Source: a virus (Duplodnaviria; Caudoviricetes). From it: a stretch of DNA of 64,000 nt. Below are positions 1-64,000 of this stretch, one piece after another. The DNA lies in IMG/VR virus record IMGVR_UViG_3300037692_000137, positions 64,001 to 128,000 of that record. One strand, 5' to 3'. The notes beneath the pieces were generated by a model that searched no databases, was not told where the DNA came from, and saw nothing but the letters and a program-made list of their open reading frames with translations. How positions within the stretch are numbered: the first letter of the stretch is position 1; every line of letters begins with the position of its first letter. Made by a program: the position numbers and the translations under genes.

Positions 1-442
1 TATGGCGTTCATTTTCATTTCCGTATACTGGTCCTTGTGGTTTAACCTTCTCCGGTAATACTACTATGCCTAGAATATTACGCTTAAGTTTTATCTGTTC
101 AAGTAGTGCTTTGCCATCTTCAAGCGTGAAGTGCTCTAGAACTGCAGTACATAGTATTAAATCATAATTACCTAGTGTTGGAAGAACTTTCGACGCATCA
201 CCAACATAAATACTATCATAAATCGCATATTGTATCTGGGTTAAATACTTATCAAAAACTTCTATACCATCTATACGTGTTGTCCAATTCCCGAATAGTC
301 TACCGCTCCAAATGTCAGTATACTCTCGAGCCAAGAATCCGTTCTTGCCGAAGCCCACTCCTATATCTAGAACAGATTTTGGTTGTAGTTGTAGTATAGT
401 ATCACATATATAGTTTAATGTTATAGGGCGTGATGTTGGCAT
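1..442 (-). CDS. Class I SAM-dependent methyltransferase, runs off the window start (not in ORF track)
   Basis: Manual translation from ATG at 442: MPTSRPITLNYICDTILQLQPKSVLDIGVGFGKNG...IDGIEVF...YDLILCTAVLEHF; SAM-binding motif I (LDIGVGFG) and no stop codon down to base 1. Confidence 0.85.
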   Translation of the reverse strand, partial: MPTSRPITLNYICDTILQLQPKSVLDIGVGFGKNGFLAREYTDIWSGRLFGNWTTRIDGIEVFDKYLTQIQYAIYDSIYVGDASKVLPTLGNYDLILCTAVLEHFTLEDGKALLEQIKLKRNILGIVVLPEKVKPQGPVYGNENERH

Positions 443-443
443 G

Positions 444-1088
444 TTATGCTCCTCTATTTTCATTTATATTTATATTAATAACTCTGGTAGCTAGGGGTAT
501 ATCTAAAAAGGCTAGTAAGCTCGATTGAACTTCTTTATCATTTAGTACCTCCTCAGTATTAAATAGTACAAAATTATCTTTAAATGCCATAGCATATTCT
601 TCCGCTAAATTATAGTAGTCATCCCAGTAGTGTGCTATCGCATCTACTTTAGGTAAATTATATTTAGGGTAGCAATTATCGTATACGGAGTCAAGACGCC
701 ATAAGTTACTATCCCAATAAGTGCTGCTTTTATCAGTCCAATGGTTGCGCTCTTTTAGTCCAGTCTTAAAGTTAGCAGCAGTCTTTTTAATGTAACTAGC
801 AACCGTGTCTTTTTTAGTTCGTTTAAGACAAATAAATTTTGAATTGGGGTATTTGTCTAGTATGTATATAACATATGGTAGATGCCAAAAAGATACGTCG
901 CATGCAAAAGAACCGTTGGTCCTATTTTGCATAGATGTAATAGTCCTGTCTATATGGTTTTTACTGAACTGCCATGGGGTTATGACTAATTCATGTGTTG
1001 AAGTAAACCCATTCTGTAAACCTAGTAGTTCTTTAAGAGACACGGTACCACATCGGCCAGTACCAAGACCAAAAATAAGCTGCTTCAT
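444..1088 (-). CDS. Sulfotransferase-family protein (PAPS-binding P-loop fold)
   Basis: N-terminal IFGLGTGRCGTVSL resembles the 5'-PSB loop (GxxRSGT); FICLKRTKKDTVASY resembles the 3'-PB motif (LxRxxxDxxxS). Confidence 0.7.
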   Translation of the reverse strand: MKQLIFGLGTGRCGTVSLKELLGLQNGFTSTHELVITPWQFSKNHIDRTITSMQNRTNGSFACDVSFWHLPYVIYILDKYPNSKFICLKRTKKDTVASYIKKTAANFKTGLKERNHWTDKSSTYWDSNLWRLDSVYDNCYPKYNLPKVDAIAHYWDDYYNLAEEYAMAFKDNFVLFNTEEVLNDKEVQSSLLAFLDIPLATRVINININENRGA

Positions 1089-1861
1089 TATAATACCTCA
1101 TAATACTTTTTATATTTTTCAACAATACCGGCTGTTAGTACACGCTGTGTCCAGCCCCTATGTGGTGCCTCAGCTAAAGCATCCATAGTAACACCTAAAT
1201 CAATTAGACTTTTATTTCGAATGTCATGATCTTTCCAAAGGCGCTTAGCTAGTACACGTGTGGCCAGCCCTATTACAGGAAGTATTATATCACAATACTG
1301 TAATTTGTCAAGTATTTCCTCCATTTTATGATCTAAGGTGTAATAAGCATTCTCCACACCAGGAAAAGAAACAGTATGTGTAACGTTAAACATCTTCTCT
1401 ATAAGTTTATTATTACATAAAGGATCACCAGCTATCAGTAATACCTTTCTACCATAAAAAAAGCTATCAATAAATTTTACAAACCATTCTAGCTTATGCT
1501 CAAAAGCATACTGAAATATCAATGCGTGGTACCCCTCATCTGGATTGCCACGTAGTAATTTCCAAACATGTTTAAGTTGCCCATCTAAAAGCTGTTGTTG
1601 CACTCGTCTTTTTAGCCAAAAGTAGCTGCCACTACCATCCTCGAAAGAGCCTGCAGTACTAGACACGACATAGTTTAGATCAAATATTGTTAAAGACTCT
1701 CTTAGTTCTTGTCTTAGTTTAACACTATTTCTATGCCTTTGTTCATTAGGTGCCCCTTGTATAAGAGTTAAATCTCCATCACCGAATCTTATAAAGTAAA
1801 AAGGTGTGCCTTCATTTACCAATGTATCTAAATAATTACTTGTTTGTTCAATAGTTTTCAA
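1088..1861 (-). CDS. GT-D fold (DUF1792-like) glycosyltransferase
   Basis: FYFIRFGDGDL matches the RFGDGE signature; later KVLLIAG and LIDLGVTMDAL segments fit the family; located in a glycosyltransferase cluster. Confidence 0.65.
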   Translation of the reverse strand: MKTIEQTSNYLDTLVNEGTPFYFIRFGDGDLTLIQGAPNEQRHRNSVKLRQELRESLTIFDLNYVVSSTAGSFEDGSGSYFWLKRRVQQQLLDGQLKHVWKLLRGNPDEGYHALIFQYAFEHKLEWFVKFIDSFFYGRKVLLIAGDPLCNNKLIEKMFNVTHTVSFPGVENAYYTLDHKMEEILDKLQYCDIILPVIGLATRVLAKRLWKDHDIRNKSLIDLGVTMDALAEAPHRGWTQRVLTAGIVEKYKKYYEVL

Positions 1862-1873
1862 TTCAACTTCTCC

Positions 1874-2764
1874 TTATATTAAGGTGAGTTCTCCAGACCA
1901 GTTGTCTAATTGTAGTGCAAAATCTACATAGTCTTTATAGTGCGGATCTAATCTCATCATTTTAGTTGCGTTTAATGCAACCTCCCTTAAAGCCTCAACA
2001 CGATCCATAAATAGTTCCTGTTTAAACGGTAATTTACCGATCCTGTTTTGACCATAAAAGCCTATGTGTATTTGCCTATCACATGCCGGAGAATAAGACC
2101 TCAACCCTTCTTCAATAAAAGCTGTATCAATTAACCTATTAACAAGCCCGTCCCAACCAATATGTTGAAATAAATTTTTACGCTCTGGTCTATATTTAGA
2201 TCTTTTATCATTCCCATTGCGCTTATTAATAAGATGGATAATAGCTTCTCTATTAGCATAGTAATCATATGTGGCATAAGGTCTTACATATTTAGTAAAA
2301 AAATAGTTATCCATTAAGCAGGCAGGTGCTTCGAATAGATTTGTGGCTTGTATAGCATTTATATTGGTATTAGGCACTAATCTACGACTGGCATTAATAA
2401 CAGAAAAGTTACTATCCTTTAATAAGCTTAATGCTGTAGCCATATATGTAAAGTAGGTCTCATGTAGTAAACAATCATCCTCTATATTTAATACATAATC
2501 AGCCCCTTCAAAAAATACCTGCTTAAAACCCTCTAAAATGTTGCCCCAACCAAAATGTCTGAATGGTCTCATGACAATTGTTTTTTCAAAAGGGTAATAA
2601 TCGTTTATTAGCTCAACACATTTAGGATCAGCATTAAACTCTAATGCAAACAACGTACTATAGTTATCAGTATTTAGTCTTTTCCGCGACTTTATTTCGT
2701 ACTCCATAGACAGGTAAAGCATCTCTGGTCTATTATACACAGCTCTTAATATACGACCGTTCAT
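1874..2764 (-). CDS. GT-A fold glycosyltransferase-like protein
   Basis: N-terminal AVYNRPEML, NILEG segment, VLNIEDDC (DxD-like metal-binding motif), late HIGFYG. Confidence 0.6.
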   Translation of the reverse strand: MNGRILRAVYNRPEMLYLSMEYEIKSRKRLNTDNYSTLFALEFNADPKCVELINDYYPFEKTIVMRPFRHFGWGNILEGFKQVFFEGADYVLNIEDDCLLHETYFTYMATALSLLKDSNFSVINASRRLVPNTNINAIQATNLFEAPACLMDNYFFTKYVRPYATYDYYANREAIIHLINKRNGNDKRSKYRPERKNLFQHIGWDGLVNRLIDTAFIEEGLRSYSPACDRQIHIGFYGQNRIGKLPFKQELFMDRVEALREVALNATKMMRLDPHYKDYVDFALQLDNWSGELTLI

Positions 2765-2779
2765 TTATATACCCTCCCC

Positions 2780-3262
2780 TCATCTCTTATATACTTCCAA
2801 TACAAAGTTGGACCCCTCAAATTTGTGAGCTGTTGGTATTAAATTGGCCTCGGTACATAAAGCAGAAAGCCATTTGACATCAAACATAACAAAGTGAAAG
2901 TTACCTGGGTAATCTTGTCCACCAAACATATGATAAGATACAAACTTAGCATCACCTGTTTGTCTATAATATTCCACAGCCCATTGCATATTTGGTGTAC
3001 GAATTTCCATTATACCACCATGCTTTAATAGCCTGGCCCATTCTTTAAGTAGACCAATAGTTTTGCTTATTGGGAAATGTTCTATTATGTCGCTCGCAAG
3101 TATATAATCAAACCGCTCATTGGGCAGGTCTACTGCCTCAACATTACCTACTATATCAACACCTTCTAAGGGGCGTATATCTAAGTTTACACACGTATAC
3201 CCTTTGGGGTATTCTTTGTATATGCGGTTGCCACAACCAATGTTTAAAGTTTTTTTAGTCAT
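2780..3262 (-). CDS. Class I SAM-dependent methyltransferase (Methyltransf_11-like)
   Basis: LNIGCG motif I, VNLDI, FDYILASDIIEHF, LLKHGG. Confidence 0.85.
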   Translation of the reverse strand: MTKKTLNIGCGNRIYKEYPKGYTCVNLDIRPLEGVDIVGNVEAVDLPNERFDYILASDIIEHFPISKTIGLLKEWARLLKHGGIMEIRTPNMQWAVEYYRQTGDAKFVSYHMFGGQDYPGNFHFVMFDVKWLSALCTEANLIPTAHKFEGSNFVLEVYKR

Positions 3263-3268
3263 AATATA

Positions 3269-4393
3269 TTATTTTAATTCAAGTTCTTTAAGTAATTTTG
3301 TACCAATGACGGTTAAAGAAAAATTAGTATTTATATACTGCTTTAATCTTTGCCCTGTTGTTTTGGCGGCCTCTTTATTATCATAAACAAACTTCATTAA
3401 GTCAGCGCCATTTTTTACATCAGGCTCTGCCCAAAGTTGATCACCTCTATACCATGGACTCCATGGCATACCGTAAACAGGTGTTAGTGTGTAATTTACT
3501 AAATAGCTATTATCTTGTTTGGCATATTCTGTCACGCCGCCAAATCCTGTGATTACTACTGGATTACCGAAAGCACCAGCCATAAAAGGACCTATGCCAA
3601 AACCTTCTCCTCTATCTAATGAAACGTAGCAATCACCTCTTTCATGTAACCCATTAATTTCATCCTCGGTTAGCATGTCTGGTAGTAAATAAATGGGTGG
3701 GTATTTGTCCATAGGTGTCACAGCTTTTAGTTTTCTTATGGTAATTCTTATGGCTTCTTTTTCTTCCTCGCTGTAATCACTACGATAAGTTTTTAGTACA
3801 AGAGCCACGTCTTCATTATTCTGAAATGCATGCCAGTAAGCTTTTATAAGAGCGGTGGGGTGTTTTCTTTCAGTAAATTGAAATATACTATAAAACATGT
3901 ACGTATCCTTAGATACACCGCTTATGTCATAAGGAACTGCTGTCTCTACGTAACTTAAGTCCATACAATGTGGCACCACCCCTATAGGAATAGTAACACC
4001 ACTACGTTTAAATACCTCTTTATTCCACTCACAACCAACCAAAACTTTATCTACGTTATTATTTATATACATTTTCCAATCTGGGTGTAGTAAATCGGTC
4101 TCCCATATAGTGTAGCCAATGTTCTTCTTTCCCTTTTCCCTGTATCTAGACCAGAATTCCGGTGTTGTATGTATGATCACTGTATCATAGTCCACCTTAG
4201 TATCCATTAACTTTGTTAAAAGGACTCCATCAGCACCTAAGTCTGGTTTTGCTTTTTCAAATGAAATAGGATCTAATGTTATGGGCACACCAAGTGAATG
4301 GAGTGCCAGAATATTACCACGACAGGCTTTTGCATAACCTGAATTGTCTAGAATTGGCCCTATATATTTTATACCTTTAATAGTCATTTCCAT
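3269..4393 (-). CDS. GT-B fold (GT4-like) glycosyltransferase
   Basis: SGYAKA N-terminal loop, YTIWET, ERKHP, DCYVSLDRGEGFGIG...GNPVVITGFGG donor-binding motif. Confidence 0.85.
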   Translation of the reverse strand: MEMTIKGIKYIGPILDNSGYAKACRGNILALHSLGVPITLDPISFEKAKPDLGADGVLLTKLMDTKVDYDTVIIHTTPEFWSRYREKGKKNIGYTIWETDLLHPDWKMYINNNVDKVLVGCEWNKEVFKRSGVTIPIGVVPHCMDLSYVETAVPYDISGVSKDTYMFYSIFQFTERKHPTALIKAYWHAFQNNEDVALVLKTYRSDYSEEEKEAIRITIRKLKAVTPMDKYPPIYLLPDMLTEDEINGLHERGDCYVSLDRGEGFGIGPFMAGAFGNPVVITGFGGVTEYAKQDNSYLVNYTLTPVYGMPWSPWYRGDQLWAEPDVKNGADLMKFVYDNKEAAKTTGQRLKQYINTNFSLTVIGTKLLKELELK

Positions 4394-4400
4394 ACCTTAT

Positions 4401-4427
4401 AGAAAGTGCCTAATCCTGGTAGGCACT
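4401..4427 (-). terminator. Possible intrinsic terminator or regulatory hairpin
   Basis: Minus strand AGTGCCTA-CCAGGAT-TAGGCACT followed by TTCT; perfect 8-bp stem in an intergenic gap. Confidence 0.45.
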
Positions 4428-4466
4428 ATTAAATATAATATGATTCCAGGAAACCTGCTTTTATAC

Positions 4467-4730
4467 TTACATTTGTGGGCCAGAGGGCATAGGACCACTG
4501 GCACTATCAGCGCTAATATCAAAAGTTACTACCTCAGCTTCTACCATAACCAAACGACTCTCATCCAGCCAGGTCCAATCAGGGATGTCACCATTCTCAT
4601 TTACTCTCTTTGGTTGCAATCCGTAGTGGATGCACCCAGTAGAATAGAAAGCCACCACCATTACAACACCCTCTAAACCTGTTATTTTATCTTTTAATAA
4701 ATCGCCGTTAGTAAACTTAGCTTCTCGCAT
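4467..4730 (-). CDS. Hypothetical phage protein (SH3-like beta barrel possible)
   Basis: 87 aa ORF with GGAG RBS; GDLLKDKITGLEGVV...WLDESRL pattern typical of small phage beta-barrel proteins. Confidence 0.6.
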   Translation of the reverse strand: MREAKFTNGDLLKDKITGLEGVVMVVAFYSTGCIHYGLQPKRVNENGDIPDWTWLDESRLVMVEAEVVTFDISADSASGPMPSGPQM

Positions 4731-4784
4731 AATAATGCTCCTGTAAATCTAATTGTTAATGTTTTACGTACAACTCTGATTATT

Positions 4785-5060
4785 TTACTTCAGTGTGTCC
4801 TCTTTTATATCATCTTTCCAAAGATGATAAGTAAGGGGTGTCCTATTTTCTCGGGCGGAATAATGACTATACTCATCTTTGGTGTCCTTTATGAATTGTA
4901 AATACGCGTGATATTTACAACAAGCAAAACATCTATATTCAGCTTCTAAAATTGTCCATGCGCCTATTGATGTTAAGTAGAAAACAACATATGGGCGTAC
5001 AAAGTATACCTTAGTTTTAGTAAAAAACCTATTAAATAATTTAATTATTTTATCAAACAT
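4785..5060 (-). CDS. Hypothetical protein
   Basis: 91 aa ORF co-oriented with neighbours, GGGGG RBS-like run upstream. Confidence 0.55.
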   Translation of the reverse strand: MFDKIIKLFNRFFTKTKVYFVRPYVVFYLTSIGAWTILEAEYRCFACCKYHAYLQFIKDTKDEYSHYSARENRTPLTYHLWKDDIKEDTLK

Positions 5061-5091
5061 AATACCCCCATTTAAATACTGCTATAATATA

Positions 5092-5373
5092 TTATAGTGC
5101 TAAGCGGACGGTGGTTATATCTAACAAAATTTCACCATCGGAACCGCTGGTTTTTAATGCTTCACCAGTAACTTTGTATATTATAGCAAAATAATCGCAT
5201 AAAGTCAATACCTCTTTTGATACAGATAATCCAATCTCCGCTTCACCTGTTAAATGATTTATAGAGAGCTTTATATTACCTGAGGCTATTATGTTTGGCT
5301 CGTGGGGATTATTAGTTCCACGATAGTATATTTCAAACATTGCATACCTCGCTGGCTTAATAAATGCAATCAC
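5092..5373 (-). CDS. Hypothetical protein
   Basis: 93 aa ORF (GTG start; an internal ATG with GAGGT RBS may be the real start). Confidence 0.5.
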   Translation of the reverse strand: MIAFIKPARYAMFEIYYRGTNNPHEPNIIASGNIKLSINHLTGEAEIGLSVSKEVLTLCDYFAIIYKVTGEALKTSGSDGEILLDITTVRLAL

Positions 5374-5533
5374 AACTCATATAAGTATAACTATGTCTTT
5401 TAATAGTAGACTTAGGCTTAGGACGATCATAGATACGTTCTTTCCAATGATCCTCGTCGCCACAAACAGGACAGAGTGCGTGATGAAATAAATACCAATA
5501 GTGTTTATTTTGTTTTATTTTAGTAGCGTTCAT
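5357..5533 (-). CDS. Small Cys/His-containing hypothetical protein (58 aa, not in ORF track)
   Basis: GAGGT RBS then MNATKIKQNKHYWYLFHHALCPVCGDEDHWKERIYDRPKPKSTIKRHSYTYMSCDCIY*; fills the gap directly after thyX. Confidence 0.65.
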   Translation of the reverse strand: MNATKIKQNKHYWYLFHHALCPVCGDEDHWKERIYDRPKPKSTIKRHSYTYMSCDCIY

Positions 5534-6322
5534 CTAAATTACCTCTTTTTGCGTCTCTTTCCACAAGCCGTAGCCAGCAAGAACTTCATCCTTCGTTGGA
5601 TATTTACCACAACTACGTAGTTTATTCTCAGAGCAGTAACCCGCTTGTTGGCATTTTGGCCCAACATTTTTAAAAACTACGGGTAAAGCCTCTTTACATA
5701 GGGCCAGCATCTCATTAGCCACGATACGAATTTCCCATTGTGATAATGTACAACAACGCAGGCCAAAGAAGTGTATTAAACTAACACAATTTTTTGTAGT
5801 TACAAGTCTAGTAATAGCAGCATTGGGCATAAGGTAACGAGCGTCCTCGCTCTTAATATGCAACCCTTTAAGCTTATTATACGCTTGTTGTATATACTCT
5901 AATGTATCAACATAAATCTGTTTAGCTTCTTCATTTTTAGCTATAGAAGGTGGAATTACAAAATTATTGATATCAAACTCCCCATCATTAGCCACATACC
6001 TTTGGGACTGCTGGGAATAGCTAGCCATGCGGTGACGTACATGTTGATGGCTATCAGCACGTGATATACCATCAATAGCAAATGTAAATTTCACATGTTC
6101 GAGAACACTTGTGTGTCCTGATTTAAATAGATGGTTTATTAAACCCTCTATTTCTTTATCTGTACATAAGTGGCCGTCTTTATTATCAGTGATTGATACG
6201 AAGCCTTCCTCATCTTCTTGCCAGGAATCCCCAACCCAGCCCTCAGAATAGCACTGTCGGCCGGCAGCAAATAATAGTTTTTCAGCATTAGCGGAAACAT
6301 CCAGTAATTTAATTCTTAGCAT
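5534..6322 (-). CDS. thyX: FAD-dependent thymidylate synthase
   Basis: GHTSVLEH, RHRMASYSQQSQRY (RHRx7SxR ThyX signature), ARYLMPNA, LRCC...QWEIR; start re-assigned to ATG at 6322 with GAGGT RBS. Confidence 0.95.
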   Translation of the reverse strand: MLRIKLLDVSANAEKLLFAAGRQCYSEGWVGDSWQEDEEGFVSITDNKDGHLCTDKEIEGLINHLFKSGHTSVLEHVKFTFAIDGISRADSHQHVRHRMASYSQQSQRYVANDGEFDINNFVIPPSIAKNEEAKQIYVDTLEYIQQAYNKLKGLHIKSEDARYLMPNAAITRLVTTKNCVSLIHFFGLRCCTLSQWEIRIVANEMLALCKEALPVVFKNVGPKCQQAGYCSENKLRSCGKYPTKDEVLAGYGLWKETQKEVI

Positions 6323-6332
6323 ATTGTAACCT

Positions 6333-6497
6333 CTAGCCACCAAAACCACAGAATGGGCAAAATTTTAAACTTTTAGAATATAATCTTTTACAAAGATCGC
6401 ACGCGTACTCAGCATCGGTATTACTATAGGCCTTTTCAGTTTCTTTTTTATCAATTTGTGTTTGTTTTTGTTCCAATTTAATAGTAACCTCTTCCAT
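6333..6497 (-). CDS. Small zinc-ribbon protein (54 aa, not in ORF track)
   Basis: GGGAG RBS then MEEVTIKLEQKQTQIDKKETEKAYSNTDAEYACDLCKRLYSKSLKFCPFCGFGG*; two CxxC pairs. Confidence 0.7.
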   Translation of the reverse strand: MEEVTIKLEQKQTQIDKKETEKAYSNTDAEYACDLCKRLYSKSLKFCPFCGFGG

Positions 6498-6521
6498 TTT
6501 AGTACTCCCACAATTATCTGC

Positions 6522-6547
6522 TAAAGAGGGGCTTACACCCCTCTTTA
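6522..6547 (-). terminator. Perfect 10-bp hairpin just after the glycosyltransferase stop (terminator or processing/stability element)
   Basis: TAAAGAGGGG-TGTAAG-CCCCTCTTTA; only a short U run inside the stem. Confidence 0.5.
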
Positions 6548-6551
6548 AGAG

Positions 6552-8102
6552 TTAAAACGTCTCTGCCTTTATAACATTACTAGTTTGTTGTGCTGCTACT
6601 TCAACTGTCTTAATTTTTTGTGAAACTATAGACTTAGATAAAGCATCAAAAGTTTTAACCCAAATATTACCAACCGCTGTTTGCCAATCTAAGGTGCCTG
6701 TAACAAATTTATACGCCTGTTCCGCCTTAGTCGTTGCCTCTTCATAATTATTATACACATGTAGCATCTTGTCGGTTAGATCTTCTACATCGACTAGCGG
6801 GCGTCTTACCTCGTTGTCATAAGGAAGTACTGTCCATAGGCTGGGGTTAGTACCACTTTTTACAAGGTAGCCCACATCCTCAGTAATATTTTCTATCATT
6901 GCGGTGTTTCTAGGCATAATAACGGGTGTTCTAGTGGCCATGGCCTCTATCCAGGAAAGCCCCCAACCCTCACCAAGGCTAGCACTAATTACGCAGTCAA
7001 CACAATTATATAACATATTAACTATCTCTCTCGGATAGCCTTGGTTAGGTCCAAAGTTCTGAGGAAATATTATGTCCTCTGATAGACTAAAATCGTATGC
7101 TCTGCAAACCTCTGGTAGATTCCAACCTTGATCTTGTTTAGCCATATGTAAATACAGTAAAGTGTTTGGTTCCTTTTTACGTAACTCATAAAATGCTTGA
7201 ATAGTTCTAGGAATATCTTTACGTTGCTGATTTCTATTTAAATTCATGTAGATAAACTTATCTGAGTGACGGCCAAAATAGCGTTTTCTAAAATCAATTA
7301 CTTCCTCACTAGGCAGCGGTTTAAACTCACTAGTATTAACCCCATGAGGGATTACAGACATGTTGCCAACAATTGGATATACTTCTTGGCATAGCTTTCT
7401 TCCAAAATTAGCATAGGTAACTACCTCATCACAAAAACTAATGTTCTTTACCCATTCTGGTTTTGGTGTGCCGTCAATAGGAAAGTATACTATAGACTTA
7501 AAAGGTGTCTCCCTGTTCTTTTTAAGATGTGGTATTAGCTCAGGTAAAAAGTCTAATATGAAACTATCCTGCATAAAAAACAATATATCAAAATCCATTT
7601 TGGGAATCATGTTGACAATCTTTTTACGGCCGTACGGATCTCTTTCCGCATTATTACCAACGGGCCAAATCCTATACGGAAAATTATGAGGATCGCCCCA
7701 GTAGTTTATACCCAGTACTTCAATGTCATACCTGCCAGTTCTGTGTAGTGCCTCTAAAACATTACGACTAACGGTACCAAAACCTGTTGCCAAATATCTT
7801 CGCATAAGAACGTTACTTCTTATACCGCTCTATTAGAGCTGCTGCATGTTTCCATGCAAGTTGAGACTATATCATCGACCACTTGGGCCGCCACGCGCTT
7901 CCACTCACTTGAGTGTACTTCCTTTCGGAATAGTCGTTGTACCTTCCTCTATAAAGAGGCTTGGCTCAGGATTGTCCTCGACTTGACGTTAGGAGTTTCC
8001 CTGAATTCACGTAGTTATTCGATACACATTGCTGTGTAAAGCTGCACATTATTTACAGGTAGGTGTATCCATGTAACATAAAATTTTAGTCTTTCTTTCC
8101 AT
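6552..8102 (-). CDS. GT-B fold (GT4-like) glycosyltransferase, spliced: exon 1 8102-8055, exon 2 7790-6552 (428 aa)
   Basis: AAGGAG RBS and exon 1 MERKTKILCYMDTPTC join in frame to exon 2 ATGFGTVSRNV...; exon 2 has NRNQQRKD and SASLGEGWGLSWIEAMA GT4-type motifs. Confidence 0.88.
7791..8054 (-). ncRNA. Group I self-splicing intron (IA-type, P7.1/P7.2 present), 264 nt, no internal ORF
   Basis: 5' exon ends in U and intron ends in G. P AATTCAGGGAAAC (8007-7995), Q AATCCTGAGC (7973-7964), R GTACAACGACTA (7942-7931), S GATATAGTC (7873-7865). P7 GACTA/TAGTC; P3 CTACGTG/CGCGTGG; P1 CUGU/GCAG with U-G at the splice site; P2, P7.1 and P9 close GNRA tetraloops. Confidence 0.93.
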
Positions 8103-8111
8103 AAAATCTCC

Positions 8112-8801
8112 TTAATTGTTTAATAATCTTTCACGATTACACATTAAAATTGAATACCAATTCTTGTGCCAAGTTCTATCTGTATTAGCACGAGAATTGC
8201 AACTTCTACATATAGTTATTAAATTAATAGGTCTACAGTCTTCCTTATCATAATTTATATGATGTATGGTTAACTCTTTAGTTACGCCAAAGCAACAAGG
8301 ATTCCTACAAATATTGTTATCCCTGTATTTTATAGCTTCTTTGTAAACTTTATCTTTCCAAGCGTCACAATAAGGTTTTAATGATACACCTCCTTTCCAA
8401 CTAGGGTTACCTGAACCAGTAATTTTAATAGCATGACAAGTTGGACACCTATAACCACCATTATTCCAATCTGTCCATGTCATAGTGTGTACATGCCCTA
8501 AAGGGCATTTGTATTCTAATTTAGTTTTCTGATTAGTGTACTTATCTGATAGTAAGGTGTACCCTTCTTTCAGCATAGCTCTACATATTGTAATCAAAGT
8601 GCATTTTATATTACCAGCACATTTAGCACACCTATGCCCATTTAACCAGTTGCTCCAACTTATAGAGTGTGTATGTCCTTTAGGACAAATATAAGTTAGT
8701 TTTTGTAAATTGTTAATATAAACACTACTCAATAGTATGTAACCTTCCGCAGCAAAGGACTCTCGTACATACCCATAAGTTAAGCGTTTACCTGAAGACA
8801 T
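8112..8801 (-). mobile_element. Free-standing HNH homing endonuclease with two N-terminal zinc-binding repeats
   Basis: Two EGYxLLSxxYxNxxxKLxYxCPxGHxHxxxWxxWxxGxRCxxC repeats, NPSWKGG linker, C-terminal RDNNICRNPCC...LTIHHINYDKEDCRPINLITICRSCNSRAN HNH domain. Confidence 0.85.
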
Positions 8802-8803
8802 TA

Positions 8804-9958
8804 TTATTTCTTTAGTTTACGCACATCTAAGAAGGGCGTTGTAAAATTTACTGTCATACTGTCTAGTATTTTAGCCTTAGCTGCCGGGTTTTTATCCATA
8901 TACTTTTCGACATCCGACTTATTCAATGACACCATATTCAGTAAATACTCTGGTGGTACTATTTGTTTAACCGCGCTAATATCATAAGTGGCCCTACTAT
9001 TTTGTCTAACATAAACTTCTTTACCCTCTACTTGCACATTTAATCCAGTAGTCTTTATACGATCCATTAGAAGTAATGACAATTCTTTTTCGCGCATCTC
9101 ATATATTTTTTTCATTTTTTTAATTTGCTGCCATTCATCTACTAAAGAGTTATTGTCTAAACGATAGGCTTCTTGGAATTTACCGTTAGAGTTTGTGTAG
9201 GCTTCTTTATACGCATTACAATACTCTCTAAAGTCACACCATGGACAAAATGTATTTAACGATGCCTTTACATCTTTTTCTTCTAAACACACCATTGCAT
9301 CATATACTAATTTAAGATACTCGGAGAAAGCTGCACGCTCTTCGGGTGTACGATAAGAGTATAACATCTCATGCTTTAATAAGTCAAGACTAACTATGAT
9401 ACGTTTTCCAGGCCATAGTATACTGGCTACTAAATCATACATAGATAATTGCTTATCTGTTTTCAATTGATCTGGTGTAGGGGCTGTTTTAGATGTTTTA
9501 TAGTCTACAATTAAAATAGTATCTTCATCTACTTGTATTACCTTATCGATAGCACCTAATAAGGGTACCCCTTCTTTGGTAACTACAGCGTCGCCGCCCC
9601 TATAACCAAATGGGGTTTCTAAACTTATAATCTTATGCCCTTCAGGAATGAAGTCATTAATTCTATTTGTTACTAACTCTATACCAGTTTGGTGTACTGA
9701 AAAGTCATCAAGTCCTTCTTTTACAGATGTTTCTTTAAACTTATTAATAATAAGCTCTTTATCTTTTTTACTAAATTTCTCCTTCTTCCGCCAAATATTA
9801 CCAGCTAGTTCTAAAGCCACGTGAACAGCTGTACCTAATTTAAACACCGGGTTATCTATTTTAGGCAACTTATCATAGTAGTTAAACCAGTATCTTTGCT
9901 TACACTGTAAAAAAATACTTATACGTGTAGCACTTATTTTAATATTATTATTTGCCAT
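8804..9958 (-). CDS. PD-(D/E)XK exonuclease, Cas4/RecB-like
   Basis: ISATRISIFLQCKQRY, LGTAVHVALE, GAIDKV...IVDYKTS, QLSMY, FCPWCDFREYC cysteine cluster. Confidence 0.85.
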   Translation of the reverse strand: MANNNIKISATRISIFLQCKQRYWFNYYDKLPKIDNPVFKLGTAVHVALELAGNIWRKKEKFSKKDKELIINKFKETSVKEGLDDFSVHQTGIELVTNRINDFIPEGHKIISLETPFGYRGGDAVVTKEGVPLLGAIDKVIQVDEDTILIVDYKTSKTAPTPDQLKTDKQLSMYDLVASILWPGKRIIVSLDLLKHEMLYSYRTPEERAAFSEYLKLVYDAMVCLEEKDVKASLNTFCPWCDFREYCNAYKEAYTNSNGKFQEAYRLDNNSLVDEWQQIKKMKKIYEMREKELSLLLMDRIKTTGLNVQVEGKEVYVRQNSRATYDISAVKQIVPPEYLLNMVSLNKSDVEKYMDKNPAAKAKILDSMTVNFTTPFLDVRKLKK

Positions 9959-10497
9959 TACGCACCCCTAATTAAATGATTATGAAGAGGGTCTTCAATT
10001 TTATAAAAATAACCGTACTCTTTTGTAAATCTAAATTCTTTTAACTTAAGCACTGTATCCATATAACAGATGACCTGAGATAAAGCGTCTACTATATCAT
10101 TGTAATGTTTATATTCCCAGTTTTGATCTATAATATCAAGTATAAAATTAAATACCATTTCTTTCTTTTTGGCTTTATAGTATGCTTTTACTGTATTAGT
10201 GCTTATTACATACGGTACTATATCCGCTACCTCTTTACATGTAAGTTTAGTCACACCTGCAAATTCTGCTAATACTTTTATAGTAGCCGCATTAAGACCA
10301 ACAAATATATCTTCAATAACTATATGAGTAGGTTTGTATGTTTCTAGTATTTTACACAACTCAGTCTTAAATGTCAACAACCTTTCTGCATTTTGTAGCT
10401 TAGCGGATGTTTTTATAGTACCAAAGTGTATACCGGTATCCTGGAATACACACCAACCTGTAGAAGCGGCTGAAACGTCTAAGCTTAATATATTCAT
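9958..10497 (-). CDS. ruvC: RuvC-like Holliday junction resolvase
   Basis: [27 protein letters not shown] RNase H-fold acidic residues. Confidence 0.8.
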
Positions 10498-11243
10498 ATA
10501 GATTTAAGCAACTCAACCTGCTCAGCTGTTAGGTTGTCTTTATTGGGTAGTTTCATCTTTAGTTGAATAAAAATATTACCCGGAGGACCCCCAAAAGTGC
10601 CATTCGGTCCTTGACCATATAAGTGTACTATATCTTTGTCTCTAGATCCTGGTGGTACATTAAAATGTATATCCACATCAACTACTTTTTTTGTTTTATC
10701 ACCATTGCAAACATAACATTTTTCTTTGGTTGTATTACCTCGGCCATGACAGTAGTTACATGTAACAGTTGAATGCATACGCATGCCCTGTGCTTCTTGT
10801 ATCTTTGTTAGATGTCCTGTGCCATTACAGTGTAAGCATTTATCAAAACTGGAGGCGCCAGTACCATTACATTCAGAGCAAGGGTTAGAATAAGATACTT
10901 TTATAGATCTATCTGCCCCAAATATAAAAGCGTGTATTGGCACATCAACCACATATCTTAAGTCTTGTCCTGAAGTAGGTCTATTAGCTGGCGGGCGTAC
11001 GTTTCTAAATAGCATATCAAAAGGATTACTATACCTATTTAGTGAGTTATCGTAATTATGCCTCTTATTAATATCAGACAAAGTCTCATAAGCCTCGTTT
11101 ATACACTTAAACTTATCCTCAGCTGTTGGGTCATCTTGATTCTTATCAGGATGATATACTTTAGCTAATTTACGGTAGGCTTTTTTTATTTCGTCTGTAG
11201 TAGCCCCATTATCTACACCCAATGTTTCATAGTGATTAGACAC
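10494..11243 (-). CDS. dnaJ: DnaJ-family co-chaperone (compact type A-like)
   Basis: J-domain with HPD (YHPDKN), zinc-finger repeats [32 protein letters not shown], and GGPPGNIFI. Confidence 0.92.
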
Positions 11244-11607
11244 CTGTTAATACCTCCCATTCAACGGAACAAACAGAGCACTTATATTTATTTTTAGCTG
11301 TTTTATAGGACACTGAATTACATTCCACGCAGCGAATAATACACTCCTCCATAGTACTGGTTGAATCAAGTTCATCCGATAGCCCTAGGATGTCATCAAT
11401 ACCATCTATGGCTAACATCATGTCTCTTAGTTCAGCGTCGTCTATAATATCTATGTCATCTAAAATTGTATCACCACAATTACGCCAAAAGCTCCCGCAG
11501 TCTGGACATATGTTGTAGTTAACTACAACGGTTTCTCCACACTTACATGGGTACTCTTCAACAAAAAAGATAGTTTCTCCAGCATAAGTACATTTAACAC
11601 AACTCAT
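11236..11607 (-). CDS. Multi-zinc-ribbon hypothetical protein
   Basis: CVKC, CKC, CPDC, CVEC, CSVC motifs. Confidence 0.65.
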
Positions 11608-12002
11608 ATTGCTTTATCTCCTATAGGTGACAACATACTAATAGTTTGTCCATAAATATCTACAGTATCTTCGTTGAATTTCAAAGCTATGGGCACAAAT
11701 AATTCGCCGTCCTTTAGATCAGGATACTGTGCTGTAGCGAAAAGAATTTTTGATATCGCTGGCAAGTACATAACGGCGGTTTTTTCATCTAACAAATTAA
11801 AAGCACCATCAGACTCATCGAAGAAATCTGGATCTAATTTGTGATAAGTGCCTTTTCGGGGTATAGTTATCTTGTGCTTACCACGCACTTTAAAATAGTA
11901 ACTTCTAGCCGGTAATAACGCTATCGTAGGGGTACCTATCTGCTTTGATTCTTCTGCCCAGTCTACTAAGGAAAGTGCCGGCACATCTATGTTGTTTTTC
12001 AT
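11604..12002 (-). CDS. Hypothetical protein
   Basis: 132 aa ORF with GGAG RBS, translationally coupled inside the operon. Confidence 0.7.
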   Translation of the reverse strand: MKNNIDVPALSLVDWAEESKQIGTPTIALLPARSYYFKVRGKHKITIPRKGTYHKLDPDFFDESDGAFNLLDEKTAVMYLPAISKILFATAQYPDLKDGELFVPIALKFNEDTVDIYGQTISMLSPIGDKAI

Positions 12003-12003
12003 A

Positions 12004-12333
12004 TTAAACTCCTTTTAATACTATAAAGTTATCAACTAATACCTCAGTCCAGTACTTTTTGTCGAGCCCGCCACAGTGGCGGCATTGACCATTATAACTA
12101 CTTTCTTCAATGTGTCCATGTATTTTTACAAAAGTTCTTGATGGTACTTCATTTAGGGCCTCCGCCATATTACCCCAAGCGCTAATTTTTATATATTGAC
12201 AACCAGGGTTATCGGCGGCTGGTATTGCTAAAGAAGCTTTAAACATAAAATTATTATTATCTAATTCTTTAAAATTAGGTTTAGTTATTTTACCCACTAA
12301 ACTAACAAAATTCTCACCAATATAGTCGTCCAT
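12004..12333 (-). CDS. ssb: Single-stranded DNA-binding protein (OB fold)
   Basis: VSLVGKITK, IKISAWGNMAE, FVKIHGHIEESSY, WTEVLVDNF follow the bacterial SSB OB-fold pattern. Confidence 0.75.
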   Translation of the reverse strand: MDDYIGENFVSLVGKITKPNFKELDNNNFMFKASLAIPAADNPGCQYIKISAWGNMAEALNEVPSRTFVKIHGHIEESSYNGQCRHCGGLDKKYWTEVLVDNFIVLKGV

Positions 12334-13403
12334 TAAAATAACCCACTTAAATAATTATATACTTGTTCTTTATTAAGGTCTGAAGGATCTAACCCTTTAC
12401 CTTCCACGTCAACTTCAGTTATAAACTGCGGTGTTACTTTTACTTTACCACTTAAATCCTTACACGCCTTAGATGTACATATAATTCCAGCAAGGTCATT
12501 ATCAAAAAAGGGCACACATCCTTGATAGGCAAAAGACATGATAAGATTTAGTTGGCCTGTAGTAACACTAGAACCAATAATGGCAGCTACATTATGAATA
12601 CCGTACTCATATAGGCGCCACACGCTTTTGAAACCTTCAACTAATATTAAAGGTTTGATTACCAACAAGTCTTTAATGTTATTTAAGTTATACAAAACAC
12701 TGTCCTTATCAAATTCGGGTGTTAGCCTATACTTTTTGTGATTATCACTTACGTCATCACGTATATCTCTAAGGCTGTATGCTACTAAATAACCGTCAGC
12801 GTCCCTAATAGGAATTATGTCCCTAATGTATGGGTCCTTCTTATCAGTATATCCTCCAGCTATTTCAAAGTAATCTAGCGTCTCTCGTTTAAAACCATCT
12901 TTTATAAAACGGTCAGACCTAAATTGTTTAAATTTTAATAAATTACTCTCAGATACTATGTCAGGGACATATCTTTCTGGGAAAAAAGCTGCTGTATGCT
13001 CTTCACGTTGTTTACGATATTTATAGGCAACTATTTTAGTATCAAAGTCATCAAGCCCGCCAACTATACTTTTTAAATAGTCTACCGCGCCCATAAAGTC
13101 ACAGCCAGTTACAGCTTTAACTAAACCTATTATGTCGTTACCATAAATATCATGACATTTATGACTAAAACATACCCAGGTACGAGTCTCTAAATTGAAT
13201 CTAAATGAGGTCTCATTGTCACCGCCATGCACTTTACAGGCGCATCTTAACTCATGTCTATTTTTATTAAATACCTTAAAGCCTAGATGCTCTAATAAAA
13301 ATTGCGGATCAATAGCTGCTTTAATATACTGTACTTTATCTTTAAAGTTGTCATCAAACGAGGGTGTCGTCATCATGTGCAGTACCTGTGTCTGTTGTGC
13401 CAA
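12333..13403 (-). CDS. dnaG: DNA primase (zinc finger plus Toprim); the real start may be ATG at 13376 or 13373
   Basis: CACKVHGGDNETSF...WVCFSHKC zinc finger, LVEGFKS, FFDNDLAG Toprim motifs. Confidence 0.9.
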   Translation of the reverse strand: MAQQTQVLHMMTTPSFDDNFKDKVQYIKAAIDPQFLLEHLGFKVFNKNRHELRCACKVHGGDNETSFRFNLETRTWVCFSHKCHDIYGNDIIGLVKAVTGCDFMGAVDYLKSIVGGLDDFDTKIVAYKYRKQREEHTAAFFPERYVPDIVSESNLLKFKQFRSDRFIKDGFKRETLDYFEIAGGYTDKKDPYIRDIIPIRDADGYLVAYSLRDIRDDVSDNHKKYRLTPEFDKDSVLYNLNNIKDLLVIKPLILVEGFKSVWRLYEYGIHNVAAIIGSSVTTGQLNLIMSFAYQGCVPFFDNDLAGIICTSKACKDLSGKVKVTPQFITEVDVEGKGLDPSDLNKEQVYNYLSGLF

Positions 13404-14772
13404 AGTTAACTACAGTCTTAGTGTAGTCCACTGGTTGCATGGGCGCTAAAGTCTCTGTAATAACAAGGTTTTGTTTTTTAAATTTATACGTTATACCTTC
13501 ATCAGGGGTGGCGCCGCCTCTTCTTGTGTCTTTAATAACCAATTTAAAATTACCCCGTGTCCTATTTTCCCCAAACTCGACTTTCTCTTGTTCCAATGTT
13601 TTTTGATCCCGCATATCCCAGAAAGCCACTATATCTGCATATCTGGCTATTTTATCACTGTCTGCTATATCGGCGGCTCTGTTTAATTGAACCGCGGTTA
13701 ACACTGGTATGTTAAGCTGCCCGGCCATATCCTTTAGTTTGGTGGTTACGTCACCAAGTATTTGATACTCTTTACGTTCCCCACTAACACTTTTTAAGTC
13801 AGGCTCTTTTATGTAGTCGAATATAGCTAAAGCTATGTTATGTTTTAGTTTAAACTTCTTATACAAAGCTATAAGCTTATCCACACTGTACCCAGGCATA
13901 TAAACATGGAACAACTTGTTTTTTTCCATTATACGTTCAGACTTAGCCAGCTGTACAGCTTCGATCTCGTTCCAATCACCATGTTTTATTTTGCGCTCTT
14001 CCACTTGGGAAAGTCCTGCTATGTTACGTGTACGCCATTCCTCAAAAGATAATTCGGTATCTACGTATAGAACTGGCAGTTTTAAAGTAAAAGCTACGTA
14101 CCGTGCTATAACCGCTAAGAAAGCACTCTTACCCATCTTTTTTCTTGCGGCAATTACATGCAGAGCACCGTTAGTTAACCCATCAATCTGTTTATCTAAT
14201 ATAGGAAAACCAGTACTTAAACCTGTCTGTATCACAGGGTTTTCCTTACGGTCTGCTAAAAATTCAGCCACACCTTCGGCTAAATCGTGTGGTTCATTTA
14301 ATGATGGACCAGTCACTAGGTCTAAAATGTCGGTTTCAATTTTAGCTACAAGATCTACAGCTAATGAGTTGTTGGCCAATAACAACTCATTAGCATGACA
14401 TATGCTACAGTACAGTTTATATTTACCACTCGCGTCTAAAACTTTTTCTAGGTGTGCGTTTAAATTCTGAGGATTTAACGGCATGCTGTGTAGTGCGTAA
14501 AGATACTTACTACCACCAAGTATGTCTAAGGCTTGATTATTTTTAGCACAGTCAATAACCGCTGGTATATCAAAAGATTTGATATCCATACTACTAACCA
14601 TATATCTTAATATGGTGTACAAAGTGGAGTGCTCAGGACTAAGAAAGTCCATCTTATCTAAACGAGCTTCCAGTGTATACAGACAATCAATGTTGTTCAT
14701 AGCTAATGATAGTAATATGCGCTCGTCCATATAGGCACAAAAGTGCTCTTTGGCGGCGGCCAAACTCATCAT
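13354..14772 (-). CDS. dnaB: Replicative DnaB-like helicase
   Basis: LSTGFPILD, IAARKKMGKSAF Walker A, VDTEL, IFDYIK, AVQLNR; start at ATG 14772 overlapping the upstream stop (ATGA); normal length, no intein. Confidence 0.93.
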   Translation of the reverse strand: MMSLAAAKEHFCAYMDERILLSLAMNNIDCLYTLEARLDKMDFLSPEHSTLYTILRYMVSSMDIKSFDIPAVIDCAKNNQALDILGGSKYLYALHSMPLNPQNLNAHLEKVLDASGKYKLYCSICHANELLLANNSLAVDLVAKIETDILDLVTGPSLNEPHDLAEGVAEFLADRKENPVIQTGLSTGFPILDKQIDGLTNGALHVIAARKKMGKSAFLAVIARYVAFTLKLPVLYVDTELSFEEWRTRNIAGLSQVEERKIKHGDWNEIEAVQLAKSERIMEKNKLFHVYMPGYSVDKLIALYKKFKLKHNIALAIFDYIKEPDLKSVSGERKEYQILGDVTTKLKDMAGQLNIPVLTAVQLNRAADIADSDKIARYADIVAFWDMRDQKTLEQEKVEFGENRTRGNFKLVIKDTRRGGATPDEGITYKFKKQNLVITETLAPMQPVDYTKTVVNFGTTDTGTAHDDDTLV

Positions 14773-15224
14773 CTTTCTTTGCGTGTCTGCCATTGTTCAT
14801 TCTCCCGACGTGTTAACTCTCTTTTAAAAGAGGCTATCAGTTCAGATATTGTTTTGTCAACACCATCTAATAGAAACTCTTGATCTTTAAGATCGTCCAT
14901 CTCAGTCTGTATTTTATACAAATTTTCAGTGTTGTCTATTAAGTAGGCAGAAGCATCTTTCTTAGTTTTATACTCTTTTATCAGTTCTTTTGTTAATAGT
15001 TGACTAACTATATTATCAATAAAGCGCTGCTTTCGTCGTATATCAACCTTATTCTCATTTAACTTACTTTTAAAATATATTAAATACTGTGATAGTGCTA
15101 TAATATACTGACTTAATATAAGGCTATCAGTAATTTCTAAATTACGTACATTATAGGCAAATATACTGTCTATATAGTCCTGATCTACATTTATATGAGT
15201 TGCTGCATTTAAGTCTTTTTGCAT
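14769..15224 (-). CDS. Coiled-coil protein, possible UvsY-like recombination mediator
   Basis: All-helical 151 aa protein close to recA; C-terminal LYKIQTEMDDL...LLDGVDKTISELIASFK pattern is reminiscent of UvsY. Confidence 0.45.
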   Translation of the reverse strand: MQKDLNAATHINVDQDYIDSIFAYNVRNLEITDSLILSQYIIALSQYLIYFKSKLNENKVDIRRKQRFIDNIVSQLLTKELIKEYKTKKDASAYLIDNTENLYKIQTEMDDLKDQEFLLDGVDKTISELIASFKRELTRRENEQWQTRKER

Positions 15225-15241
15225 AAGAGGTATGTCCTAAG

Positions 15242-15505
15242 TTATTTTGCAAGTTCGTCTGGGTCCATTTCACCCAGTTTGTGGTATACTCCCTGACATA
15301 AGTAGTCTATGGATGCTACTTTACCTGATTTTAAATCCAGTATTTCGGCACGATCAGACTTCATACCAATTTGTCTACAGTCAAAACTTTTATCACAGTA
15401 CTTTGGGTCACCTGCGCGAGTTCCGTCATGCAAAGGCACAAAGTCCTCACAATCTTTACCACGATTTAAAGGATTTTTATCTCCTGGGATTACAATATTA
15501 CTCAT
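15242..15505 (-). CDS. Hypothetical protein
   Basis: 87 aa ORF with GGAGG RBS and four cysteines. Confidence 0.6.
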   Translation of the reverse strand: MSNIVIPGDKNPLNRGKDCEDFVPLHDGTRAGDPKYCDKSFDCRQIGMKSDRAEILDLKSGKVASIDYLCQGVYHKLGEMDPDELAK

Positions 15506-15858
15506 TTAATCACCTCCTGCTGAGCTTTATATATACGTTGCATTACTAAATCTTTTGTTATAACATCTATTTTATCATAGAAGTACACTAATGTCAAGGG
15601 TGGTGTGTTGGCTACGTACTCTAATTTAAGATTATCTCTACGTTTCTGCTCTCTAAACATTTCCACACTACCATGGAAATGCCGTATGTATTTAAAATGC
15701 TGTTCTCCCTGTATTTCAAATAATATACTTAATTTCCGTAAGTAAAAATCAAAAAACAAACGTGTCCCCTTATAATAAACGTAATGCTCAGCGACTACAT
15801 CGTCATAAGGGAACAGCTGCTTAAGTACTTCATGGGTATCGTTAGCTATTTTGCTCAT
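15502..15858 (-). CDS. Vsr/DUF559-like PD-(D/E)XK endonuclease
   Basis: LFFDFYL...FEIQGEQHF...QKRRDNLK pattern. Confidence 0.75.
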   Translation of the reverse strand: MSKIANDTHEVLKQLFPYDDVVAEHYVYYKGTRLFFDFYLRKLSILFEIQGEQHFKYIRHFHGSVEMFREQKRRDNLKLEYVANTPPLTLVYFYDKIDVITKDLVMQRIYKAQQEVIK

Positions 15859-16882
15859 AGTATGCGTTTAAGCCTAAAGCAATTATGATACAATCACGTA
15901 TTTCATTAAATACAATTTCATTTTCTCGTAAGAAAGCTAAAGCGTTGAGCTCGCCTTGGCCGATATTATTACCGTTGTATTTATACCATGCTCCAGCACG
16001 CTCCAATATACCTAGATCTAACGCTAGTGTAAGACACTCCCAATAAGTATCATAACCAACACCATAAATTAAAGGTACAGTTGCTTTTCTATATGGCTTA
16101 CCAAACTTATTCTTTTTTATTAAAAATGATGTATGGTGTCCTACAACCTCACCCGTCATATCTTCTATGCGGGATGACTTTGATTCACCGCCTGAAACCT
16201 TTATTCTACCAGTGGCACTAAAATCTAAGGCTAAACCCCCTGTGGTTGTTTCAGGGTCACCATAAGCGCCAATTTTATTTCTTACCTGATTGATGAATAT
16301 TAGTAAAGTATCTGTCTCACCAGCAAGGGGCACAAACTTACGCATGGCCTTACTCATAAGACGTGCCAGTAACCCCATAAACTGATCTTCCATATCGGCT
16401 GTGGCCTCAGCTTTAGGTATTAATGCGGAGACACTGTCTACTACCGCCACATCTATCTCGCCTGTCCTAATTAGGCTCTCTAAAACATCAAGATTTTCAT
16501 CACCAGTAAAAGCCTCAACAACAATTAGCTTATTAATATCAACGCCCATGGCTTTAAATAATTTAGGATCTGCGGCCCTTTCTGCGTCAACAAAGCAACA
16601 AGTCATACCACGTCGCTGTGCCTGAGCAATTATGCTCATAGTCAAGGTAGTTTTGCCGCCCGACGGATGACCATAGACTTCATACACACGTCCTTTAACA
16701 AACCCACCACAACCCAAAGCACTGTCTAAACCTAAACTACCGGTAGAAATTGTAGGTGGAGGAGCATCACTTTTTTCACCCATTGTTGTTATTACATCAC
16801 CATATTTTTTCTGTATGGCTTTTCTAGCTACGTCTAAGGAACTTGGTGTTTTTTCTTCTGCAACTACCTTCTTGCCTGCCAT
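15842..16882 (-). CDS. recA: Recombinase A
   Basis: ISTGSLGLDSALG, GHPSGGKTT Walker A, VVDSVSAL, FINQVR, GAWYKY. Confidence 0.97.
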   Translation of the reverse strand: MAGKKVVAEEKTPSSLDVARKAIQKKYGDVITTMGEKSDAPPPTISTGSLGLDSALGCGGFVKGRVYEVYGHPSGGKTTLTMSIIAQAQRRGMTCCFVDAERAADPKLFKAMGVDINKLIVVEAFTGDENLDVLESLIRTGEIDVAVVDSVSALIPKAEATADMEDQFMGLLARLMSKAMRKFVPLAGETDTLLIFINQVRNKIGAYGDPETTTGGLALDFSATGRIKVSGGESKSSRIEDMTGEVVGHHTSFLIKKNKFGKPYRKATVPLIYGVGYDTYWECLTLALDLGILERAGAWYKYNGNNIGQGELNALAFLRENEIVFNEIRDCIIIALGLNAYYEQNS

Positions 16883-16894
16883 AAATATATCTCC

Positions 16895-17482
16895 TTAATC
16901 GTCGTCGGCCAATAATGCATCTAAGTCTAGTAGACCACTACCTTGTTCGTAAGAGTCACCGATAGCGTCTACTAAACGCATATAATCATTAGCGTTTGTT
17001 TTCATTACTTTATTATTTATAATACCAAGAACTTTATCTATAATCCAAGAACACTTTGCGTTATCGAAAATTGATACGCTTGGCGGTGTTTTAAAATTAA
17101 ACTCATTTAAATTATCAAAAAGTACTTCTATTACTAAAGCACATTCTTGTTTAGCTGCTTTAAGGCTTAGGCCCGTTGTTTTCATACGCTTATTAATGAA
17201 GTTTTTTATAGGGCCAGCAATATGTCTATCATTTCTGTAGTATACAAACTCGGGGCCGTAATGTAATGCCACTAAATTATTGAAGTATTGTAGTAGGTCT
17301 TTATAGGTACTAACCTTTATATCTTTTTTTAATTCGGGTGGGGCTACTTTATAACCATTAGCACGGAGTAGTGCGCTACAACAATTCAATACCTTATCTA
17401 ACTTAATTTCCGAAGAGGCTAAAAAATCATTTTGTACATAGTTAATTAAAGAGTTGTTTAAATTATCAAGTAGTTCATCCAT
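16895..17482 (-). CDS. Hypothetical protein between dnaN and recA
   Basis: 195 aa ORF coupled to neighbours; acidic C-terminus DLDALLADDD. Confidence 0.7.
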   Translation of the reverse strand: MDELLDNLNNSLINYVQNDFLASSEIKLDKVLNCCSALLRANGYKVAPPELKKDIKVSTYKDLLQYFNNLVALHYGPEFVYYRNDRHIAGPIKNFINKRMKTTGLSLKAAKQECALVIEVLFDNLNEFNFKTPPSVSIFDNAKCSWIIDKVLGIINNKVMKTNANDYMRLVDAIGDSYEQGSGLLDLDALLADDD

Positions 17483-17484
17483 AG

Positions 17485-18621
17485 TTAAGCTCGCTTTTCT
17501 ATGTAAGTAACCAAAGCTTTTTGTTCACCAAAAGTGCCTCCGTCTATAATCAAAGATCCTTTAGCGTTTGAAAACTTTAGTAGTAGTTTATCATCGTTTA
17601 TAGCGTCTATTGTTTGTGCCATGAAAACGCCATTTAAATCTATAGAGAAGCTGGCATCTACATCTAATTCCTCAGCACATACAAAATTAGCATAGTCGTT
17701 ATATAGTGTTAATTTACGGTCATTAATGTCTAGAGTAAGCCTGTTATGATCTTCAGAATTTAGAATACCCATAAAAGGTCTTAAGCTGTTCATAAGCACT
17801 TCTTTATTTATAAGCAGTGTATGATTAAACTTAGCAAACTCTTTTTCATAGACTGGGTACTCATGCCCTACTATAAGTCTGCCCCAATATACAACATTGT
17901 CAAACTTGGTTATTATTTTACCGCCATTAATCTCAAAAGCTATTTGTGTTTCTTCTGAAATAAGGCGTCTAATACCCATAATATAATCATGGCTAATTAT
18001 ATAAGAACCTTCTTTAGTTTTATTTACATTTTCAGTTAGATACTCAGATAACCTCATACCATCAGTACCGGCAAAAGCAATACTGTCTTTACTAAATGTG
18101 AGGCACATTCCGCGTAAAGGAATCCTACTCTCCATAGGATTTATGGAGTACAATACCTTACCAATAGCTGCTTTTAATACACCAGAATTTAAAGCAAAAG
18201 TAGTTTCATTAAATGGGGTTGGTTTAGCAATTGTGTATGTTTGAAATGTATCAAACTTAACTTTGCCTGTTGAAGTCTTACCGCCTATATGCACTGTTTT
18301 AACTTTAACAGTTAAACCAGTGTCGTTCAATATAAACTGAAAACCCTTTGTACCAGTCTCACTATCCCACGCAATAAAGGGACCTATAAAAGACTTTAAT
18401 TTACTATAAAGAACTGCTACTGATCCTTCTTCTACAATGTCCACCTTGTCGGCGGTGACTACTAATGATGTGGTTGGGCTCACCACGGTGAATAAAACGC
18501 CCTCTGCTTTAGATACCTCTATTAAAATTCGGCCAGAGTTATCTGTAGCATTTGCTTTTGCGGACACACCTAATTGATTTACTATCTTTTGTAGTGTCTG
18601 TGTTTCAATAAAAAATTCCAT
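17485..18621 (-). CDS. dnaN: DNA polymerase sliding clamp (beta subunit)
   Basis: 378 aa; LRGM, FAGTDGMRLS, GRLIVGHEYP, IDLNGVFM motifs of the beta clamp; AAGGAG RBS. Confidence 0.9.
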   Translation of the reverse strand: MEFFIETQTLQKIVNQLGVSAKANATDNSGRILIEVSKAEGVLFTVVSPTTSLVVTADKVDIVEEGSVAVLYSKLKSFIGPFIAWDSETGTKGFQFILNDTGLTVKVKTVHIGGKTSTGKVKFDTFQTYTIAKPTPFNETTFALNSGVLKAAIGKVLYSINPMESRIPLRGMCLTFSKDSIAFAGTDGMRLSEYLTENVNKTKEGSYIISHDYIMGIRRLISEETQIAFEINGGKIITKFDNVVYWGRLIVGHEYPVYEKEFAKFNHTLLINKEVLMNSLRPFMGILNSEDHNRLTLDINDRKLTLYNDYANFVCAEELDVDASFSIDLNGVFMAQTIDAINDDKLLLKFSNAKGSLIIDGGTFGEQKALVTYIEKRA

Positions 18622-18676
18622 AACTTCTCCTTTAATTCTGTTTTTAATCCTCGCGGGCCACGTTTATAGTAATGAC

Positions 18677-18705
18677 ACTATAACAATTAAAATACTTATT
18701 GTCAA
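18677..18705 (-). promoter_or_regulatory. sigma70-type promoter P2
   Basis: TTGACA (18705-18700), 17-nt spacer, TATAGT (18682-18677) with TG extended -10. Confidence 0.75.
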
Positions 18706-18742
18706 TAAAAAATAATTTGTAGTTATACATTAATTATTTTAG

Positions 18743-18771
18743 ATTATACAACTATTATTAGTGCGTGTCAA
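18743..18771 (-). promoter_or_regulatory. sigma70-type promoter P1 (perfect consensus)
   Basis: TTGACA (18771-18766), 17-nt spacer, TATAAT (18748-18743). Confidence 0.85.
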
Positions 18772-18800
18772 TAACTTTATACGTAATAATTAAGGGGCTA

Positions 18801-20120
18801 TTAACTTCCTATTATAGCGCTATTGAGATTTTTTGTCCAGGTGTATTTTACTATAGGGTTAATTTCTGAGGTTAACTCCGCGTGTGTAGGTAGAATACCT
18901 ATTATGGTGTTTTTTAAATTTGTTATACGTGGCTCGGCTACTCTAGACATCATATCTTTTATAGCTTGGTCCATTGAGGTATACTTACTTAAGTTAAATA
19001 TAAATTTGCGTTTAATGTTTATATGTTCTATCATGTTATCAGGATCTTTATCATAGCCTGTTACCCATAAAGTCCATTGTTGCTTTTTATCCACCTTATA
19101 TATCTTTTCATCACCGGGCACATAAAAATAGTAGTGTTCCCCATTGATACCGGAAGTAAACATCAGGTCAACAAAGCGCTGCCAACGTTGTTCAAAACGT
19201 GTTAGGTTTATAAATACTTCTGTTGTTTTTGGTTTAATCCATTCAGGTGTAGGATTAAAATTAGATTGCACTTGTGCATTTATATAAGAACCCAGATTTT
19301 TAGAAACTGGGTGCCCGTAAATATAAGCACCTAAAGTAACATAAGCTTTATTTGAGAAAGCTGCCGTTAGAATGTCAACTACTTTATATAAGTTTTTATT
19401 TGTATTTATAAATAAATCTACTTCGGTATAAGGCTTTTCAGCATTAAAACGTATATCTAATGTATCTATTACTAAAGCATCACCAGCATTAATGTATGAC
19501 TTTAAATCTCTAACGTTTTTAGCATAGTCGCCGAACCACCCTATGATAGTACTTTGTAAATCCAGTTTCATTAATGCGTATAAACTAGAGTTTAAATCAA
19601 TGTAGCCAGACTGTCGGCAGCCACAATTTATGAATGACGGTAAGTCCTTATGTTCAAGTAACGCTACACTAAATATCTTACTCATTAGTATAGTCATTGG
19701 TACTATAGAAGCCCCTAGGTCTGCTACTTTACCTACAGAATTTATATAAGAATTTAAGTCTTTTGGTGTAATTGCTTGTATACTACTAGATAAATCAAAA
19801 GCATAGTAGCCCTCTACTACAGACCGTAGATTATAGGTAGCATTTAGTGCCTTAAAGCCAGCAATACTACTCTTTAAATCTAAAGCAGGTATAGGGCTTA
19901 TTGTCGCTTGTATGTCATTGGGACCATACACCGCGTTAATTGACGCAGGTAAATCCCTTATAGCAAAACCATGTATTATTGAGTTTAGGTTTACAGGTTC
20001 TATAGCGGTTACATAGCTTGGAAGATCCCTTATAATACCAAAGTAACCAGCATTTAGAGCGCTGTATAAGTCCCTTGTAACATTTGGTCTTATTATAGAG
20101 TTTAAATCCAAAGTTGCCAT
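18801..20120 (-). CDS. Repeat-rich virion structural protein
   Basis: Many degenerate (D/N)LxSxI repeats; last gene of the structural block. Confidence 0.6.
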   Translation of the reverse strand: MATLDLNSIIRPNVTRDLYSALNAGYFGIIRDLPSYVTAIEPVNLNSIIHGFAIRDLPASINAVYGPNDIQATISPIPALDLKSSIAGFKALNATYNLRSVVEGYYAFDLSSSIQAITPKDLNSYINSVGKVADLGASIVPMTILMSKIFSVALLEHKDLPSFINCGCRQSGYIDLNSSLYALMKLDLQSTIIGWFGDYAKNVRDLKSYINAGDALVIDTLDIRFNAEKPYTEVDLFINTNKNLYKVVDILTAAFSNKAYVTLGAYIYGHPVSKNLGSYINAQVQSNFNPTPEWIKPKTTEVFINLTRFEQRWQRFVDLMFTSGINGEHYYFYVPGDEKIYKVDKKQQWTLWVTGYDKDPDNMIEHINIKRKFIFNLSKYTSMDQAIKDMMSRVAEPRITNLKNTIIGILPTHAELTSEINPIVKYTWTKNLNSAIIGS

Positions 20121-20135
20121 TAGTGTCCTATAAGT

Positions 20136-23100
20136 TTATTCTTGTATATCCCACCAAGTTTTGAGTTTAACAGAGTAGTCGGAAAGTGCCGCCTCACTTG
20201 GAATAGCTGTTTTGACATACATGTCTTGACCACTACCTGGTTGTATATCAGAAATCTTTATAGGTCTTTGTATATTTATAGAATTTACCTTGGCATTTAT
20301 TGCTGAGTAACTAGATTGTAATGTTAATCTTGCTTGATGATATCTATTCTTTGGTAAAAAATAACCATTTTTTGGTACCTCTTTCCAAGCTAGTGTTGAC
20401 CATACAGGATCAGCTCCTTGTGGTATTATTACAGATCCTTGCTCTTCAAAATTTGTTTGTGAGGATGCTAGATCACACCAAAATATATCTGGGCAGTTTG
20501 TGTAGTAATTTGGTAAACTGTATGTTCTAGACACCCCCTTTAAGGATAGGTCTATATATTTTACTATAACCTGTGTATTAAAGAATAGAACACAGCCGTA
20601 AGGACACCCTTTCATAGAATATACAGAATACTGACCAGTTATGTGCATGTCCATAACACCATTAGCTGTATAATGATATATGTCGCCTTCAGAGGTTGAG
20701 GCGCGGGCGAAAAAACCACCTCTATAGTCCCGTGTCATTTCATATAAAGGTTTAGGTGTATCAACTGTTTTTAATATAGCACCGTTAGTATCTAATAAAT
20801 AAATTTTTGACGTACCTATATCAGACGCCCAGGCGGTGCCTCCAGTAGAGGCGGCTACTTGGTAAGGTGTTGTTAAAGCGTAAACAGATGCAAGCTGTAT
20901 ATGATTACCAGATAAGTGTATAACCCTGGACAAGTCGCCGTCAACATACCAGGCGCCTGTCCCATCATATTCGGCTGACAAGCTTAGGATATTACTTACA
21001 GATGTATATAATAATTGAGACACCGACATAGCGGCCCCATTTTGAATCTCTAGGTGGGCTAAATAATTGTAACCGGTGTAACCCCAAAGAGTGTTACCAT
21101 AAGTAAATTCTACAAGTTTAGGAAAATAGCTTTCAAGTTGATTAGCAAAACCCGTAGTAAGTTCATATATTCGTGCTTCATCTATGTTATATACACGTAT
21201 TGTATTATAGGTGTTGGAATTACTGTACTCATAGTCCCTTGACAAATATTTATACCCATTGTTGTTATTAACAGCAATAGCTTTAACATACGTGGGTGAA
21301 CCACCTACAGTGTCTGAGCGCATGGTTACTGTATTAGTAACCACATCGCATATTGCATAAGACATATAACTAGTATTTTCTTGATAAGGCCAGTATATTT
21401 TTATTATAGGTGTTGGAGCTATATCACTGCTTCTAACTTCTATTGTGCCCGGGGCTGTGGAGGAATCTTTTGACACCTGTGACATAGCATCAACAGTTGT
21501 TTCCTCTATTAAAAAATAGCTTGCATTGTATTTATCTTCAACATCAAAAATTGGTGACGTGTAGGTACCTGTATTTTCCTCTAAGGTTGTAAAAAACATA
21601 GAGTCATTTATATTATAGCCATAAAGACCGTCTGGATCTCCAGCTATATTACTTAAAAGTAAGGTAACTTCACTATCGATACTTCCTTGTGGTGGTATGA
21701 CTAATATACCTGCAGTTCCAGTAGTGGCCATAGTATAACCCGTAACTATGTGTGATACTGTATCTGTTACAATATCATAAACATGTACAACATCGCCATA
21801 ACTATGTGCGGAAAAGTATATTTTACCATTATAGTAGTCCATATTTAGCCTATCAAAATCTACCCCTAATCTATCGTAAAAATTAAACCATGTTTTGTTC
21901 CAAGTATTAGTAGCAATATCATAACGTTGTATATACCGGCCTGTAGTAGCTCTACCAACTAAAAAGTACAAACAATTTCGTACTGGATCTGCTAATAAAG
22001 TGCAACGAATAGGCTCGGTGGTACTATAGTAGTTAGAATCAGGGTAGCCGCAACTTGTCCATATACTTGTAGCTATTTCATACTTAATACAATAACCCGC
22101 AGCCACCGAACCGCCGGCACCATAATATATATAACCGTTATATGCCACCAGAGCGTTACAAGGATTAGCTAGGATCATTGAAATTGTTGTGTGGGGCAGC
22201 CATGTAAAATTACCTTGAGCTCCCGATAAATCATATCTACCAAACCAATCAGTATTTAGTTCCTCAGCTGAAAATGTTAAATATATGTAATTATCCGCCT
22301 TAGTCATAGCGACCGAAGTTATGTTAAACACAAGGCTGTATGTAGGTAACCAGCTTATATAGGTCCATTCATAAGTAGTTAAATCATACTTGTACAATTT
22401 GAGTGTACTATCATAATGAATAGAGTACACTACATTATCCGTAGAGTCATAAACCCATGGTTGGCCATGCCAACCCAATAATGGTGCCGGTATGTGACAC
22501 AATTTATTTTCTAACGCATCTTCTTGTACAGAACTTATTTGTATATATTCACTATTAACAATTTCTGTGTTATTAAACGTTCCTTGAGACCAACGATACT
22601 TAGAAGATACTAGATCATCAGTTAATTCAAAACCATCTGTTATATCGTAGTAAGTTCCACTTTCTGTAGCGGCTATTTTTACATAGTAGTCGGCAGCGTT
22701 TCCTGTATAGTCTATTACGACATAGGCATTAGCTGGGTATTGCACTGTTGAATTGTTAAATATGGTTACAGGATACGCGTCACTATCTTCTCCAACTGGG
22801 GCGGCATCTAAATATACTGCTGATGCAGTACCATCAGCCCCAAAACCTATGATATAATCATCATTATAAACAATATACTCATATAGAGTTGACTCCATAC
22901 CACTGATTGTAGTTAGCACATATCTCGGCGCCGAAAGTCCTGGTATTGTGGCGTAGTAATAGTCTGTTGTAACCCCTTTACTACAAATGGTGTAGGAGTC
23001 ATCTTCAGCATTTTTATAATAGAAATTAATGTCACTAAGTGCAGTTAAGTCTTCAGCATATACTCTAATCTCATCTACTTTTATTCTTGTAGATAAGTCA

Positions 23101-23264
23101 GTTTCTAAATAGACCACATCAGAGGCAGTCAGCACAACACCGCCAGATACAGTAACACCGTCTATAAGGGTGGACAGCTGACTGTTTGTCAGGTCTTTAT
23201 TACCTGTCCCTGAAGCAGTTAATGTGTATACTATACCATTGTTTATTAAATTATACTTTGCCAT
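20136..23264 (-). CDS. Large beta-propeller (Kelch/YVTN-like) appendage or adhesin protein
   Basis: 1042 aa; repeated xYDxxTxxWT blades (YKYDLTTYEW, KYEIATSIW, RYDIATNTW) and a second propeller-like region. Confidence 0.6.
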   Translation of the reverse strand: MAKYNLINNGIVYTLTASGTGNKDLTNSQLSTLIDGVTVSGGVVLTASDVVYLETDLSTRIKVDEIRVYAEDLTALSDINFYYKNAEDDSYTICSKGVTTDYYYATIPGLSAPRYVLTTISGMESTLYEYIVYNDDYIIGFGADGTASAVYLDAAPVGEDSDAYPVTIFNNSTVQYPANAYVVIDYTGNAADYYVKIAATESGTYYDITDGFELTDDLVSSKYRWSQGTFNNTEIVNSEYIQISSVQEDALENKLCHIPAPLLGWHGQPWVYDSTDNVVYSIHYDSTLKLYKYDLTTYEWTYISWLPTYSLVFNITSVAMTKADNYIYLTFSAEELNTDWFGRYDLSGAQGNFTWLPHTTISMILANPCNALVAYNGYIYYGAGGSVAAGYCIKYEIATSIWTSCGYPDSNYYSTTEPIRCTLLADPVRNCLYFLVGRATTGRYIQRYDIATNTWNKTWFNFYDRLGVDFDRLNMDYYNGKIYFSAHSYGDVVHVYDIVTDTVSHIVTGYTMATTGTAGILVIPPQGSIDSEVTLLLSNIAGDPDGLYGYNINDSMFFTTLEENTGTYTSPIFDVEDKYNASYFLIEETTVDAMSQVSKDSSTAPGTIEVRSSDIAPTPIIKIYWPYQENTSYMSYAICDVVTNTVTMRSDTVGGSPTYVKAIAVNNNNGYKYLSRDYEYSNSNTYNTIRVYNIDEARIYELTTGFANQLESYFPKLVEFTYGNTLWGYTGYNYLAHLEIQNGAAMSVSQLLYTSVSNILSLSAEYDGTGAWYVDGDLSRVIHLSGNHIQLASVYALTTPYQVAASTGGTAWASDIGTSKIYLLDTNGAILKTVDTPKPLYEMTRDYRGGFFARASTSEGDIYHYTANGVMDMHITGQYSVYSMKGCPYGCVLFFNTQVIVKYIDLSLKGVSRTYSLPNYYTNCPDIFWCDLASSQTNFEEQGSVIIPQGADPVWSTLAWKEVPKNGYFLPKNRYHQARLTLQSSYSAINAKVNSINIQRPIKISDIQPGSGQDMYVKTAIPSEAALSDYSVKLKTWWDIQE

Positions 23265-23273
23265 TTATATTTC

Positions 23274-26200
23274 TCACACTGTGGTTAGCCAAGATATTAG
23301 TAGTTGACCTGTCTTTCCGCTATTATTAAAGTTACCTTTTGTTTTATTGGCTCTTATATAAATAGCTCTTTTATCGCCGGCAGGTACCTGATTAAAAATT
23401 ATAGGTAGTTCAGCACTCCCTACATTATAGAAGGTTATATTATCAGAAGATATCTCCATGTAATCGTTTGGATCGTAAGCCATATCTGTGCTTATATCCT
23501 GTTTGTTTATATCAAAGTCTGTTTTACAATAGTTGTAAAGTTTAATATTTTCATATACACCGCCGCCGGAAGGGGAATCGTAATTATAAGCTAATGGTGT
23601 ATTACCACCAGCCAAGCGCACAATTAAATCCTTTGTGTCATTAATTTCCCAGGTAGTTTTACCATTGTATATAAGAACATTATTAATGTATAGTCTGATG
23701 GTATCATTGTTGTCTGTGTTGGTGCCACTGTTGTCCCATACTACAGCTACATGAATTAAAGAGTCTATATCAAAATAGCCTGATAGCGCAAAGGAAGAGT
23801 CAGCATTAACTAAATTTATACTACGTCTAATGTGGCCAGCAGCAAGCTCCAACCAATGCCCTGCTTTAACACCAAGGGATACTATGTTATTACTATTATT
23901 TACTATGGAAAATAAAGTCCTTGACTGCATTCTATCAAATATATCGAGGCCATAAGAGTCATAATATGTTTTAAGCCAGAACTCAATTGTGCCTTTAGTT
24001 AAAGTAAGACCACTAACAGGAATCTGTAAAAAGTCTCTGTTATTTAAGTAAAGCCCCTTATCAAATTTGACAGTATCATAAAATTTGTTTCTTTCTATTT
24101 TTAAAGAGGTTAGATAAAGGGTTACTGCCTGACCAACCCCTTTGTATCTAAGCGATACATAGTTAAAACCTTCCTCAGCGTATATAAAATTAAGATCTTG
24201 ATTTATTAAATTATAGAATGAATTATCATTCAATGGGTATACTGTTGTGAAATCCTCAAATTTAAGTCTTATATGATTCCAACCGGTAACCAATGTAATA
24301 TCATTTAAAGACCACCTATAATAATTTTCTTGTGCCGCGTTGACAATACCGAATGTTATATCTCCAAAAGAGGCATCTATTTTATTTATGTCTGAGATAT
24401 ATAGTTGGAAGGTAAATAAATCTTTTATGGACCAACCATCGTCTATACCAAAGTCATCTCCTGGTATAAACATTACAGTATCCTCAGCGGTAGATGCAGG
24501 ATAAGCTATTTTTAATGATCTATTAGAGTCCTTTACAAATTGTGTGTCATTGCTTAATACACTAACTGTTGAGGACCACCACCAGGAGTACGCGGTAGGT
24601 GCATAGGAGCCCTCACTGTACACTTTTATTACACTAAGCGTATCTACACCCTCTTCGGAAGTAATATCGTTGTAAGCGTATTCTGTGGCTGTATTTCGCC
24701 TTACACTAATCCAACGGGCATACTCAGAAGTCCTATAAATAGAAATATTTCTAATGGCCCAATTGTATGTGTTAGATATAAAAGCTATACCTTTCAGTGT
24801 ATAATAACCACTTTCTGAAACCTCTATTAAAACATCCTCATCTGCCCAGGCATCTGACGCAATTATTCTACCAGACATATCTATTGTGACAGGGCCCTCT
24901 AACCGTAGGCCAAACTCAGCATCCTCATCTAAATCATAACTCTGCCAACGTACATTATAGGGTCCCTTATCTAAGTAGATGTCACCAAATGTATAGTCCC
25001 AGTAGCCTATTAAATTGCCTGTGTCTATATCCGTGTGATAAATTACTGTTGCACCATTATCCAGGTTAAATGCAACTTTCTTAGGGTCATCATAGAGACT
25101 TTCAGAGTATTTAAAAAACTCGTCCCTATTATCCCAGGAAATCCCCTCATTATTTGGGTCATTACTAATTAGTTCATGACCAACTATGTTAAAATTATCT
25201 TTTAAGTTCATACAAATTACAGGAAAAGTTTCACTATCAATATAAGTGGTTTGCACAGCTGTGTAAATTTCAATCTCTCTTAAAAAGCTGCCAGTAAAAT
25301 AGGCGTCACTTCCTAAAGAGATAGGTGTAGAGGTATAAGAGTTTATTACAAGTCTAAAACGGCGGGCGGTAACAGGGCTAAAATAATGCGTTGTTTCAGT
25401 AGCAGTATTATTAGACGTATAAAATAGCTGGGTAAAATTTTCACCAGAGACTGTTGTAGATATATAGGCAGTAAAGTCTTCGTTAACAAAGTTAGAATCG
25501 TTTACACTAAATGAGTGGTGTATTCTTACTTTATCTATTAAGTAATCATCACCAAATAATATAGCCACTGATGGATTAACACCATCAAAAGCCCAGCAGT
25601 CATAGGCAGCTCCTGAATTATACTTACCATCAACTACTTTATCCGGAGTCATGTGGCCTACATAGTTACTGGCCTCCACATATGCATTGTATGCTACATT
25701 ATTTGGCAGGCTATAATCAGAAAGTATAGTGCCAAGCGAAGACCATTCACAGTTGTAACCGCCACCTATACAATAGGGTATGGCTATATTAGGATATATA
25801 CCCAGTTTGTCTATGGTTTTTAATGTAGCATCTGAAGCTAATAGATTAACTCTCACCCAACGAGCGTCTACTTTTGAACTATTACCAAAAGCTACTTCAT
25901 CAACATCGTCCGTAGTAGTATTGGAGTAGTCCACATTCAAATCGCTGGATAAAAATAGTTTATCACTTAATGTGCCATAGTTACGTATTATGTCTAAGTT
26001 ATGTCTTTTTAGTAAGTCTACGGCTAGATATACAGAATGATTTGAGGTGACTGCTGTATAGTCTAAAGCACTGCCTACTGTAAAGTAATTAATGTTATTA
26101 TAGCTAATAAGTAGTTCTGGATCTTGTAATGTTGATGTGCCATGCACTACTTTTATTTTATTAATAGGGGCATTACTTATAGTTTTAAATCCAACAGCGT

Positions 26201-29200
26201 AATTGGAAGAGTATATAAGCGCTGGATAAAGTATACTTGTAGCTGTTATATTAAAGTTATTAAATGTAATTACTACATTAGGAAAGGCTAATAGCATATG
26301 AGTATAAAGTTCTATTTTTAGCCGGTCATTAGTAAAACCAGTATAACTATAGCCAGAAGATAGTGTGGTCCAAGTTGACACTCCGGTAGTTCTATAGTAA
26401 CATGATATTAGTGCGCCAACTTTAGTTATCTTTAAATCAAAGTTTAATATGCTATTACTAACATAATTTACATAGCTATACCAAGCATCTTTATCAAAAA
26501 CGTATTGTCTGCTTGAACTACCATATATATACTTTCTTATACCAACAAATCCGCCATGCTCTCCCCTGACACCTAAACCTACGCTAAGTCTATCTGCTTG
26601 ACTTGGGAAAGATATAGTTACACTTACTTCCGCGGAGAAATCCGAAGCTATTATTGGTATGTAATTAAGTGTGTACGTACCATCTTCAGAAGTAGTTAAG
26701 CTTAATTGTAACTTATTACTGACTATATGACAGTAGGAAGCTGAGTCATCAAAAAGCATATTATCCTGCCATAAGTATGTGTTGTAACTGGCGCCATCAA
26801 TGCCATCGAACGGGTCGTTACCAGTGACTATTGTAGGTATATTAATGTCTACCCCATTACTTATTACACCATCCACCATTACCGCATCATCAACAGTTTG
26901 ATTTAAATAAATAAGTTCTATTGGTACACGTGTATCATCGTAAAAGGCTAATATATCTTTTACAACACAGTCTTTACTTATAGAATCAAATTGTAACTTC
27001 CAATAGGTGGCTGAAACTTCTGGAATAGCTACCTCAGTAATTTGAGTATTCAGATAAGCGCCTAAATCAAAATTTATACTAGTGCCTGAAATTAAAGTGC
27101 CATATGAAAACCAGTCATGCTCATTAAAAGAGTAATAAGCTTCCTTATCATCAACCAAGTTATTCAAACCATAGCATGGGGTATTAATAGCACTCTGCCC
27201 ATTATTATTAGTTAATATAAAGTCTTCCGCTTTTCTTAATACGGCCGGCGGGCCGATATCAGGATTGTCTATATCTTCTTGACTATTTAATTTACTCCAA
27301 AATACAATACCTGACGTATCAACATTAGTAGTTTTTGGTATGTCTACCATAAGGTCAAAAGGTCTATCATAGAGGTTCTCTATATAATAGACCTTACTGT
27401 CATTAACAACCCCATTTTTAGCATCGTCCAGTAATATAGTATCATCACACTTGGTAGTTTTTACTTGATCACCGGTCTTACAAAAAAGCTCATTGACACT
27501 AAAAGACGTGGCTGTTTGTAAAGATAACTTCATATACCTTGGTGCACCACCTATAAAAGCACTTATCACATTAGTGTCTTCTGTACTAAATAGGGCGTCT
27601 TTCCATTCTACACCGTAAGTTGAGTAAGTAAGAGAGACATTATCAATTATTGAGGGTTCAAAATACATTCTGCTATAAACCTCTATCTCAGTTATTTTGG
27701 TGCTATTATGGTAGTTACATCTTATATTAAAGTCGTAGCTGTCAACTGGGTCAAAGCCATGTTCTAACACGGTCCAATATGAGGCGTTGGCCGCAAAAAA
27801 GTTATCAGTATTTACCATATAGCCATCACCGTCATGTACTATATCTATAGAACATGGGTTACTAAATAAGTACGCAGCTATATCCTCATTATTTGTAGAG
27901 TCGTAGTTAATACCATCCATTTTTATATAATTATAACTTGGTATTAGTTTATGCTGTGCATCAATGTAGTCTCCATTATAACCGTATATACCTAAACCAG
28001 TGTATAAAGCAAAGCTTCTAAAGTTATCCTCTTCTTTAAAGTATATTATTGACTTATGTATTTCACAGGATTTATTAGTAGGAAAAACTAAGGTTAGCGT
28101 TATTGGGTCCTCTACAAACTCATATATACTAACTACAACCGTAGGACTAAACTCCTCCGGTTGTAACCATTCAGCGTCACCATTAACATAGAAGTATGAA
28201 TGTGTGCCAGCAGTGACTAAACCAGTTGATCCGGTTGTGTATGACTGTCCAGCTATATTATTTTCAGCAATTATTTTTCCATCGGAAAGAGCCTCTAACC
28301 CATAAGCCATATTAGTGTGCGTAACTACATAAGAGGTTGTGGCTGTCCATACTTGATGTTTATGATTACCCCCATGTAGATTCACATGCCAATTTACATC
28401 CAAGCACATGGCTATATTATATTCAAAGTAGTCGTCTGCCTCTTCACCATATATAGTAAATTCTTCTATATTTAATCTATCACCAAAATCAATATCGAGT
28501 AGTGTGTTTGTTTGATACTTATCACTTCTTGCATATATAGCTAGACCACCTACACCCATAGAGTAAGCAACACCAGGATCAAAGGCATCTGTAGGCTCAC
28601 CATCTAGTTGGCTGTAAGTGGCGTCTGGTTTATTTGTTAGGGATATGCCTATTGAGACATCAGCATCAAATACAGCCAGTAGGTCCCCTTTATTAACCAG
28701 TATATCACAGTCTATACAATGAGTAAAGCTAATATTTGAGTAAAAATTATTGACGATGGCGGGAAATGGTAGTGAATAAGCTACTTTAAGTGTACCATCT
28801 AGTTTAGGGCGACAAATTAAAATTTTAGCATTAGCATATCTTGTGGCATAAACATAGATGTGTTTTATTTTACCATTACTGTTAAAAGGGTGTGACCAAT
28901 CTACTATTGTCTTTCCTCTATTTGCTAATGTGGTGCCATCGTCTCCTTGTATATAGGCTGTGGAAGAGGTGTAACCAATTTCGTTATAGTCTGATCTACC
29001 ACCTTCTACATTATATTGTTGTGCATTATGTGTGTAGCTAATTACGTCGGTGTTACCATCCATTAAATTGCCTAATTCTGTGGCGGTCAATAAACGATTA
29101 GACGCATAGTCAAAACCGGTGGCAAAGTCTACCCCATTAACACACGTAGAAACATCAGTAAAGGCACTGTCAAAAAAACCTAAGGCAACGGCTGCCGGGC

Positions 29201-30080
29201 TGTATGCTACGGAAACAGCACTATTAATCCCTGTTGTGCCAGATAGTATTTTTAGTTTTCCTTGCTCAACCTCGACAGAAGAGTAGCAATAGCCACCTAT
29301 ACTTAAAGAGCCTAACTTTGTATTTAATATGTGGGCCATTTCATTTATAGTTACATTTAAGTTCTCCCCTAAATGAAATTTTGCGTCACCGTAACCATCT
29401 ATGTTTACTAATATAGTGTCGTTTCCAGAAATAGTAGTATACTGCTCGTAGCCCGTTCCGGCTAAGCAGTACCCTCTTTCTCCAGCTCCTGGACATGGAT
29501 GCGTATAGCTTTGATAGTAAGAGCACTGTGTATTAGAACACTTAAAATTACCTTCTGAACTTATAGTTATATATTTTATAGCAAATTGGTCTTTCTCCCA
29601 ACCATCTATAAATGGATATACACGTAAATTACAAATGTCGCCCACCCAATATCTAGCTGGACCTAGATTTATTACATACAGATGCCATTGATCGTCAGAG
29701 ACAATATCAAATTCGTACTCTTTTTTGTCATCCCAAAGATCGTCTGTTAATGTTATCCAACGTAGTTTGCCTAGTGTTAGCCCTTGATTACGTTTATCCT
29801 TATTATTATTAGTAATCTTTAACATTATTTTTACATAATAATAGTCCTCTGCTGTAATTGGCAGCATGTTATCTGTTCTACCGATATAACAAAATCTATC
29901 CGCAGACGTGCCAAATAACACATTATGCCAACAACCATAAAAGTATGTATTGTAATAAACATCCCATCCGCCCACATTACCATTAATAGAAAAGTCAGTA
30001 ATGTACGCGTTAGAGCTATCATAAACGCAACTTAGATCATTACTTACCTTATGTGCTGTGTTTAAAAAATTATAGGCCAT
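23274..30080 (-). CDS. Giant multi-domain virion protein with carbohydrate-binding, F5/8-C-like and LamG-like domains
   Basis: 2268 aa; N-terminal CBM-like WHLYVINL...WVGDICNLRVYP, discoidin-like DKVVDG...ARRFRLVI, LamG-like GTIEFW...HVAVVWD...LYINN. Confidence 0.65.
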   Translation of the reverse strand: MAYNFLNTAHKVSNDLSCVYDSSNAYITDFSINGNVGGWDVYYNTYFYGCWHNVLFGTSADRFCYIGRTDNMLPITAEDYYYVKIMLKITNNNKDKRNQGLTLGKLRWITLTDDLWDDKKEYEFDIVSDDQWHLYVINLGPARYWVGDICNLRVYPFIDGWEKDQFAIKYITISSEGNFKCSNTQCSYYQSYTHPCPGAGERGYCLAGTGYEQYTTISGNDTILVNIDGYGDAKFHLGENLNVTINEMAHILNTKLGSLSIGGYCYSSVEVEQGKLKILSGTTGINSAVSVAYSPAAVALGFFDSAFTDVSTCVNGVDFATGFDYASNRLLTATELGNLMDGNTDVISYTHNAQQYNVEGGRSDYNEIGYTSSTAYIQGDDGTTLANRGKTIVDWSHPFNSNGKIKHIYVYATRYANAKILICRPKLDGTLKVAYSLPFPAIVNNFYSNISFTHCIDCDILVNKGDLLAVFDADVSIGISLTNKPDATYSQLDGEPTDAFDPGVAYSMGVGGLAIYARSDKYQTNTLLDIDFGDRLNIEEFTIYGEEADDYFEYNIAMCLDVNWHVNLHGGNHKHQVWTATTSYVVTHTNMAYGLEALSDGKIIAENNIAGQSYTTGSTGLVTAGTHSYFYVNGDAEWLQPEEFSPTVVVSIYEFVEDPITLTLVFPTNKSCEIHKSIIYFKEEDNFRSFALYTGLGIYGYNGDYIDAQHKLIPSYNYIKMDGINYDSTNNEDIAAYLFSNPCSIDIVHDGDGYMVNTDNFFAANASYWTVLEHGFDPVDSYDFNIRCNYHNSTKITEIEVYSRMYFEPSIIDNVSLTYSTYGVEWKDALFSTEDTNVISAFIGGAPRYMKLSLQTATSFSVNELFCKTGDQVKTTKCDDTILLDDAKNGVVNDSKVYYIENLYDRPFDLMVDIPKTTNVDTSGIVFWSKLNSQEDIDNPDIGPPAVLRKAEDFILTNNNGQSAINTPCYGLNNLVDDKEAYYSFNEHDWFSYGTLISGTSINFDLGAYLNTQITEVAIPEVSATYWKLQFDSISKDCVVKDILAFYDDTRVPIELIYLNQTVDDAVMVDGVISNGVDINIPTIVTGNDPFDGIDGASYNTYLWQDNMLFDDSASYCHIVSNKLQLSLTTSEDGTYTLNYIPIIASDFSAEVSVTISFPSQADRLSVGLGVRGEHGGFVGIRKYIYGSSSRQYVFDKDAWYSYVNYVSNSILNFDLKITKVGALISCYYRTTGVSTWTTLSSGYSYTGFTNDRLKIELYTHMLLAFPNVVITFNNFNITATSILYPALIYSSNYAVGFKTISNAPINKIKVVHGTSTLQDPELLISYNNINYFTVGSALDYTAVTSNHSVYLAVDLLKRHNLDIIRNYGTLSDKLFLSSDLNVDYSNTTTDDVDEVAFGNSSKVDARWVRVNLLASDATLKTIDKLGIYPNIAIPYCIGGGYNCEWSSLGTILSDYSLPNNVAYNAYVEASNYVGHMTPDKVVDGKYNSGAAYDCWAFDGVNPSVAILFGDDYLIDKVRIHHSFSVNDSNFVNEDFTAYISTTVSGENFTQLFYTSNNTATETTHYFSPVTARRFRLVINSYTSTPISLGSDAYFTGSFLREIEIYTAVQTTYIDSETFPVICMNLKDNFNIVGHELISNDPNNEGISWDNRDEFFKYSESLYDDPKKVAFNLDNGATVIYHTDIDTGNLIGYWDYTFGDIYLDKGPYNVRWQSYDLDEDAEFGLRLEGPVTIDMSGRIIASDAWADEDVLIEVSESGYYTLKGIAFISNTYNWAIRNISIYRTSEYARWISVRRNTATEYAYNDITSEEGVDTLSVIKVYSEGSYAPTAYSWWWSSTVSVLSNDTQFVKDSNRSLKIAYPASTAEDTVMFIPGDDFGIDDGWSIKDLFTFQLYISDINKIDASFGDITFGIVNAAQENYYRWSLNDITLVTGWNHIRLKFEDFTTVYPLNDNSFYNLINQDLNFIYAEEGFNYVSLRYKGVGQAVTLYLTSLKIERNKFYDTVKFDKGLYLNNRDFLQIPVSGLTLTKGTIEFWLKTYYDSYGLDIFDRMQSRTLFSIVNNSNNIVSLGVKAGHWLELAAGHIRRSINLVNADSSFALSGYFDIDSLIHVAVVWDNSGTNTDNNDTIRLYINNVLIYNGKTTWEINDTKDLIVRLAGGNTPLAYNYDSPSGGGVYENIKLYNYCKTDFDINKQDISTDMAYDPNDYMEISSDNITFYNVGSAELPIIFNQVPAGDKRAIYIRANKTKGNFNNSGKTGQLLISWLTTV

Positions 30081-30477
30081 TTTTATCCAACTTTTGTTTT
30101 CTTAACTCGCATCTTATCACTATGTCTGAAAAACAATTACCTAAACTATCATAGCCAGGGCATTGACCACAGAATACTAAGCCCCTATCTGGATCTATTG
30201 TATAAGGGTCTAAACTTCTAAAAGCTATAAGTCTTTTTAAATCAGCTATTTCTATAACCATTTGTTTTCTAATTAATGCTTCCCAGTCTTTATATGTTAA
30301 ATTAAATAACTTCTCACATTTTACACATCTATACACCATTTCAGCGTTTATTGTCTCTTCTATTAATACACCTGTATCGGTATACATAACTTTATCTGAA
30401 GTCCATAAATGTTCTCTGGATAATTCCATATCCACGATAAGTAACCCATTACATTCTGTGCATTTTATATCATACAT
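30070..30477 (-). CDS. Zinc-binding hypothetical protein
   Basis: CTEC, CVKC, CGQC motifs. Confidence 0.65.
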   Translation of the reverse strand: MYDIKCTECNGLLIVDMELSREHLWTSDKVMYTDTGVLIEETINAEMVYRCVKCEKLFNLTYKDWEALIRKQMVIEIADLKRLIAFRSLDPYTIDPDRGLVFCGQCPGYDSLGNCFSDIVIRCELRKQKLDKNGL

Positions 30478-30499
30478 AAATAAGTACCTTTTGTTTTAA

Positions 30500-33400
30500 T
30501 TATGGTATATATTGAGATGTTTTAGAGTCTTCATCTACGGTTGAATCGGTGCCTACACTATATTCAATTACTGACGGCTGCCAAATACCGCCAGATAAAG
30601 CGTTAAATACGGTCGACCATGTGCCGTATTCAAATCTATTTATGGCTGCATAATATTGGGACTCTATCCAATCATATCCTCCAAAGCTGTCATATGTACA
30701 CGGATTTATATACTGCCACGAAAATAAGTCTGGTACAGTAATTCTACCGAAAGCACCGCCAGTAGCACAATTATATGCTAGCTTGGGTTTTGTTACATAA
30801 GCATTCCATTCATGGCCACAAGGGCTATATGTATTTTTTGGCAAAACATCAGTTAACGTATAATTTAAGGTGTTAGTAAAACTGCAAGTCCATACCGGAA
30901 ACTTTAAATTTAACATATCCAATAAACCATTTAATCCTGGTGGACATATAGAGGTTGCGGAAAAACTATCTGTACCTTTACGCATTACGGTATCAAATAT
31001 ATTTTTTTGCTCTTTTTCGAAAGCATACACATTATTACCAGGAACCCTTGTTTTATCAGCGACGCACCTATCTAAGAGTCTACCAGATGCCTTATGCATT
31101 GTAGTAAAATCCTCCCCGCTGTTGGCTACACCTAGTATACCAACAATTGTATCTATTTGCATTGGTGTAGATATCTCGTCAACAGGTGGATGCACTATAC
31201 TTCCTGTTATATTGTTACCATAAGTTGGGAAGGTGCCGTAGTCGCCATAAGAAACATAGTATTTACGCTCACTTGTTTTAAAGCCTTCTGTGGCACTTAT
31301 AAAACTTGTATCATATAGATTTATTGTTTTTATACTAATCCTATGATTATATAAATCGTAGTATTCGCCTAAACCGGAGGAGCCTAGTTCTTCATCGGTT
31401 ATGGTAAAGTCGAACTCCAGCTTTAAATACCTATAAAATCTACGCATGTCCTCTACAGAATAAGGTATATCGTAGGACATTGTTTTTATAATTACTACTT
31501 CAGAGTCTTCTGTGACTATCTGCCTATCTGCTTGATATATTTGAACATAGCCACTATCAGATTTTTTGTATACGGTTAACTTCGGTATATGATAAAATGT
31601 GTCAGGAGATTCCTCCTTTTCAGCTGGCTCTATACCAAATTTATACTCTATTTCCACTCTTGTTATAAATCTATTTTTATATTCAGACTTACGGGCTGGA
31701 ATAAAATCCACCTCTATAATTGAAGAGTTTGTAGTTGTTGGGTTGTATAATAAGTCAGGCGCTATTTGCGCAGGATAATATTCCCCAACCTCTATGGAGT
31801 CATAGGGTGTCAACAAAGAAGGCGCATTAAATGACCAATTGTAATCATTAGCACTTAGCGCTTGTGTGAACTTTGGTAAATAGTTAAACATTGCACTAAT
31901 TAAAGATATAGTCAACCCCCTATTATAGTAATACTTTACAAAATCACCAAAAGTGTCCAGCACTGAGTACACCCTGCCGTCAGTCTCAGCTGTGTTTTGT
32001 AAGTCTCCTTCATCAGTTGATACGTAAGCAGTGGAATCAAATAGGTTGGCCGTTGTAACCCAGGGTGTTTCTAAACATATTTTATATAACCCTAAAGAGT
32101 TGTCTATGAGCGTCGAGTCATACCCAACAAATTCAATTGTATCAAAAAATAGCCACTCTGTTGGAAGTTCTTCTAGTAAAATGCCATCTATATCAAAAAC
32201 CCTTGGTGGGCCATTATCTAATTGTATAAGAAAGTAATTGTCTGCTGGACCATATTCATCTTTATTCTTGGAGGGTACTATTGTTATATAGTGGTCACCT
32301 TCATCACAGACTATTTGGTGCTCCACTTTTTTATAGTCAAAAATGTAGTCTGGATGTTCTATACTAATAAATGTGTGTCTGCCGTGACCGCTTTCGTAAG
32401 GTAAAGAATAAGCAACATGTTCATCCTCTGCGCTTAGTATGTCATCACGTAGAGTCTCAGATCTATCTACTTCAAGCCATTTTTCTTGCCAAACCCATTG
32501 AATTGATTTGGTCTCATCCATTGGATAGTCATAGTAAGTGTACCAAGAACACACCGGGGTGGCATCGTCACCAATAAGGAACTGCGGTCTTGGTTTTGGG
32601 TACACAGCTGTGGAGCTAGCGTTGGCCCTAAATATAGTACCAAACTTAAACCTATTTACATCATCCACAGTTTCTGCTATTGTTACATTATCTATTAAAG
32701 CCACTTGCAATAAACCAAGTTGGTGTATAAATGGAGAGGCATAGTCATCTGTAATTAAGTCAATGTTGTAGTAATCAGCCGGTAAAGATATGTCAGCAAC
32801 AGTATAGTGTAAGGCCATGGGCATCCAACGTTTCTTCTCTACGGCATTGGCTCCAGATAAATCGTAATAAGTAACACAATCCATAGTGCGGTAAGAGTTT
32901 AATTGCCCACGAACAACATCACCAAACTTTGGAGGTACCCCGCTATTCCTTAAACAGTATTCAAGTGCTATAGCATCAAGGCCTCCGCGATAGAAGCCTT
33001 GACCGTTAAATAAGTTATCTGATACTTTTTTACCATTATAATAGTAAAAGTCGCAGGTACAATTCCACAGCTGCGCGTGGGATTCTTCAAAACCGTAGGA
33101 ATCCACTGGACCTAACATGCGCATATCATGTGATCCGTGATCAGCAGCTTCATCCGCGAACACCTCCATAACACCTCTATCAGAGATATGAGCACTAGAT
33201 ATCTCTTCATAAGAGGCTAATTTATCACAAGCGCTATAAGGGTACCACATAAAACCTGCTCTTGCATATGTTGACAACTCATGATCTCCACATGGGGGTG
33301 AAGAACCCCCAATAATACCTGTTTCTAATACTACTGAATATCTTCTACCGTAGCAGAAACCTTGTGGATATAATGTATATGTTGTATAGTTAGCTTTCCA

Positions 33401-35878
33401 ACTATAGAAAATTTCAACATCTTGACAATAGGGTTGTCTAACCCACATAATAGGCTTTGTCCTTGTTACCCCTTTAACTCTACCGCCAGTACTTTTATAA
33501 ACCACAGATATTAATATACTAGTAGAATCAAACTTTGATAGTGTGTACTCTATGGACTCCCCATCATTTATATTAGTTACATCTAAGGATAAAGGGTCAT
33601 TTAAATCGTTTACTGTTATCTTTTCAAAAGGCTCAGTAGGTACCTCATCAAAACTCCGTTTTTGGTAATAATGTAGTTTTGGTATATTAAGTTGAAATGA
33701 ACAAGGTCTTACAAAATCTTCTATATCTTTAGGTTTAACAAAAAACTGATTTACCTCAAGAGCGTCATTACACCAATCCATTATCTCCATCTCAATAGAC
33801 TTATGTTTACCGTCAACGTCTATAACGTCTAATGTTAATTTACCCTCTATTTCAAATGGCCTATGAACGTAGCTTAAATTAGGATCTGTATCAGGTAGTA
33901 TTACAAGTGCTTTACCTTTGTTACCAAAAAACTTTATATTTTCTTCCGTTAAAAATAAATCTGTAAACGCTGTAACTTTATATGATATGAAACTTGTGAT
34001 ATCAGTGCTATTTGTGTCATTGTAAACGTAAGCCACATCTCCATGCACTTTATCTTCTCTTAAACTAAGAAACTTAAATTTTACAGCCCCATTATCATTC
34101 ATATTGGCGGCAAACCTACTTTCATAGTTTGGTAATTTGTCTATTGTACCCCCGTCACCTTCAATAGAAAAAGCTGTTTGAGCTATAATACCACCACAGT
34201 ATTCTTTTTTAAAGTCTACTGTAGCAAATTCCCACGTATCCTCAGTTTTCTCCACAACCAGTATTTTATTATCACCAAAGAAAGTTTTTGCTCTGATATA
34301 AAAAGAGTTCTCGTCTTTTGGTAGTTCATTACCAGCGATACTGTCAGGCATAAATACAAGTAGGTTGTCAACTACTAGATTTAATTGGTTTTTCCAATCG
34401 TCATAGGCTTCCGCACTTTTAGCCTTAGAAACATTGTAACTACTAACATATTCAAGTAAACCAACTTTTATCGTTGATGGTAGTCGCTTATTTACATCTG
34501 GATCACTTAGGTTTATGGCGTATACATCGGCGTTATACACAAAGGAGTCGCCCCAAATAACTAAGTATTTGTGATTAAGATCCCCTGTCTCAAACACATT
34601 GTATTTATTAGTTACAGGTGGGGTATCTTCAGTACCTTCTGATATTGTTTCTGTAACCTGATCAAACACATTTCTTATTATAGGTCTAAGATTGGGTTCT
34701 TTAATTTCTTTTATTAGTGTTGGAAAACTTGTTTCTTGTGTTTCAGTTGGTATGCCATCAGTTAACGTAGTGCTATCATAAGATACGTCAAAGTAATTAA
34801 AGTGCCTAAAATAGTTTCTGGCTGCATGAATTAAAGCGGAAGTAGAGTATACTTTTGGATTAATAAATAAAGTATATGTACCTAACCAAGCATACAAATC
34901 TGGATTATCAAAAGATAGTTGATATATTGGTTGCTTAACAGTGGCGCCTAAAGCATTAGTAGACTCTACTAAGTCTGCCCAGCGTTCTCTTCTTATATAG
35001 TATCTAAGCTCTAATAGCTGCTCAGCTAATACTTTATCACCTTCCCCCATCTTGTCATCAACACAATACTGCCAACAAACACCGGTGTAATGTGGGCACT
35101 CAGGTTTAGCTCCATTACAGGGAGCTATGTAACCATAATTAACGTCATACTTATATTCCCAAAATTCTTTTACATTGTCATCTGAGCAAGTACAGTAAGT
35201 AATTATTTCATTTGCTTGACCATTTACAGTGTCAATAGAAAAATTCTCTACATTTGCTTGCCACCAATAACATTTACTGAGTTTTGCGCGAACATTAAAT
35301 ACTAAGTACGGTAAAGGTATTCTATAACCTAATTGTTGTTTGGTATAACAACCTTCTAGCATATAAGGCGTTGTATCTTCAGAACCCAGCTCTTTGGGCT
35401 TAAGTTTACCAAAGGCCATAATAAATGGGGCATAACCAGAACAGGTTATTGATGTACCATAACCATCGCATTGACCGTCATGGTATTCATTGATTGCTTT
35501 AAATGACCAGTAAGTACTGGCTTCGGAGATTGTTATTGGGTTTAAACCGTCATCGTATAAATAAACAAGCTTGCCTGTGTCTGCAATTGCTGAACCACTA
35601 GCCACAGTATGTACCCATTTCTCGCAGGTAGTTTTATTAGTTACATGTCTTGATGGGTCAGGTAGAACACACCTATTTGATCGGGCTTCACCAGGTTCAT
35701 ATTGTTTACAAACGTAGTCTGCTGTACCAAGAAGATTACAATAAGGGGCCATAGTAGCTCGTAAAAGGGTTCCTTGATCATTTGTGCCCTTATATAAACA
35801 AATTGTCATGTCATTGTCCCAGTGCATGCATACGGCTGGTTCAATGGTTGACCAATATTGACATGGATTTTTAGCCAT
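30500..35878 (-). CDS. Giant cysteine-rich virion-associated protein
   Basis: 1792 aa uninterrupted ORF in the structural block, with a dense N-terminal Cys cluster. Confidence 0.65.
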   Translation of the reverse strand: MAKNPCQYWSTIEPAVCMHWDNDMTICLYKGTNDQGTLLRATMAPYCNLLGTADYVCKQYEPGEARSNRCVLPDPSRHVTNKTTCEKWVHTVASGSAIADTGKLVYLYDDGLNPITISEASTYWSFKAINEYHDGQCDGYGTSITCSGYAPFIMAFGKLKPKELGSEDTTPYMLEGCYTKQQLGYRIPLPYLVFNVRAKLSKCYWWQANVENFSIDTVNGQANEIITYCTCSDDNVKEFWEYKYDVNYGYIAPCNGAKPECPHYTGVCWQYCVDDKMGEGDKVLAEQLLELRYYIRRERWADLVESTNALGATVKQPIYQLSFDNPDLYAWLGTYTLFINPKVYSTSALIHAARNYFRHFNYFDVSYDSTTLTDGIPTETQETSFPTLIKEIKEPNLRPIIRNVFDQVTETISEGTEDTPPVTNKYNVFETGDLNHKYLVIWGDSFVYNADVYAINLSDPDVNKRLPSTIKVGLLEYVSSYNVSKAKSAEAYDDWKNQLNLVVDNLLVFMPDSIAGNELPKDENSFYIRAKTFFGDNKILVVEKTEDTWEFATVDFKKEYCGGIIAQTAFSIEGDGGTIDKLPNYESRFAANMNDNGAVKFKFLSLREDKVHGDVAYVYNDTNSTDITSFISYKVTAFTDLFLTEENIKFFGNKGKALVILPDTDPNLSYVHRPFEIEGKLTLDVIDVDGKHKSIEMEIMDWCNDALEVNQFFVKPKDIEDFVRPCSFQLNIPKLHYYQKRSFDEVPTEPFEKITVNDLNDPLSLDVTNINDGESIEYTLSKFDSTSILISVVYKSTGGRVKGVTRTKPIMWVRQPYCQDVEIFYSWKANYTTYTLYPQGFCYGRRYSVVLETGIIGGSSPPCGDHELSTYARAGFMWYPYSACDKLASYEEISSAHISDRGVMEVFADEAADHGSHDMRMLGPVDSYGFEESHAQLWNCTCDFYYYNGKKVSDNLFNGQGFYRGGLDAIALEYCLRNSGVPPKFGDVVRGQLNSYRTMDCVTYYDLSGANAVEKKRWMPMALHYTVADISLPADYYNIDLITDDYASPFIHQLGLLQVALIDNVTIAETVDDVNRFKFGTIFRANASSTAVYPKPRPQFLIGDDATPVCSWYTYYDYPMDETKSIQWVWQEKWLEVDRSETLRDDILSAEDEHVAYSLPYESGHGRHTFISIEHPDYIFDYKKVEHQIVCDEGDHYITIVPSKNKDEYGPADNYFLIQLDNGPPRVFDIDGILLEELPTEWLFFDTIEFVGYDSTLIDNSLGLYKICLETPWVTTANLFDSTAYVSTDEGDLQNTAETDGRVYSVLDTFGDFVKYYYNRGLTISLISAMFNYLPKFTQALSANDYNWSFNAPSLLTPYDSIEVGEYYPAQIAPDLLYNPTTTNSSIIEVDFIPARKSEYKNRFITRVEIEYKFGIEPAEKEESPDTFYHIPKLTVYKKSDSGYVQIYQADRQIVTEDSEVVIIKTMSYDIPYSVEDMRRFYRYLKLEFDFTITDEELGSSGLGEYYDLYNHRISIKTINLYDTSFISATEGFKTSERKYYVSYGDYGTFPTYGNNITGSIVHPPVDEISTPMQIDTIVGILGVANSGEDFTTMHKASGRLLDRCVADKTRVPGNNVYAFEKEQKNIFDTVMRKGTDSFSATSICPPGLNGLLDMLNLKFPVWTCSFTNTLNYTLTDVLPKNTYSPCGHEWNAYVTKPKLAYNCATGGAFGRITVPDLFSWQYINPCTYDSFGGYDWIESQYYAAINRFEYGTWSTVFNALSGGIWQPSVIEYSVGTDSTVDEDSKTSQYIP

Positions 35879-36179
35879 TTATGACCTTTATATTAAATTT
35901 GCCAGTAAACTCATCAATAGTATAATGTACTTTTGTAGCGCCCTCATAAAAACCTATTGTGCGCTGTTCCACTTGAAAAGAGGCTTGATTACCCGGTATC
36001 ATAGACGCACGAGTATTAATGAAGTAAGCCTCTTTATTTAATAGGTGCCAACTTCTACCATCATAGTGTAAAGACAAACATTTTATCTGCGTTTTTGGTA
36101 TCGAAGCCCAAGAAGATTGATTTTCATTTATAGTAGTACCATCCTGTAGTTCTACTTCCCAACCTCTTCTAATTGACAT
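35871..36179 (-). CDS. Hypothetical protein
   Basis: 102 aa, overlaps both neighbours in operon fashion. Confidence 0.65.
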   Translation of the reverse strand: MSIRRGWEVELQDGTTINENQSSWASIPKTQIKCLSLHYDGRSWHLLNKEAYFINTRASMIPGNQASFQVEQRTIGFYEGATKVHYTIDEFTGKFNIKVING

Positions 36180-37605
36180 GATTGGTTCCTTTTCCTTTAT
36201 TGTATTTAACGTATTTTAAATTACCACAATCCCATATACGTGTATAGCCTTGGGCTTTCCTTAGTTCCCATTCAGAAACATCTTTTGGTTCGTCTGCCTT
36301 TTTACGAAGAGAGAACCTGTTAAATCTTTCATAACATTGATCTTTGAGATACCAATAATTAGGTTTAGTGTATTGATCAAACTCAAATCCTAATTTAGTG
36401 TATAAAGCGCCATCAGACCATCTTCTATCGGCGTAAGAAAATAACTCTAACCACGAGTAATTGCGTTCAAAATATTTTAGTAATTTTGAAGCACCCCCTA
36501 CTATCTCAGTGTTAAGCTTAGAACAAAACCTATGTAATTCCCAAACCCCCTCTTTAATTATTTTGTGTCCTTTGGCTAGGGATGGCCTGGAAAAGGTCAT
36601 TACGGCAACTAACATATCATTATATAATAAACCAAGTTTAATTGATGACCCCGCACCATACCCTTGAAGATGATTTTCTTCACAAAACATACGTGCTTGC
36701 TTTGCGTTTATGGTGGTAACTTTGCAATTACGGGCGTATATTTTAATAAAAGCTGATCTATCTATATAACTCAACAACCGTGACCGACATATTGCATTTT
36801 TGTATCTAAACTCATCAGCAAAAACCGTTATGAGCTTATAATTGTTGTTTAAACAGCCCTCCAATTTTTTTAAATGGTAGCTTTCTCCTTTACCTGTTAG
36901 TTCTGAATGCCAATATAAACCACAATACTCTATGGCAATTTTTTTATCTGGGATTACTATGTCTAATTCTTTGGGTTTACAAATAAATCTATTATTAGTA
37001 CTTACTTCAGCATGCTCTGATATAAAGCCTCTTAAAGCCTCTTCTTCTTTTGATACACCGCTACTACCACAAGTAGCACAGCGACTGCCTTTACTTGACC
37101 AATTATCCCAGGTAAAACTATAAATGTGCCCATTCGGGCATTTAGTTGTTAAATGATCTTGACAACCAATATAGTTTTCTGACATTAAATTATAGCCTTC
37201 CTGCTCCAAAGATGTTTTAATATCTAAAATATTTTTTTTTATGTTGCCATTACATAAGTAGCACCTTCGTCCTTGAAGCCATGAAGAATAGCAAATTGTG
37301 TATTTGTGCCCATGTGGGCAAACATAGTCTAATTTTTGCTTATTGTTTAGGTATTCTTTTGTTAATAAGACATAACCTTCTAATGCAAAGGACTTACGTA
37401 TCTCATCTAATGTATGTATGGGCCTCCCATTACAATAGGGACATCTGGCATCTTTGTGCAGCCAGTCAGCCCAAGCTATACTGTGTATGTGGCCTTCTGG
37501 GCATTTGTAATTAAGTTTCTTTTTGTTACTAATGTAAGTGTCACTTAATAATGTGTATCCCTCATTTTCAAAAGCTTTTCTTACAACATCTATTGTATAA
37601 CGCAT
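36169..37605 (-). mobile_element. Hef-like putative homing endonuclease: three zinc repeats, Vsr-like PD-(D/E)XK domain, C-terminal GNAT-like domain
   Basis: EGYxLL...CPxGH...RC repeats; ELDIVIPDKKIAIEYCGLYWHS; NHLQG...WELHRFC...GGASKLL...SYADRRW...IWDCG. Confidence 0.8.
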
Positions 37606-37685
37606 TTAATTCCCTTACCGAGAGTTACTAGGTTAGAGGAGTGGGTAAGCACCCCTCAACGTCCGTCAACGCTGTCCCTAATGTG
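37606..37685 (-). promoter_or_regulatory. Structured 5' leader of the endonuclease gene (hairpin plus predicted pseudoknot over the RBS)
   Basis: Stem GAGGGGTG/CACTCCTC (37657-37636) with loop CTTACC complementary to GGTAAG (37619-37614) in the Shine-Dalgarno region. Confidence 0.55.
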
Positions 37686-37706
37686 TTTAATAACTTCATT
37701 TAATTA

Positions 37707-39260
37707 TTACGCGAAATCAAAGAATGTTCTCTGATTGATTTGGCTATTTGCCCCTGTCTCGCTTGCACCTAAACGTATATTAACAAATATTGGGTCGCTT
37801 GTCAAGCCAATATTTCCTACACTCTCACTATCATCAGCTGTGGCTACAACTAACATGTTGGCTACAGTATGATATAGATAGGCAGGAGGTGTATTACTAT
37901 CTATATCCGCGGCAGTTATACCTGGATACCATTCTATACCATTTTCTGGGGCTATACCAGCATTACTACCTGGCCCTACGGTGCCAAATCTAAAATAAGT
38001 GTCATTGTTGCCAGCCTCATGGTGTGAAAAACTTCCATGACTCTGTAAACCAAATTTTATTGAGCTTGCCTGTACAGCTCCGGAAACAATTTCAAACATA
38101 ACGCATTTAACTGGACTCTCAGTAGACACAGTAACGTTTCCATAATTAAGGCTGGTTATATCATAGGATTTTGGTTTAGGTCCTGAGCATATGATATTAA
38201 ACTCATCACGTATGCCTAAGTAGTCAGAAGGCCCTGTGGGCTCAAATTTAATATATAGGCCTCTTGTACCTAATCGTACCCAATTACCCTCTGATGGGGT
38301 CGTGGCGGCTGCTCCCATGTCCCCTCTTGTGGATGAGTAAGCAAACATAGCAGAACCTGCTGGATCTGTAACATTAGTGCCACTAGTATAGTCAGGTTTA
38401 TAGCAAGGTACTGTCCAATATCCCGCTGAGAAAACAGCATCTGTAAACTTAATCATAAGCCCACGAGTACCTATCTTATACCAATGGTTTGCATATAGAA
38501 GCTCTGTGGCTACAGTAGAGTTATCCGCAGAAGGAGATGCTGACCAAGTCATCATAGGCACATTACCTGTTCCTCCGCCCATAGTGGTTCCATTAGTTAT
38601 ATCTATAGTTATGGTGTATGTCGTATCCGCACTATCATTATATACACCTCCGGTGGTCATAATACCACCGTAGGTAATAACTTTTGAGGCTGTACCTATC
38701 CCTCTTGCGGCGTCATTATCATTAGTTATGACTACCTTGTATGTTTCATCAAAGAAGCCCTTATACGTTCCGGAGACTGTTACTGTTCCAGCAAAGGTAT
38801 TAGCTGTGGCTAAACCTCCAACCTCACTTTTTGTGCTAAAACCTAGTGTGGCATGCACCGTATTTGTGCCACTTATAACAGCAACAGTCGATGCTACTCC
38901 CATAGTACCCGAGTATATTTTAAAACAATTACCTTGACCGGCTGTATTAGTCCACTCACAAACGGCCTTATCCCAGCGCTCATCACTCTTACCTAAGTCA
39001 TGCATTTTTTCTGTAATATCTTTAGCCACAAATCTCGGATCAAGAGCTGTACCAGGATAAAGAGTGATGTATGCACCAGGATCTCCATCCATTGATAAGT
39101 AAAGCCTGTTATTAGCAGGACCTATAGTAAATGTGTCCCCTACAGCAGCCGTAGCAGTAGATGAAGCACGGGCTCCAACACAGCCGGCGCCCCTTCCGTC
39201 ACCGTAGTCACCTGCTGTGGCCGGATCAATTTCTACCCATCTTGTAATTACGCCGCTCAT
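37707..39260 (-). CDS. Virion structural protein (tail or baseplate associated)
   Basis: 517 aa, G/T/A-rich; internal repeat WxxxGTRGLxIKF; AAGGAGG RBS. Confidence 0.6.
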   Translation of the reverse strand: MSGVITRWVEIDPATAGDYGDGRGAGCVGARASSTATAAVGDTFTIGPANNRLYLSMDGDPGAYITLYPGTALDPRFVAKDITEKMHDLGKSDERWDKAVCEWTNTAGQGNCFKIYSGTMGVASTVAVISGTNTVHATLGFSTKSEVGGLATANTFAGTVTVSGTYKGFFDETYKVVITNDNDAARGIGTASKVITYGGIMTTGGVYNDSADTTYTITIDITNGTTMGGGTGNVPMMTWSASPSADNSTVATELLYANHWYKIGTRGLMIKFTDAVFSAGYWTVPCYKPDYTSGTNVTDPAGSAMFAYSSTRGDMGAAATTPSEGNWVRLGTRGLYIKFEPTGPSDYLGIRDEFNIICSGPKPKSYDITSLNYGNVTVSTESPVKCVMFEIVSGAVQASSIKFGLQSHGSFSHHEAGNNDTYFRFGTVGPGSNAGIAPENGIEWYPGITAADIDSNTPPAYLYHTVANMLVVATADDSESVGNIGLTSDPIFVNIRLGASETGANSQINQRTFFDFA

Positions 39261-39288
39261 ATTTGAACCTCCTTAAACATTAAATGTA

Positions 39289-39903
39289 TTAATTATTACT
39301 TATTGTAAAATCCCAGCTAAACGCAGGTAACTGATTACCACTGTAGTCCTTTATACCACTCACTGTTATGGTGTATGTATGACCATATAGATACTGCATT
39401 GTTTGTGGCCTAATCTCAGCACCTAGATTTGCCCAACCTATTGGAATTATGCTAGAGGTCAAATCATAGTGATCGTATTCTTTTGTTGTAAAATATGTTG
39501 TAATTCTTTCTGAGTGGGGGCATATAGCAGTATTTGATGCTGCTGCTGATACTAATATCTCGTTACCTGCACCCCAATCCTTAGTAGGATCTCTATATAA
39601 AATATGGTATCCAAATAAAAATGAGTAAGCCTCCTCTAAAATTTCGTCATCATAATTTGATATATGTAAAGTTAAGTCTACCGCCCCGCTTATATTTAGC
39701 GGACCCGTTTCTATTATATAGTAGTTAGCTCCCAAACCTGATACACTTGTTGGTAAAATAGCGTCATTAAATATGTAGTATGTATTTAATGGATTTACAC
39801 CAGATACAGTAGTATCATGAACTGTAGACGAAAATATAATGGGTGCTTCTACATATACCCAGTCATTGAGGCTTATTGCTAAATCCTCTATAGTTATTGA
39901 CAT
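39289..39903 (-). CDS. Ig-like domain virion protein
   Basis: C-terminal YGHTYTITVSGIKDYSGNQLPAFSWDFT resembles an Ig-like (Big_5-type) strand pattern. Confidence 0.55.
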   Translation of the reverse strand: MSITIEDLAISLNDWVYVEAPIIFSSTVHDTTVSGVNPLNTYYIFNDAILPTSVSGLGANYYIIETGPLNISGAVDLTLHISNYDDEILEEAYSFLFGYHILYRDPTKDWGAGNEILVSAAASNTAICPHSERITTYFTTKEYDHYDLTSSIIPIGWANLGAEIRPQTMQYLYGHTYTITVSGIKDYSGNQLPAFSWDFTISNN

Positions 39904-39927
39904 TTAGTTCCTCTATTATTTAGATAG

Positions 39928-42534
39928 TTACATTATTCGTAGTATTATAGGCCTTGTGCTTATGTTAACACGATGCCTATCTACATCTAAAGTAATACTT
40001 TCTATATCTATTCCAGCATCATCTATCGCATATACATTAATTGACACCTCTCCTAATTTTCTATATACTCCGGATTTACACGCTGCCGGAGAAAGAGATT
40101 CCAAATCAAACCATGGGCCGCTACTAGCTACACAGTGAAAACGATAAGTATCGAATAAGTAGTTAGCTTGATCTGAAGCATCCTTAACACGGATAGCCAC
40201 CTCAACTGTTTGGCCAAAGTGAAAATTTATCTCTGGTGTGTATTTAATATGGTAGCCTTGTGCAATGGTAGTTACTGTGGGAATCTTTCTTCTATTATTA
40301 ACGTAAAATTCTAAACTACTTATATCCACCCCAACATTAAGATCAAGTAAGTCAAACTCTATATCCGTATCCACAGGAACATCTAAGGACTCTCTGGCTG
40401 GCAGTTCGTTAGTAATAAATGGTGCTTTATAATCAGCTATTGTTTTAAACCAGTAGTCTATCATTATTCTATTAGGTATAGGGGCTTTATCATATAAAAC
40501 TATATACACGTATACAACGGCGTTAGAGTGAAAAAATGCTATAGGTGTTACTGTTATATCCAACCCTAATAGCCCGCCTCCGGCGTCGTAGGTGTTTACA
40601 ACTATATTAGCAGTATCAGCATATTCTATGAAGCCTGTGTCGCCAGCATAAGACACCTCTCTAACTTTAAAAGACAACGAAGCTGCATCAAGGTCATAAC
40701 CAAATGGTGCCAGTCTGATCCATACTGTAGTATCAACACTGTTCTTCTCTGACCAAAATTTAGGTATGGCGTCTATTAAGAACCTAAATTGATTTATGGT
40801 TACAGCGTCTTTATTTCCAGAAGACATGTGCCTACTTATGTATGTTTGACTAAGCTGTAATGTATCTGTTTTAGTAGGTAACTGTTCTAGCAGTATAATA
40901 CTTTCAAAATCCTCAGCCTGCATAAATTTAGAGGTACTTGTAAAGTCCAAAATTTGCTTTATTAATGGGGCATTGCCTGCGGGTAGTGGGTAATCTCCGT
41001 CCCCTCCTGGAAACCAAAATTTACTTAAGGATTTTAGAATATATGTTATATAAAGGCCCACTAATTGTTTTAAAATGGTGGTACATCCAACAGTATCCAA
41101 CTTTTGTGTTATTACACCAGGATAAGTTACATGAATATATTTTTTTAGTAAGTCTAAGGATAAATTACCCCAAATATATTGACTTCCTGTATAGGTGCTT
41201 GACCCGGCTGCTCTGGTAGTTAATAGTATTATATCACAACAAGAATCTGCAATATTGGGATCATACCAACCACTGGTATATGTTAATGACGCTATACCGC
41301 TGCTATCTGTAGTATCTTGTTTATTTATATCATCATAGTTACCACTTGAATCACCAGAAACCTTATCAAAGAATACCACTATTCCAGGCAGGGTGTTACC
41401 ATATTGGTCTCTGACTAACGCGTACACCGTTGTTTGCTCTTGGTTATGTAAAGTACTGGTTGGGGCTGACCACATGGCTAAGGAATCTACATAAGGTATT
41501 ATACTGTCTTGTTGATAATTGTAGTTAGCCCAAGTATAATCAGATTGTGTGCCATTGTCATTTCGTAAAGTAGTTTCTTTTTGTAATCTGTAAACAACGG
41601 TGTTTGTAAAATCTATATCATACGTGATTATTGCTGTCATGTTATCTGATTTGGTATTAAGTATAGACTGTGACTTTTTAATTTCAAAATCATCTATATC
41701 TACATACAGTATGTTACTACTTTTAATAAAGGCTACTGTGTTAGTATAAGGTATACCATATCTTGACGCTATAACATCTTTATACAAACCACTACTATGC
41801 TTATCCATTACGGCGCCGGAAGTTGCATTTAATCTAAATAGTGTGCCTTTAGTTGTGTCACCTGAGTCACCTATATTACTAAAAAGTAATATATCTTTAT
41901 AGTATGTTATAGGGTCATAAGAATTATAGTAGTTACTGGGTGCGGACGGGCCACCAGAAATAGTGGTCACTATATCAACTCTTGATCCTGATATAGCTGT
42001 TATTAAGACCATTTCAAAAGCGTTAATATTATTTGCATGACTGCTTGGACCTAAATAAATAGTATCGCCTACAACCATACGAGCAGTGCTGGATACGTTT
42101 ATATAGCCTGTGCCGGAAGCAGTGGGCGCTGAAAAACCTGTATTGTAATGTTCTAAAGAAGCAGTATAGCAGTCAAAATTATCAGAACCGCTATCTGTTA
42201 TATTTAATGTTTGTACTAAGTCTAGCCTATTAGAGGTATTATTTAATTCCCAACGTTTTATAGTACAATTAGAGTCATCCACACGCTGCAGTGTGAAAAA
42301 GGGCATACCATCTGATAATGATGAGGTATTAGTAGGTCCTGTATAAATAAATGAATCAACAGTAGAATTTTGTGGTATAGTAGGGTTTAAAGTATAGTTT
42401 CCTTGCACAGCCCCAGATGAATTACGTATCTGCATAACAGCAGCAGCATTTGTAGTGTCAATACTACCAAAGGTGCTGGTAATTGGTGCTATACAAAAAT
42501 TACCATATTTAAAATCTATATTTTCATAAGCCAT
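39928..42534 (-). CDS. Appendage protein paralog A (no lectin insert; Ig-like domains)
   Basis: MAYENIDF N-terminus shared with paralogs; VRDQYGNTLPGIVVFF...TTDSSGIASLTY invasin Big_1-like domain. Confidence 0.6.
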   Translation of the reverse strand: MAYENIDFKYGNFCIAPITSTFGSIDTTNAAAVMQIRNSSGAVQGNYTLNPTIPQNSTVDSFIYTGPTNTSSLSDGMPFFTLQRVDDSNCTIKRWELNNTSNRLDLVQTLNITDSGSDNFDCYTASLEHYNTGFSAPTASGTGYINVSSTARMVVGDTIYLGPSSHANNINAFEMVLITAISGSRVDIVTTISGGPSAPSNYYNSYDPITYYKDILLFSNIGDSGDTTKGTLFRLNATSGAVMDKHSSGLYKDVIASRYGIPYTNTVAFIKSSNILYVDIDDFEIKKSQSILNTKSDNMTAIITYDIDFTNTVVYRLQKETTLRNDNGTQSDYTWANYNYQQDSIIPYVDSLAMWSAPTSTLHNQEQTTVYALVRDQYGNTLPGIVVFFDKVSGDSSGNYDDINKQDTTDSSGIASLTYTSGWYDPNIADSCCDIILLTTRAAGSSTYTGSQYIWGNLSLDLLKKYIHVTYPGVITQKLDTVGCTTILKQLVGLYITYILKSLSKFWFPGGDGDYPLPAGNAPLIKQILDFTSTSKFMQAEDFESIILLEQLPTKTDTLQLSQTYISRHMSSGNKDAVTINQFRFLIDAIPKFWSEKNSVDTTVWIRLAPFGYDLDAASLSFKVREVSYAGDTGFIEYADTANIVVNTYDAGGGLLGLDITVTPIAFFHSNAVVYVYIVLYDKAPIPNRIMIDYWFKTIADYKAPFITNELPARESLDVPVDTDIEFDLLDLNVGVDISSLEFYVNNRRKIPTVTTIAQGYHIKYTPEINFHFGQTVEVAIRVKDASDQANYLFDTYRFHCVASSGPWFDLESLSPAACKSGVYRKLGEVSINVYAIDDAGIDIESITLDVDRHRVNISTRPIILRIM

Positions 42535-42542
42535 GAATCACC

Positions 42543-45500
42543 TCAATTATACTGGGTAGCCGTTCCTTCTATAATTACCGGGGTTACATCTGTACCTGAC
42601 TTATACACCGTTGTTGCTTTTCCTGTAGCAGAGTAAGCATCTGTATATACTTGTGGTATCGTTATATAACCGGTAGCATTGTCGTCTGTAAAAGACACCG
42701 GTTTATTAATCATACCGTTACCATACTGATCTTGCACAATTGCTGTTATTACAGAAACACTTTTACCGTCTGCTGGTAAAATTATGGGCTCCGCGCCTAA
42801 AGTTATAAAATCTACGAAAGGCCTTATAGGTGCTGTTTGATAATTGTAAGTAGCCCAACCATTATTGGTTCCATAATAAGTAGCCTCTAATTGTAGCCTA
42901 TACATGGTGCCTCCATTTATGGCTAAATCGTATACAGCTATGTTAGTTACCTGGTCAGCCCTTATGTTATCCATATTCATAACACCAAAAGAGGTAGCCA
43001 GTTCACCTATAGATCCATTACCTGAGGTGTATAATAGGTCATCAAAGTAAACACCATTATTTATTAGGGAGTTCGCTGTAGCGCCCAAAGATAAGGTCAC
43101 CTGACTATTATAATCCGGTAGCACAGACAAAGAGTTCCATGAATCCTCATATACCCCCGATATAGTGGTTTTGTAGTCAAAAGTTAGTATGTTATCCGTT
43201 TTTGTTACTTTTAAAAAGTAACTTGGATAGGTGGTCAAATTTAAGTAAAGAACCACTTCTGAAACTAGCGTATCATTAGTTTTAATATATGCATTAATAC
43301 TGTCATGGAGTACTTCAGAATAGTTTACTACTTCATACGTTTTTACAAGTATATCATCTAAACCAGTCCCAGCCCCACCTGTATATGAGGCGTGTGAATT
43401 AAAAACGCCTTGTGTTGGAATCCCAGCTGCGGCGGTGGGGGAGACATAATCCCAATTAGTTGGCTCTGTACTAAAATCAATCCATACTTTAAAGTATATA
43501 AAGTCGTCTGAACGTGCCATACGCACATTAAACCAAGTACCGTAGTAGTTATAATAGTTATATTTGGTGCTAGTAAATAAAGTGGTTATTACACCATCTA
43601 CATAGCTATATACTCTGATATAATTATCAGTGTATGAATAGGTTCTCATATAAACTGCTAACTTATTAGCTACCTCTAAATGAATGGGTGAGACCCAATA
43701 TTGATCATTACCTACTCCTCGGCCATGATTTTTAAATCTAAATTGTATGTCCCATTTTGTTCCAAAGTTAATTGTGTCTGTAGTTCTAGCAGAGGCATCG
43801 TCTGTCATATGATTCAAATAACCATTTGTATACACAGTGGTACCTACCAGTGAAGTCCATTGCACGTCGGCCAGAGAAAAATCGTCACTAAACACATTGG
43901 TAGTGATATCTGTTGTTACTAAATTTGAAATATTAATAGCGTCAAGACCGGTGCCATTGGCGACTGTATATTGGGCCCACGAGTAAAATTGACTTTGACT
44001 TGGTAAATCGGCGGTGGCTGCTTCTGAACTAACATAATCCCATATAACAGGTTCAGTAACACTGCTCATCCAAACTCTAAAATAAAGTTTATTGTTGGTT
44101 CTTATTAGTCTAACGCTAAACCATGTTCCATATAAATTGTAGTAATTATATTTTTGATCTTTATATAATTCGGTACTAACACTGTTTATACGTTTGCTTA
44201 ATTGAACATAGTAACTTGATGAAGCATTGTAAGTGTACATTACTACAGATAAACGGTTATTAGTGTCAATATATAATGGGTTTACAAGGTAAGTGTCATT
44301 AGATGAGCCCCTACCGCTATTTTTAAACATAAAAACTATATTGTAGTCATCCACATAATTTATGGTATCTATAGTTCTAGCTATTGCACCGTCTGTGGTT
44401 TGTTTAAGATACCCTAAAGAGTAATCAGCCACACCTATTACGTTTTGCCAATTGCCGCCGCCGAGAGTAAAGTCTTCTTCAAATATTGTGCTTGTATAAC
44501 CAGCAGTGTAGGAAATACCAAAATTGTAGGTATTGTTGGATGTGCTGGCTACTTCGATGTAATGTTCTAAAGATCCGGAAGTTCCTGAAAAAGAGGTCAC
44601 GCTGCCGACAGTACCGCTAACCTGTACTTCAAAGTCCCCTATTAAGTGGTAATTAGACTCAATAGAGTTGTGTCCGGTAGCCGCGGTGCTGCAAGACAAC
44701 ATGTTATTTAGTATCTCAGGGGCACCGTTAGTAACTGACCATAAGTCATTTCTTGGGGCTGCATGATCAACACCAGTGAAGTCATCGTTGAAGCTTGTAG
44801 CATCGGTTAAATTTATCAGGTTTGACATATCCAATAATTTGGCATTGGTGTTTTTAACATAAACTAATGAGTGCGCGTCAGGGTAATTAGGCAGTACATT
44901 TTGAAATCTATAGAATGTAGCAGCATTCACATCTTTATAGTCTACGTCAACTATTGATGATAAAAAATGGCCTGAGTAAGAGTCAAACCTAATTAAAGTC
45001 CCTTTAGAAGGGTCTATACCATCATAGTTATTAAACACAAAAAAGCTATTACACAGGCACACTAAATCACCGTTGCTATACTTATACAGTGTGTTTGTGG
45101 TTAAAGTTATCTGGCCAGCTATAACAGTAGCTACTTCTACTTCCTCGCGTTGCTTATTGTTATTTGGACCAAGTATTAATTTTGTGCCAACTGTAACTGC
45201 ACTATCATAATACTCATTTATGTATAATGTATCGGTGTGTGTATTAGCTATGGAGGTTATGTATGTTTTATAGTGCTCTACACCAAAGGCTTCGGCGGAG
45301 TAAATAAAACCTGAGCCGCTTATATATTCTAAAGTGTCTATTAATACGCATATAAAGTTTTTAATTGCCCATTTTTTAAATAGTAATCCGCCTGATGGGT
45401 GGTTTTGTAAAGACCAGAAATAGTAGCCATCATACTGTAAACTTTTTACTGCAGTGCCTACATCAGTATCTGTTGGATATTCAAATGCGGTATCTCCATC

Positions 45501-45605
45501 ATCTACTTTGCATACTAAAGTATTTTTTGTTTCATCTAAAAAATAGAAGTAGCTATCTATTACTACAAAGTTAGCTTTCGATAACTTAATATTTTCATAA
45601 GCCAT
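42543..45605 (-). CDS. Appendage protein paralog B (three lectin-like domains, two nested)
   Basis: MAYENIKL N-terminus; tandem duplicated FKNxGRGxxND...YGTWFxVR...EPxxWDYVS domains; C-terminal Big_1-like domain. Confidence 0.6.
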   Translation of the reverse strand: MAYENIKLSKANFVVIDSYFYFLDETKNTLVCKVDDGDTAFEYPTDTDVGTAVKSLQYDGYYFWSLQNHPSGGLLFKKWAIKNFICVLIDTLEYISGSGFIYSAEAFGVEHYKTYITSIANTHTDTLYINEYYDSAVTVGTKLILGPNNNKQREEVEVATVIAGQITLTTNTLYKYSNGDLVCLCNSFFVFNNYDGIDPSKGTLIRFDSYSGHFLSSIVDVDYKDVNAATFYRFQNVLPNYPDAHSLVYVKNTNAKLLDMSNLINLTDATSFNDDFTGVDHAAPRNDLWSVTNGAPEILNNMLSCSTAATGHNSIESNYHLIGDFEVQVSGTVGSVTSFSGTSGSLEHYIEVASTSNNTYNFGISYTAGYTSTIFEEDFTLGGGNWQNVIGVADYSLGYLKQTTDGAIARTIDTINYVDDYNIVFMFKNSGRGSSNDTYLVNPLYIDTNNRLSVVMYTYNASSSYYVQLSKRINSVSTELYKDQKYNYYNLYGTWFSVRLIRTNNKLYFRVWMSSVTEPVIWDYVSSEAATADLPSQSQFYSWAQYTVANGTGLDAINISNLVTTDITTNVFSDDFSLADVQWTSLVGTTVYTNGYLNHMTDDASARTTDTINFGTKWDIQFRFKNHGRGVGNDQYWVSPIHLEVANKLAVYMRTYSYTDNYIRVYSYVDGVITTLFTSTKYNYYNYYGTWFNVRMARSDDFIYFKVWIDFSTEPTNWDYVSPTAAAGIPTQGVFNSHASYTGGAGTGLDDILVKTYEVVNYSEVLHDSINAYIKTNDTLVSEVVLYLNLTTYPSYFLKVTKTDNILTFDYKTTISGVYEDSWNSLSVLPDYNSQVTLSLGATANSLINNGVYFDDLLYTSGNGSIGELATSFGVMNMDNIRADQVTNIAVYDLAINGGTMYRLQLEATYYGTNNGWATYNYQTAPIRPFVDFITLGAEPIILPADGKSVSVITAIVQDQYGNGMINKPVSFTDDNATGYITIPQVYTDAYSATGKATTVYKSGTDVTPVIIEGTATQYN

Positions 45606-45616
45606 TACAGACCTCT

Positions 45617-47488
45617 TTAGTTAGTCTGCTCAACAACGGCGGTTATAGTAACCTCACTGGCTGTGATACCTGCTCTATAAACTGTTTGTGCCATACCATT
45701 AGAGTCTGTATTTATCTGTGTGCCGGCCGTTATCGCACCATCACCGTTTTCCGAAAAAGTTACTCTTCTTCCGGGAATGGGTTGTAAAAATTGGTCCTTT
45801 ACATAGGCAGTGATATCTGAAGTACTTAAATTATTAGCTGCTATTATAGCCGGCGATGCAGCTAATGATATAGAAGTTACAAATGATGCTAGTGGTGATA
45901 GCTGGTAATTATAACCAGCCATACTACCACCAGCGTCTGCTGTAGTTTGTAGTCTATAAATATTACTATTGTCTATAGCTAAATCATATACGGGTATAAC
46001 TGTTATTTCATCACTTTGAATGTTTTCCATAACCATAGAGCCGTAAAAGGGTAGACTAGTTGCTGTAGTATACCAAACCGTTTCCCCGGATACGTATGCT
46101 ATATCATCAAAGGTGGCTGTTACTGTGCTACCAAGTGTATTTTTTAAACCAAGTAGGAGTTTACATTCAGTATCAAACATCTGCACAGTGCCCATAAAAT
46201 CCCAATCTTCCACACCTTTTTTATAGTAGAAACTTACATTGTCTGCTGCTCTACTAATTCTAAACATATAGTTATCAACCAATCCGCCGCCACTATATGT
46301 GGCTACCGCACTAAAATCTATATTTTTATCGGCTTTATAGGATGTAACATTGAAGTTATTTATACCTAACTGGTCAGCTATTTCGTCATTATTAGCTCTG
46401 GCTATATAGCAATACCTATTAGTTTCATTTGGGAACCATAAACCAAACATGTGTGTAAAGTAGTTAGCACCTGAGTAAGTAGTATTGTAGTTATTTAAAG
46501 ACCCTGTAACAGTCACATCAAAGTTTCCACGTAGGTAGTAGTCAGATACTACACTTTCTTGTCCTGAGGCCGTACTGGTGTATAATTGATTACTTTGTAT
46601 CGTAGGCGCTCCTGAAAGTATAGACCAGTTATCAGTATTAGGTGTTGAACCATTAGCCCCTGTGAAAGAGTCATTGGATTCAGTAGCATCATATAACATG
46701 GACAAGTCTGCTCTTGTGTCAACAAACAAAGTATTTGTGCCTTTAATATAAGCTAGGGTGTCAATGTCACCATAAGCTGTGAATGAGCTTATTTTATGAA
46801 ATGTGCTTGCCTGTATGTCTTTATATTGCCCGCCGGGGTATTTAGTTATATAAGCGCCTGTATGAGAGTCAAACTTATACAGAGCACCGGTACCTGTATT
46901 AACACCGTCACTATTATTTATTAACCAGATATACTTATGAAAACCTACATCATCATCAGTATCATAGCCATACACTAATGGGGCTGTCAAACTTACTCCG
47001 CCAAATATAGTATCAGAGACAGTCACTAATTCGTAGTCATCATTTGAATTAGGACCAATGTATAATGTACAACCAGCTATGATATCAGGTCTATCGGAAT
47101 ACTCATTTAATAGTATCTCTGTAGAACCTGAGGCCGCTGAATCTGTAAGTTTAGTATGATAATGTTCTATGGTGAAGGTGTTAGCATTATATGTATGGCT
47201 ACCATCATTAGTTAACGTAATGGTTTGTTGTAATTTACAAACGTAGTTGTCTATAAGCCAACGTTTAATTACCCTACCGTCTGCCTTAGACTCTAATGTC
47301 CAAAAATACAGACCATCATACTCAGTGCTTAATACTGTTTGTGTTAATACGGTGTCTAATGGATAAGAAAAGGCGGTATTACCATCATCAGTTTTTTGTA
47401 ACAATGCATCTTGATCTTCATCAAATGTTAAAAAGTAACCGTCTAATGTGGTAAAATTTGGTTTTCTTAACTTAATATTATCTGCCAT
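45617..47488 (-). CDS. Appendage protein paralog C (single lectin-like insert)
   Basis: MADNIKL N-terminus; DSFTG...NWS...FDDIAY ConA-like insert; C-terminal Big_1-like VKDQF...TDSNGMAQTVY. Confidence 0.6.
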   Translation of the reverse strand: MADNIKLRKPNFTTLDGYFLTFDEDQDALLQKTDDGNTAFSYPLDTVLTQTVLSTEYDGLYFWTLESKADGRVIKRWLIDNYVCKLQQTITLTNDGSHTYNANTFTIEHYHTKLTDSAASGSTEILLNEYSDRPDIIAGCTLYIGPNSNDDYELVTVSDTIFGGVSLTAPLVYGYDTDDDVGFHKYIWLINNSDGVNTGTGALYKFDSHTGAYITKYPGGQYKDIQASTFHKISSFTAYGDIDTLAYIKGTNTLFVDTRADLSMLYDATESNDSFTGANGSTPNTDNWSILSGAPTIQSNQLYTSTASGQESVVSDYYLRGNFDVTVTGSLNNYNTTYSGANYFTHMFGLWFPNETNRYCYIARANNDEIADQLGINNFNVTSYKADKNIDFSAVATYSGGGLVDNYMFRISRAADNVSFYYKKGVEDWDFMGTVQMFDTECKLLLGLKNTLGSTVTATFDDIAYVSGETVWYTTATSLPFYGSMVMENIQSDEITVIPVYDLAIDNSNIYRLQTTADAGGSMAGYNYQLSPLASFVTSISLAASPAIIAANNLSTSDITAYVKDQFLQPIPGRRVTFSENGDGAITAGTQINTDSNGMAQTVYRAGITASEVTITAVVEQTN

Positions 47489-47498
47489 CTATAAACTC

Positions 47499-47996
47499 CT
47501 AGTTAAAAGGATTTTTCCAGCTAATTAAATACTCATAAGGATCACCTGAGATACGGACTTGATCTGTTATATTAAAGTCAACCGCCCCGTTATTAAGTGT
47601 AATCCTCATATCGGACAAGTCCAACCCTGAAGAAGGTAAACTATCCTTTATTTTAAAAGAAACTAATGTACTAGGTAATATACCTGTACCAGTCGGTGTT
47701 ATATCTGTAATTTCTGGCTGGTACTTATCTTGTGCAAACTCTGACCAGTCTATATACTTACAAAGGTCAGCCACAGCTTTTTCAATTTCAGCATCCAGTG
47801 TTTTTTCTGTGATGTCATAGACTACTTTGGTAGGTACTTTGCCGCCGTTAGCTGCGGGATAGGTGGTACCCACCTCTAAAATCCATTTAGCGTCACCTTC
47901 GGCGTCCCTACTTTTAAGGGTGTATTGTTTAAAAGTAAAATTAAACTTTACACCCTTAGTAGAGTTAAGGCTATGTCTTACAAATACTTCAGCCAT
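47499..47996 (-). CDS. Hypothetical structural protein
   Basis: 165 aa; C-terminal half resembles the Ig-like ends of paralog A. Confidence 0.6.
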   Translation of the reverse strand: MAEVFVRHSLNSTKGVKFNFTFKQYTLKSRDAEGDAKWILEVGTTYPAANGGKVPTKVVYDITEKTLDAEIEKAVADLCKYIDWSEFAQDKYQPEITDITPTGTGILPSTLVSFKIKDSLPSSGLDLSDMRITLNNGAVDFNITDQVRISGDPYEYLISWKNPFN

Positions 47997-47998
47997 GT

Positions 47999-48979
47999 TT
48001 ATGAGCTATAGTCTATAAGGTTAATTATATTTTTAACACCATATCTAATAACGGAGTCAACCGAGGAACACCACGCCGTAGGTGTATTATCTGGATCTTG
48101 TTCTTTTAACACTTGTACCTTGGTACCAGAAGTTGTTGTGTAGCTGTGTGATACACCAGTAAAGCCATTTGTGGCTAAAGTAGGTACTGTAAGCGTAGTT
48201 TTTGTAATATCTACCGTGATAGCAGTAAAGTAGTCTGTATTATTACCGTCTGTTATTACTAAGCTATCCCCGTTCTTTACCCCTGTACCCGCGCCGATTA
48301 TCATTGTAGCAGTATCAGCAGTGTAGTTGGAGGCTAATAAAGTCTCACCTACAGTAGTAGAAGCTATATCCTCACTTGTAATAGCCAGATTAAATCCTAA
48401 AAGAACAGAGCAGTCATTTAGTGAGGCCGCGCTCACTTTTACTGCTGACCTATAGTCACCAGTGTAGTATCTACCTATTGTACCAGAAGTTATCCAAAAA
48501 CGACCATCTCTGAATTCTACTGCCGCATTTTTATAAGCCAATTGATATCCGGTATCAGCTGTAACACATGTAATAGCTCTAATTTTAGCTTCAATATCTT
48601 CGGCAACAACGTCGCCACTAATAGATAGACCGTCGTCATCATAATTTAGCGTTACTGTGTAATAACCTGAGCCATCTTCCCCTACAGGTGTATTGTCCAT
48701 CTTTACACGTAGTTTATTATGTGTGGCGTCTAAAGCGAACTTTCCGCTAATGCCAGCTAAACCAGAGGACTTACACCAACCAATATCGAAGTCTGTTATG
48801 TATAGTGCCTGAATGGCTGTATTAACAGTATTATCGCTATAAGCTGATGTCGATATTTTTATAACAAACTGTTCATCACCATCATACCCGATTGGGGTGA
48901 TAGTTGCTTGATCTACGGTTACTCTTTTTATTGTTCCTGGATACTGATCTATATCCTGTGTATCAATTTGAATGGCCAT
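47999..48979 (-). CDS. Virion structural protein
   Basis: 326 aa with AAGGAG RBS; contains a TSGTxG...LGF module also seen in two other structural proteins. Confidence 0.6.
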   Translation of the reverse strand: MAIQIDTQDIDQYPGTIKRVTVDQATITPIGYDGDEQFVIKISTSAYSDNTVNTAIQALYITDFDIGWCKSSGLAGISGKFALDATHNKLRVKMDNTPVGEDGSGYYTVTLNYDDDGLSISGDVVAEDIEAKIRAITCVTADTGYQLAYKNAAVEFRDGRFWITSGTIGRYYTGDYRSAVKVSAASLNDCSVLLGFNLAITSEDIASTTVGETLLASNYTADTATMIIGAGTGVKNGDSLVITDGNNTDYFTAITVDITKTTLTVPTLATNGFTGVSHSYTTTSGTKVQVLKEQDPDNTPTAWCSSVDSVIRYGVKNIINLIDYSS

Positions 48980-49005
48980 GGTAAATTTCTCCTTTTATAA
49001 TAATT

Positions 49006-49892
49006 TCAACACTTTAACTCTGAATAATTACAGCCAGGCAGTTTATGTGCTTTTTTATGGCAGTCTTTACAAAATGTTATACAATTATCAATATCTGCGG
49101 ATTCTATGGGATTGTTGATTACAGGGTCAATGTGGTGACAGTGTAATGCAACCTCAGTTTTTCCGCATTTTTGACAAGTCCAGTTGTCTCTTTCTAGTAC
49201 TAATTTTCTTAGTGCCGGTTGAACTTCACGGGAAGTAGCTGATTTAAACCCTTTTGGGTATGTATGCTGCTTATATATAGAACAAGCATTTTTGCATTGT
49301 TCTGAGCAGTAAAATCGCTGGTCCCCTCTAAGCAACCCAATCTATGATTTATTTCATCTATATTAGGTACAGTTACTTTATTGCAATACTCGCAATGTAC
49401 ACCTAACAGAATAAATCCAGCCTCATGGGGCACTTCCTTTATTTCATGGAAAGGAGCTAACCTTTTCATATAAGTGCTATATAAAGGTAAGCGTATTTTT
49501 CCAATACCCTCTTTCCAAGTTCCGCCGCAGATTCTGCATCTATGCCCTTGCTTCCAACGATCCCAAGTCATGGAATAGGTATGCCCGTTGTTACATATAA
49601 AAAGTAATTTTTGTTTAGCATTAATATATGTTTTTGTAAGTAGTTGGTAGCCCGCTTGCTCAAAAGATTTCTTTACTTCTTTAAAAGCAACTGGAGCGTT
49701 ATGTGCACAGTCTGGGCATCTATATCCAGTAACCCAATTTCCCCAGGTAATACTATTTTTATGCCCAAAAGGACATATGTAATGCATCTTGGTTTTAGCA
49801 TTTATATATGTCTTATCTATAAGGATATATCCCTCAACTTCAAAATTATTACGCACAAAACAATATTCTATTTTTTTAGGCATAGTAATCAC
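49006..49892 (-). pseudogene. Frameshifted zinc-repeat HNH homing endonuclease (ORFs 49892-49209 and 49335-49006)
   Basis: N-terminal ORF has two EGY/AGY...CxxGH...RC repeats; the -1 frame has LERDNWTCQKC...HCHHID...NCITFCKDCH HNH; one extra base in the GGGG run (49326-49323) gives a continuous LEGDQRFYCSEQC. Confidence 0.75.
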
Positions 49893-50221
49893 TTATAAAA
49901 ATAGCTTCTTCCGTTAGTTAGTAAATATGGGCAATTATCGAAAGTACACGCATAGCCCCAGGAATTTCTTCTATCTGGAGACATGTAGTATACTTTACCA
50001 GCATCGTCAGTGTGGTCTACCTTAGTGGGTACAATACCCAGCCTATGAGCACTACGTAAGTCGTCACTTTGTGTAGAGTATGGACAAGGGTTCCATTTAT
50101 TACCTACATGTTGGTCTTTTTTATACTGTGGTAAATTGCCATAGGCAGTGGTACCATGAGTTACTTCCCACAATTCTTGTGCGGTACCACTAAATGTTAA
50201 ACATACAGTGCATCCTGGCAT
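49889..50221 (-). CDS. Hypothetical protein
   Basis: 110 aa ORF in the structural operon. Confidence 0.6.
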   Translation of the reverse strand: MPGCTVCLTFSGTAQELWEVTHGTTAYGNLPQYKKDQHVGNKWNPCPYSTQSDDLRSAHRLGIVPTKVDHTDDAGKVYYMSPDRRNSWGYACTFDNCPYLLTNGRSYFYK

Positions 50222-50223
50222 AA

Positions 50224-50652
50224 TTACCCTCTAAAATTATATAAATTTCCAGCTTCATCTACAACATACGATGTGTAAACAAGGCTAAATGCGTGTCTTG
50301 TATCCTCATGGTTAGAGGTATCTATTAATATAAAATCATTGTGCTTAAATTGTGGTACTCTATTAAGTTCCGTATCATGTGATATTTTGGCTTCTTTAAG
50401 GGTTACTGTATTATCTTTATTGTATACTACATCACCCCAAGACATCTTGGCCACGTAAATGTTTTTTACAAATAATAGGTACTGTTTATAAAAGTCCAAC
50501 TTGATAAACTCATTGGGGTTAATTTTGTTAGCTATGCTTAAAGCAGGACCAGATAATCGAGCGTTAACCAATAAGCATTCGCCATCAGTTTTGTATAAAA
50601 CTTTATCCCATGATAATTCCAATGTATATTTCTCTGCAATACTAAATTTCAT
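50224..50652 (-). CDS. Hypothetical protein
   Basis: 142 aa ORF with GAGG RBS. Confidence 0.65.
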   Translation of the reverse strand: MKFSIAEKYTLELSWDKVLYKTDGECLLVNARLSGPALSIANKINPNEFIKLDFYKQYLLFVKNIYVAKMSWGDVVYNKDNTVTLKEAKISHDTELNRVPQFKHNDFILIDTSNHEDTRHAFSLVYTSYVVDEAGNLYNFRG

Positions 50653-50666
50653 TTAAGCCTCTTTAA

Positions 50667-51344
50667 TTATATCCATAATGGTGTAAAAGTTATGTTAGCA
50701 CTACCAGAACAAATATCGCCAGCGCCGGCAGAGGGGTTACCAACAGCAGTAACTACCCCAGTAAAGCTTCTATCCGCAGTACCTTGTTGGCCGGCGGATA
50801 CACTACCGGTCATGCTCTCCAACACACTGGCCATATCAAAAGTTACGCCCACTATACTTCCATTCGGCACACCAAAAGCCACATTAGCTGAACCCTCTGT
50901 AATACCTCGTAGGAGTACAGTTGGTGCGGGAGACTCAGTTGGGTTAGACCCAGCTACCCACCTAGTTAGTCCCCATGTTTCTTGGCCAATCATTTGTGGA
51001 TCTGACTTATTGTAGCTGTAGCTTGTTAACTGCCAATCATTGTAAGAAAAACTAGTAACCTCAACGTCACAAGAAGCGGGGTTAACACCAGCTGTAATAC
51101 CTGCAGGAGTACTACAACTTGTACTCGGCGTGACGCTGTAGGGGCCTATGCCGGAACCCCCTGGTGGGCTATATACAGTAACAGTTAAAGTTTCTGTTGG
51201 TTTTTCCATAGTTCTATAAGCAGAAAAACTACCCAAACAGTATAACCTTTGTGTATTAGGGTTAACCCCCCATTGTGCAGATACACCGCAGGCACTAGAA
51301 AAAATACCTGTAATGTCTGTGCCAAAACCTATTATAACACCCAT
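50667..51344 (-). CDS. Tail tube-like or tube-associated protein (tentative)
   Basis: 225 aa, G/S/T-rich beta-strand pattern (WQLTSYSY...ETW), AAGGAGG RBS, located in the tail gene block. Confidence 0.4.
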   Translation of the reverse strand: MGVIIGFGTDITGIFSSACGVSAQWGVNPNTQRLYCLGSFSAYRTMEKPTETLTVTVYSPPGGSGIGPYSVTPSTSCSTPAGITAGVNPASCDVEVTSFSYNDWQLTSYSYNKSDPQMIGQETWGLTRWVAGSNPTESPAPTVLLRGITEGSANVAFGVPNGSIVGVTFDMASVLESMTGSVSAGQQGTADRSFTGVVTAVGNPSAGAGDICSGSANITFTPLWI

Positions 51345-51382
51345 AAACTACCTCCTTATTACTTACTTTTACAAAGGTTACT

Positions 51383-51589
51383 TTATTTTAATCTTTCTAA
51401 ACAATTAAGATGCAACACATAGTCACAGGCATAACGTGTAGCGCAGTCTTTACAAAATCTACGCTTATACACTTCTAACCTAGCTTTTATTTGTCTATCT
51501 GTAAGATACTTATAACCATCAGTAATACTTTTACTTTTTTCAATATCAGTTTCTTTACTATGTCTTCTACCACAAGCACCACAAGCCAT
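51383..51589 (-). CDS. Small Cys-rich protein
   Basis: CGAC, CKDC and two further cysteines; 68 aa. Confidence 0.6.
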   Translation of the reverse strand: MACGACGRRHSKETDIEKSKSITDGYKYLTDRQIKARLEVYKRRFCKDCATRYACDYVLHLNCLERLK

Positions 51590-51840
51590 TATATAAAACC
51601 CCCATCAGTAGTTGTTATTAGTGTCACATGGTTTTCATTAAATCCTTCTGTATCAACTATTGGATTAGTATCTATTGATGCCACGTAACCTGTAAAAGTT
51701 TGGTCGGCGGCATCTATTGGATGCCAATAACGCATACCAGGATAATTAGATATTAAAGTATAAGACACAGTAGCTATACCCATTATATCATAACTTATAG
51801 ATAAAGTGGTACAATCTATGAATTCAATATATTCAGCCAT
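51589..51840 (-). CDS. Hypothetical tail-associated protein
   Basis: 83 aa, coupled to neighbours. Confidence 0.55.
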   Translation of the reverse strand: MAEYIEFIDCTTLSISYDIMGIATVSYTLISNYPGMRYWHPIDAADQTFTGYVASIDTNPIVDTEGFNENHVTLITTTDGGFI

Positions 51841-51843
51841 AAC

Positions 51844-52167
51844 TTAAAAATCCCCTATATTACCTGTAATTACTTCCTCTTCTTCTACATACTCGGAGTT
51901 AAACGAGGTCTTTCCCGAGAAAACAGAGCCACTTCTATCATTTAATCTACTAAAACTAGCCGAGGTAAATTCACCAAACTGGCCTCTAAAATCCTCACTT
52001 TCTGGCAAGTACTCTGTGTACAAATAGGTATTATTTTGTGTTTTTTCGGCCATGAAGGTATGAACATAAAAAGCCCCTGCACCTTGTTCTCCCTTAGACA
52101 TTGGTGATCCACTTCGTAGTTTATATGTATAGCCTGTGTATTTAACTGTACTAGCGCCGTCTTTCAT
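51844..52167 (-). CDS. Hypothetical tail-associated protein
   Basis: 107 aa with AAGGAG RBS. Confidence 0.55.
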   Translation of the reverse strand: MKDGASTVKYTGYTYKLRSGSPMSKGEQGAGAFYVHTFMAEKTQNNTYLYTEYLPESEDFRGQFGEFTSASFSRLNDRSGSVFSGKTSFNSEYVEEEEVITGNIGDF

Positions 52168-52179
52168 AATAAATACTCC

Positions 52180-52803
52180 TTAAGTATCATATTTTACAAA
52201 TTTCACATCGCTCGAACTACCAGAAAAATTATTAGCGTAAACAAATTCATAGTTAGCTGTAGGTAGCTGTCCTGGTTGAAATTGTGCTGAAAAACTTTGT
52301 AAATTTAAACTACCATAATCAGCTATACCTGTATCTATAGTTAAAGAGTTGCTGTTGTTTGTATTAAAAGACCAGGGATCTCCTATATATCTTAAACCAT
52401 AGCCGTCATTCTGTATTTCATCTTCATATATAGACGCTGGTCCAGAAGACGCTGAGGCGTTAATAGTTCTATACGAGACTGCTGGTAGATTAAGAAAACC
52501 TAATTCTTCTACATCCCCAGCTATACTGGCCTGACCTTCACCTTGATATAAAAAGTATATAATATCCTTATCGCAATTGTACTTTCTTAACCATGGGATA
52601 GATACGTTAATCCTACCAGGACAACCTATATGTGTATTATTATTTATGTACGCAGATATAGACACAACACCTATAGTAGGACCAATTACTAAGTTACCGG
52701 CTACTTTAGATACCTCTGTATTTATCCTAGAACTAATAGATATAAGACATCGATCTAGTCCTGGAAAAGCTCCAACTAGTTTACAACAAGTACTATCAGC
52801 CAT
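52180..52803 (-). CDS. Tail-associated protein (tube-like fold tentative)
   Basis: 207 aa; LQSFSAQFQPGQLPTANYEF beta pattern. Confidence 0.4.
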   Translation of the reverse strand: MADSTCCKLVGAFPGLDRCLISISSRINTEVSKVAGNLVIGPTIGVVSISAYINNNTHIGCPGRINVSIPWLRKYNCDKDIIYFLYQGEGQASIAGDVEELGFLNLPAVSYRTINASASSGPASIYEDEIQNDGYGLRYIGDPWSFNTNNSNSLTIDTGIADYGSLNLQSFSAQFQPGQLPTANYEFVYANNFSGSSSDVKFVKYDT

Positions 52804-53210
52804 TATGGATTCTCCGCCGTAGGTGCTGGTGTATAATCGGTAAAGTAAGTACCATATGCCGGACCGCCCTGAGAAATAGATGAGTGATCGTGTATTGGTA
52901 CCGCTACTATATTTACAATGTATGTATTAGCATCATTTAATGCAAAGAAATAAACCCTATTGGGGTACGGCTTATTATGTGTATATCTAACACTCGTCTC
53001 ATCGTAAGTTACTGGTGTGATTTCTCCAACAGCTGCGTTCTCTACAACAAAACCCCTTATAGGTAGTTTTTTCTCACCTGTCATAGTTACCTCTCTAAAT
53101 TCAGGAAATAACCCGTTTGGGTGATATTGGGTCTCAGTAACTGCGGGTATTTTAAGATCTATGTACATACCTGGAGTTAAACTAGTGGATATTAGATTAA
53201 CAGTAGACAT
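52803..53210 (-). CDS. Hypothetical tail-associated protein
   Basis: 135 aa with GGAG RBS. Confidence 0.55.
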   Translation of the reverse strand: MSTVNLISTSLTPGMYIDLKIPAVTETQYHPNGLFPEFREVTMTGEKKLPIRGFVVENAAVGEITPVTYDETSVRYTHNKPYPNRVYFFALNDANTYIVNIVAVPIHDHSSISQGGPAYGTYFTDYTPAPTAENP

Positions 53211-53803
53211 TATTCTACTCCTGAATTAGTAATTGTAGAGTCAGTGTAGCCAATAGTAGCTTCCATATTAACACTGGGTATATCTCTGTCAGCAGACATT
53301 TTAGCAGGATTATCCTTAGTTGTTAATGTTTGTGTGTTTTCTTCTATTAATCCATCTTTTGTAGGAATTAATCTAGGTTCTTGTGGTGCATATTTTAAGC
53401 GGCTACTTTTAAGTCCATCACGTACAGATGTAATGATGGCCCAAGCAGAATCGGAATAAGTTTGTCTTCTAGTAAAACGTTTATTATCCAATCTATATAA
53501 AACATCCGTACCACTTACATTTAACATTAAATAGGCAGGGTCATCCCATACAGGGGAGGGGACTACTTTTTTTATAAAGCCGGTAAATATTAGTGGCATA
53601 TTATCTTGTGTACCGGCATATATTGCTACTTCACCGGTTACTGAGCTTAAATCCTCACCTAATACTTTTAGTGACGCATTAAAAGTAGACGCAGCCCCTC
53701 TACTTTTATTAACACTAAAAGACTGTATATAAGGTGTTACTATTTCCAACTCAGTTTCCTTACAAACTATCTTAGCCCTAATATGGATTAAATCAATGGC
53801 CAT
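53210..53803 (-). CDS. Baseplate hub or tail-tip-like protein
   Basis: YIQSFSVNKSR...IFTGFIKKV...VSGTDVLYRL resembles the hub (gp27/gp44-like) N-terminal domain; second gene downstream of the tape measure. Confidence 0.5.
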   Translation of the reverse strand: MAIDLIHIRAKIVCKETELEIVTPYIQSFSVNKSRGAASTFNASLKVLGEDLSSVTGEVAIYAGTQDNMPLIFTGFIKKVVPSPVWDDPAYLMLNVSGTDVLYRLDNKRFTRRQTYSDSAWAIITSVRDGLKSSRLKYAPQEPRLIPTKDGLIEENTQTLTTKDNPAKMSADRDIPSVNMEATIGYTDSTITNSGVE

Positions 53804-53814
53804 TTATAATCTCC

Positions 53815-55989
53815 TTATGATTCCATAGGAACATTGTTTATTTTTACAGATACTTCGTCCCCAACTCTTATAATATCAGATACAGCGCTATAAGCTGTTA
53901 CAACACCTATCCCAGACACTAAAACTTTGTATCTAAGACAATTACCCTCATCTTGCACTACCACACCATTTTCTGTAACAGCTTCCACTTGTTTTGTATA
54001 CTGGCCTCCGGTTACACCTGATATTAAGCCAGTGTTAGGTATATATGGACCTTCCGTTACGGATATTGTGTAGGAACCCATATCAGTGTAAGAGTATGTT
54101 ATACTGTTAACTATACCGCCCTGCAGCCCAGTACCGCCCAGCTGAGGATCACAGTTAGGGCCACAAACATAATTTATTTCTAAGGCTTTATCTCTATTAA
54201 GTATCTCTTTTAGTCTGTAAGAAAAATCAATAGTTTCTTGCTCTGTTAACGTGGCCATATTGGTCTCAAATAGTTGAGTTCCATTTAATGCCCGCATTTT
54301 TAGTTCATAGTCGCTGTCTTGTAAAGCTTGTACTGTTGTTGGGTCTGAGTCCACTATAGCAGAGGCTTGATCCACTAGTTCACCATTGATAGCCATTGGG
54401 GCTGGATCATCTACAGTGACAAGTGGGGCTATCTCTAAACGTAAATCCTGTGCTATCTCTAATGCGCGACCATGTGGATCAAATATCTCTACCGAAGGGA
54501 TGTTTAGGTCAATTTGTGCCCAAAGTTGTTGCACCAAGTAACCCGCACCTTCTTTTGGTATTAAGGTGCCTTTACCTATACCAGGATCTAAGTTTGGCTC
54601 ATTGGCTAAAATGCAGTTAGGGTGTATTTTGAAAGAAACGTCTGTGCCATATGTACCCCAGTCGTAAGCATGTGCGTTATTAATTACCTGTATACATAAT
54701 TGCCCTGTATCAATATTATAGCCTATACCGTAATCTATACCTTCTTCTAATACATAGGCTTTTGGGGTTAAGTCGTTAGCTATTACAAAAACTTCTGTTT
54801 GTTTTAATAGCTCTAATTTTTCTTCGTCGTTCTGAGCCTTTAAAAAGTTAGCTACTACTTCGTCATTTTTAGGAAATGACTTGCACATAGATAACTCTTG
54901 GCCAACTACAAATATTTTAGAGACTCTAATTAAATTGTCTGTTTGCACATTTCTAACAGTGGTGTATCTTAAGCTGTTCGGTAAACTAACAGGTATTGTT
55001 TCAGTACCGTCACAACTTATTTCGTAGCTTAAACCTTCATAACAACTATTTTCAGGCGTGGCTTGTGGTAGAAGACCAACCCACACATCGCGTTTCTTTA
55101 GCGTGCCTATGTTAACTGAGTTATCGTTTACGGGGGTAGCTCTTGCACTGATTACACCTTTGGGGCCGGCAAGTAGATAAGGTACAGATGATTGTTGTTT
55201 AACAGTTACTTTTGTAAGCCTATCAACCTTTGGCCCTGGATCTAAATACCATAACCAGCCAATGACTTTTTCCCAAACAGACTGTACTTCATACACACTT
55301 TCTACACCGTCATTTACTGCCCAAGCATTTAAGTTGGGATCTTTAAATGTTACAACCGCGTGCCTTTTATATGTTGTTAATGGACAGTCACCAGCTATTT
55401 GGTTAGTATCCCAAATTAAAGCTTGTGCTAAACTATATTCAGATTCTTCTATGGACATACCATCTTCAGAATTAACTGTTTGCACATTATATAGTAGATT
55501 CACCCAATCACGCACTTCTCTTCTTGATCTGGGTTTTTTACCTGTAACCTTAACACTTATTTCAGGGATATCAAATGTAGTGGATACCACGCTTGTGTAT
55601 ATATCAGCTATACCGCCAGACATAGATCCTACTTCTATTATACTTGCAGTTCCTTCAGGTGTTACTACAAGCTCTAATGGGCTACTATAAAGCCCTTTAG
55701 CAAAAGGCTCTATTAGGGACATTTTTATGGCAGACACTGCGTCCACATCTTTAATATCAATACCCATAAGTTCCCCGCTAGGATCGGCAGCCATATCTGA
55801 AGGTATACCGAACGTACCAAGGATAGTACCTACTAAAGGGCCAGTACTTTGTTGTGACATTAAGTCAGCTAGTTCCTGATCTAATCCATCATAATTAACT
55901 GGTAAACCGTTAATCATGTGATAGTTAGTCCAGGTACCGTCCGCCTTTTGATGCACATCATTGGGTATTCTGTATTCAGTAAGTGCCAT
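53815..55989 (-). CDS. Baseplate hub or tail-tip-like protein with C-terminal OB-like region
   Basis: 724 aa directly after the tape measure; GIVNSITYSY...TISVTEG and IRVGDEVSVKI end motifs. Confidence 0.45.
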   Translation of the reverse strand: MALTEYRIPNDVHQKADGTWTNYHMINGLPVNYDGLDQELADLMSQQSTGPLVGTILGTFGIPSDMAADPSGELMGIDIKDVDAVSAIKMSLIEPFAKGLYSSPLELVVTPEGTASIIEVGSMSGGIADIYTSVVSTTFDIPEISVKVTGKKPRSRREVRDWVNLLYNVQTVNSEDGMSIEESEYSLAQALIWDTNQIAGDCPLTTYKRHAVVTFKDPNLNAWAVNDGVESVYEVQSVWEKVIGWLWYLDPGPKVDRLTKVTVKQQSSVPYLLAGPKGVISARATPVNDNSVNIGTLKKRDVWVGLLPQATPENSCYEGLSYEISCDGTETIPVSLPNSLRYTTVRNVQTDNLIRVSKIFVVGQELSMCKSFPKNDEVVANFLKAQNDEEKLELLKQTEVFVIANDLTPKAYVLEEGIDYGIGYNIDTGQLCIQVINNAHAYDWGTYGTDVSFKIHPNCILANEPNLDPGIGKGTLIPKEGAGYLVQQLWAQIDLNIPSVEIFDPHGRALEIAQDLRLEIAPLVTVDDPAPMAINGELVDQASAIVDSDPTTVQALQDSDYELKMRALNGTQLFETNMATLTEQETIDFSYRLKEILNRDKALEINYVCGPNCDPQLGGTGLQGGIVNSITYSYTDMGSYTISVTEGPYIPNTGLISGVTGGQYTKQVEAVTENGVVVQDEGNCLRYKVLVSGIGVVTAYSAVSDIIRVGDEVSVKINNVPMES

Positions 55990-55993
55990 CTAT

Positions 55994-58900
55994 TTAACCT
56001 ATATTCCTGTTAGCATACACTAGAGTCATTAAACGTTTTAATTGCCCATCAATTGATGTAAGCTCAAACTTTAATTTACTAATGTCTGTCCGTTGCCTAT
56101 TTATATAAGAGTCTATTAATTTTGAGTTGTTATTCAAAATATCTTTTTTAACTTCAGCTATACGTACATTTATTTCAGCCTGTACGTCCTTTCCAAAAGA
56201 CTCCTGTAAATTAGTAATTTTAGAGTCTATTATGTGTATTTGTTCATCAGTTTGTTCTTTAACAAAAGCTATGCTTTCCAGGGCTGTATCTAAAACAGTA
56301 CTATCCGCACCTACAGACTTAGTATTATTTATGGAGTCTGCTAAATTCTTAAACATGGCCTCTAAATTGGAAGTATCCAGTTTAACATTAGAAGAGTCCA
56401 AAGATATTTTATCTGGTATACTACTTATTACAGAAGTTAGTTTATCAGTAATACCGTTATCATCCAGTTTAACATCAAACACTTTGTCTTCTACTTTTAA
56501 GGGGGCTATATCAGCTAACTTTAATTCTTTGTCCTCTACGCGTAGTACTCTATCTTCTACTTGTAATTTTTTACTTTCATCCCAGGTTAGTACCACACTT
56601 TTCTGTTGCGCATTAGTAATAGTATTGGTGGTAAGTTCATTATTAACAAGCCCACCGTCCGCAAAGCGCCTTGGTAAAACCACTTCACCTTTCTCAAGGT
56701 AATGAGGTCCGGTAGATCTAGTAACGCCGCCGTCATGCATAATAGGCATGAATCTCCCACCTTCAGATTTCTTATTATCTTTAAAAGTGTCGCTTAAAAG
56801 ATTACTAGTTTTATCTAGGGAGCGGGCTTTAAAATAATCATCTATCATAGTTTTAATACGCGTTGGATTACCTTCGCTAATACCTTTAGCAGCTAAAGCT
56901 CTAAACTCATTTTCTGTTAATAAGCCCGCTAGTTCTTTTGGCACACTTTGTTTGGATACCACATTGCTTACGTAGTTCCAAAATTTGCCCATGTCGGTTG
57001 CACTAATATCAGCGCCAGCCATAGGCAGCATTGAATTTAACTGCCCTGCCGCATCTAACTCTATACCTCTGCCTATAGTGGATGTTAATGCTACACGCTC
57101 ACCTGCTCCCGCCAAAACTTGCCTTAGTGATCTTAGTGCTGGGCTGTCCTGTAATGTACTACCAGAAGCTACCAAATCATCAAACCTATTTAAGGATTGT
57201 CTTGCTTGCCATACGTATTCCTCTGGAAGATAACCAGGATTAGCTTTACCAGATTTTTTATCGGTACCATGGGATAACGCGTTACGCATAATAGTTGGAT
57301 CTTCCAGATAATTCCTAAGTTGTTCTACTTCTGTATAAGCAGGCCCTACTGCCGCAGTCATGCTAGACATTTTGGCGCCTTTATCTAAATAATTGGGTGT
57401 AAAAGTCATGGTATTTGTTTGCTCTTCAGTACCTATATCTTTTACTGCCAATCGTCTAACATTCTCCTTTATGTCACGTGTGGCAGTAAAATACTCTTCA
57501 GCTGCACCAACCCTACCGGCGCCATAGGAATCTCCAAAAGCAGTTTTTCTTTCTACCATTTGGGCCATAAGTTGCTGCTCTTCAGGAGATACTCTTGAAG
57601 TAGTATTGCCTAGTAACGCCTTGGTTTGTGTGCCTTTTCTTAGTTGTTCTTCCTCATTTAAAACAGAGGCTCTTGCTTTAGCCAGAGTTAATATCCCCTG
57701 TGTATCAGAGGGGCTAAAAGAAGTTACTTTTTCAGGTGGAACGTACCTTTCCCATGGCTCCCATTCACCTGTTACTGGATTAAATTTAGTAAGTGTTTTT
57801 TCTCCTGACAGCATCCTATATTTAGGAACGTCACCGCCATCCGCCATACCTGTTTCTTTCATGGCTGCTTCTAACTGTTTTTTATGCATGTAGATAGCAT
57901 CTTGTGCTCCAGGGGCAGAGAATACATCCGCCTGGTCATCGAACTTCTTTTTGTCCTCTTTTTTAGCCTTAGTATCATCCGTAATTACGCTATACATTGC
58001 TGCTCTAAGTCTATCCACAACACTACCACCATCAGCAAAACGCGCTAAGTCCTCTTTATCAGGGTCTTTGCCGGCCGCCTCTTTCATTGCCCGTCGGCGA
58101 GCGTCTAGCTGGGTTTTACCCTTAGCCTCTTCTGGTACAGAGGTTAACCAAGAGTAAAATACTTTTCTAGCTTCTGAGGCTATACCACCATCAGCAAAAC
58201 GGGATAAATCCTTTTTATCAGGGTCTTTGCCGGCAGCCTCTTTAAAGGCACGGCGGCGGGCGTCTAGCTGGGTTTTACCTTCATCCTCTTTAGGCACTGA
58301 TGTTAGCCAGGAGTAAAAAGCCTTTCTAGCATCAGAGGCTATACCACCATCAGCAAAACGGGATAAATCTTTTTTATCCGGATCTTGCTCTATAGCCTTT
58401 CTTAATTCGTGCCTCTTAATATCCAGTGGTTTTTCATCCTCGGTTCTAGGTTTAGGGACATCGGTAAGCCAACTATAAAAGCCTTTACGTAGACTAGCTG
58501 TGATACTACCACCTTCCGCTAATACAGGTATAGTTCCTTTCTTATTCATATGGTCTAGTGTGTCATAACCCAGTTTCTGAGCGGCGTGGGCGCGTATCAC
58601 GTATTCCCCTGGACTAAGCATAGCTGGAACTTTGTCCTCTCTTGGACCGCCAGGGCCAGTAATGTGACCACCAGCGGCTTTCCCAATGGTAGTAGTAGGT
58701 ACAGACTCAGCGGGGTTTTCACCTAAGGCTTTATTTAATTCTTGCAGTTGTGTTGTATTATTGTAAAGCGCTTTTATCTGTGCGTCAAAATATTTATCAT
58801 CACCTAAATGTAGATTCTCTAAATCAGGTAAATTCAAGGAGGGTTTTTCAAAAACATTGCCACTAGCTGCAGACTCCTTCTCTGCTTTAGTAAGTAAATC

Positions 58901-61900
58901 GTTAGTATCTTTTAAAGCCAACAAGTAGTCTACTTTAGGTTCAGCCATGGAGTATGCTTTTGTGCCAGCCGCAGCAAGCATTGGGGAGGCTGTTAAAAGT
59001 GGTCCAATAGTAGGCCCAGTAAAATAGCTAGCTATTGCGGAAAGTGCCTCAGCGTTAGATATAACAGCCGCAGCACCGGCAACCCCTGTTAAACCTATAG
59101 CCGTGTCTGCTGCAACGTTACCTGTATATTCACCAGTTGGTTTATTTCTTGCATTTCGACGTTCTTGTTCACTAATAAACATAGCTTGTCCGGCAGCAAA
59201 CTGGGCTATCCTAGCTTTTATTATTGGGTCATTAACCTCGAATCCTTGTTGCTCGGCCATTTTTGTGCCAATAAAAGTAGCTTTTTCTTTAGTTGCTTCT
59301 TTCTGTGCTGTCACTGGGGAAACAACGTTAATATCTTTAAGAACTGCTCCGGCTGCTTTACTAGCCAAATTAACAAGGGTGTTACCCAAAGCCTTATTAA
59401 ATTCTACAATTATTGGTACTGTTTTACCTAGTTCTGTATATAAGTCACCGGTGGGCACTGAAAGAGTAGCTAAGGCCTTATCAGCTGCCAACATACCCGC
59501 CATAGAATTTTGTTCCACCTCCTGCAGATACTTTTGTACGGGTGATTTAAGGCTCGGTGTTTCTATAGTTGGGATTATTTTATCTGTTTCTCCAGAAGTT
59601 TTAAATAACTGTTTTAATTCTTCCACAGGAACACCCATTTTTTCAGCTAATTTTTCTAGTATTTTTTGTATATTAACCAACTCTTTTACTACTGGGTCGG
59701 AAGTGATTAACGATTTTTCAAGATCGTGCTGTATTCTTGCAAAACCCTCTTTAACTTCTGGTGTTACTGCTACTGCTCTAGTACTTTCTGCCATACCACC
59801 AAATTGAGACATGTACCTTTGGTACTCTATAGTACCTTCACCGTACTGGGCTTTGGCTTTATCTTTAAGTTCTCCAATAGTAGTTTCTGATTTTATGAAG
59901 GCTGCCTGAGAATTTTTAAGCTCCTCTAGTTGTTTTAAAGAATTAGCGTAGTAAGTCTTTGTACCATCATCCTCGTTACCAAAAGATATCTTTTCAATTA
60001 ACGTATCTTCCATAGAGTTTATAGCGGAAACCATGGTGTCCAAACCTTGAAATTGTTTAACAAGGTCTTGTTCTTCTCTTACTCTTGTCTTTTCTTGTGG
60101 CATATAAGTTATTTGATCAATAACTTTCTGAAGATCATTACCTTTAAGATTACTAGAAAATAACTGAGTGTATAAGTCAGCCGTTCTTATTTCAAACTCA
60201 TCGGCGAACTTACCTAAGAATACCCCTCCATCCATTAAAGCACCCATTTGCTGAGTTGGTGTAACCATTCTTTTAGCAAAAGGGCCGCTGGCGCCAACCA
60301 AAGAGTCCATAGCTAACTTAAGATTTCTAGTACCTTCTAAACCCGCACTAAACCCCTGCACACTTAATGATTTAAAGCTTTCATTAAACGCCCTCAAACT
60401 TTTGCCTGTATCAAATAAGGTCTGTGTAATACTTCCTAAAGCTGCCATGCTGTCTTTAAGTGTTCCAAAGTCCTCTGTTAAAACAGATATCTCGTCACTT
60501 AATTTTAGTATCTCTTCTTTATATTCTTTAGTTTGAACAGTCTCTTTATCGCCGGCGTCTAATAGTTTCAGTCTGACATCTGCTATTAATTGCTCTCTAT
60601 CAGCTATTTTTTTGCCTACACTTTCTGTTAATGCCTGGGTAGACTTTAGTTGATCTATTGCATTCTTTGTTGGACCTTGCGCTGATTTAAAGAAGTACTC
60701 TTGATCACTTAATTCGGCATCTTTACGTTTAAATTGTAGATCACCTCTAAAACCAGATAATTCAGGATTCATGGCAGCAGTCATTGATGTTTTAGATTGA
60801 GAAATTGATCTAGTGATGCTAGAAAAATCTTCAACTAATTCGGTACTGGCCCGTTCAGACCTAGCCTTCTTAAAGGCCCCTTCAATTATTACAGGATCTA
60901 GATCTATTTTTATATTTTTTATCTTAGAGACTTGTCCTTTTATAGAGCGCTCATACTCATCTATTAAGACGTCCACATTTTTAAGACGTTTCTTTTCTTT
61001 ACCACTTAAACCCACCGTTTTATCTAGAGCCTCTAACTCCTGTTTTTCTACATATAATTCAGTAAGTTTAGATTGCATAAGGTCTGTTTTACTCTGTGCT
61101 TTTTCCAACTCTTTAAAAGAAGTTTCTACTTTTTGGTATTTATTTGTTGTAAATATTTTGCCAATATCCAAACCTTTTGTTGCCCCAGGTGCTGTTTCTG
61201 GTTTAACCATAAAAGAAAATAACGACTTAATTAACGCAAAAGGAGAAGACAGCTTTTTAAGATCTAATAAACCCTTAGACGGATCTTGTATAGAACCTAA
61301 AGTATCTACTAGTGTACCGATAGATTCAAAATTTATGTCTTTAGCAAATAGGTCTAAATCTGTGAATATTCTTCCTAGATTAGTAAAAAAGTTTTTTCCT
61401 CCTTCAGAAAATGTTTTAGCTCTAGATATAAGCTCTGTGTCTTGGAATACAAGGTATTGTTCTGTAGACATGTCACGTGTACTTCTAACACCTAAGTCAA
61501 CCTGTGGTGGGTTATATTTGCCTGATAATAAGCCACCTGGTTGTGGTGTAGCAAAGTTACTAGACCAGAAGGAAGGTCTAAGAAAACTTTTTACGCCGTA
61601 TGCCATTGTACCAGATACTAATTCACTAAACCTATTTTTTGCATTTGCTGTTATCTCTACATTAGCTATAGCAGTTGCCATGTCATCTAATTCTTTTTTC
61701 AGTTCCTCAGACATCTCAAGCTTAAGCATCTGTTCTTGCATAGCAGACACTTGCTTATTTATGATTTGGGTCTGTTGCTTATAGGTCTCTCTCATGTCCT
61801 TTACAGCTTGTTCTACTTTTTTCTTCTCGGCGTCAACATCTAATACTTTAGATTTCACCTCTGTCCCTTGAAGTACCTCGACAGCTGTTTTGCTTTTAAT

Positions 61901-64000
61901 ATTCTGTTCATTAAGTGCATCAAATATTTTTTGAGCAGATGTTGTATTTTTTTGTATCAACTTTGATATTAAAGCAGATTCTGCCGCTGACTTTTTAGAC
62001 GCAGTGGCTATCTCTGTAAGTTTTTCATTGCTTTCTGCTAAGTAGCCTGCCATAGTAGCAGCAGCTGTTGTAGCTAGTATCTGTGCTGGCCTATTAATGT
62101 CGGGGCCTGTTATTGGGCCACCAACAGCGCCTCCCGATGCAAATGCAGGTAGTTTACCATGTTCGTTCATATAGTCTAACTTACTTTGGCCTAAATACTT
62201 GGCAGCATCAGCATTGATTATGTATTCGCCATTACTTACCTTAGCTAATATGTCATCTGATGTACCAGTGCCTTCACCGGTTATTAAACCACCGGCAGCC
62301 ATTTTCATGGTTGTGCCCGCCCCAAATACTCGGCCGCCGTCTGAAAAACCATACTGGGACTTATTTTTCTCATAGTCGGCGTAAAATGTTTTTTCAGCCC
62401 GTTTAAGCTTTATGGCCTGTAACAAAGAGGGTGCCTCGCCAGTATTTGCCACACCTGTTGCTACATCTTTTAATATTTTACCATAATTCTTGGTAGCTTC
62501 AGAAAGGTCTGTTCCTAGTAGTTTGCTAAAGGTTAGTATCGCAGCATAAGTAGCTACAGTACCTGCACCTAATTTCTTTATAGTGTCATCAGCAAAACCT
62601 AAACTTTTAGCAAACTCCATGATGGCTGTTTTTGAAGCAGTCATTGTAGAAACAGCCCCATATAAAGTAGCTTTAGTTGTAGTGTCCTCTTTAGAGGCTG
62701 TAAGTGTTTTCTCTTGTGTTTTTAAATCATCTATTAATCCTTTATTTTGATTAACTTCAGGCTTAGCTTCTTCAGCTGCCAGTTGTGCTTTTAATATCTG
62801 AAGCTGCTCATCTAATTTTTTAACTGTTGCATTTTCTCCAGCTTTTTGAAAAGCAGCGGCAACACTTGCCGCAGCAGTAGCCTTCATTACAGTTTTATCG
62901 TCTATCAATTGTGGTTTTTGATTAGCCGTTTGTAACTTATTTATGGACTCTACATCTGCGATAAATGATGGTTTATTTGGCACAGTTTTTAAACCAAACC
63001 ACTTGCTCTCTTCTGGTATAACATCTTTTATTTGCGTTACAAAATCATTGAAATCAAGGCCAGAAAACATACGCTGTGAAGCTTCTGTTGCTGTGTAGTT
63101 TTTGGCGCCGAATACATTCTGCCCACCTATCTCTTTAAGAGTTCTATCAACACCTAATTGAGATGTTAAATTTTTAGTCATAACATCAAGTACTTTATTA
63201 GCCGCTATAACCATATCTGGATTACCAGCTGAGGAAGCCCTATCACGCATTTCAGCAACACGCTCTAACCCAGTTAACAAGTCTTGTGGTGAACTAGCCG
63301 ACATGTATTTTTCAAGTTGTTTATCTAAATCACCTGGGCTACCTAAAGCCATTAGAATATCTTCAAGCTTAGTAACGGTATCAGCGGTATTAGTAGCTAC
63401 TCTAGAGGTCTCAATTTTTAATTCTGCGTAACCTGTGTCACCTGTTCTAGCTACAGTCTCTGTAAAGTTTTGCATTTCATCTTTAGTTAAAACAGATCCA
63501 AACCCTTTTGACACTGCGGCTATACTGTCCAAGGCCACAAGAGCTTTATCTGAAGAGTAGATACCCTCCGCAGCGCCCTGCTTTCTTATGTCTAGTTCTT
63601 TTAATTGTGCGGCCAAATTTCTGTAGTCTTCAGATCCAATTAAAGTACGTTGTTGTACAGTTAGATCTTTATACTTAGCGCCGCCTGTATCAAAAGTGTC
63701 TAGACCCTCAGAAATACCTTTTAAATAGCCCGCAGTACCTTTGAATACTTCTTGACGGCTACGTTCAACAGATATATTTTCTTCTACTACCCTTTTACCG
63801 GCTTCGAATGTTTTAGTTAAATCCGCCAATACAGCCCTGTATTGCATTACCACTTGATTATTTTTTAATATAGTAGTAAGGTTTTCTAGTTCTTTATACA
63901 GGTCGTTGGCTATGGTAACGCTACTATCATCTAATCCCTCTATTTTTAATTTATCTAAGTCTTCCATATAACTTCTAAACTTAGTCATGGGCTTAGCGTA
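55994..64000 (-). CDS. Tape-measure-like protein, 5'-truncated by the window edge (>2664 aa)
   Basis: Very long helical A/K/E/L-rich ORF; the frame stays open upstream of the ATG at 63988 to base 64000; contains the AxGGxIxGxGxxxxDxxxAxxSxGEY motif common in tape measures; precedes the hub genes. Confidence 0.8.
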   Translation of the reverse strand, partial: YAKPMTKFRSYMEDLDKLKIEGLDDSSVTIANDLYKELENLTTILKNNQVVMQYRAVLADLTKTFEAGKRVVEENISVERSRQEVFKGTAGYLKGISEGLDTFDTGGAKYKDLTVQQRTLIGSEDYRNLAAQLKELDIRKQGAAEGIYSSDKALVALDSIAAVSKGFGSVLTKDEMQNFTETVARTGDTGYAELKIETSRVATNTADTVTKLEDILMALGSPGDLDKQLEKYMSASSPQDLLTGLERVAEMRDRASSAGNPDMVIAANKVLDVMTKNLTSQLGVDRTLKEIGGQNVFGAKNYTATEASQRMFSGLDFNDFVTQIKDVIPEESKWFGLKTVPNKPSFIADVESINKLQTANQKPQLIDDKTVMKATAAASVAAAFQKAGENATVKKLDEQLQILKAQLAAEEAKPEVNQNKGLIDDLKTQEKTLTASKEDTTTKATLYGAVSTMTASKTAIMEFAKSLGFADDTIKKLGAGTVATYAAILTFSKLLGTDLSEATKNYGKILKDVATGVANTGEAPSLLQAIKLKRAEKTFYADYEKNKSQYGFSDGGRVFGAGTTMKMAAGGLITGEGTGTSDDILAKVSNGEYIINADAAKYLGQSKLDYMNEHGKLPAFASGGAVGGPITGPDINRPAQILATTAAATMAGYLAESNEKLTEIATASKKSAAESALISKLIQKNTTSAQKIFDALNEQNIKSKTAVEVLQGTEVKSKVLDVDAEKKKVEQAVKDMRETYKQQTQIINKQVSAMQEQMLKLEMSEELKKELDDMATAIANVEITANAKNRFSELVSGTMAYGVKSFLRPSFWSSNFATPQPGGLLSGKYNPPQVDLGVRSTRDMSTEQYLVFQDTELISRAKTFSEGGKNFFTNLGRIFTDLDLFAKDINFESIGTLVDTLGSIQDPSKGLLDLKKLSSPFALIKSLFSFMVKPETAPGATKGLDIGKIFTTNKYQKVETSFKELEKAQSKTDLMQSKLTELYVEKQELEALDKTVGLSGKEKKRLKNVDVLIDEYERSIKGQVSKIKNIKIDLDPVIIEGAFKKARSERASTELVEDFSSITRSISQSKTSMTAAMNPELSGFRGDLQFKRKDAELSDQEYFFKSAQGPTKNAIDQLKSTQALTESVGKKIADREQLIADVRLKLLDAGDKETVQTKEYKEEILKLSDEISVLTEDFGTLKDSMAALGSITQTLFDTGKSLRAFNESFKSLSVQGFSAGLEGTRNLKLAMDSLVGASGPFAKRMVTPTQQMGALMDGGVFLGKFADEFEIRTADLYTQLFSSNLKGNDLQKVIDQITYMPQEKTRVREEQDLVKQFQGLDTMVSAINSMEDTLIEKISFGNEDDGTKTYYANSLKQLEELKNSQAAFIKSETTIGELKDKAKAQYGEGTIEYQRYMSQFGGMAESTRAVAVTPEVKEGFARIQHDLEKSLITSDPVVKELVNIQKILEKLAEKMGVPVEELKQLFKTSGETDKIIPTIETPSLKSPVQKYLQEVEQNSMAGMLAADKALATLSVPTGDLYTELGKTVPIIVEFNKALGNTLVNLASKAAGAVLKDINVVSPVTAQKEATKEKATFIGTKMAEQQGFEVNDPIIKARIAQFAAGQAMFISEQERRNARNKPTGEYTGNVAADTAIGLTGVAGAAAVISNAEALSAIASYFTGPTIGPLLTASPMLAAAGTKAYSMAEPKVDYLLALKDTNDLLTKAEKESAASGNVFEKPSLNLPDLENLHLGDDKYFDAQIKALYNNTTQLQELNKALGENPAESVPTTTIGKAAGGHITGPGGPREDKVPAMLSPGEYVIRAHAAQKLGYDTLDHMNKKGTIPVLAEGGSITASLRKGFYSWLTDVPKPRTEDEKPLDIKRHELRKAIEQDPDKKDLSRFADGGIASDARKAFYSWLTSVPKEDEGKTQLDARRRAFKEAAGKDPDKKDLSRFADGGIASEARKVFYSWLTSVPEEAKGKTQLDARRRAMKEAAGKDPDKEDLARFADGGSVVDRLRAAMYSVITDDTKAKKEDKKKFDDQADVFSAPGAQDAIYMHKKQLEAAMKETGMADGGDVPKYRMLSGEKTLTKFNPVTGEWEPWERYVPPEKVTSFSPSDTQGILTLAKARASVLNEEEQLRKGTQTKALLGNTTSRVSPEEQQLMAQMVERKTAFGDSYGAGRVGAAEEYFTATRDIKENVRRLAVKDIGTEEQTNTMTFTPNYLDKGAKMSSMTAAVGPAYTEVEQLRNYLEDPTIMRNALSHGTDKKSGKANPGYLPEEYVWQARQSLNRFDDLVASGSTLQDSPALRSLRQVLAGAGERVALTSTIGRGIELDAAGQLNSMLPMAGADISATDMGKFWNYVSNVVSKQSVPKELAGLLTENEFRALAAKGISEGNPTRIKTMIDDYFKARSLDKTSNLLSDTFKDNKKSEGGRFMPIMHDGGVTRSTGPHYLEKGEVVLPRRFADGGLVNNELTTNTITNAQQKSVVLTWDESKKLQVEDRVLRVEDKELKLADIAPLKVEDKVFDVKLDDNGITDKLTSVISSIPDKISLDSSNVKLDTSNLEAMFKNLADSINNTKSVGADSTVLDTALESIAFVKEQTDEQIHIIDSKITNLQESFGKDVQAEINVRIAEVKKDILNNNSKLIDSYINRQRTDISKLKFELTSIDGQLKRLMTLVYANRNIG
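58026..58520 (-). repeat. Three tandem in-frame repeats (159, 159, 165 nt) inside the tape measure
   Basis: CCACCATCAGCAAAACG starts at 58026, 58185 and 58344, with a degenerate unit boundary at 58509; unit FADGGIASxARKxFYSWLTSVP...LDARRRA...KDPDKxDLxR (53 aa). Confidence 0.9.

What the first reader, a model, noticed from the sequence alone, without database searches (positions are those of the whole stretch)
7791..8054. Hidden ORF-less group I intron splitting a phage glycosyltransferase
Seen in sequence: a 16-codon exon (MERKTKILCYMDTPTC, with an AAGGAG RBS) runs straight into AAA-TAA, and the GT4 frame resumes 264 nt later at ATGFGTVSRN. The spacer carries all group I hallmarks: exon-terminal U paired to G in P1 (CUGU/GCAG), terminal G, P/Q/R/S core, P3 and P7 pairings, P7.1/P7.2, and P9-P9.2. 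The 3' exon start GCAACA can pair with the guide UGUGC (P10). Established knowledge: phage group I introns are mostly described in nucleotide-metabolism, DNA polymerase, lysis and virion genes. Inference: a glycosyltransferase is an unusual host gene. Insertion in its conserved N-terminal loop suggests the enzyme is strongly conserved and important in this phage lineage, and its expression depends on splicing. ORF callers miss the intron because an in-frame ATG inside P9.2 gives a false start (MRRYL).
Basis: partly seen in the sequence, partly recalled or inferred. Interest (0 to 1): 0.9.

Follow-up and report, generated by a model that had tools for sequence, protein, structure and literature searches.

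The report
Self-splicing intron in phage glycosyltransferase
A 264-base group I (Twort-like, IA-type) self-splicing intron with no gene of its own interrupts a highly conserved glycosyltransferase gene of an uncultured 234-kb phage. It sits about 60 bases downstream of a free-standing HNH homing-endonuclease gene that may move it, so it is a real but fairly ordinary new member of a well-known class.

Summary

**The intron is real.**
- Rfam RF00028 hits 8064..7842 at 83.5 bits (E 9.5e-20).
- The remaining 51 nt down to 7791 hold P9.1, P9.2 and the terminal G.

**The splice junction is settled by homology.**
- Splicing at TGT|GCA gives MERKTKILCYMDTPTC|ATGFGTVSRN.
- Over 100 intronless homologues carry the same motif uninterrupted (…YCDSPTCATGFGTVSRN).

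**The RNA structure is maintained.**
- Two other phage lineages carry the same intron at the same site.
- Across the three copies, 98% of cells are paired and 11 pairs show compensatory double changes.
- Exon position -4, which pairs with the guide, is C in 3/3 intron-bearing alleles and 0/13 intronless ones.

**The enzyme needs splicing.** Exon 1 encodes strand β1 of the GT-B fold, and the intron sits in the β1–α1 loop.

**Relatives and mobility.**
- The closest intron relatives are Staphylococcus phage (Twort orf142-type) and terminase/DNA polymerase introns.
- A free-standing HNH gene (8801..8112) lies directly upstream.
- In relatives this gene occurs with the intron, as a decayed remnant with the intron, or without the intron. 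The intron was never seen without it.
- This favours mobilisation in trans; strict collaborative homing is unproven.
- No RNA evidence was available.

Verdict: new member of a known kind, moderate interest.

The parts
8112..8801 (-). Free-standing HNH homing-endonuclease gene (229 aa), with two CapR-like zinc-finger repeats and a C-terminal HNH domain. Its stop codon (8114..8112) overlaps the glycosyltransferase RBS.
   Evidence: Pfam CapR 7.3e-6 and HNH_3 1.4e-3. PHROG 559 and 681, 'HNH endonuclease', at 4e-17 and 2e-18. Orthologues sit at the same PD-(D/E)XK|GT junction in L003, L112, L126 and L127. It is absent from L005, L104 and L106.
8108..8113 (-). Shine-Dalgarno AAGGAG, 5 nt before the exon 1 ATG.
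   Evidence: Read from the sequence.
8055..8102 (-). Exon 1 of the GT4 glycosyltransferase: 16 codons, MERKTKILCYMDTPTC. It encodes strand β1. Its last four bases, CUGU, form the exon half of P1.
   Evidence: Homologues have K(I/V)L.Y.D(S/T)P(T/S)C contiguous with ATGFG. β1 spans residues 5-12 in the model of the intronless orthologue P0003.
7791..8054 (-). ORF-less group I intron, 264 nt, IA-type. Helices in order: P1, P2, P3, P4, P5, P6, P7, P7.1, P7.2, P8, P9, P9.1, P9.2, then the terminal G at 7791.
   Evidence: RF00028 at 83.5 bits, E 9.5e-20. The minimum-energy fold recovers all helices. Across three alleles, 11 pairs show compensatory changes and 98.2% of cells are paired.
7842..8064 (-). 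Extent of the Rfam Intron_gpI match, from the 5' half of P1 in exon 1 through P9.
7902..7930 (-). P7.1 (UUCCGAAAGGAA) and P7.2 (CACUCAAGUGAGUG), inserted between the P7 5' strand and the P3 3' strand. This is the subgroup IA hallmark.
   Evidence: A 31-nt insertion relative to the Rfam consensus. Helices seen. There is a compensatory UA-to-CG change in P7.2.
7802..7839 (-). The peripheral hairpins P9.1 and P9.2. P9.2 contains the spurious in-frame ATG (7805..7803) that ORF callers use as a start (MRRYL).
   Evidence: There is a compensatory GC-to-AU change in P9.2.
6552..7790 (-). Exon 2 of the GT4 glycosyltransferase: 412 codons plus the stop, beginning ATGFGTVSRN.
   Evidence: Pfam Glycos_transf_1 7.4e-11. 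942 homologues found. The fold of the orthologue matches GT-B/GT4 enzymes 3OY2, MshA and BshA.

Best explanation
**What it is.** A functional, endonuclease-less group I intron of the phage IA (Twort-like) type interrupts the GT4 glycosyltransferase gene after codon 16. The gene belongs to an uncultured phage of about 234 kb.

**How it works.**
- The primary transcript carries exon 1, whose translation would stop two codons into the intron at AAA UAA.
- The intron folds so that exon CUGU pairs with the guide GCAG, placing a U.G wobble at the 5' splice site.
- Exogenous G attacks after U8055.
- The freed exon then attacks after the terminal G at 7791, helped by a 3-bp P10.
- The product is a 428-aa enzyme in which exon 1 supplies strand β1 of the N-terminal Rossmann domain.
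- The glycosyltransferase is therefore made only from spliced RNA.

**How it probably spreads.** The intron has no mobility gene. It lies 57 nt downstream of a free-standing HNH homing-endonuclease gene that specifically occupies the junction upstream of this glycosyltransferase. Its spread or persistence is most likely due to co-conversion when that endonuclease cuts genomes lacking it (homing in trans).

**Shown versus inferred.**
- Shown: intron identity, the exact junction, maintenance of the RNA structure, and the pattern of co-occurrence with the HNH gene.
- Inferred: splicing in vivo and endonuclease-driven mobility. I put the mobility step at about 50%.
For: **Intron identity**
- RF00028 matches the full model at 83.5 bits. 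The same intron at the same site scores 83 and 106 bits in two other lineages.

**Splice junction**
- The spliced N-terminus matches the contiguous motif in more than 100 homologues, for example P0003 MNRKLRILCYMDSPTCATGFG.
- DNA alignment with the intronless L005 places the gap exactly between TGT and GCN.

**RNA structure is maintained**
- On the three alleles, 98.2% of cells are paired and 11 pairs have changes on both sides. Slid controls give 0-1 such pairs, and 0/500 shuffles reach the observed value.
- Exon position -4, which pairs with the guide G, is C in 3/3 intron-bearing alleles. It is never C in 13 intronless lineages.
- Exon 1 stays coding across the three alleles. In the conserved KILCYMDTPTC codons, the window and L002 differ by four synonymous changes and one conservative T-to-S change.

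**Splicing is needed for the enzyme**
- In the model of the intronless orthologue, β1 is residues 5-12, the loop is 13-18 and α1 is 19-33.

**Mobility**
- The GT tree puts intron-bearing L003 beside intronless P0003 (98/86) and L104 (99/95). Intron presence therefore needs at least 2 changes.
- HNH orthologues sit at the same junction.
- The HNH gene has decayed to a 37-aa stub plus an untranslatable domain in the L002 lineage, while the intron there stays intact.
- All three intron lineages carry the endonuclease gene or its remnant.
- Trans homing by an adjacent free-standing HNH is experimentally established for T4 mobE and the nrdB intron (PMC2790892).
Against: **Splicing**
- There is no RNA evidence. 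The only cDNA-labelled runs that hold the region behave like DNA, and their contigs show the unspliced form plus an intronless allele of a relative.
- Only three intron alleles exist, and two of them are sisters, so the covariation and -4 counts rest on few independent lineages.

**Mobility**
- At least three lineages (L112, L126, L127) carry the HNH gene with an intronless glycosyltransferase that has a canonical PTC|ATGF site. The endonuclease therefore does not need the intron.
- The HNH proteins of the two independent intron lineages are only 56% identical. The window's HNH is closer (62%) to one beside an intronless gene. This argues against recent transfer of HNH and intron together as one cassette.
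Confidence: 0.9

Rival explanations
1. Strict collaborative homing. [quoted passage not shown] The intron protects its own genome by splitting that target, as with F-CphI and the psbA intron of cyanophage S-PM2.
For: A free-standing endonuclease gene lies directly beside an ORF-less intron. The insertion site is in the most conserved DNA stretch of the gene, which is the kind of site homing endonucleases prefer (PMC3984707). The intron was found only in loci that have the endonuclease gene or its remnant. Exon 1, which lies between the two elements, is more alike between the window and L003 (89.6%) than between L003 and its closer relative L005 (77%).
Against: L112, L126 and L127 carry an orthologous HNH gene next to an intronless glycosyltransferase with the normal PTC|ATGF(G/S/A) site. 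Those genomes would be self-cleaving unless synonymous differences protect them. No cleavage data exist. The exon 1 comparison rests on only 48 nt.
Confidence: 0.25
2. The intron is an immobile passenger. It entered once in the ancestor of this small clade and was later lost precisely in some lineages. Its position beside the HNH gene is coincidental, because the PD-(D/E)XK|GT junction is simply a hotspot for endonuclease genes.
For: The HNH gene, and a variant with the same repeats fused to a PD-(D/E)XK-like nuclease in L111, often occupies this junction without any intron. HNH proteins of the two intron lineages are only 56% identical. All intron-bearing alleles fall in one five-member clade with 100/100 support.
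Against: This needs two independent precise losses (L104 and P0003) inside a tight clade. Both intronless clade members also lack the HNH gene, so the two elements were lost or gained together. Co-conversion over such short distances is known to happen (PMC2790892).
Confidence: 0.3
3. The intron is dead. The glycosyltransferase is either a pseudogene or is made as a truncated protein from the MRRYL ATG.
For: ORF callers find a 417-aa ORF from ATG 7805. There are no RNA data.
Against: All core helices are intact with compensatory changes. The ATG is not conserved as a start: in L002 and L003 the callers had to use TTG. There is no RBS inside P9.2. A truncated product would lack β1. Exon 1 is kept as coding sequence in three lineages. 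Exon 2 is 84-90% conserved with no disruptions.
Confidence: 0.03
4. Assembly artefact or chimera that joins an unrelated intron to the gene.
For: The window comes from a metagenomic assembly.
Against: The same arrangement appears in independent assemblies from JGI, ENA and IMG/VR (L002, L003/L004, L006, L007, L053). Logan contigs of other runs also match both exon-intron boundaries exactly: X4 covers 7718-7904 and X3 covers 7920-8070, each with zero mismatches.
Confidence: 0.01

Closest known systems
Staphylococcus phage Twort orf142 group I introns (GenBank AF132670; subgroup IA2 from my own knowledge, Landthaler & Shub 1999) and the related introns of Staphylococcus Herelleviridae phages
   Same: They share 72-79% nucleotide identity over about 200 of the 264 nt. 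The matched Twort region lies in a CDS annotated 'contains group 1 introns' and joined from 4 pieces. They share the same architecture, with P7.1/P7.2 between P7 and P3', and they are small and ORF-less.
   Different: The host gene differs: a tail-module protein in Twort versus a glycosyltransferase here. The host phage differs: an uncultured 234-kb phage from sediment or wastewater versus a Staphylococcus myovirus. Self-splicing has not been tested here.
Group I introns in the terminase large subunit (Pseudomonas KIL phages, Aeromonas phiA009/phiA019), DNA polymerase (Pseudoalteromonas pYD6-A) and endolysin (Staphylococcus StB12) genes
   Same: The ribozyme core is homologous, at 68-78% identity over 180-215 nt. 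All are inserted in conserved phage protein-coding genes.
   Different: Those host genes fall in the usual categories of replication, packaging and lysis. A glycan-synthesis enzyme does not appear among the hits, nor in the literature searched.
F-CphI with the psbA intron of cyanophage S-PM2: 'collaborative homing' (Zeng, Bonocora & Shub 2009, as described in PMC6083498 and PMC3984707)
   Same: A free-standing homing-endonuclease gene lies directly beside a gene that carries an endonuclease-less group I intron.
   Different: F-CphI has an Endo VII-type catalytic motif, whereas this enzyme is HNH with CapR-like repeats. F-CphI has been shown to cut at the intron insertion site and to be blocked by the intron. 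Here the target is unknown, and HNH-bearing relatives without the intron exist.
T4 mobE with the nrdB intron (defunct I-TevIII): 'trans homing' (Wilson & Edgell 2009, PMC2790892)
   Same: A free-standing HNH-family endonuclease gene sits just upstream of the 5' end of the intron-bearing gene. The intron cannot move by itself and is thought to be carried along by co-conversion. One lineage here (L002) shows the endonuclease decaying, and T4 also has a defunct endonuclease.
   Different: In T4 the defunct endonuclease ORF lies inside the intron, whereas this intron never shows an ORF. MobE nicking and co-conversion were demonstrated by phage crosses; here there is only comparative evidence.

Membership tests
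Group I catalytic intron (Rfam RF00028) | Covariance-model score above the curated gathering threshold over the full model | tested here: met
   83.5 bits against a threshold of 50, model positions 1-253, E 9.5e-20. The other alleles score 83 and 106 bits.
Group I catalytic intron (Rfam RF00028) | 5' splice site after a U that forms a U.G wobble in P1 with the internal guide sequence, and an intron ending in G | tested here: met
   CUGU|A pairs with UGCAG. The U.G pair at alignment columns 10/20 is invariant in the three alleles. The intron ends ...AUUUG at 7791.
Group I catalytic intron (Rfam RF00028) | Conserved core helices P3-P8, including the P3/P7 pseudoknot, supported by covariation | tested here: met
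   All helices are present. Eleven pairs show compensatory changes, in P2, P6, P7.2, P8, P9 and P9.2. P7 (GACUA/UAGUC) is invariant. 98.2% of cells are paired, against 28-49% in the slid controls.
Group I catalytic intron (Rfam RF00028) | Removal restores a continuous reading frame that matches intronless homologues | tested here: met
   PTC|ATGFG is contiguous in more than 100 homologues and in the L005 DNA.
Group I catalytic intron (Rfam RF00028) | Self-splicing with a guanosine cofactor, in vitro or in vivo | not testable with these tools
   No genuine RNA run holds the locus. Contigs from cDNA-labelled runs show the unspliced form and a relative's intronless allele only.
Subgroup IA (IA2, Twort/T4-like phage introns) | Extra P7.1 and P7.2 hairpins between the P7 5' strand and the P3 3' strand (class features as listed in PMC3984707) | tested here: met
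   The 31-nt insertion at that place folds into two hairpins. P7.2 has a compensatory change.
Subgroup IA (IA2, Twort/T4-like phage introns) | Sequence kinship with established IA2 members | tested here: met
   72% identity over nt 1-209 to the Twort orf142 intron, and 76-79% to other Staphylococcus phage introns. The assignment of Twort to IA2 rests on my own knowledge, not on a tool.
Subgroup IA (IA2, Twort/T4-like phage introns) | Diagnostic P7:P7' sequence signature that separates IA1, IA2 and IA3 | not tested
   No subgroup-specific models were available, so the IA2 versus IA1/IA3 call is provisional.
Collaborative homing pair (F-CphI/psbA type) | A free-standing endonuclease gene adjacent to a gene with an endonuclease-less intron | tested here: met
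   The HNH gene is at 8801..8112 and the intron at 8054..7791. The same arrangement is seen in L003.
Collaborative homing pair (F-CphI/psbA type) | The endonuclease cleaves intronless alleles at the intron insertion site | not testable with these tools
   This needs a cleavage assay.
Collaborative homing pair (F-CphI/psbA type) | The intron is what protects the endonuclease-bearing genome, so endonuclease-bearing genomes should carry the intron or an altered site | tested here: inconclusive
   L112, L126 and L127 have the HNH gene with an intronless glycosyltransferase and a normal PTC|ATGF site. They differ only at synonymous or nearby positions.
GT4 / GT-B glycosyltransferase (host gene) | Glycos_transf_1 domain and a two-Rossmann-domain GT-B fold | tested here: met
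   Pfam PF00534 at 7.4e-11, above its cut-off. The model of orthologue P0003 has pLDDT 85 and matches 3OY2, MshA, BshA and PimA/PimB' with TM 0.65-0.79.

The most novel reading that the evidence does not exclude
This locus family may be a natural series that captures the stages proposed for the birth of mobile group I introns. The stages seen are:
- an empty site (L005, L104);
- a free-standing HNH gene alone (L112, L126, L127);
- the HNH gene plus an ORF-less intron 57 nt away (window, L003);
- a decayed HNH gene with the intron surviving (L002 lineage);
- a variant with the same DNA-binding repeats fused to a different nuclease (L111).

[quoted passage not shown] That would make this a third, independent and unusually well-sampled case of collaborative homing, and it would be in a glycan-synthesis gene.
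Probability: 0.25. Interest if true: 0.6.

Novelty: new member of a known kind. Interest (0 to 1): 0.42.

Why it matters
**Annotation.** Three independent annotation pipelines truncated this gene. Phage glycosyltransferases called without their β1 strand may therefore hide introns, and the 16-codon first exon is easy to miss.

**Biology.**
- It adds a glycan-synthesis enzyme to the list of phage genes invaded by group I introns, which is otherwise dominated by nucleotide metabolism, replication, packaging, lysis and virion genes.
- The insertion site marks the invariant CATGFG loop as the most constrained DNA in this very widespread phage enzyme family, which has 942 homologues.

**Mobile elements.** The set of related loci offers a comparative system to test how endonuclease-less introns persist. 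The loci range from no element, to endonuclease only, to endonuclease plus intron, to decayed endonuclease plus intron.

None of this changes current concepts. It extends them.

Tried and rejected
**RNA evidence for splicing.**
- Two run searches and one read-laying found no true RNA holder.
- The wastewater 'RNA-Seq cDNA' runs behave like DNA, and mostly hold other organisms' intron cores.
- The single 'joint' (7790 to 8068, with 13 other letters between) is an intronless allele of a relative (…GAC ACG CCA ACA TGC|GCA…). It is not a spliced transcript of this phage.

**Metagenome scan with a 17-mer.** It returned 96 stretches, but only one (L053) was a real copy. The rest are chance matches.

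**Perfect intron-HNH co-occurrence.** This looked true for the first six loci. It was rejected after L112, L126 and L127 showed the HNH gene beside intronless genes.

**A cassette of HNH, exon 1 and intron transferred together recently.** This is weakened by the 56% identity between the HNH proteins of the window and L003.

**A second intron in the 281-nt gap after the HNH homologue in L129.** This is unresolved, because that stretch is masked with N and Rfam finds nothing.

**Alternative 3' splice sites.** G7842, where the Rfam model ends, gives an immediate stop (CAG CTC TAA). G7803, after the ATG, would insert RRYL, which no homologue has.

**P0002 (412 aa, 'MDSPTC...').** It looked truncated but is a mis-called start. 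The true start gives MDRRLRILCYMDSPTC with no intron.
Full report
**1. The observation**

All features lie on the minus strand.
- AAGGAG is at 8113..8108, followed five bases later by ATG at 8102.
- A 16-codon frame (MERKTKILCYMDTPTC) ends at 8055 and runs in frame into AAA TAA.
- The glycosyltransferase frame resumes at 7790 with GCA ACA GGT TTT GGT (ATGFG) and stays open to 6552.
- The intervening 264 nt (8054..7791) start with A and end with G.
- The ORF list shows the false 417-aa ORF that starts at ATG 7805 (MRRYL).

**2. Is it a group I intron?**

- Rfam's Intron_gpI model matches 8064..7842(-) over its whole length, at 83.5 bits against a gathering score of 50, E 9.5e-20.
- It is the only Rfam family found in the 64-kb window, and the only group I hit in the 234-kb virus record that holds the window.
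- The match begins 10 nt inside exon 1, because P1 includes the exon's last bases. It ends after P9.
- The 51 nt beyond it fold into two further hairpins, P9.1 and P9.2, followed by GAUAUUUG.
- The Rfam alignment places the conserved splice-site U opposite the guide G. This fixes the 5' splice site after U8055.
- A 31-nt insertion between the P7 5' strand and the P3 3' strand folds into P7.1 and P7.2, the hallmark of subgroup IA (class features as in PMC3984707).
- The minimum-energy fold recovers every helix, with a z-score of -3.2 against dinucleotide shuffles.

**3. The junction**

- A search with exon 2 found 942 homologues.
- Of the 120 listed, essentially all full-length ones read …K(I/V)L.Y.D(S/T)P(T/S)C-ATGFGTVSRN… without interruption.
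- The nearest intronless one, P0003, begins MNRKLRILCYMDSPTCATGFG, against MERKTKILCYMDTPTC|ATGFG for the spliced window gene.
- DNA alignment with the intronless locus L005 puts the gap exactly between TGT and GCN.
- Other candidate 3' sites fail. G7842 gives a stop, and G7803 would add RRYL, which no homologue has.
- The spliced protein is 428 aa.

**4. Other copies and covariation**

- Two listed homologues were truncated at the same place, P0001 ('LATGF…') and P0004 ('MATGFG…').
- Their contigs carry the same intron at the same codon boundary:
  - L002, 264 nt, Rfam 83 bits;
  - L003/L004, 265 nt, Rfam 106 bits.
- Exact-pattern scans of IMG/VR and JGI metagenomes added only further copies of the L002 type.
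- On the three-allele alignment, with the structure taken from the window's fold plus P7:
  - 98.2% of cells form standard pairs;
  - 11 pairs change on both sides, in P2, P6, P7.2, P8, P9 and P9.2;
  - slid controls give 0-1 such pairs, and 0/500 shuffles reach the observed values.
- With only three sequences, two of them sisters, this is a modest sample, but every change is in the direction expected for a maintained ribozyme.
- Exon position -4 is the third base of the Thr/Ser codon and pairs with the guide G. It is C in all three intron alleles and never C in 13 intronless lineages.
- All three alleles keep AAA UAA just inside the intron.

**5. Why splicing is needed**

- An AlphaFold model of the intronless orthologue P0003 (pLDDT 85, pTM 0.84) shows β1 at residues 5-12, a loop at 13-18 and α1 at 19-33.
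- The fold matches GT-B/GT4 enzymes: chlorovirus NY2A GT 3OY2, MshA, BshA and PimA.
- The intron therefore sits in the β1-α1 loop of the N-terminal Rossmann domain, and exon 1 supplies β1.
- Residues C16 to V23 around the junction are invariant in 32 homologues.
- A product from MRRYL would lack β1. That ATG is also not conserved: the gene callers had to use TTG starts in L002 and L003.
- Dependence on splicing is an inference from these facts. No RNA data could be obtained.

**6. Relatives of the intron**

- blastn finds 311 phage records.
- The best matches are Staphylococcus phage introns at 76-79% identity over about 200 nt. Twort orf142 matches at 72% over nt 1-209, and that record is annotated 'contains group 1 introns'.
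- Other matches are introns in terminase (Pseudomonas KIL, Aeromonas phiA009), DNA polymerase (Pseudoalteromonas pYD6-A) and endolysin genes.
- The ribozyme itself is thus a new member of a familiar phage family.
- No glycosyltransferase host appears among these hits or in a full-text literature search.

**7. The neighbourhood**

- The operon on the minus strand reads: DnaJ, RuvC, PD-(D/E)XK nuclease, HNH, GT4 (with the intron), ThyX, a second GT-B-like protein, a methyltransferase, a GT-D protein and a sulfotransferase.
- The 229-aa ORF at 8801..8112 has two CapR-like zinc-finger repeats and an HNH domain. It matches the PHROG 'HNH endonuclease' families 559 and 681.
- Its stop codon overlaps the glycosyltransferase RBS.

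**8. Endonuclease and intron across relatives**

| State of the PD-(D/E)XK\|GT junction | Loci |
|---|---|
| No endonuclease gene, no intron (junction 13-15 nt) | L005, L104 |
| No endonuclease gene, no intron | L106 and six IMG/VR loci |
| HNH gene plus intron | window; L003 (298 aa, three repeats, 56% identical) |
| Intron plus decayed HNH | L002 lineage |
| HNH gene without intron | L112 (46% identical), L126 (62%), L127/L128 (58%) |
| Four CapR-like repeats fused to a PD-(D/E)XK-like REase_MTES_1575 domain, no intron | L111 |

- In the L002 lineage about 430 nt of the HNH gene's 5' part are deleted. This leaves a 37-aa stub and an HNH-coding remnant with no start codon.
- The three endonuclease-only lineages all have a normal PTC|ATGF site.
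- The endonuclease is therefore an independent, site-specific free-standing element.
- The intron was seen only where the endonuclease is or was present (3 of 3 lineages).

**9. History**

- The GT tree places {window, L002} as sister to {L104, {L003, P0003}} with high support (100/100, 99/95, 98/86). Intron presence thus needs at least two gains or losses.
- The flanking PD-(D/E)XK gene agrees: L003 is 78.5% identical to L005 but only 71% to the window.
- Both intronless members of the clade also lack the HNH gene.
- Between the window and L003, identity is 86-87% for the intron, 71-72% for exon 2 and 89.6% for exon 1. Structural constraint on the intron and the short exon make this only suggestive.
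- The HNH proteins of the window and L003 are just 56% identical, and the window's is nearer to one beside an intronless gene (62%). This argues against a recent joint transfer.

**10. Mechanism and comparison**

- The arrangement resembles two described systems:
  - collaborative homing (F-CphI with the psbA intron, where the endonuclease cuts at the insertion site and the intron blocks self-cleavage; PMC6083498, PMC3984707);
  - trans homing (T4 MobE, an HNH enzyme encoded just upstream of nrdB, which nicks in its 5' region and carries the immobile intron along by co-conversion; PMC2790892).
- Endonuclease-bearing, intronless relatives with a normal site exist here, so the MobE-like reading fits better. 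I put it at about 50%.
- Strict collaborative homing remains possible (about 25%).
- A purely passive intron in an endonuclease hotspot cannot be excluded (about 30%).
- These three readings concern mobility only. The identity and junction of the intron are secure.

**11. Verdict**

- It is a new member of a known kind: an IA-type phage intron in an unusual host gene, next to a free-standing HNH gene.
- Interest is moderate. It matters mainly as an annotation lesson and as a well-sampled comparative series for intron-endonuclease evolution.
I tested it, and found it only partly borne out.

Noticed in passing
L111:1338-2405: At the same PD-(D/E)XK|GT junction, a relative carries a 355-aa protein with four CapR-like repeats fused to a REase_MTES_1575-like (PD-(D/E)XK) domain instead of HNH. 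The Pfam score of 26.9 bits is below the cut-off. It looks like a nuclease-domain swap on a shared DNA-binding module.
   Followed up: partly
window 36169-37605 (-), window 49209-49892 (-), and genome position about 148 kb (outside the window): Three further ORFs in the same genome share the CapR-like repeat module of the HNH protein (45-50% identity over the repeats), but no HNH domain was detected. They may be other free-standing endonucleases or DNA-binding proteins.
   Followed up: partly
L003:5282-7156: In the intron-bearing relative, ThyX is 624 aa with precomputed Pfam hits Thy1, LAGLIDADG_3 (faint) and Thy1. This suggests an intein or a similar insertion in thyX. The window's ThyX (5534..6349) is a normal 271 aa.
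   Followed up: no
L129:114-1832 and L129:3814-5283: A more distant relative has an intein-containing protein (Intein_splicing). It also has a 489-aa glycosyltransferase with an internal segment that looks like a mini-intein, and two CapR/HNH genes within 6 kb. The 281-nt gap after the first HNH gene is masked with N, so a possible intron there could not be checked.
   Followed up: partly
window 444-6349 (-): Downstream of the split gene lie ThyX, a second GT-B-like protein, a SAM methyltransferase, a GT-D-fold protein and a sulfotransferase.
   Followed up: partly
L127:5068-5873 versus window 5534-6349: Downstream of the glycosyltransferase, some relatives carry ThyA (Thymidylat_synt) where this phage has ThyX. 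This is a non-orthologous replacement at a conserved position.
   Followed up: no
L106:2504-2998: One relative has a 164-aa radical-SAM (Fer4_12/Radical_SAM) ORF at the PD-(D/E)XK|GT junction instead of an endonuclease gene. It is further evidence that this junction is an insertion hotspot.
   Followed up: no
window 7874-7996: Wastewater runs labelled RNA-Seq hold very many contigs that match only the intron core at 85-95% identity, with unrelated flanks. Related group I introns are therefore abundant and diverse in those samples.
   Followed up: no

Follow-up and report, generated by a model that had tools for sequence, protein, structure and literature searches.

A free-standing HNH endonuclease gene and an ORF-less intron of group I at the 5' end of a phage glycosyltransferase gene: a candidate for trans homing

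We analysed a 64,000-nt stretch of DNA (the window; positions 64,001 to 128,000 of the 234-kb virus record IMGVR_UViG_3300037692_000137) in which a glycosyltransferase (GT) gene is split by an intron and preceded by a gene for an HNH endonuclease (Table 1). Every feature of the locus, from the Cas4-like gene through the HNH gene to the GT exons and the intron, lies on the minus strand. The HNH gene starts 2 nt past the stop codon of the Cas4-like gene and ends 9 nt ahead of the GT start, and 57 nt separate its last base (8112) from the intron insertion site (8055|8054). A first-pass annotation of this DNA had placed the end of the HNH gene at 8112 and its product at 229 aa, and the ORF reading bears out both. 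Its figure of about 58 nt to the insertion site was approximately right, one more than the exact count, but the spacer ahead of the GT start, which it gave as 10 nt, measures 9 nt.

Table 1. Features of the HNH and intron-split GT locus, in window coordinates
Feature	Coordinates	Strand	Evidence or remark
Cas4-like PD-(D/E)XK exonuclease gene	8804..9958	-	PF12705 E 1e-23, phrog_69; borders the insertion slot on its upstream side
Free-standing HNH endonuclease gene, 229 aa	8112..8801 (stop TAA 8114-8112)	-	phrog_559, phrog_681
Two tandem zinc-ribbon repeats of the HNH protein, ~57 aa each (~aa 8-62, 66-124), CapR-like, presumed DNA-binding module	8430..8780	-	PF21817 E 7e-6
HNH nuclease domain, aa 140-229	8115..8384	-	invariant residues, structural matches
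Spacer between HNH and GT genes, 9 nt, with GGAG ribosome-binding site for GT	8103..8111	-	sequence reading
GT exon 1, 16 codons, MERKTKILCYMDTPTC	8055..8102 (ATG 8102-8100)	-	sequence reading; N-terminus of intronless homologues KIKVLAYCDSPTC
ORF-less group I intron, 264 nt	7791..8054	-	RF00028 83.5 bits
GT exon 2, 412 codons + stop, GT4 glycosyltransferase	6552..7790	-	PF00534 E 7.6e-11, PF20706, phrog_2170 E 3.5e-50

The exon junction reads ACACCTACCTGT|GCAACAGGTTTTGG, in agreement with the first-pass annotation. Across this junction the spliced GT N-terminus, KILCYMDTPTC|ATGFGTVSRN, aligns with KIKVLAYCDSPTC|ATGFGTVSRN, which over 80 intronless alleles have at this place. The predicted removal of the intron restores an intact and conserved GT reading frame. 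The insertion falls in a motif, KIKVLAYCDSPTC|ATGFGTVSRNIF (SPTC|ATGFGTV), in which many columns are invariant across all alleles, and the columns at the insertion site itself are invariant in 81 of 81. Annotators should be aware that ORF callers begin the GT at an intronic ATG and overlook the 16-codon exon 1.

The intervening sequence is a group I intron and, from its sequence, a predicted self-splicing element. The Rfam RF00028 match (8064..7842, E 9.5e-20) covers the full length of the model (positions 1-253) and has the score given in Table 1 against a gathering score of 50 bits. U8055 precedes the 5' splice site and G7791 is the terminal G at the 3' end. The exon sequence CCUGU|A can pair with intron GCAG to form P1, with a U-G wobble at the splice site. 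The fold has a z-score of -3.2, and compensatory double changes occur in 22 of 60 predicted pairs when 10 related introns are aligned. The observation is far beyond chance because these 22 pairs covary and because exon 1 encodes the residues found in intronless homologues. The sense strand of the intron holds no ORF of at least 40 aa, and a stop in frame with exon 1 occurs two codons into the intron, both of which uphold the first-pass description of an intron without an ORF.

No other group I intron occurs in the 234-kb record. The nearest relatives of this one are colinear with it over ~240 nt and are likewise ORF-less, and introns related to it that also lack an ORF are frequent in other phage genes that do not have this HNH in their vicinity. 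Among 80 loci with related introns, a member of this HNH family lies nearby in two only, on the L001 and L002 contigs described below (L numbers denote loci in our comparison). Megablast of the locus against GenBank phages returned no close genome, the only matches being of the intron core to unrelated phages.

The HNH gene looks intact, and its product is predicted to adopt an HNH (beta-beta-alpha-metal) fold. The AF2 model has a mean pLDDT of 82, rising to ~90 in both zinc-ribbon repeats, whose C..H...C..C pattern is conserved in the homologue alignment. Thirteen residues (R160, D161, C165, N167, P168, C170, H180, H181, N193, C198, C201, N202 and N206) do not vary among 26 homologues, and this protein has every one of them; they include the HNH catalytic or metal residues H180, H181, N193, N202 and N206 and the zinc cysteines C165, C170, C198 and C201. 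When model residues 140-229 were compared with known structures using VIA-align, EcoKMcrA (Z 7.6), IscB (Z 7.2), ScoMcrA (Z 6.3) and the phage GVE2 HNH protein (Z 5.3) were matched. Foldseek gave probabilities of 0.98-0.99 for the HNH-domain matches; its E-values for the whole model are weak because the protein has several domains. In sequence searches the Pfam HNH_3 model scored 18.7 bits, under its cut-off of 24.8, the PHROG HNH families matched at E 4e-17, and the PDB yielded no match.

The protein belongs to a family with 164 homologues (45-62% identity; two, three or four repeats), most of them on large phage contigs. Three further repeat-bearing paralogues are encoded in this genome, none of which adjoins an intron. 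Rfam scans of homologue and paralogue loci (L013-L017, L020-L023, L109, L111, L112, L026 and L027) found no further introns. Thus, the HNH family is not generally associated with introns. A 281-nt gap after the HNH gene of L111 had been a candidate second intron case; it proved to be a scaffold gap of Ns in front of a different glycosyltransferase.

We assessed how the position between the Cas4-like gene and the GT (the slot) is occupied in relatives of this phage. Scans of IMG/VR and JGI metagenomes with the GT gave ~90 loci sharing the gene order, of which 81 distinct GT alleles were left after removal of duplicates; the sample includes 80 of the 261 confirmed metagenome loci. The order DnaJ-RuvC-Cas4-like-slot-GT is conserved in ~95 related loci. 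The slot is empty in 60 of the 81 distinct alleles, with a gap of 10-150 nt from the Cas4-like gene to the GT, and ~22% of alleles have an insert of some kind. In this GT-based sample the HNH is present in 8 of the 81 alleles. Members of the family fill the slot in L005, L026, L027, L032, L095 and L103/L066, all with an uninterrupted GT, and L063, whose GT is also uninterrupted, has a short HNH remnant in a 275-nt gap. Homologue look-ups added four more cases of a slot HNH. Altogether, not counting the lineage of this window, the family fills the slot in 10 or more lineages, and the GT is intronless in every one of them. When the 10 closest homologues of the HNH were examined, 6 occupied the same slot beside an intronless GT (L026, L027, L109, L112, L226 and L227) and 4 lay elsewhere.

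The remaining inserts are varied. Four slots (L004, L094, L079 and L069) encode related proteins in which the same repeats are fused to a restriction-endonuclease-like domain (PF18741-like). Others hold an unrelated HNH (L007), a class III aminotransferase (L041) or, at three loci, small ORFs. In addition, LAGLIDADG inteins interrupt the GT itself in L008 and L009, at a different conserved motif.

On the GT tree, alleles with the HNH do not group together, and at least five changes are needed to account for them; L030, which is sister to the clade of this window, lacks both the nuclease and the intron. A tree of the C-terminal 125 aa of the HNH proteins is too poorly resolved to tell whether the slot HNHs form one clade. 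The gene most likely behaves as a free-standing homing endonuclease gene, because it is sporadic at one fixed site, decays where it is fixed, and encodes a presumed DNA-binding module that elsewhere is combined with other nuclease domains. We rejected a domesticated function of the HNH, for example one associated with packaging, in view of its sporadic distribution and of the pseudogene in the sister population.

The intron has a far narrower distribution than the nuclease. It was found in one lineage only, comprising this window and a sister population seen in three samples (L001, L002 and L029). The GT of the sister population is 90% identical to that of the window, and its intron copy (L001/L002), at the same site, is also 90% identical. 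In all three samples the HNH is a pseudogene, in which a deletion has removed the repeat region and a frameshift is present. What is left of the N-terminal part is an ORF of 37 codons closed by a stop, and the sequence for the HNH domain follows a stop in another frame.

The first-pass annotation had proposed comparing related phage contigs for the joint occurrence of intron and HNH, and the result is divided. Wherever the intron occurs, the HNH or its pseudogene accompanies it, but this is a single lineage and a single evolutionary event, and the HNH occurs beside an intronless GT in at least 10 lineages. With the HNH in ~10% of alleles, chance would confine the intron to alleles with the HNH or a remnant of it at roughly p 0.1, and the co-occurrence is not significant. 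The nuclease, for its part, is independent of the intron, since at least 10 lineages have it beside an intact junction.

We also looked for traces of recent movement. Sliding identity between this window and L001 is 87-93% over the cassette and 80-86% in the flanks, with no clear transfer block. Cassette identity is thus only slightly raised over that of the flanks, and there is no sign of recent transfer. At the contig level, public sequencing runs, in which the core of the intron also maps to many other introns, showed no variant of this phage that lacks the nuclease or the intron. A joint found in one wastewater run is a relative's intronless allele.

We counted rare residues (those at a frequency of <8%) at well-conserved columns of the GT. 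In codons -13 to +15 around the insertion site, the HNH-bearing lineages have a mean of 2.9 rare residues and the 60 empty alleles a mean of 0.8 (Mann-Whitney p 4e-5, in a test framed after the first data set had been seen, with near-duplicates merged per lineage and a statistic that ignores the tree). Over the rest of the GT the means are 8.8 and 8.3, respectively (p 0.5), and the C-terminus of the Cas4-like protein shows no rare-residue excess in HNH-bearing alleles. Upstream of the insertion site the excess is 2.6-fold, and downstream of it 6.5-fold.

The most recurrent change affects the sequence AYCD, about 13-24 nt upstream of the junction, which reads CYMD in this window, L001 and L032, AYMD in L095, VYAD in L026 and CYAD in L063. 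Four HNH-bearing alleles found independently, through the HNH look-ups, are all off consensus in codons -13 to +15 (4/4), with Cys8 changed to Ala in three of them. A tree-aware pair test of the Cys8 change gave three to four pairs in the same direction and none in the opposite one (p 0.125-0.25, an underpowered test). As read from the alleles, the substitution excess may reflect protective substitutions in a target, or else a flank that travels with the nuclease gene, and either reading would place homing activity at the 5' end of the GT. The excess suggests that a target or co-conversion zone lies in the 28 GT codons surrounding the intron site, within ~45 nt of it and not necessarily at the site itself. 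The window's allele already has the CYMD of L032, which bears the HNH and is intronless, and the intron may therefore not be needed for protection.

The reading we favour, with moderate confidence, is that a free-standing homing endonuclease would cut nuclease-free GT alleles near the intron site and carry the intron along with its own gene, by trans or collaborative homing. Two separate selfish elements, the HNH and the ORF-less intron, share the 5' end of the GT4 gene. The HNH is of a lineage found repeatedly in the slot between the Cas4-like gene and the GT in related phages; the nuclease would nick or cut nuclease-free alleles in the conserved first ~28 GT codons, and its gene would be copied into the cut alleles by recombinational repair. 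Alleles that carry the HNH would be spared mainly through substitutions in the target stretch. Repair from the donor in this window should copy nuclease and intron together, given that no more than 57 nt separate the two. The process would be trans homing or, with a cut at the insertion site itself, collaborative homing. On this reading the intron is a later addition in one lineage, where it outlives the nuclease in the sister population.

We also considered a more speculative reading, which we regard as quite unlikely, in which the locus preserves stages in the assembly of a mobile intron and the intron would be kept as an immunity device, splitting a target whose central residues cannot be altered. 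The stages on that reading would be the empty slot, the nuclease with target substitutions, the nuclease with an intron in the invariant core of the target, and the intron after decay of the nuclease.

Three other explanations have to be weighed against trans homing by a nuclease that cuts near the intron site. The first-pass annotation had suggested that the HNH recognises the spliced-junction DNA, with intron and nuclease spreading together. The layout does match published arrangements, but the nuclease is distributed independently of the intron. In the strict form of this proposal the HNH would cut the exon-junction DNA, the intron would confer resistance and the two would be an interdependent pair, which we consider possible but doubtful. 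The position of an ORF-less intron 57 nt from the HNH gene is in its favour, as are the spread of the rare-substitution excess over both sides of the insertion site, the cost that protective substitutions would have at columns invariant in 81 alleles, and the precedents of S-PM2 psbA with F-CphI and of the T3 and PhiI DNA polymerase genes. However, the HNH is paired with an uninterrupted junction in at least 10 lineages. Strict interdependence is also made less likely by the CYMD that the window's allele shares with L032, by the location of the most recurrent changes 16-24 nt upstream of the junction rather than at it, and by the persistence of the L001 intron without a working HNH.

A comparably low probability attaches to the explanation that the two elements are coincident neighbours, with the slot an insertion hot spot, the intron an independent arrival, and the HNH either inactive or directed at a target elsewhere. 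The variety of slot inserts, in ~22% of alleles (including those of L007, L004, L094 and L041 and the small ORFs), would be expected of a hot spot, and the LAGLIDADG inteins of L008 and L009 show that the GT receives other elements at another conserved motif. Related ORF-less introns are common elsewhere without this HNH, and the co-occurrence comes from one lineage. Yet a nuclease acting elsewhere would not readily account for a local excess of rare residues beside the intron site, and with an element as near as 57 nt, a cut anywhere in the usual range of co-conversion would still take it along. It is highly improbable, finally, that the intron lost an endonuclease gene of its own and an unrelated HNH then took the adjoining slot, an alternative origin that has been proposed for such layouts (PMC10448857). 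A cycle of nuclease gain and decay is visible at this locus (L001 and L063), but the 264-nt intron is compact and has no ORF remnant, and no allele has an intron-encoded nuclease at this site. As the nearest relatives of the intron are likewise compact and ORF-less, such turnover of nucleases is without support here.

To our knowledge, few cases of an ORF-less intron with a neighbouring free-standing nuclease are known, and fewer still in which relatives are found in other states. Here ~95 alleles include empty ones, alleles with the nuclease only, with nuclease and intron, and with the intron and a dead nuclease, together with inteins in the same gene. The locus is thus suited to testing by what route an intron and a homing endonuclease arrive at one target, and if introns can be protective.

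Collaborative homing has been described for the psbA intron of cyanophage S-PM2 with the adjacent F-CphI (Zeng, Bonocora and Shub 2009; via PMC3984707) and at the DNA polymerase gene for phage T3 gene 5.3 and PhiI I-TslI (Bonocora and Shub 2009; via PMC3984707). As far as these systems are described in PMC3984707, the likeness to them is that relatives here have the same free-standing HNH beside an intronless gene, comparable to the T3 gene 5.3 state. In contrast to those systems as set out there, the host gene in our case is a glycosyltransferase of an uncultivated 234-kb sediment phage, the nuclease combines zinc-ribbon repeats with a McrA-like HNH domain, and the alleles appear to be protected mainly by substitutions.

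A parallel to the reading that we favour is the T4 nrdB intron, which undergoes trans homing by the adjacent free-standing HNH endonuclease MobE, and for which nicking and inheritance have been measured (PMC2790892). Trans homing by MobE needs a cut within co-conversion distance and not at the insertion site (PMC2790892). In both cases a free-standing HNH lies beside a gene whose intron cannot mobilise itself, although the T4 intron holds the defunct I-TevIII gene (PMC2790892) whereas the intron described here is without any ORF. The large terminase intron of phage ICP1, which adjoins a T5orf172 homing endonuclease gene and for which homing has been proposed from the layout only, resembles our locus in its short and easily missed exon 1, in the lack of an ORF in the intron and in the free-standing nuclease gene next to exon 1, and differs from it in both nuclease family and host gene (PMC10448857). 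The arrangement itself is therefore already known, and this locus adds to it another member with rich natural alleles.

Automatic annotation would hide the intron in the glycosyltransferase (GT) gene, because mechanical ORF calling starts the window GT at an ATG inside the intron (position 7805; window 7791-7805), yielding a product that begins MRRYL... and misses exon 1. The counterpart GT call in L001, the sister-population locus, starts at a TTG. At a related locus with an HNH gene and an intronless GT (L227:1624-2887), ORF calling divides the GT downstream of the HNH into two predicted genes of 235 and 173 aa, and this split may reflect a frameshift or an assembly error.

The closest relatives of the window intron, likewise without an ORF, share 72-79% identity with it over about 240 nt and lie on other viral contigs, near the 5′ ends of genes for SU10-type major capsid proteins; the core motif of the intron family was found in 112 IMG/VR stretches. 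Identity between the window and L001 reaches 93-98% in blocks at 2900-3600, 4270-4500, 4650-5320 and 6750-6970, against a background of 80-86%, a mosaic pattern left by exchange between these populations of phage.

Coordinates of features related to the intron, the HNH gene and their insertion locus
Feature	Location	Coordinates	Strand
Repeat-bearing paralogue, 478 aa	window	36169-37605	(-)
Repeat-bearing paralogue, 227 aa	window	49209-49892	(-)
Repeat-bearing paralogue, 484 aa	G000 (this genome, outside window)	148048-148605	
Intron relative near SU10-type major capsid gene	L147	3038-3301	
Same	L160	2266-2525	
Same	L191	2894-3153	
Same	L168	874-1133	
Zinc-ribbon repeats plus restriction-endonuclease-like domain (PF18741-like), Cas4-like/GT slot	L004	4838-5902	
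Same	L094	2321-3916	
LAGLIDADG intein in GT	L008	6772-8199	
Same	L009	6811-8103	
HNH homologue	L110	3001-3861	
Same	L225	3001-4035	

The HNH homologues of L110 and L225 recur in one context, with a gene of ~320-334 aa on one side and genes of ~198 and 211 aa on the other (no Pfam matches for these neighbours), which suggests a further favoured slot for the family. The zinc-ribbon repeats of the window HNH are present in three more genes of this genome; none adjoins an intron, and no Pfam nuclease domain was found in the two within the window.

The slot between the Cas4-like and GT genes is likewise occupied in L079 and L069, as in L004 and L094, by fusions in which 3-4 zinc-ribbon repeats like those of the window HNH are retained and a PF18741-like domain replaces HNH; the C-terminal part of the L094 protein is Mom-like. 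These proteins and the window HNH have a common, presumed DNA-binding module with swapped nuclease domains. One relative carries a class III aminotransferase there (L041:2641-3846; PF00202, E 2e-126) instead of a nuclease. Because two relatives also have LAGLIDADG inteins in the GT, at the conserved motif EGWGL|C...HN|SWIEAMA (approximately residue 294 by window GT numbering), the GT gene is a target of an intron, of inteins and of free-standing nucleases.

Follow-up and report, generated by a model that had tools for sequence, protein, structure and literature searches.

A candidate pseudoknotted leader RNA in front of unrelated homing-endonuclease genes of uncultured phages

The leader of a Hef-like homing-endonuclease gene in an uncultured phage contains a hairpin whose loop is complementary to the ribosome-binding site of the gene, and comparison with related leaders indicates that this pairing between the loop and the Shine-Dalgarno (SD) region is a real pseudoknot, conserved and covarying. 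The leader, at positions 37603-37686 on the minus strand, is a single copy of an RNA of ca 85-95 nt which, judged from the sequences, is found in front of at least five different types of homing endonuclease, or of the scar of one. All positions given without a prefix refer to the window, by which we mean the whole stretch of 64,000 nucleotides that was analysed, that is, positions 64,001 to 128,000 of the IMG/VR record IMGVR_UViG_3300037692_000137, a 234-kb uncultured phage.

All genes around the leader lie on the minus strand, and the same strand bears every feature of the leader. The nuclease gene (36169-37605, 478 aa) was assigned to phrog_559 with an E value of 5e-109, and its homologues carry the annotation 'Hef-like homing endonuclease' in the Bacillus phages AR9 and PBS1 as well as in phages of Campylobacter. 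A gap of 101 nt separates it from the upstream gene of the structural block (37707-39260, 517 aa), which is of unknown function and is present in 20 related loci; for the protein, no Pfam, PHROG or PDB match was obtained, and in the Atlas only unnamed clusters. On the other side, the start of a gene for 102 aa (35871-36179) overlaps the end of the nuclease gene.

The hairpin and its complement, as given in the preliminary description of this DNA, were confirmed by their coordinates. Namely, the 8-bp stem is formed by GAGGGGUG (37657-37650) and CACUCCUC (37643-37636), with one G-U among the eight pairs, and the loop CUUACC (37649-37644) is exactly complementary to GGUAAG (37619-37614), which is located at −14 to −9 relative to the AUG (37605-37603). 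This hexamer overlaps the SD site UAAGGG of the nuclease gene (37612-37617), which ends 6 nt 5' of the AUG and has four of its nucleotides inside the pseudoknot. The SD site is assigned on the basis of its position and of the genome-wide use of such sites, which is strong: among the 248 genes, 37 have TAAGG between −20 and −4 and 72 have AGGAG there, compared to 3 and 2, respectively, in a control window. The additional pairings CAGCGUU/GACGUUG and, as an outer helix, UUAGG/CCUAG are both present in the window leader, and its minimum-free-energy fold contains all three stems together (−31.6 kcal/mol, z −2.15). The sequence that follows the hairpin is UAACCUAGUAAC. The features of an intrinsic terminator are missing here, as there is no terminator-like site in 37606-37706 and no U-tract after the element.

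Taken alone, the window copy is weak evidence, being only mildly unusual: when the leader was shuffled 5000 times with its dinucleotides preserved, a 6-nt complement between loop and SD arose 15 times (0.3%), and such a complement is found at 3 of the genome's 248 genes. In L028, a metagenome contig, the same leader stands in front of a 96%-identical nuclease (P0001), with four substitutions, all outside the paired parts and two of them in the linker at 37620-37626. This placement has a probability of ca 0.1 by chance and is uninformative. We have also considered the accessibility of the ribosome-binding site. When the pseudoknot is left out, the opening energy is 4.5 kcal/mol, compared to a genome median of 6.4 kcal/mol (rank 203 of 248), and occlusion by the nested fold alone was rejected, since the site is more open than the median. 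The nested ensemble leaves the ribosome-binding site easy to open, and any occlusion therefore depends on the pseudoknot. The decisive evidence for the latter is, in our judgement, comparative.

A covariance model, R1, was built only from the leaders of the window and of its 96%-identical twin L028. It matched directly after the homologue of the 517-aa gene in L021, L008, L009 (identical to L012), L010 and L011, with E values from 3e-7 to 6e-3. Pattern scans on the shared core added copies in G001 (116 kb) and G002 (82 kb), neither of which has a homologue of the 517-aa protein, and in L074 (identical to L075) and L090. With the filters turned off, R1 also scored copies already located by these scans, namely those of L072, L073, L074 and L090, giving 11 matches with E values from 4e-29 to 1e-3. 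There are thus 11 copies in total, 9 of them distinct in sequence and all from uncultured phages, and those in L008-L012, L021 and L090 directly follow a homologue of the 517-aa gene. The number of copies is a lower bound, since the collections were scanned by exact patterns only and divergent copies are missed in this way.

The bare core pattern gave 51 further matches in IMG/VR, and all 51 fail the pairing of the second helix, P2. The chance matches in GTDB each lack at least one of three features, namely full P2 pairing, the P3 hairpin and the complement required for the pseudoknot. Relaxed core patterns yielded only L074/L075 and L090, while their other matches fail the helices. With the model R2, no second copy was detected in the whole phage records G000, G001 and G002, which thus hold one copy each, and no copy in 51 other loci. 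The exact 22-mer of the hairpin had no match in IMG/VR, and a BLAST search with two copies against 50,697 records of cultured phages returned only chance matches to the AT-rich tail.

The comparison of the copies indicates that the 8-bp stem, the pairing next to it and the outer pairing are the helices P3, P2 and P1, respectively, of one three-way junction. The consensus begins with P1, of 5-8 bp and closing in GG/CC, which is followed by the junction G-R, by P2 (CAG-NNNN/NNNN-UUG with the loop GACG), by a variable P3 of 6-9 bp with a loop of 6-10 nt that starts with C's, by UAA and by the 3' strand of P1. Then come an AU-rich linker, a 6-7-nt complement of the P3 loop that ends in the first G's of the SD, and 7-13 nt up to the AUG. 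In the window, the 5' strand of P1, the closing helix of the junction, is AUUAGG (37677-37682), which pairs with CCUAGU (37627-37632) according to both the minimum-free-energy fold and covariation, and four of the six pairs have changes on both sides among the relatives. The junction J1/2 is GA (37675-37676; GG in L028), and a G followed by R is present here in all 11 copies. P2 occupies 37657-37674; its CAG/UUG pairs and its loop GACG (37664-37667) are invariant, and its inner four base pairs are formed in all 11 copies with six different sequences. P3 (37636-37657) shares G37657 with the base of P2, and double-sided changes are observed in seven of its eight pairs. The junction J3/1, UAA (37633-37635), is in the same register in 10 of the 11 copies and is shifted in L074. 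The linker from P1 to the pseudoknot partner is AACUCUC (37620-37626) in the window, and in the relatives it is AU-rich and often ends in AACYU.

In the alignment A6, which is model-guided and hence biased towards the model to which it was fitted, 96.7% of the cells of the nested helices are paired, compared to 72% in shuffles, and 14 of 20 pairs have changes on both sides; none of 500 shuffles matches these measures. If the partner columns are slid by 1-3 positions, the pairing falls to 34-52%. As an independent check, single-sequence folding recovered P1, P2 and P3 in 7 of the 11 copies. The CAGCGUU/GACGUUG and UUAGG/CCUAG pairings had been described as competing with the 8-bp stem; their presence stands, but the competition does not, since P2 and P1 covary together in one junction. 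Conserved G-U pairs, including an invariant one in P2, are found only on the mRNA strand, and the fold is therefore a feature of the RNA of the sense transcript.

The pseudoknot was scored separately from the nested helices. Its strands in the window are the P3 loop (37644-37649) and the complement that contains the first nucleotides of the SD (37614-37619), and over the copies there are eight distinct loop sequences, each with its own complement at the SD. The window loop CUUACC pairs with GGUAAG, and the other combinations are CCUUGCU with AGCAUGG (with one U-U mismatch), CCGUUCU with AGAACGG, CCUAUUA with UAAUAGG, CCCAGU with ACUGGG, CCCUUAA with UUAAGGG, CCUCAAU with AUUGAGG and CCCUAAC with GUUAGGG. 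Altogether, 53 of 54 pairs are Watson-Crick, and 37 of 38 at variable positions, so that the pseudoknot proposed from the window alone was found to be both conserved and covarying. The own loop and partner match over 6-7 nt, while loops set against the tails of other copies mostly match over 3-5 nt. About 3 in 100,000 permutations of the partners reach the observed pairing, which is approximately the number of identity permutations expected by chance.

The genes behind the motif are of different kinds. In the window and in L028 it is the Hef-like nuclease; in L021, a protein with HTH, NUMOD3 and endonuclease-I-like parts; in L008, one with zinc-repeat, NUMOD3 and endonuclease-I-like parts; in G002, an I-HmuI-like HNH gene with NUMOD1/3; and in L074, a protein with NUMOD3 and a C-terminal HNH motif, this last one read directly from its sequence and not from a Pfam or PHROG scan. 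In G001, the motif precedes an HNH gene assigned to phrog_374, and both are located in the 3' portion of a group I intron (RF00028, E 9e-18) by which a portal gene is interrupted. This is the only copy located within a group I intron, and around the window copy there is no match to RF00028. The portal gene in question belongs to phrog_2739 (L073:1146-2350, corresponding to G001:C1:81032-82236), and its intron holds both the motif and the HNH gene.

In L009, L010, L011 and L090, the motif is followed only by ORFs of 11-28 aa. The one in L010 starts with the first ca 9 codons of an L008-type nuclease, after which it is joined to the next structural gene, and it is a deletion scar of the nuclease. 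In the nuclease-less loci L009 (5658-5700) and L011 (5657-5705), the short ORF ends in TAATG, overlapping the start of a giant structural gene, and the leader may therefore have been co-opted to control that gene by translational coupling. The leader is linked to homing endonucleases in general, and it outlasts them.

It was initially suggested that the motif travels with the Hef-like family, and this suggestion had to be abandoned. A paralogue in the same genome (54% identity) and the gene that occupies the corresponding slot of L016 (52% identity) both have AT-rich, unstructured leaders, and the motif is absent from these two and from 19 further leaders of homologues. Among the 21 distinct leaders of nuclease homologues, no 6-nt match between a loop and the SD was found, and viral scans with the nuclease homologues P0002 (66%) and P0011 returned only distant genes. 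The other nuclease genes of the window genome are without the motif.

Concerning the slot itself, the closest relatives of the window, L006 and L007, whose 517-aa protein is 95% identical, have neither the nuclease gene nor the leader. Instead, a canonical terminator consisting of a hairpin and a T-run is found at this place, and the ribosome site of the 102-aa gene that comes next is the same. In the window and in L028, the nuclease ORF extends across the ribosome-binding site of the following gene and into its start (36169-36179 in the window). The C-terminal tail of the nuclease in these two, GKGTNHVN, is absent from homologues of 58-66% identity, and this overlap tail marks the 3' junction of the nuclease insertion. 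In the loci L013-L025, the gap between the 517-aa and the 102-aa genes varies from ca 55 to 3100 nt, with differing inserts. This position behind the 517-aa gene is a hot spot of gene insertion.

We now compare the leader with known RNAs. In scans of the window and of the motif-bearing loci with Rfam 15, no family matched the motif and no riboswitch or ribozyme was detected, which agrees with the preliminary suggestion of a possibly new cis-regulatory RNA motif. The leader RNA family is new to Rfam, and it is a member neither of int-alpA nor of the T4 hairpins. The int-alpA motif (RF02996) reportedly originates from a comparative-genomics survey by Weinberg et al. in 2017; it is not named in the main text of PMC5737381. 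The two RNAs have several similarities. Also int-alpA has a three-way junction in which P1 is the closing helix and P2 and P3 are the other arms (true members have this same topology), its P3 loop CCUU complements an AAGG located a short linker after P1, and both RNAs are associated with phages. The junctions, however, are CUA, CGAAAA and CU in int-alpA, compared to GR, none and UAA in the present motif; the P2 of int-alpA has 4 bp and a variable loop, whereas that of the motif has 7 bp and the invariant GACG loop; and the AAGG partner lies ca 25 nt before the AUG in the one example considered and is not the gene's own SD. The RF02996 model (gathering score 35.8 bits) gave no match at E values up to 10 in 37595-37700 of the window, no match at the motif at E values up to 10 in the whole records G000, G001 and G002, and no match at E values up to 1 in L065, L072, L074, L090 and L028. 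As a positive control, the same model matches four true members in Enterobacterales genomes with 37-47 bits. In the reciprocal test, R2 gave no match on the true int-alpA loci L095-L097.

Structures that sequester the ribosome-binding site regulate I-TevI, I-TevII, I-TevIII, segB and mobE of Aeh1 (PMC2988022). In the T-even phages, this masking limits translation of the nuclease and protects the splicing and folding of the intron, and a T4 late promoter lets late transcripts escape the masking structure (PMC2988022). The present leader resembles these hairpins in that a structure in cis pairs with the SD of a homing-endonuclease gene, intron-encoded or free-standing, and in that the gene is carried on long transcripts of neighbouring genes. 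The T-even hairpins are, however, simple and gene-specific with no shared sequence, whereas the motif is one conserved junction with a pseudoknot before unrelated nucleases; moreover, the former are bypassed by the late promoter, and no bypass promoter was found in the window leader. A further comparison can be made with H-type pseudoknots that act as translational operators, such as the T4 gene 32 leader and E. coli rpsO/S15, which are bound by the protein that they regulate. Here too, the strand that pairs with the loop of a hairpin lies downstream of it, where the ribosome lands, and the second stem has 6-7 bp. The differences are that the proteins regulated through the motif belong to different families, and that its pseudoknot partner is outside the closing helix of a three-way junction.

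From the geometry of the leader, and by analogy with the T4 hairpins at the ribosome-binding sites of homing endonucleases, we infer that the leader represses translation. The reading that we favour, and consider reasonably probable, is that the pseudoknot masks the ribosome-binding site of the nuclease and lowers its translation, with leader and nuclease constituting a mobile cassette. The compact fold would hide the ribosome landing site and thereby block or slow the binding of the 30S subunit. Read-through transcripts, either of the neighbouring structural (late) gene or of the host intron, would then yield little nuclease, and its low level would limit both toxicity and interference with the host gene. 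Leader and nuclease would move and recombine together as a cassette, in which the nuclease ORF may later be replaced or deleted while the leader stays.

Some structural aspects of this proposal can be specified. The partner of the P3 loop comprises the 5' half of the SD together with the 4-5 nt in front of it. As the pseudoknot spans only the first 2-4 SD nucleotides and the duplex energy is moderate across the copies (−5.4 to −9.0 kcal/mol), it could tune translation rather than block it. In a pseudoknot with a helix of 6-7 bp, a minimal linker can cross the deep groove. All 6-7 loop nucleotides of the motif are paired, with no spare linker, and in the model the top P3 pair therefore probably opens, leaving one-nucleotide linkers.

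An alternative that we regard as unlikely, but still worth weighing, is that the leader is a regulated switch and not a fixed brake, i.e. a riboswitch-like sensor for an ion or a small molecule, an operator bound by a protein of the phage or of the host, or an element with an internal late promoter as in T4, whose transcripts would be without the masking arm. The G-R, the UAA, the CAG/UUG and the GACG are invariant while the helices vary, as is commonly the case with binding pockets or tertiary contacts, the element is found in unrelated phages, and promoter-dependent escape has its precedent in T4 (PMC2988022). On the other hand, no conserved alternative pairing was found and the named stems coexist; as the supposedly competing stems covary together as arms of one junction, the switch put forward in the preliminary description is not supported. 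Furthermore, a promoter search of the window leader revealed no sigma-70-like site, although the phage's own promoters may differ, and the gene context suggests no ligand. Autoregulation by the encoded protein is also unlikely, because the downstream proteins are of different families. The invariant junction and the GACG loop go beyond the needs of masking, and they hint at a partner or at tertiary contacts. That they would make up a binding pocket, such that the RNA is a true sensor (riboswitch, or operator for some widely shared factor) or else a catalytic RNA of small size, and gates selfish nucleases of many unrelated phages as a portable cassette behind which the nuclease ORFs are exchanged, seems to us quite doubtful.

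We find it improbable that the element serves the processing or stability of the RNA, be it as a self-cleaving ribozyme, as an RNase site or as a protective 3' structure for the upstream mRNA, since neither a ribozyme nor any other Rfam family matches it, a U-tract is missing after it, and the spacing between the AUG and its 3' strand, in which the G's of the SD are invariably contained, is fixed. The position directly after the 517-aa gene in 8 related phages, four of them without the nuclease, would fit such a role, as would the canonical terminator that takes up the same slot in L006/L007, where the homing-endonuclease gene is missing, but the copies in G001, G002 and L074 occur without the 517-aa gene. 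Small ribozymes are, admittedly, of comparable size to the junction with its pseudoknot. Homing endonucleases target conserved sequence, and different nuclease ORFs are found behind the same leader in one genomic slot; the leader could thus be a homing or recombination site recognised by the nucleases at the DNA level, the RNA fold being incidental. We consider this highly improbable, as four helices covary and keep their pairing while the sequence changes, unlike a protein recognition site, the fold is strand-specific through its G-U pairs, and unrelated nuclease families would not share one target. Finally, coincidental complementarity between loop and SD in an unremarkable structured spacer would be compatible with the modest single-copy statistics given above (15 of 5000 shuffles, 3 of 248 genes) and with the four differences of L028, but it is scarcely credible, being refuted by the covariation over the eight loop/partner sets and the three nested helices.

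Homing endonucleases are widespread selfish genes that need restrained expression, and to our knowledge the few gene-specific hairpins of T-even phages are so far the only cases from which this restraint is understood. That one conserved fold precedes at least five nuclease types which are unrelated to each other, some free-standing and some intron-encoded, suggests a modular brake on translation that is portable among mobile nucleases. The motif also offers a testable function for the architecturally similar int-alpA. With its ca 90 nt and its simple pairing rule, it lends itself to testing and might serve as a translation attenuator that can be tuned. Because the leader outlasts the nuclease, it also marks the sites of nuclease gain and loss.

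A few further observations concern the surrounding sequences. The copy in L090 is on the GTDB contig CAZNER010000140.1 (3.9 kb), which is filed under a Candidatus Saccharibacteria MAG. On this contig, the motif is accompanied by genes of the present phage family, namely those for the C-terminal part of the 517-aa protein and for the 102-aa protein, which are 58% and 51% identical, respectively, and for the N-terminal part of the giant protein. Either a phage contig was binned with this MAG, or the contig gives a clue to the host. In L006, the terminator hairpin that follows the 517-aa gene (5554-5630, the same in L007) is GGTAAGATAC-TAAC-GTATCTTACC, and it contains the hexamers of the window pseudoknot, GGTAAG and CTTACC, in reverse order, which may be due to chance or be the scar of a rearrangement. 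Elsewhere in the window, a group I intron was identified on the minus strand at 7842-8064 (Rfam RF00028, 83.5 bits, E 2e-19). It is flanked by the ORF 6552-7805 and by a nuclease-like ORF at 8112-8801, the latter sharing 45% identity with the N-terminal zinc-repeat part of the Hef-like gene.
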